Assembly (NCBI GenBank): GCA_002794465.1
Contig: MTSL01000055.1
Span: 1 to 16,392 of the forward strand
Reading direction: 5' to 3'
From: Paramicrosporidium saccamoebae KSL3
Lineage: Eukaryota; Fungi; Cryptomycota
DNA: 16,392 nt
Made by a program: the position numbers and the translations under genes. A model generated the notes under the pieces. The model was not told the DNA's origin and searched no databases. It saw only the letters and a list, made by a program, of their open reading frames with translations. This document shows positions 1 to 16,392 of the stretch, piece after piece; position 1 is the stretch's first letter, and each line of letters opens with the position of its first letter.

Positions 1-97
1 AATGCACCATCACTATATGAATAAGAGCACAATGATAATATTATGTCATTTGATTATGGTCCTGTAAAGTAGAGACGGTGGCAACTACCCTTGCGGG

Positions 98-837
98 ATG
101 GCCAAAGCGCAAGCGACGGGAGAGGCGCAATGGATCCTGTCAGCGGACGAATACTCCTCCCTTGCCGCTTTTAAGCGCAGCACTGATGAGGAGGAGACGA
201 CACAACGCTACAAGGCCACTGGTCTTGTGCAATCCCTCGGCATGCGGCTCAAGCTGCCGCAAACGACAATTGCCACTGCGCAGGTATTTTTGCATCGATT
301 CTACATCCGAGAGACTTTCAAAGCATTTCCATCCGCCGAACTGGCGCCGGCAGTTGTCTTTCTGGCTTCCAAGGTGGAGGAGCATCCTCGAAAGCTCAAG
401 GACGTCCTCCATGACTCGCCCCTCTCTCCCGAGCGCGTCCTCCAACTCGAGAAAATCATATTACAGACAGTATGTTTTGACCTGACAGTGACTCATCCGT
501 ACCGGTTCGTATTCCGCATCGTCAAGGGGTTGCGGGATGTGCCTGACGAGCTGGTGCAGAGTGCGTGGATTGTAGTCAACGATAGCTATAGGACAACGCT
601 GTGCATTAGGGTTCCGTCAAAGTCGGTAGCTGCAGGGGCGTTTTGTTATGCGGCAGAGAAGAAGGGACTGGATGTGGCCTCGTTGGCTGCCGATGCGGTC
701 ACTGATCAGTTGATTTTGGACTGTCCCAGAGCGGAAGTGCAAGGTAGCTGACTTTTAGTTGCTGACTGTGTTTAGATGTGTTAGATACCATGACTGATTT
801 GTATAATGGTAAAAAGGATCCTGTAGAGACTGTTTAA
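98..837 (+). CDS. Cyclin of the transcriptional-CDK class (cyclin K/T/L-like); join(98..743,776..837), 235 aa
   Basis: Cyclin-box motifs LKLPQTTIATAQVFLHRFY, LASKVEEHPRKLKDV, LEKIILQTVCFDLTVTHPY and SAWIVVNDSYRTTLC. The track ORF stops at 751. Removing a 32-nt intron (744-775, GTAGCT...GCTGAC...TTTAG) restores a cyclin-like last helix EVQDVLDTMTDLY ending at TAA 835-837. Confidence 0.88.
744..775 (+). other. Spliceosomal micro-intron, 32 nt (cyclin)
   Basis: GTA donor, CTGAC branch-like motif with its A at -11, TTTAG acceptor; splicing extends the protein with a plausible terminal helix. Confidence 0.7.
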
Positions 838-2378
838 TCTGCGGGTCGCTTTGTAGTTACAGTTGTAGCCGCAGTAAATAGAGCTAACACTTGTTCCTTG
901 ACCTTTGAATGATCAACAATCGGACGGGGATATTTGAGCTGGTCAAAGCCCTTACATCGCTTGAAGGGATCGTGTATGGAGGGGGCGGACACTTTGGACA
1001 GCTCATCCACATAGCGTCGGATATAGTCGCCGCTGGGATCAAATTTCTCGCTCTGCAGTAAGGGATTGAAGATTCGAAAGTAAGGCTGCGCATCGGTACC
1101 CGTTGATGCGGACCATTGCCATCCTCCATTGTTCGAGGAGAAATCATAGTCCACCAAAAATTGATTAAAGTGTTGTTCGCCGCGTCGCCAATGGATACGC
1201 AAATCCTTAGTAAGGAACATGGCAACCACCATCCGCAAACGATTGCACAGCCAGCCTTCTCGACGGAGTTGTCGCATCGCAGCATCCACTATCGGATAGC
1301 CGGTTCTGCCCTCACACCAGGCCTGGAAATGCTCTTCTGCGGCAGGCTCAATGTTCGGGGGCCAGCCTCGCCAGGAGAGATGTTCAAACTCGGGACGGAA
1401 GGAGGCCCCGCGTCCAACATGTGGAAAATGGAACAACACATGACGGTAGAAATCACGCCAACACAGCTCACTCATCCAGGTCAAAAGCCCGGGTGAACCA
1501 CTATTTAGTGCCCCCTTGTTTGCAATACGTGCTGCCAGTAAACACTCGGTGAGAGAGATTGCTCCTACAGCCAGTGGTGCTGACAGCTTACTAGCCCCAC
1601 CCTCCATAAAATGATTGCGGTCTTCGTGGTAGCCAGACACGGATTTTTGAAGAAATTCATGCAAGCGCTTCCTTGCCTCAGTCTCGCCAGCGGGAAATGT
1701 CGTATGCAACGCATTAAGATCCCAATTGGGATATTCATGCATATCATAACCCAAATCCAATTCAATGTCGGGCAGAATAGTGCTGGACTTTTCTATTTCC
1801 GTTGGTTCACTGTCAATCATATCCAAACCATGCTCTTCGATATATCGAATCCAAGTCTTTTTGAATTGCGAAAAGACTTTATACGGCGTCCCCGATTGCG
1901 TCAATACCTTTCCCACCGGCACTACACATTGGTCGTGGGTCGTATGATGCAGTATGCCTGCTGTATCCAGCGCCGACGCGACTGCTGCATCTCGCTCAAG
2001 CGCAACGCCGTCGTATTCCGCATTCATGTACACTGCCGAACAGTTTTGGGACTTGCACAGTTGGACAATCTCCGAGGCCAATGCCTTGTAGTATTCGGTG
2101 GCATTTTTGGCCGTTGGCGTATGCAGGAGCATTTCAATCCCCCGCTTGGAAAGCTCCCTTCTCAACACACTGACGGTGCGCACATAATACGACGCCTTTG
2201 GCAGTCCCCAGTTATGGATGCTACGCCACTCGAGTGGTGACGTGACAAGCAACGCATACACACGCCCACCGTGCGTGGCCGAATACTGGCTGGCTGCAAG
2301 CAAGGCCGGGTTATGGGTAACTCGGAGGTCATTTCTAAACCAGACGAAAGCATTCTCCACTGCCGCCACCTTCACCAT
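834..2378 (-). CDS. PHR1: Class I CPD DNA photolyase (PhrB/Phr1 type), 514 aa
   Basis: WFRNDLR at the N-terminus; WMSELCWRDFY; FQAWCEGRTGYPIVDAAMRQL; NRLRM; DYDFSSNNGGWQWSASTGTDAQPYFRIFNP; QSEKFDP. Equivalents of the E. coli Trp triad (W306/W359/W382) and flavin-proximal N378 are present. Confidence 0.96.
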   Translation of the reverse strand: MVKVAAVENAFVWFRNDLRVTHNPALLAASQYSATHGGRVYALLVTSPLEWRSIHNWGLPKASYYVRTVSVLRRELSKRGIEMLLHTPTAKNATEYYKALASEIVQLCKSQNCSAVYMNAEYDGVALERDAAVASALDTAGILHHTTHDQCVVPVGKVLTQSGTPYKVFSQFKKTWIRYIEEHGLDMIDSEPTEIEKSSTILPDIELDLGYDMHEYPNWDLNALHTTFPAGETEARKRLHEFLQKSVSGYHEDRNHFMEGGASKLSAPLAVGAISLTECLLAARIANKGALNSGSPGLLTWMSELCWRDFYRHVLFHFPHVGRGASFRPEFEHLSWRGWPPNIEPAAEEHFQAWCEGRTGYPIVDAAMRQLRREGWLCNRLRMVVAMFLTKDLRIHWRRGEQHFNQFLVDYDFSSNNGGWQWSASTGTDAQPYFRIFNPLLQSEKFDPSGDYIRRYVDELSKVSAPSIHDPFKRCKGFDQLKYPRPIVDHSKVKEQVLALFTAATTVTTKRPAD

Positions 2379-2405
2379 GGCTATTCGCTACTCCGCCGTG
2401 GGCTT

Positions 2406-2414
2406 TCATTGGCC
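2406..2414 (-). promoter_or_regulatory. CCAAT box (NF-Y/HAP-type) upstream of photolyase
   Basis: GGCCAATGA on the minus strand fits RRCCAATSR, about 28 bp upstream of ATG 2378 in a 61-bp spacer. Confidence 0.4.
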
Positions 2415-2439
2415 AGCACGGCTCTAAGATACTTTGTGT

Positions 2440-4104
2440 TTATTGCACAGGGCACGGCACTGTCAAGATGGGCATCCCATCACTAGCAATGCGTCTCAAA
2501 CGTTCCAAAAATGCACTGTGCTGTTCTCGTGGGATGGCACGCCATTCTACTGGTGTATCCTCTGCAGAGGGATCCCAGATCTTAATATCATTGTCAATCC
2601 CACCAATGGCAAAGACGGGCATCCTGGGATTCTCGGCAATGACATTGACTACTTGCGAGTCGCTAGCTCCGATAAAAAGCGGCCTCTCCTCCTGACGATT
2701 CCAGATGAAAAAATAGCCGCCATCACTCCCAGAGGCAATGTACTCATCGTGGGAACCGACAAAGCACACGTCCTTGACAGTGTGACTATTGACATGGCCC
2801 TTGAAGATTTGTTGGGAATGTGTGCAGACTTGTCGCTGCTCTTTCAGTCGCGTCCATGCCTCGAGAGTGGTGGGATCGATAATGTCATGCGTGTTGACGA
2901 CATCTGGCGAGGGCGCATCACCAAAATGAATTGCTTCCAAGAAGGATTTGAAGCGTTCCTTTCTGTCTTCGTCCTCAGCCTCTGTCGACTGCATGTACAG
3001 AATTAGATAGGCAAGCCGAAGAAGGCGGGGATCCAGAGTACCGCCCTCAACCAGGAAAAATGCATCCGCCTCGGCTTGTTCTAGCTGATCAATCTTGACG
3101 GCACAGAGCATCCGATTGTATATTTCACAGGCAAGAACCTCGGAGAGATCGCCAATAAGTGAATACTGCAAAGACCGATGGCGCGTGATTAGCTGGGATA
3201 GGGCATAGAAGTAGTCCTCGTAGTCGCCTCTTGACCATTTCCTTGCCAGCTCCTCATGAGCGAGGGCCTCTCTCTCTACAAAATTGCTATATGTAGCGGG
3301 TGTCGTTTGGAAAGTATCAAAGTTGAGCAGATGAATGTGGTCGTTAATTAGACTTGCAATCAGATCCATCGAATGACTGCTGAACTGGACTGCCGTGACC
3401 ATGTCCAGATTCCGCTGCACCGGCATCCACACTAATCCGCGCTCCTTTGTTGTCTCTTCTGGCTTCCTCCGGTCAATGAATCGGATCACGGGGCCAGTGC
3501 CAGCTGCAGCGATTAGGAAGGGCCGTAAGGGCGACAGACTGAGTGAATTGAGTGAGATTCCCTCATTCGACCAATCTGCCAAACAATTGTTGCCCTGTTC
3601 TGGAACACGGAGATCAAACTCCCTCACTGTTCCATCCTCAGAGGCCGTCATGAATATTTGGGGATTCAGAGGCTCTGTTGTAATACGTTTGACGCGGTCG
3701 TGATGATTATTCCAGGTGCGTACAACCATCGCCCTCCCGTCATCCTTGACCTGTACAAACTTGACTAATGCATCCCCCGCCACTGTAATAATTTTATCAT
3801 CCGTAGTGGGCAAATATGCGACACTGAAAATGTTTTGTGTGTGGCCAGTGGGCAGGGTGGTTCGGAGAGTGCGGTTGGGAAAGGACCAGAGACAGAGGTT
3901 CCTGTCATCTGAGCCGCTGGCCAACATCTGTCCGTCACCCGACCAGTCCAATGCGTTGACACAGCCCGTGTGGCCCCCCAAGACACCGGTGCAGCGCAGG
4001 GACGAGTACAAGGCGTCGCTGTTGATCGAGTCGGCCCAGTTGAAATTGTTCAGTTCCAGGTCATTGATGACGTCAAAGTAGCTGCGTCGGTGGTGGCCAC
4101 TCAT
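2440..4104 (-). CDS. WD40-repeat DDB1-CUL4-associated factor, WDTC1/DCAF6/DCAF8-like, with a central TPR-like helical insert, 554 aa
   Basis: GHTGCVNALDWSGDGQMLASGSDDRNLCLW; GHTQNIFSV; HDRVKRI; TASEDGTVREFDLR (WDxR-like); C-terminal GHVNSHTVKDVCF...YIASGSDGGYFFIW and VVNVIAENP...AIGGIDNDIKIWDP, typical of this DCAF group. Confidence 0.85.
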   Translation of the reverse strand: MSGHHRRSYFDVINDLELNNFNWADSINSDALYSSLRCTGVLGGHTGCVNALDWSGDGQMLASGSDDRNLCLWSFPNRTLRTTLPTGHTQNIFSVAYLPTTDDKIITVAGDALVKFVQVKDDGRAMVVRTWNNHHDRVKRITTEPLNPQIFMTASEDGTVREFDLRVPEQGNNCLADWSNEGISLNSLSLSPLRPFLIAAAGTGPVIRFIDRRKPEETTKERGLVWMPVQRNLDMVTAVQFSSHSMDLIASLINDHIHLLNFDTFQTTPATYSNFVEREALAHEELARKWSRGDYEDYFYALSQLITRHRSLQYSLIGDLSEVLACEIYNRMLCAVKIDQLEQAEADAFFLVEGGTLDPRLLRLAYLILYMQSTEAEDEDRKERFKSFLEAIHFGDAPSPDVVNTHDIIDPTTLEAWTRLKEQRQVCTHSQQIFKGHVNSHTVKDVCFVGSHDEYIASGSDGGYFFIWNRQEERPLFIGASDSQVVNVIAENPRMPVFAIGGIDNDIKIWDPSAEDTPVEWRAIPREQHSAFLERLRRIASDGMPILTVPCPVQ

Positions 4105-4157
4105 CGCATTAAAGTTAAGAGCATGAATTTAGCACCTGATTGGTTGCCAGACAATCA
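4105..4157. promoter_or_regulatory. 53-bp bidirectional promoter region between the divergent DCAF and PDH-beta genes
   Basis: ATGs at 4104 (-) and 4158 (+); contains AACCAATCA on the minus strand (4137-4145) and ATTTAGCAC (4127-4135). Confidence 0.6.
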
Positions 4158-5260
4158 ATGCTTCTATGCCGAGGTCGCGATAGTGCAAGGACGGTACTGC
4201 GGGGATTTGCCACAGCAGCCGCCAAAGTCAGTCAGGTACTCCAAGTCCCCCAGACGGTCATATGTGTTAGTTGACGGTGCGCGATGCACTCAACCAGGCA
4301 ATGGACGAGGAAATGGCCCGCGACGACCGGGTTTTTCTAATTGGCGAAGAGGTGGCCCTCTACAACGGCGCCTACAAGGTCAGTAAGGGGCTTTTGGACA
4401 AATACGGCGAACGGCGGGTGGTGGACATGCCCATTACCGAGGGCGGCTTCACGGGTCTAGCGGTTGGCGCTGCCATGGCGGGTCTCAAACCGATCTGTGA
4501 ATTCATGACCTTTAACTTTTCCATGCAAGCCATTGACCAAGTGGTCAACTCGGCAGCCAAGACGCTGTATATGAGTGGAGGAAAAGTGCCGGTAGGGATT
4601 GTGTTTCGGGGGCCGAACGGGGCGGCCGCAGGAGTTGCAGCACAGCATTCGCAGTGTTTTGCCGCATGGTACGGGAGCGTTCCCGGACTAAAGGTGGTCT
4701 CTCCCTACTCGGCAGCCGATGCCAAGGGTCTTCTAAAGGCGGCCATCCGCGATCCTAATCCGGTAGTGTTTCTGGAGAATGAGATTTTGTATGGCCAGAC
4801 ATTTGATGTAGACGAAAAGGTCCTATCCCCCGACTTTGTCCTTCCCATAGGAAAGGCGCAGATTGAGCGGGCAGGAGAAAATGTGACCATTGTAGCCCAT
4901 TCCCGCTCGGTACAATTCTCCCTTGAAGCAGCGCAGATCCTCCAGGACGAACATGGCATTTCGACCGAAGTGATCAATCTGCGCACAATCCGACCATTGG
5001 ATATGGAAACGATTGTGGCGAGTGTGAAAAAGACCAACCGACTGGTCACGGTGGAGGCGGGCTGGCCCATGTTCGGGGTGGGAGCTGAAATTGTTGCGCA
5101 AATCAGTGAATCAGATGCCTTTGACCATTTAGATGCACCAGTGGTGCGCATAACAGGCGCTGATGTACCGATGCCATACGCCAAGAATTTGGAAGATTTG
5201 GCTTTGCCCAAGACGGACAATATTGTCCGCGCTGTCCTAAAGTCAGTTGGCCGCACGTAG
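4158..5260 (+). CDS. PDB1: Mitochondrial pyruvate dehydrogenase E1 beta subunit; join(4158..4235,4271..5260), 355 aa
   Basis: [74 protein letters not shown]. The track's TTG start at 4271 follows a TAG acceptor. Upstream exon [26 protein letters not shown] joins in frame and resembles a presequence. Confidence 0.96.
4236..4270 (+). other. Spliceosomal micro-intron, 35 nt (PDH beta)
   Basis: GTACTC...GTCAT...GTTAG gives an in-frame join. An alternative in-frame donor GTCAGT at 4227 (44 nt) is possible but does not fit the GTA consensus seen elsewhere. Confidence 0.8.
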
Positions 5261-5279
5261 TTGATAAAGTAACTGTATT

Positions 5280-6587
5280 CTATAACGCTGTCTTTTGTTC
5301 CTCCTGGGACGAAGATCGCGATCTCGTGGTGGTCTGATTCGATGATGAGACCAGCAATAATCGCTCCAGCACTTGATTCTGTCGCTGCAACTCTTGCAAA
5401 ATGCCCAAAATGACCTCGCCATGTTCGCCAACCGAGGAGGAGGGCGCCTCTTCGGGCAGGAGAGTGGTGCTGAGTCCAACCAGGAAATGCTCCTCTCGGG
5501 CAGGAGGCGAGGCTGAATGGGGGAGGGTGGGCGTGGACAGGATGGGAGCCACTGCCAGAGAGGGACGACGGGGTTGTGAGGAGCGCAGCCAAGCCCAGCT
5601 TTCAGCAAAATTGCGGCCAATCACAATGGAAGGCAAGGCGATTATGAGGAGAGAGAACATCATCAACGGGAGGGTGATGAACTTTCCCAAAACCGTCTTG
5701 GGATGGATGTCGCCGAGACCAACAGTGGTAATGATTTCGGCAACAAACCAGAAGGAGGCGGGGATGCTGGAAAACTGACTGGGCGAGCCATCAATGCCCA
5801 CAAAGTAGCGTTTCTGTGCATCCCACACCCCACGTTCTGCAAAATATAACAATGTGGAAAAGGCCACCATGATAAAAACGAGAAAAACCACCAACGCCAC
5901 CAACGCATCCGTACTCTTCTTGATGGCCAACACTAACGCATCAATGGACAGCTGCAACAACGACGAAAAGGTGTAGCATCGGAACAGTCGTAACAGGCGG
6001 AAGAGACGCAGAACTGTAAAGCGTTGCATATCGGCCCAGGTGTCGCCATACATTCCGAGACTGAGATAGTAGGGAACAATGGCAAACAAATCCGTGATCG
6101 TGTAGAAAGAGATGAAGAAGCGCACAAACTGGGGCCATGTCGTGGAATGTGCATAGCAGCGCACTAGAAACTCGACGGTGAAGATGGAAACGACGGCCGT
6201 CTCAAAGATGAACCACAGACCGGCCTGACTCCTGTAGTATGTCGGCACTGTTTCAATGATGGCGGCTACCGAGCTCACACTGATGGCCAACGCGATGAAG
6301 ATGGCGGCCCAGAAAGCCTACATATATATGAGCAGCAGGACGACTGTACCAGACGAGATGAACTGGGCTCATCCAATAACAGACGTAGTCGCTCTTTCCG
6401 CGAATGGCCATATCCCTACACGTCAAACCCCCTTCCAACGTACCTGTAGAGAAAGACGGTCCAAGTGAGTGGAGGAGGCCGTCTCCAGTCCATTTTCGCT
6501 GTTCATCGCCGGCTTGAACAGTCCCTCACCACTGCCGTTGACTGCCACTGCGAAAACGTCCCCCGCTGTTCTCGTCCCACCCGACAT
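5280..6587 (-). CDS. Six-transmembrane voltage-gated potassium channel (Kv-like, no T1 domain); join(complement 6444..6587, 6350..6415, 5280..6317), 415 aa
   Basis: After two introns: RLRLLLDEPSSSRLAFWAAIFIALAISVSS (pre-S1/S1), FTVEFLVR (S2), TITDLFAIVPYY (S3), VLRLFRLLRLFR (S4), FSSIPASFWFVAEIITTVGLGDIHPKT (pore), IIALPSIVIGRNF (S6), and a C-terminal coiled-coil-like segment. Confidence 0.92.
6318..6349 (-). other. Spliceosomal micro-intron, 32 nt (Kv intron 2)
   Basis: GTACAG...CTCAT...TGTAG; the join restores the Kv pre-S1 motif LLLDEPSSS. Confidence 0.85.
6416..6443 (-). other. Spliceosomal micro-intron, 28 nt (Kv intron 1)
   Basis: GTACGT...TTGAC...TGTAG; in-frame join to an ATG-initiated 48-codon first exon. 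Confidence 0.75.
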
Positions 6588-6597
6588 ACGACCCCGT

Positions 6598-6606
6598 CGA
6601 TTGGTC
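6598..6606 (-). promoter_or_regulatory. CCAAT box upstream of the Kv gene
   Basis: GACCAATCG on the minus strand fits RRCCAATSR in a 40-bp spacer, but lies only about 10 bp from the inferred ATG. Confidence 0.3.
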
Positions 6607-6627
6607 AGTCAACCCATTATAGAATGT

Positions 6628-6933
6628 TTATTCGGGAGCCACGGGGGTCAAATGCACCTTACTCTTGTTGATGACAATGAACTGGGCAGCACCCTCCAGT
6701 ACTGCATAGCCAATAGGACCCTCTTCGCATTCTGAGCAGCAGAGGAACCGCAGATTGGCCATATCAGATACTTCTGTGGTGGGTTTGGAAAAAGCTACGT
6801 TATCAAAGTCAAAGACGTCAGAAACGCTCCAGCCCTCGCTAAACTCGAGTCGTTCCACTGTCGACCATCCGTTAATGGCTCTAAGCTTGTCCGTTCCTAT
6901 CAACCGGCTCCCACACGGACATTGTAACGACAT
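6628..6933 (-). CDS. RABIF: MSS4/RABIF/Dss4 Rab guanine-nucleotide exchange chaperone (Zn-binding), 101 aa
   Basis: CPCGSRLI, W-x-V-x-DVFDFDNVAFSK and FLCCSECEEGPIG match the MSS4 family, including both Zn-binding cysteine pairs. Confidence 0.9.
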   Translation of the reverse strand: MSLQCPCGSRLIGTDKLRAINGWSTVERLEFSEGWSVSDVFDFDNVAFSKPTTEVSDMANLRFLCCSECEEGPIGYAVLEGAAQFIVINKSKVHLTPVAPE

Positions 6934-6975
6934 GGGCGATTATGAGAGTGTATCGTAACCATGAGCCAGGGATAA

Positions 6976-7092
6976 GAGTAAAGAGATGAGGGCAAGAGAG
7001 TGCAATAATGGGAGTGTACTATAGCGAGAGTGTAAGAGTGCGAGAGAGCGAGAGCGATAGTGAGAGTGTAATATAGCGAGCATGTGAGAGCG
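6976..7092. repeat. Degenerate purine-rich tandem repeat, roughly (GYGAGA)n with GAGTGTA-TATAGCGAG duplicated
   Basis: gcgagagtgtaagagtgcgagagagcgagagcgatagtgagagtgtaatatagcgag; bracketed by a 9-bp direct repeat CAGGGATAA at 6967-6975 and 7112-7120. Confidence 0.7.
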
Positions 7093-7213
7093 GATTGTAC
7101 CATCTATTAATCAGGGATAAAGTTTCCTTATTATCAATGCAAGTCTCATAGCCTCGTATGATCAGAAATGCCACAATCTTGATTGTTTACTGGTTTATAT
7201 GTTACAGCGCTGT

Positions 7214-7675
7214 TTACCATCTCCGGGTCTGGCTCACACCCGTTGCCCTTCGTACTTCATTCTAAAGATCACAACACTATCTATCCTAATACCTTGACAC
7301 GCTCTTCTAGCAATGACAGATCGCCAATTAGTTGGTCGACACCCGACTGGAGCGCCTCGACGGGCGTTGTCGTTCGGTCGGTTTGCACCTTGAGCTGGAA
7401 GGCATGTTCCAGAGGATGTGGCACTTTGTATCCTGCAAAAATTACACGGTCCTGGTTTTGGAGCTGGCTACACAAAGGTTATTATGGAATGTGGCAGTAC
7501 CAGGCCAGCACGTTGCCCAAGGTGTGGTCCTCCTTCTGGACGGTAAATGTCGCTGCATTGGGTATCTTTGTGTCTGGTGTCACTGTGACTCTACTACATA
7601 AGACCAATGTGGTCGATAATACTTTTTCACACCCTCAGGGAGCACAAAGAGCTCAAAACGGTCCGGTGCATTCAT
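7214..7675 (-). CDS. RPB11: RNA polymerase II subunit RPB11; join(complement 7623..7675, 7501..7590, 7293..7467, 7214..7261), 121 aa
   Basis: Spliced product [69 protein letters not shown]...LSLLEERVKNEVRRATGVSQTRRW carries the EDHTLGN and [12 protein letters not shown] signatures. Confidence 0.96.
7262..7292 (-). other. Spliceosomal micro-intron, 31 nt (RPB11 intron 3)
   Basis: GTATTA...GTGAT...TTTAG; unspliced reading stops after ERVKVLG. Confidence 0.75.
7468..7500 (-). other. Spliceosomal micro-intron, 33 nt (RPB11 intron 2)
   Basis: GTACTG...ATAAC...TGTAG; contains an in-frame TAA if retained. Confidence 0.92.
7591..7622 (-). other. Spliceosomal micro-intron, 32 nt (RPB11 intron 1), TAGTAG acceptor
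   Basis: GTATTA...CTTAT-GTAGTAG; the distal AG restores the conserved KK-V-T-V. Confidence 0.9.
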
Positions 7676-7698
7676 GACGACACTTGCAAGGGTTGTCT

Positions 7699-7788
7699 CA
7701 ATAATAAAGGATACCATTATAAAGGATTTTACTATAGAGGATTCTACTATAGAGGATTCCATTATAAAGGATTCTATTGTGATGAACA
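7699..7788. repeat. 15-bp tandem repeat, 5 good copies plus one degenerate
   Basis: caataataaaggata / ccattataaaggatt / ttactatagaggatt / ctactatagaggatt / ccattataaaggatt / ctattgtgatgaaca. Confidence 0.9.
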
Positions 7789-7797
7789 TTAGTTCCT

Positions 7798-8730
7798 TTA
7801 TTCTCGGGGCACAGAGAACGATCTAAAAAGAAAGTATCCCGCAACGGCTATCACTAGCAACAACCCAAACAGGACCCAAACAATGATGGGCCTCGTCGCC
7901 ACAAACTGACAATATCCAATGTCCACAATCACAGGCAATCGTCCAGAGCTCTTTGTGTGGTAGACGTAGGCTCCGCATAGACGGTCAGTGAAGCTTGCTG
8001 AGGCCTGGATGCGGTCGAGCACCAAACCCGTCCAGCTCGTGTAGTGGGGAGCCTCCACTACTAATTGGGAAAAGACTCCAACGAGTCGGGTGGCGTCTTC
8101 TGAGCCCAGCAAAACTTCTTTGCTCAACTTACCATCGACTATATTGAGGGTACTGGCGGCGTATTCATTTCCTGAGCTGTTGGGATCGGCGAGGGATACT
8201 CGAGAGAGACTTGCAATCTGCACCTCGCCCTTAGCAATGGAGAGGGAGACCCCAATGGCCTTTACCTCGGCGCCTGGAACAACCACCAAACTGACAGGAA
8301 TTCGGCTTGCCACCAGCATTGTATCATGGTCCTTGCTGAGCACCGTGTTATTTAGTTGCAGCTCAGCCAAAAGTGCGTTTAGCTTCGTTCGTTTTGGATC
8401 TGACAGCGGGGGCAGTCGATGGAGCACCAGCACTGTGGGGTTAATTACCCTCAAGTCGGCCCTTAGTTGGTCTATATTCTCATTCTTATTGTGGGCATCC
8501 AAAAGACCGTTTACATTCCATAATACCACTCGGGTCGCCTCAGTGCACACTGGCGGAATAATCTTGTTCAGATGCAAATTTTGTTGAACCTGCTGGTCAA
8601 ATGCGGTAATAGTGCCGGCTTGCAGCGCATTAGTATAACTTGGCTGGGGCTGTGCATCTCGATCAAGGTCGGCACACTTCCCACCCAAAACGGCCGCTAT
8701 CATAGTCGAGACGAGAAGCTTGACCATCAT
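7798..8730 (-). CDS. Type I membrane protein with a degenerate endonuclease/exonuclease/phosphatase (EEP, DNase I-like) domain; probable pseudoenzyme, 310 aa
   Basis: Hydrophobic N-terminus MMVKLLVSTMIAAVLG; EEP-like motifs in the right order (RVVLWNVNG, INPTVLVLHR, VLLGSED, YTSWTGLVLDRI, SSGRLPVIVDI); C-terminal TM IIVWVLFGLLLVIAVAGYFLF followed by an 8-aa tail. Confidence 0.75.
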   Translation of the reverse strand: MMVKLLVSTMIAAVLGGKCADLDRDAQPQPSYTNALQAGTITAFDQQVQQNLHLNKIIPPVCTEATRVVLWNVNGLLDAHNKNENIDQLRADLRVINPTVLVLHRLPPLSDPKRTKLNALLAELQLNNTVLSKDHDTMLVASRIPVSLVVVPGAEVKAIGVSLSIAKGEVQIASLSRVSLADPNSSGNEYAASTLNIVDGKLSKEVLLGSEDATRLVGVFSQLVVEAPHYTSWTGLVLDRIQASASFTDRLCGAYVYHTKSSGRLPVIVDIGYCQFVATRPIIVWVLFGLLLVIAVAGYFLFRSFSVPRE

Positions 8731-8845
8731 CAGTTCTACAATGATTTCATTGGTCGCCCTGAAAACAATCCTTTATACAGTCCATAAATGGTCACAGGTA
8801 ATTTTGTGCATGCAAGAAGCAACCACAGTCGGATAGTCCTGTAAA

Positions 8846-8853
8846 TATAAAAG
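8846..8853 (+). promoter_or_regulatory. TATA box (TATAAAAG) upstream of the GYF gene
   Basis: Perfect TATAWAWR match in the 212-bp divergent spacer, about 90 bp upstream of the inferred ATG 8943. Confidence 0.5.
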
Positions 8854-8942
8854 CCGTGTATCGGGAGATTTAGCAATGATTATGGAAATGCCGTCCAGCC
8901 GGGGCTACTGGGTCTTTTTTGGCATCTGGCGGTCTTGAGAAA

Positions 8943-10976
8943 ATGGAATCATCTTCGCCTCCCAAGGATACCTTTACCGAGACATCCAACCGTACTGGAC
9001 GCTTCTCCAAAACCAACCGGTACCATTTCTAGCATTTTTCATGCTGTAGACGCCAATTCCACGAATCGTCTAATGAGACATCCCATCGTCCAACTCCTTC
9101 GGGCTACGAACACCCTGTCAAAAGCAACATTCTAGCACGTTTCCGTCCCGACCTAAAGCTGCCCGCCTCCTTCTCGGGAATGTCCGAGTTTACTGAGATT
9201 TGGATGGACGAGCTCCTCCTGCCCGTCAGTCGTGAACCCTTCTCCCCCGAAGAGGAGACGATTTTTAGCTCAGGACAGTTGGCAAGCAACTCTAAGAAAC
9301 AGCACGGCCCCACTCGAGGCGGAGCACGGGGCGGCCATCGCGGAAGAGGCGGTCGTCAAACCGGAACGGACCGAGAAATGGCACATTCCTTTGAAGGGTC
9401 CTCCTCCTTTAGCAATCGGATGAAAGACTTTCCGGCTCCAGATAGAAATGACAACAGCATGGTGGAGGAGGATGCTCTATGGAATATGCCGCAAACAGAA
9501 GATTCGCTGGGTACTTTTGATGACAAGGGCAACTTTTCAGTGGGTGGCGTATTTGGGGGAAGAACGTTGGAGGAGGGACTATTGAGTTCCTCTGCCCCAG
9601 GCCATGATCGTCTCCCTCCCCCAGGAAGGATGGCGGAGGGGAAGGATGATGCACTAATGGGTTTCATGACGCAACTGAAGGAAAAGAAGGAGGAGGCTTT
9701 GGTAGGTCCCACGACACAATGGTACTATCGCGATCCCGCTGGTCAGATCCAGGGACCCTTCCAGACCAAAAAGATGCTCCATTGGTACACTCGTAATTAT
9801 TTCCCCGAAAGTCTTCCCCTGCGTCGAGAATGTGACATTTTGTTTGAGCCGCTGAGTGTGTGGAAGAGTAAATGTGGTGGAGTTTGTCCGTTCGAGTTGG
9901 AGGTGGAATCTCCATCTTCCTCTTCTCGTTCCTCCACCATTGCTTCATCCCGTTCCTCAGTCTCCTCCTCTTTGCCTGCCCCCATATCACCACCAGCACC
10001 GACGGCAAGTATTTTTGCCAAGTTGGGATTGCCTTGGACAGGTCCCACCAAACCAGAACCGGAAGTACTGCCGACAACCAAAGAGCCGAATCTTGCTGAG
10101 GATCAGCTCATGTTTTTGAAGCAATTTAACATAAAACCTACAGCCGAGCCTGTGTCTACGTCTACTGGATCGGTCTTGTCGGATCGTTCTGTTGAACGGA
10201 GGACATTGAACATGGGAGAAAAGTCACTGAGTGCAAACGAGAGATTACCGAACCCAGCTGGACGATCATTGAATGTGGGGGCATCGGAGATTGGATGGAA
10301 AAAGCTGGAGGTTAGTCCGGTGGCTGCGTTTGAAATTGCTCCACCCCCTACTGTATCCAAGCCATCATCAATGGCACCGGCACCAAAGCCACTGGTTTCT
10401 CCCTTGGAATTGATACCGGCCAACAGTCCCACTGTCGGTTGGACCCGTCCCGTCTCCAATTCGCGCCCTCTAAGTGATATCATGCGAGAGGAGGCAGAGA
10501 TGGATGCGGCTCGACGGGCTTCACAGCCGAAAAATGCGCCAAAGTCGTTTGCAGAGACACTACGTGCTGCTGAGGCGAGCCGTCTCCCCACCAAGCCAAT
10601 GATACCACCCACTGTTTCAGCTTCCGCATCAAAGCCATCCATGGTCAAGAAGGCTACTAATACGCCGACTTTAACATCTTCCAACCCGACAAACAATGCC
10701 AAGCAGACAGACACCAAAAACTGGTGTTTGGCCCAACTGAAGCCGCTGGAAAGTTCGTATGACACTAACATGTGCACAATCCTGCTGATGGAACTGCAGA
10801 CGCCCCTTGAAATTGCTGGCTTCATTGAGGACAACATGAAGAGCACGCGGATGGACATGCGGACGTTTATGAGAGAACTGGTGGAGCGTCGTTTTGGTGC
10901 TCCCGCACCGGTAGAGACGCCAACAGAAGATGCCGAATTCAAAACTGTGGGACGCAAACAACATCGTAAGAAGTAA
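8943..10976 (+). CDS. GIGYF/Smy2-like GYF-domain protein; join(8943..9019,9050..10976), 667 aa
   Basis: GYF domain WYYRDPAGQIQGPF...MLHWYTRNYFPESLPLRR; GIGYF-like N-terminus (ILARF...LPVSREPFSPEEE followed by an RGG stretch); PLSDIMREE; C-terminal WC...L...P-x-EI...F helical domain. A 30-nt intron extends the track ORF upstream. Confidence 0.88.
9020..9049 (+). other. Spliceosomal micro-intron, 30 nt (GYF gene)
   Basis: GTACCA...TTCAT...TGTAG; contains an in-frame TAG if retained; joins ATG 8943 to the main frame. Confidence 0.75.
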
Positions 10977-11037
10977 TCCGATAAATACAGACAGCATCAT
11001 TGCGGGATCCGATATATAAAGCGGATTAGATGGATCC

Positions 11038-11145
11038 GTTTGTAGTTATGAGCTTGAAGTTGTGATTAATTTATAACTGGGCTTGGCTTGTAGTTGTGAT
11101 TAGTTTATAACTAGGATTAGTCTATAGTTGTGCTTAATTTAGCAC
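11038..11145. repeat. Degenerate 34-bp tandem repeat, about 3 copies
   Basis: AGTTGTG recurs at 11058, 11092 and 11126; the first two units share agttgtgatta(a/g)tttataact. Confidence 0.8.
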
Positions 11146-11431
11146 GTCATACTATGATGTAAGGATCATCCTGCCTACGTACAGAGACTACTATCATGCA
11201 CACTTAACGAGGGTTGTTTTTGTGGGGTATAATACGTCTTTTCTAGGGCGCATTTATGGGGTGGATTCTTTCATCTGACATTCCTTAGACGCGAGCCGGT
11301 CCACCACGCATCACATTTATCCTGTCCACGCAACAAACGATCAAGTCTTGATTACATAACAACAGGACCAATACGACATTATAGCCGCACAGACCTTAAT
11401 ACCTAATTCGGATAGACCGACCAGGGTGAGG

Positions 11432-13603
11432 ATGACACTTTTGCATAGATGTAAGTTTGTGGATTGGATGCCGCAGGCCATCAACGCGATGGACATGTCG
11501 CCGAGCGGGACACGACCACTGCTGGCGGTGTCACGCACGACGGGAGACTTGGAACTGTATGACGCGAGCCAAAACTGGCTGCTGCGTTGCATCCCCAGCG
11601 GACGGTCGGTAGAGTGTCTGTTGTGGCTGCGTCCAACGGGTGTCCGAAACCGAAAGTTTGTGCAGTGTGAACGTCATGCAGCCTGGACACTGACACAGAC
11701 GACAGTGATACCGCGGGAGGAACGTCTACCGACGGGTCGACTGGTGACGGCGGGCCATGATGGAAGTGTGGTGGAATGGGATGTGGAGCGGGGTAGACCA
11801 CGTCGGATAGAGGAACCAGGTGGAGGAGGAATTTGGGCTATGGCAGCGTCACCAGACGAAATGCATTTGGCGTTGGCTTGTGCTGACGGAAATCTTCGAA
11901 TCATTGATGCCAAAACCTTTGCAGTGGTACGGATTCTTCCGGGGACGGATGGCTCAGCCAAACTGTTATCAGTAACATGGAGCAAGATGAATCCAGCGTG
12001 GGTGGCAGCAGGCACCTCGGACAGCACTATTCTCGTGTGGAATGTCACATCGACAGGAGCACAGTTGATGCATCGAATCAACATGGAGGCCATCTTTTGC
12101 ACTCCCACAATGGTGTGGTGTGTTCGGTTTGCAGGAAAGACGCTCGTCTCGGGTAACTCGTTGGGTCAGGTGCAATTCTGGAACCCTCGCTTGGGCACCC
12201 ACATGACCACTTGCAAGTTGCACAAGGTCGATGTCCTTACTATTGCAGTGCATCCCAGTCAACGTCACATTTTTACTTGTGGAGCCGATGGAAAGACTTT
12301 GGAATTCAGAGTTGGAGGGTCGGATCGTATGGCTTGGCGGCCTTGTGGACGTCGTACCGACCATACCCACGACATTAGAGCTGCTGTAGTTGCCCGTGTT
12401 CCTTGCATATTTGATAGAGATGGCAAGTCCAAGATCCATCGACATGGTGTACTTATTACCGGTGGGATGGACACTAAAATTGTCATGTACGATCCGTTTG
12501 GCAAGACGAAGCACGAAACCCGTGTCATCTCACCCCTTCCAAAACGGCCCGTCGTTCGGCTGGCCAAGGAAGCCCGTGTTCTAGCTGCCTCTGTCGGTAG
12601 TTGCATCAAGATTTGGACCCTGGGCACCATTGATCAGTACATTTTTGATCAGGTCAAGAACACTCCTGACACAGAACATCCTCATCGGAAGGCAAAGTTT
12701 ATGCTCTCCAAGCCCGGCAGATATCTCCTGCAGATGAACGTGCCCGGTGAGGAAACTATAAGCTCCTTTGACATTACCGCCAAGGCTGATCGTCTCGTCT
12801 ATACAACACGCTCAACTATCCGTCTCTATGATTTAAAGATTGTTGGCGATGATCTGGATGTACAACGTCTAACTCTTCCCGAAGCCGACTTTGGAGTTCC
12901 ACAAGTTGCCATCTTCAGTAATGATTCATTGCTCGTCACCTATCTCGACGAAAATCAGTCCACCCTTGTCTCCTACGCTCTAGATTCGTCAGTCATCACA
13001 GTGAGACATGTGGTTCCGCTTGCAACTGGTCCCGCAGCGGTGGCAGTGGATATGATGAGTGTCCAGGGCAATTTTGTTGCCATCCACAATCTCCAAAATG
13101 TACTCTATGTGGTTAACCGGGACAAGCTTATTGTCAAGCACAACAAGTTGCCCTCTTTCGTCCAGGCCATGCGGGTGCTCCCCAGTACGGTCGTTCTGAT
13201 TACTGCTGATCGTGGAATTCATCAGCTCATCCTGCCGAGTGGTGATCTTACGTCAGTGGCCGAGCTTCCAGCCCAGTGGAAGGCATCCCCCGATCAGATT
13301 GTCGGAATGGCCATGGTGCCCAATACCAGAAAGAATTTCCGCATCTGGACCGAATCCCAAATCATCCAGATCGACCTGGACAAGCCATTAGTCGCCACTG
13401 TCCGTCCGAAAAAGGCTACAAGACCAGATGGCGAGTCTACAGATAGTATTGTGGGCAATTTTGAGCGTTTCTCTGGCTACAAGAATATCATGATGGTGGA
13501 CTATCTTACCGCTAACGAGGCGATCATTGTTGAACGTCCATGGGAGGCCATTGCCGATCATCTTCCTGAGGCTCAAGACTGCAAAAAGTTTGGTGGGTTC
13601 TAA
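11432..13603 (+). CDS. UTP4: U3 snoRNP / SSU processome t-UTP subunit UTP4 (cirhin), double WD40 propeller, 723 aa
   Basis: N-terminal LHRCKFVDWMPQAINAM, GGGIWAMA, LALACADG, LVSGNSLGQVQFW, HKVDVLTI, HTHDIRA, LITGGMD, IVERPW. First ATG is at 11432 (the track uses GTG 11426). Confidence 0.9.
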   Translation: MTLLHRCKFVDWMPQAINAMDMSPSGTRPLLAVSRTTGDLELYDASQNWLLRCIPSGRSVECLLWLRPTGVRNRKFVQCERHAAWTLTQTTVIPREERLPTGRLVTAGHDGSVVEWDVERGRPRRIEEPGGGGIWAMAASPDEMHLALACADGNLRIIDAKTFAVVRILPGTDGSAKLLSVTWSKMNPAWVAAGTSDSTILVWNVTSTGAQLMHRINMEAIFCTPTMVWCVRFAGKTLVSGNSLGQVQFWNPRLGTHMTTCKLHKVDVLTIAVHPSQRHIFTCGADGKTLEFRVGGSDRMAWRPCGRRTDHTHDIRAAVVARVPCIFDRDGKSKIHRHGVLITGGMDTKIVMYDPFGKTKHETRVISPLPKRPVVRLAKEARVLAASVGSCIKIWTLGTIDQYIFDQVKNTPDTEHPHRKAKFMLSKPGRYLLQMNVPGEETISSFDITAKADRLVYTTRSTIRLYDLKIVGDDLDVQRLTLPEADFGVPQVAIFSNDSLLVTYLDENQSTLVSYALDSSVITVRHVVPLATGPAAVAVDMMSVQGNFVAIHNLQNVLYVVNRDKLIVKHNKLPSFVQAMRVLPSTVVLITADRGIHQLILPSGDLTSVAELPAQWKASPDQIVGMAMVPNTRKNFRIWTESQIIQIDLDKPLVATVRPKKATRPDGESTDSIVGNFERFSGYKNIMMVDYLTANEAIIVERPWEAIADHLPEAQDCKKFGGF

Positions 13604-13666
13604 TCGATTGGAAGAGAGTTGTTTTAATAAATTGCAATAGACATTCAAGCGAGCATGTAATGGTGT

Positions 13667-13766
13667 GGTGAATCGCAATCAATCGTTGTAAAGTGGTAAA
13701 TCGTAATCAACCGGTATAAAGTGCTAAATCGTAATCAACCGTTGTAAAGTGCTAAATCACAACTAA
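13667..13766. repeat. 28-bp tandem repeat, 3.6 copies
   Basis: ggtgaatcgcaatcaatcgttgtaaagt / ggtaaatcgtaatcaaccggtataaagt / gctaaatcgtaatcaaccgttgtaaagt / gctaaatcacaactaa. Confidence 0.92.
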
Positions 13767-13810
13767 GATGCGTAGTGGACTAATGTCTACACTACAAGGG
13801 CAGTCGGGCA

Positions 13811-13844
13811 TATTTATAATAGCTTCACCCACCCCCTCCCCCCT
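13811..13844 (+). promoter_or_regulatory. Putative NDUFA7 core promoter: AT-rich TATA-like box followed by a C-rich tract
   Basis: tatttataat (13811-13820), then cccaccccctcccccct (13828-13844, two CCCCT), 20-54 bp before ATG 13865. Confidence 0.3.
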
Positions 13845-13864
13845 CGTATAGACATACAATCTGG

Positions 13865-14235
13865 ATGACCTTCAGCAAACGACTGTGGCAGTTATTAAAA
13901 CCATATCTGACAGTGGTAATACATCCGTCTTGCACTCATAGTAGAACCCCGTTTCGCGGGAAGCAATCCATGGACCAGCATTCCGCAACCCCGCTCCAAG
14001 TTCTCAGCCCCCATATTTGGCTCCGTCCCGGACGCAGGACCCCGCCAGTTTCCATTACTACACCCGCGACAATCGGCGCGCTATCCCGTCGGAAATGGTC
14101 ACCCAACGTCCAGCAGAAATGACGGCCATGGAGACGCTAATGGTTACTCCGCCGGGACCACCGCTGCCGACTTGGCAATTGAGCGAGGAACAGCCACAGG
14201 CGGGCGGTTACTATCCGATTACCAATTTCAAATAA
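13865..14235 (+). CDS. NDUFA7: Mitochondrial complex I accessory subunit NDUFA7 (B14.5a / fungal NUZM-like); join(13865..13915,13945..14235), 113 aa
   Basis: Spliced product MTFSKRLWQLLKPYLTVNPVSREAIHGPAFRNPAPSSQPPYLAPSRTQDPASFHYYTRDNRRAIPSEMVTQ...VTPPGPPLPTWQLSEEQPQAGGYYPITNFK. YYTRDNRR, TP-x-PP-x-x-x-W-x-LS-x-x-QP, RNP-x-P and the terminal YP-x-x-x-F match animal NDUFA7 and fungal 21.3-kDa subunit motifs as I recall them. Confidence 0.85.
13916..13944 (+). other. Spliceosomal micro-intron, 29 nt (NDUFA7), TAGTAG acceptor
   Basis: GTAATA...CTCAT-AGTAG; only the distal AG gives an open frame. Confidence 0.82.
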
Positions 14236-14247
14236 ACCCGTTTATTT
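14230..14247. terminator. Palindromic bidirectional polyadenylation signal
   Basis: AAATAAAC-CC-GTTTATTT gives AATAAA on both strands between convergent NDUFA7 and transketolase. Confidence 0.55.
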
Positions 14248-14257
14248 GTCGTTGTGG

Positions 14258-16315
14258 TCAGAGAAGCGGATGCGCATGAAGGTTGGGCACTGGATTCGAC
14301 GAATAGTACTGGAGGGTCTTGTGGGCCTTTTCTGCGATAGCCTCGGGGGTCAGACCAAACTTGCGATACACATCCTTATACGGTCCAGATGCTCCAAAGG
14401 TGGTCATTCCAATGTTCAAATGCGCATACTTTTGCCATCCAAGGGTAGAGAGCGCCTCAACGCTAATGACAGGCACTGTGGGGGGAAGAACGGATTGACG
14501 GTATTCTGACGATTGCTCCTCAAATAGCTCCCAGCATGGCATGGATACTAATCGTACCGAAATATTCTGCGCTTGCAAGAGTTTGGCAGCATTGGCGCAG
14601 ATTGACACTTCGCTTCCCGTACTGACGAGGACCAAGTCTATCTTGCCCGGAGTAAGGTCCTGGAGAATGTAGGCGCCCTTGGCCACTCCCTCGATGGATG
14701 ATCCAGTCAGCTGTGGCAGATTTTGTCGAGAGAGACAGATGACTGAGGGACGGGTGCGATTAATCATAGCCTGCCAATAGGCCCCAGATACTTCGTTTCC
14801 ATCCGCCGGTCTCATTACTAAAATGTTTGGCAGTGCGCGCAGACCGGCGAGAGTCTCAATGGGCTGATGAGTGGGTCCATCCTCGCCCAATCCAATCGAG
14901 TCGTGCGTCATAATGTAAATCACCTGCTGATGGGCGAGACAGCTCAGACGCACACTGCCCAGGCCGTAGCTGATGAAATTGAGAAAAGTGGATGCAAACG
15001 GAATCAGTCCCGAGTAGGCCGACAAGCCGTTGCAAATCCCAAACATGGCGTGTTCACGCACTCCAAAGCGCAGATATCGGCCTGAATAATCGCCCAACTT
15101 TCCCGGCTTTTGAAAGTCCACCGAGGTCTTCCACTTTGTCAGATTAGACGCAGTCAAATCGGCCGATCCACCAATCAACTCTGGCAATTTATCAGCAATT
15201 GCATTCAAAAGGGTTTCAGATAGCTTTCGAGTGGCCACTTCAGCAGATCCCGGTTCATAGTGGGGGAGGAGTGATTGTAGATCATCGGGAAGCTTCTTGG
15301 CCAATCTACGGAGGAGCTCTTCGCCCATATCAGGAAATGTGGTGCAATACGACTGCAGCTTGGCGTTCCATTCTGCCGACAGTTTTGCGCCTCGCTCGCC
15401 GAATTTGCGATAAAAGTCGTATACTGCGGCTGAGACGGTGAACGGTGCTTGGTCTTCCATTCCGAGAGCCTTTTTGACGTTGACAATGTCCTCTGCTCCG
15501 AGCGGCGCTCCGTGGACCTTTTCCGTGCCTTGATTCTTGGAGGAAAATCCAATGGTCGTCCGAATGCTGATCAGACTGGGTCGATCCAATACCTTTTGGG
15601 CCTTTTCAATTGCCTTTGCCATTCCGTCCAGATCGTGGTCACCATCAACAATAACATGACAATCAAACCCATATGCCTCAAACCGCTTTGTTACATTTTC
15701 CGAAAAGGCCAAGTCAGTCCCGCCGTCAATGGAAATCTGATTGTCATCATACAGAAAGATCAACTTGCCTAGCCCCAAGTGGCCTGCCATTGAACACGCT
15801 TCGCTAGCTATCCCCTCCATCATGCAGCCATCACCCAAGACTACATATGTGAAATTGTCCACCAGAGTCATGTCGCTTCGGTTAAAGGTGGCCGCCATAT
15901 TTGCCTCTGCAATCGCCAACCCCACTCCGTTGGCTGCTCCCTGTCCAAGCGGACCAGTTGTCACTTCTATACCCGGTGTCATGTGCGACTCGGGATGTCC
16001 AGGCAGCTTGCTGTCCAGATGACGGAATTGCTTGACATCTTCCATCTTGACGTCGTAGCCCAGCAGATGCAGCATTGCATATTGCAACGCACAGGCATGT
16101 CCATTCGAGAGGACAAATCTATCGCGTCCCATCCATAGCGGGTTTTTCGGGTCGGCCCGGATAAAGCGTGTAAAGAGGACGTGTGCCAACGGGGCCAGGC
16201 CCATAGGGGCTCCCGGATGACCCGAATTGGCCTGCTGTACCATTTCTGCCGCCAACACTCGGATTGTGTTGATGCATTTCCAGTCTATCTCTCCAAACAT
16301 GCCGTCTGTCGTCAT
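14258..16315 (-). CDS. TKL1: Transketolase, 685 aa
   Basis: ANSGHPGAPMG, RDRFVLSNGHACALQY, TTGPLGQG, TPP motif GDGCMMEG...LYDDN, FGVREHAM, THDSIGLGEDGPTHQPIE. Confidence 0.98.
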   Translation of the reverse strand: MTTDGMFGEIDWKCINTIRVLAAEMVQQANSGHPGAPMGLAPLAHVLFTRFIRADPKNPLWMGRDRFVLSNGHACALQYAMLHLLGYDVKMEDVKQFRHLDSKLPGHPESHMTPGIEVTTGPLGQGAANGVGLAIAEANMAATFNRSDMTLVDNFTYVVLGDGCMMEGIASEACSMAGHLGLGKLIFLYDDNQISIDGGTDLAFSENVTKRFEAYGFDCHVIVDGDHDLDGMAKAIEKAQKVLDRPSLISIRTTIGFSSKNQGTEKVHGAPLGAEDIVNVKKALGMEDQAPFTVSAAVYDFYRKFGERGAKLSAEWNAKLQSYCTTFPDMGEELLRRLAKKLPDDLQSLLPHYEPGSAEVATRKLSETLLNAIADKLPELIGGSADLTASNLTKWKTSVDFQKPGKLGDYSGRYLRFGVREHAMFGICNGLSAYSGLIPFASTFLNFISYGLGSVRLSCLAHQQVIYIMTHDSIGLGEDGPTHQPIETLAGLRALPNILVMRPADGNEVSGAYWQAMINRTRPSVICLSRQNLPQLTGSSIEGVAKGAYILQDLTPGKIDLVLVSTGSEVSICANAAKLLQAQNISVRLVSMPCWELFEEQSSEYRQSVLPPTVPVISVEALSTLGWQKYAHLNIGMTTFGASGPYKDVYRKFGLTPEAIAEKAHKTLQYYSSNPVPNLHAHPLL

Positions 16316-16392
16316 TAATTACGCGATATCGCAAATATTATTAAGCTGTGAGATGATATATAACTATGGACCAGGGAGTCCAAAGTCCAAAA

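Follow-up and report, generated by a model that had tools for sequence, protein, structure and literature searches.

The 16,392-nucleotide window from Paramicrosporidium saccamoebae analysed here carries, on its minus strand (ORF 7798-8730), a real gene for a protein of 310 residues. On sequence and predicted structure, this protein is probably a membrane-anchored and catalytically degenerate member of the endonuclease/exonuclease/phosphatase (EEP) superfamily, whose ectodomain serves in binding or regulation but not in catalysis. Its EEP homology is firm, because a profile of its orthologues, the alignment with PSACC_01522, profile-profile comparison and the AlphaFold model all agree. The protein belongs to a family previously without a name, with a putative signal peptide, an extension of about 45 residues, an EEP core and a C-terminal transmembrane (TM) helix (SP/TM family).

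When the protein and its five orthologues were scanned directly with Pfam, no EEP match was obtained, and searches of PDB sequences by phmmer and hmmsearch with the protein and with alignment A1 returned nothing meaningful. At E<=1e-3, a profile built from the five degenerate orthologues alone retrieved 160 proteins, and of the top 80, 52 belonged to PF03372 (best 8.2e-32); the canonical EEP proteins P0014 (3e-32) and P0016 (6e-30) were retrieved by the same profile. BLASTP between the protein and its same-genome paralogue PSACC_01522 gave 8e-28, and hhalign against intact relatives gave a probability of 100% and an E-value of 2e-49 over 276 columns. By these three routes the protein is homologous to bona fide EEP members, and the EEP resemblance that the initial annotation had recognised in the motifs is far beyond chance. 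The AF2 model (pLDDT 91.0, pTM 0.87) predicts the four-layer alpha/beta sandwich of the superfamily. Foldseek comparison of this model with the PDB gave 44 matches at E<=1e-3, nearly all with a probability of 1.00, and the EEP fold was found in 44 of 44, including 4ruw, TDP2, LINE-1 endonuclease (EN), APE1, DNase1L3, nSMase and Crc. EEP matches only were also returned by an independent shallow five-sequence model. The EEP fold read from the motifs was thus borne out by the structure comparison, which returned EEP structures only.

The gene has equivalent start and stop positions in its orthologues, which are 313-336 residues long. Its dN/dS was 0.153 against P0002, a 77%-identical orthologue, and a similar value (0.14) was obtained between P0004 and P0005. 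A decaying pseudogene was ruled out by this dN/dS of 0.15. Because dN/dS is about 0.15 and the order GYF-gene-RPB11 is conserved, the gene should be regarded as functional and vertically inherited. This order is kept in L001 and L002, whose orthologues share only 35-37% identity with the protein. NCBI annotates the locus as a 519-residue 'Mss4-like domain-containing protein', in which RPB11 is fused to the ORF. If this deposited annotation were correct, the ORF would be the first exon of the longer product, and an Mss4 domain (PF04421) is indeed genuine at residues 449-509 of that product. However, this domain derives from a separate downstream locus, and a Pfam scan of the ORF itself gave no Mss4 match. 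Moreover, in the NCBI model the conserved TM helix and tail are removed by splicing and an RPB11 exon (MNAPDRFELF...; PF13656) is read through, in L001 and L002 RPB11 stands as a gene of its own in conserved synteny, and four orthologues on other contigs finish with a TM helix and a stop exactly as the plain ORF does. We consider the deposited model almost certainly wrong; judged from these sequences, it is a chimera, and the public 'Mss4-like' protein should be read as three genes.

Table 1. Features of the gene, its neighbours and its product (positions in the window)
Feature	Position	Strand	Basis
Complete intron-less CDS, 310 aa plus stop	7798..8730	(-)	ORF list; stop codon 7798-7800
RNA polymerase II subunit RPB11 gene, separate, downstream, split by at least one intron	7281..7675	(-)	Pfam PF13656, 1.8e-15; colinear with L001, L002
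GYF-domain gene, divergently transcribed, conserved upstream neighbour	9180..10976	(+)	Pfam PF02213, 5.9e-17; colinear in L001, L002
Putative cleavable signal peptide, aa 1-17, MMVKLLVSTMIAAVLGG	8680..8730	(-)	10-aa Kyte-Doolittle maximum 2.5; family conservation
Family-specific N-terminal extension, aa 18-62, about 45 aa, C19 to C62	8545..8679	(-)	Family alignment, pLDDT
Degenerate EEP core (DNase I-like), aa 63-273	7912..8544	(-)	AF2, Foldseek, hhalign
Juxtamembrane segment, aa 274-281, C274 first	7888..7911	(-)	Clade-specific Cys
Single TM helix, I282-F302	7825..7887	(-)	Kyte-Doolittle up to 2.7; AF2 helix 282-305
Cytoplasmic tail RSFSVPRE, 8 aa	7801..7824	(-)	Read from sequence
N72, retained first-strand metal-site Asn	8515..8517	(-)	Aligns with N of TYNVH/TYNIH; N in 8/10 4-Cys clade members
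R105, in place of metal-binding Glu of LQE/FQEV	8416..8418	(-)	Alignments, BLASTP, hhalign
S176, in place of His of GTHLE	8203..8205	(-)	hmmalign, hhalign
D199-G200, junction where the GDxN loop (GDMNAH in intact paralogue) is absent	8131..8136	(-)	hhalign 6-residue gap
D239, retained Asp of (I/L)D(F/R)I strand	8014..8016	(-)	Nearly invariant across family
G263-R264, in place of Asp-His of SDH	7939..7944	(-)	Alignments, BLASTP, hhalign

The protein would be a type-I membrane protein, with a putative signal peptide and a predicted extracytoplasmic location, followed in order by the N-terminal extension, EEP core, TM helix and tail (Table 1). The initial annotation had described a signal peptide, one C-terminal TM segment and an eight-residue tail; a hydrophobic N-terminus, the TM segment and the tail were recovered from sequence and Kyte-Doolittle hydropathy. 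The signal peptide call rests on hydropathy together with family conservation, and across the family an equivalent hydrophobic leader is followed by a conserved cysteine. In the N-terminal extension, for which Pfam scans of the protein and its five orthologues found no covering model, the motifs Q27-x-x-P30-x-Y32 and N55-K-x-I58-P59-x-x-C62 are recognisable, and N55, I58, P59 and R67 show little or no variation across 44 family members, both intact and degenerate. The AF2 model places helices at residues 41-50 and 52-57 of this extension, with pLDDT mostly 84-97, and 74 at residues 11-20. At the other end, the TM segment is conserved in orthologues and most SP/TM family members, and F302 and P308 are invariant among the five closest orthologues. 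A GPI anchor was judged less likely than a TM helix in view of the conserved charged tail after the hydrophobic stretch.

Two cysteines, C62 and C274, had been proposed to bracket the domain and to form a disulfide. Both are present, but there are four conserved cysteines and not two: C19, C62, C252 (7975-7977) and C274. C252 and C274 occur together and exclusively in one degenerate clade (4-Cys clade), and C19 and C62 are found in intact members as well. This co-occurrence across the family favours the pairs C19-C62 and C252-C274 over C62-C274, and we predict these two disulfides. The sequons N127 (NNT) and N184 (NSS) are likewise present but not conserved, as N184 is missing even from the 77%-identical orthologue, the only one to retain N127. 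The ectodomain is mildly acidic (pI 6.07; net charge -3, calculated as K+R-D-E), and pI values of 5.4-6.8 were obtained for nine of ten clade members.

The catalytic octet N-E-H-D-N-D-D-H, intact in most of 158 family members, reads N-R-S-K-gap-D-G-R in the protein, and the conserved catalytic and metal-binding set of the superfamily (N, E, H/Y, D-x-N, D, D-H) was not found. The residues that the initial annotation had discussed (W71-N72, L103-H104-R105, G209-S210-E211-D212, D239 and S262-G263-R264) all carry the correct numbers, and alignments and hhalign agree with its view that the set is lost and only the Asn of WN and the Asp of LD are left, i.e. two of eight positions (N72 and D239). Alignments, BLASTP and hhalign also agree with the changes of LQE to LHR and of SDH to SGR. 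A fifth lost residue had been overlooked, namely the THLE histidine, now S176; the equivalent His of Bacillus cereus sphingomyelinase (SMase) C aligns to GTHLE of the intact paralogue. The mapping of GDxN to GSED, in contrast, was mistaken. The GDxN strand is placed at about 193-199 (STLNIVD) by hhalign, hmmalign, MAFFT alignment A3 and BLASTP, and the motif falls at 196-202 in hmmalign and alignment A3, away from GSED at 209-212, which sits at the end of the helix after this strand. Because hhalign puts its six-residue gap over GDMNAH, the GDxN loop has been deleted.

The suggestion that the two new arginines could preserve phosphate binding did not survive comparison among orthologues. Position 105 is R, Q, M or D and position 264 is R or H; G263 alone is shared by every member of the 4-Cys clade. 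Four positions of the former pocket (N72, 105, 176 and D239) differ from one orthologue to another, which argues against a conserved phosphate-binding pocket. Catalysis might instead have persisted at a non-canonical active site formed, for example, by R105, R264, D199 or E211. N72 and D239 remain and charged residues lie near the former site. However, the Asp-His pair and the metal-binding Glu are among the six positions lost, the GDxN loop has been deleted, and orthologues do not conserve the residues that might act as substitutes, so that we regard persisting catalysis as very unlikely. Purifying selection combined with the loss of the catalytic set is what is expected of a repurposed pseudoenzyme, as the initial annotation had put it, and not of a decaying gene.

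The P. saccamoebae genome contains at least three paralogues, one intact (PSACC_01522, P0166) and two degenerate, and the second degenerate copy adjoins PSACC_01522. All eight catalytic positions are kept in PSACC_01522, which scores 57.3 bits with PF03372 against a cut-off of 24.5. On these sequences, the gene in the window is an old, conserved duplicate of the intact enzyme gene of the same genome. In the neighbour-joining tree the 4-Cys clade has 97% bootstrap support and is nested in the SP/TM family (86%); its members all carry Gly263 in place of Asp and have neither the metal-binding Glu nor the GDxN loop. Purifying selection maintains this clade, and its synteny is conserved. Tandem pairs of intact and degenerate genes were found in P. 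saccamoebae (L009) and on an unrelated contig (L010). Such recurring pairs, and the sharing of a genome by intact and degenerate copies, would fit a protein that acts as a dedicated non-catalytic subunit or regulator of PSACC_01522 in the secretory pathway and not as an autonomous surface binder. The N-terminal extension and C19/C62 common to both proteins, and a poorly conserved pocket next to well conserved other surfaces (TSWTG, RLCGAY), also speak for such a partnership. However, the gene is unlinked to PSACC_01522, lying on a different contig, and PSACC_01522 as annotated is without a full TM helix, hence the paralogues may not share a compartment. We consider this partnership possible but unlikely.

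Among the samples checked, P. saccamoebae is the only named eukaryote with the SP/TM form. Other family members were seen on metagenomic contigs; distantly related proteins are encoded by giant-virus contigs and by one Dependentiae bacterium. When clusters were looked up for 30 relatives, almost none had a name: two were labelled 'hypothetical protein', one bore a generic EEP-hydrolase label from JGI, and one was an ankyrin protein of Dependentiae. A word-indexed homologue search with a profile of 44 sequences recovered little beyond its own input, Pfam scans of the neighbours lacking names in L005, L009 and L010 were empty, and neither literature searches nor the P. saccamoebae genome paper mentioned the SP/TM family.

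A likeness to EEP proteins of amoeba-infecting giant viruses, and a possible horizontal origin, had been raised in the initial annotation. The likeness is partly supported. The best fold matches in BFVD are giant-virus EEPs (Marseillevirus LCMAC102 A0A481YV85, 2.9e-12; Klosneuvirus A0A1V0SL41, 4.8e-11). However, the pattern YVYxTxxSDHLPxIxD is family-wide, and the viral sequences L007 and L008 branch outside the SP/TM clade (86% bootstrap) in a tree built by neighbour-joining only and with limited viral sampling. Acquisition from a giant virus or from an amoeba symbiont could draw on these top viral fold matches, on the relatives encoded by giant-virus contigs and on an ankyrin-EEP fusion in the amoeba-associated Dependentiae bacterium. 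Yet both viral and Dependentiae sequences lie outside the clade that contains the protein together with its two P. saccamoebae paralogues, the intact relative closest to it is one of these (PSACC_01522), synteny is kept across deeply diverged orthologues, and base composition is ordinary (GC 0.511, GC3 0.556, equal to the values of the neighbours). Such acquisition is therefore highly improbable, and recent transfer was rejected on tree, synteny and composition. The family as a whole may still have been transferred in ancient times, one way or the other. On the available sequences the giant-virus EEPs are to be seen as distant relatives only.

According to the pseudoenzyme reading that we prefer, the signal peptide would be cleaved and the ectodomain would then fold with the C19-C62 and C252-C274 disulfides and face the lumen or the exterior, from a membrane of the secretory pathway or of the surface. 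Mg2+-dependent cleavage of phosphodiesters, the usual reaction of this fold, would not take place. Instead, the module may hold the class of ligand that the intact paralogue cleaves, or may bind a protein partner. Since the old active-site pocket is poorly conserved, the ligand may be bound elsewhere on the domain. Compared with nucleic acid, a phosphodiester head-group of a lipid or glycan would be weakly favoured; this leaning derives from SMase C being the best PDB sequence match of the family profile and of PSACC_01522, and from the acidic ectodomain, whose charge would argue weakly against non-specific nucleic-acid binding.

P. saccamoebae, an intranuclear parasite of amoebae, lacks the usual transporters for nucleotides (PMC5701793). 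In such an organism, EEP proteins outside the cytoplasm could plausibly help to exploit the host. In a more far-reaching form of this idea, the 4-Cys clade would be a surface receptor or adhesin found only in Paramicrosporidium-like endoparasites, an exapted phosphodiesterase fold that binds a host molecule (a membrane lipid head-group or a nuclear component, for instance) without cutting it, and the intact and degenerate paralogues would form an old enzyme/pseudoenzyme module of host-parasite interaction across uncultured rozellid lineages; we consider this quite unlikely as a whole. Apart from function, our results define a previously unrecognised family of eukaryotic membrane-anchored EEP proteins, whose degenerate members are missed by automated annotation because they get no Pfam match. 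Catalytic loss has been repeated in this family, including in tandem duplicates, which offers a matched set of intact and degenerate proteins for studying the origin of EEP pseudoenzymes.

The closest system for comparison is PSACC_01522 with its metagenomic SP/TM relatives, which share with the protein the putative signal peptide, the C...PQxQPxSY...NxxIPxVC extension, the EEP core and the motifs YT(S/C)WxG, GAYVY and LPVxVD. They differ in that PSACC_01522 has 8/8 catalytic positions and passes the Pfam threshold, whereas the protein keeps 2/8, has no Pfam match, is without the GDMN loop and carries the extra C252 and C274. Giant-virus EEPs share the motifs TxNVH, LQEV, GTHLD, GDFN and YYTxxSDH(L/F)PL with the SP/TM family; unlike the protein, they keep the catalytic residues, the 4-Cys pattern is absent from them, and in the tree they fall outside the cellular SP/TM clade.

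SMase C acts at the membrane surface, and its group (B. cereus SMase, 2ddr; human nSMase, 8j2f) has the EEP fold in common with the protein. B. cereus SMase C is the best PDB sequence match, both for the family profile (1.5e-9) and for PSACC_01522 (2.4e-5), over GTHLE...GGDMN...P-YT. However, the alignment covers only about 80-90 residues, and the Glu, His, Asp/Asn and Asp-His are missing in the protein; neither a whole-domain relationship nor the catalytic set was found that would place it in the SMase C group. The architecture of eukaryotic nSMases also differs from a signal peptide plus one C-terminal TM helix. TDP2, APE1/ExoIII and LINE-1 EN are top Foldseek matches (5ino, 1.6e-6; 1vyb, 3.7e-6, with a TM-score of 0.56 by target length; 6bov, 7e-6), and a YTxW...(I/L)D pattern of ExoIII/APE type is seen in the SP/TM family. 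Several points count against the leaning towards a lipid ligand: the SMase alignments are of the short length given above, Foldseek ranks TDP2, LINE-1 EN and APE1 as high as nSMase, and intact family members give weak, sub-threshold ExoIII-type NCBIfam matches (TIGR00633). More than one substrate class is therefore conceivable even for the intact paralogue. TDP2, APE1 and LINE-1 EN work in the nucleus as soluble nucleases and have the complete catalytic set, in contrast to a protein predicted to be extracytoplasmic, anchored and degenerate. Crc of Pseudomonas is a cytoplasmic bacterial RNA-binding co-regulator, and its relationship to the protein is one of shared fold only. Found among the Foldseek matches (4jg3, 1.7e-4), it nevertheless offers a precedent for the protein as a non-hydrolytic EEP fold.

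The 16,392 bp of the window make up an entire contig from the rozellid Paramicrosporidium saccamoebae, which lives as an intranuclear parasite of amoebae. At the locus of the window gene, the NCBI entry is a 519-aa 'Mss4-like domain-containing protein', which uses residues 1–273 of the ORF, omits the conserved transmembrane (TM) helix, continues across RPB11 exon 1 (MNAPDRFELF...) and finishes with an Mss4 domain at aa 449–509. This model was rejected. Four orthologues, found on other contigs (313–336 aa, 77–35% identity), all close with a TM helix and then a stop, just like the plain ORF, and RPB11 is a syntenic gene of its own, apart from the window gene; therefore, the gene is correctly represented by the intron-less ORF, and three genes are merged in the chimeric NCBI model. 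Two repeats lie nearby. The ~120-bp stretch that separates the window gene's stop codon from the RPB11 start codon contains, at 7704–7774, 4.7 tandem copies of a 15-bp unit (ATAAAGGATTCCACT; 83% matches), possibly a terminator or a promoter element. A GA-rich tandem repeat at 7021–7092 (36-bp unit, two copies, nested 6–8-bp units) lies between the regions of Mss4 and RPB11 and appears as low-complexity protein sequence in the fused NCBI model.

Coordinates of features and catalytic positions (residue numbers are those of the window protein)
Feature	Location	Strand	Remark
Window gene ORF	7798–8730	minus	310 aa, no intron
Chimeric NCBI model	window 6300–8730	minus	EEP-like ORF aa 1–273 + RPB11 exon + downstream Mss4 gene
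TM helix	I282–F302
Tail	after TM helix		8 aa, RSFSVPRE
N of TYNVH	N72		kept
E of LQE	R105
H of THLE	S176
D-x-N of GDxN			loop absent
D of (I/L)DFI	D239		kept
D-H of SDH	G263-R264
Tandem pair, PSACC_01522 + degenerate member	L009 (contig MTSL01000107.1) 4001–6191

The window protein itself matched no Pfam family and no PDB sequence, so its reading as an endonuclease/exonuclease/phosphatase (EEP) protein was at first sight based on short motifs alone. Several independent lines of evidence now establish it as an EEP domain. In an exhaustive search of 1.84 billion representative proteins, a profile made only from this protein and four degenerate orthologues matched 160 at E ≤ 1e-3, of which 50 reached E ≤ 1e-10; among the best 80 of the 160, 52 were PF03372 members (best 8.2e-32) and 18 matched PF14529. 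The consensus of the matches has the canonical motifs TYNVH, LQEV, GNxIASK, THLE, GDFN, YTCWxGxxIDFI and GxYVYxTxxSDHLPxIxD. PSACC_01522 (P0166, 328 aa), an intact paralogue from the same genome (PF03372 57.3 bits versus a cut-off of 24.5), aligned with the window protein in BLASTP (E 8e-28, 26% identity across 283 residues), and profile–profile comparison (hhalign) of the 10 closest degenerate with 13 intact relatives gave a probability of 100% and an E of 2e-49 over 276 columns. In Foldseek searches with an AlphaFold2 model (44-sequence alignment; pLDDT 91.0, pTM 0.87), all 44 PDB matches at E ≤ 1e-3 were EEP structures, including 4ruw (7.8e-7), TDP2 (5ino, 1.6e-6), LINE-1 EN (1vyb, 3.7e-6; TM-score 0.56, target length), APE1, DNase1L3, nSMase and Crc; an earlier low-confidence model from 5 sequences likewise matched EEP folds only.

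Catalytic positions were read after alignment of all 158 family members to a single HMM. Most of them have the whole octet N-E-H-D-N-D-D-H, which reads N-R-S-K-gap-D-G-R in the window protein, where only N72 and D239 survive; from these residues, the protein is firmly predicted to be incapable of canonical EEP catalysis. The initial annotation had proposed a membrane-anchored dead EEP fold, and this proposal is upheld. The residues it named (W71-N72, L103-H104-R105, GSED 209–212, D239, S262-G263-R264), sequons N127 and N184, cysteines C62 and C274, and a single C-terminal TM helix with an 8-aa tail were also all found in place. However, its mapping of GDxN to GSED was wrong, since GSED lies at the end of the next helix: hmmalign, MAFFT alignment A3 (44 family members) and BLASTP agree that the GDxN strand is STLNIVD (~193–199), and the 6-residue hhalign gap falls exactly on GDMNAH, between D199 and G200. 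The GSED mapping was recovered by one 80-sequence MAFFT alignment that held long multidomain proteins. Nor is there support for the suggestion of phosphate binding preserved by two arginines, because the substituted positions vary in the closest clade (R, Q, M or D at 105; S, R or W at 176; R or H at 264), G263 being the only invariant one.

The nearest relatives, intact or degenerate, share one architecture: a hydrophobic leader with a Cys, PQxQPxxY, NxxIPxxC and the EEP core, then a TM helix and a short tail at the C-terminal end. C19 and C62 co-occur among intact as well as degenerate members; the pair C252 and C274 is seen solely in the degenerate clade that holds the window protein (4-Cys clade). 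In the AlphaFold2 model, C252 is within strand 251–256 and C274 just past strand 267–272, on the opposite arm of the same hairpin. Co-occurrence and hairpin placement therefore make C19–C62 and C252–C274 the likely disulfides, and not C62–C274 as had been proposed.

The window protein is under purifying selection, with dN/dS of 0.153 between its gene and orthologue P0002 (EEP core 0.12) and of 0.14 between P0004 and P0005. Two contigs with an orthologue of only 35–37% identity keep the order GYF gene–window gene–RPB11 colinear, and their RPB11 segments are ~64–96% identical. The other window neighbours are cyclin, photolyase, WD40, PDH-E1 beta, ion channel, Mss4 and transketolase genes, and the GC (0.511) and GC3 (0.556) of the window gene are like those of neighbouring housekeeping genes. 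Trees were neighbour-joining only. In a tree of 62 members, the 4-Cys clade (bootstrap 97%) is nested within a family with putative signal peptide and TM helix, which leaves out giant-virus and Dependentiae sequences (86%). Together, synteny, ordinary composition and this exclusion argue against the horizontal acquisition once suggested. P. saccamoebae is the sole named eukaryote among the matches, which suggests that the family may be absent from other fungi.

The suspected likeness to giant-virus EEP proteins is real in part: the best BFVD fold matches are of this kind (Marseillevirus LCMAC102 2.9e-12, Klosneuvirus 4.8e-11, Terrestrivirus 2.7e-10), and two IMG/VR contigs, one a giant-virus MAG, encode intact relatives. 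However, giant-virus and Dependentiae relatives are distant branches of a wider family, and offer no evidence of transfer of the window gene. One viral protein of 697 aa (L007 3740–5833, IMG/VR UViG_3300035698_002290) has an intact EEP domain that leads, by a linker of PSKPSN-type proline/serine repeats, to a C-terminal domain with no annotation. P0070 (MCX5925631.1), from a Candidatus Dependentiae bacterium of an amoeba-associated lineage, is a 986-aa ankyrin-repeat–EEP fusion. P0009 and P0026 (732–1108 aa; longest contig 9,585 bp for both), likewise distant relatives, have two or three stretches matching the family profile, which may reflect either tandem arrays or gene calls that were fused.

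All degenerate members as one clade had no support (21%), and an intact (P0019) and a degenerate (P0022) member in tandem on an unrelated contig grouped together at 79%; therefore, the catalytic site was lost more than once, and the grouping of the tandem pair points to independent, recurrent loss after tandem duplication. This pair (L010 872–2780, Logan SRR26912484) has SGR for SDH in P0022. P0041 (L005 10001–11161, ENA ERZ27237304) represents a second degenerate clade, with H kept, Thr for the SDH Asp and the tail KIHDDI; its 50.9-kb contig is eukaryotic and gene-dense, and adjoining genes encode a SNF2/bromodomain ATPase, a Suf/HAT-repeat protein, a family-22 glycosyltransferase and SGT1. 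In P. saccamoebae, a second degenerate paralogue of 337 aa starts 190 bp downstream of PSACC_01522, with LRN for LQE, TAL for THL, GNFP for GDMN and STN for SDH; it has a putative signal peptide and TM helix, and a Pfam scan of it gave no match. Thus, the genome holds at least one intact and at least two degenerate paralogues.

Among PDB sequences, the best match was B. cereus sphingomyelinase C (family profile 1.5e-9, PSACC_01522 2.4e-5; only ~80–90 residues aligned), with Nocturnin, 4ruw and TDP2 close behind for the family profile; NCBIfam gave ExoIII-type matches only, all sub-threshold. With a pI of 6.07 and a net charge of −3 (K+R−D−E), the ectodomain of the window protein is mildly acidic, and pI is 5.4–6.8 in nine of ten 4-Cys-clade members. 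This acidity weakly disfavours non-specific nucleic-acid binding. The main rival to a role of its own is that the window protein serves as dedicated partner or regulator of intact PSACC_01522. As annotated, however, PSACC_01522 ends in ILEYFYFPFPWW, a short aromatic hydrophobic tail and not a full TM helix, so the two paralogues may occupy separate compartments. On the best reading, the window protein would serve outside the cytoplasm as a non-catalytic module for binding or regulation, probably derived from a phosphodiesterase paralogue and anchored in a membrane of the secretory pathway or of the surface. Crc of Pseudomonas, an EEP fold with a non-hydrolytic role, is a precedent, and the window protein adds a new, unannotated example to the already known kind of EEP pseudoenzymes.
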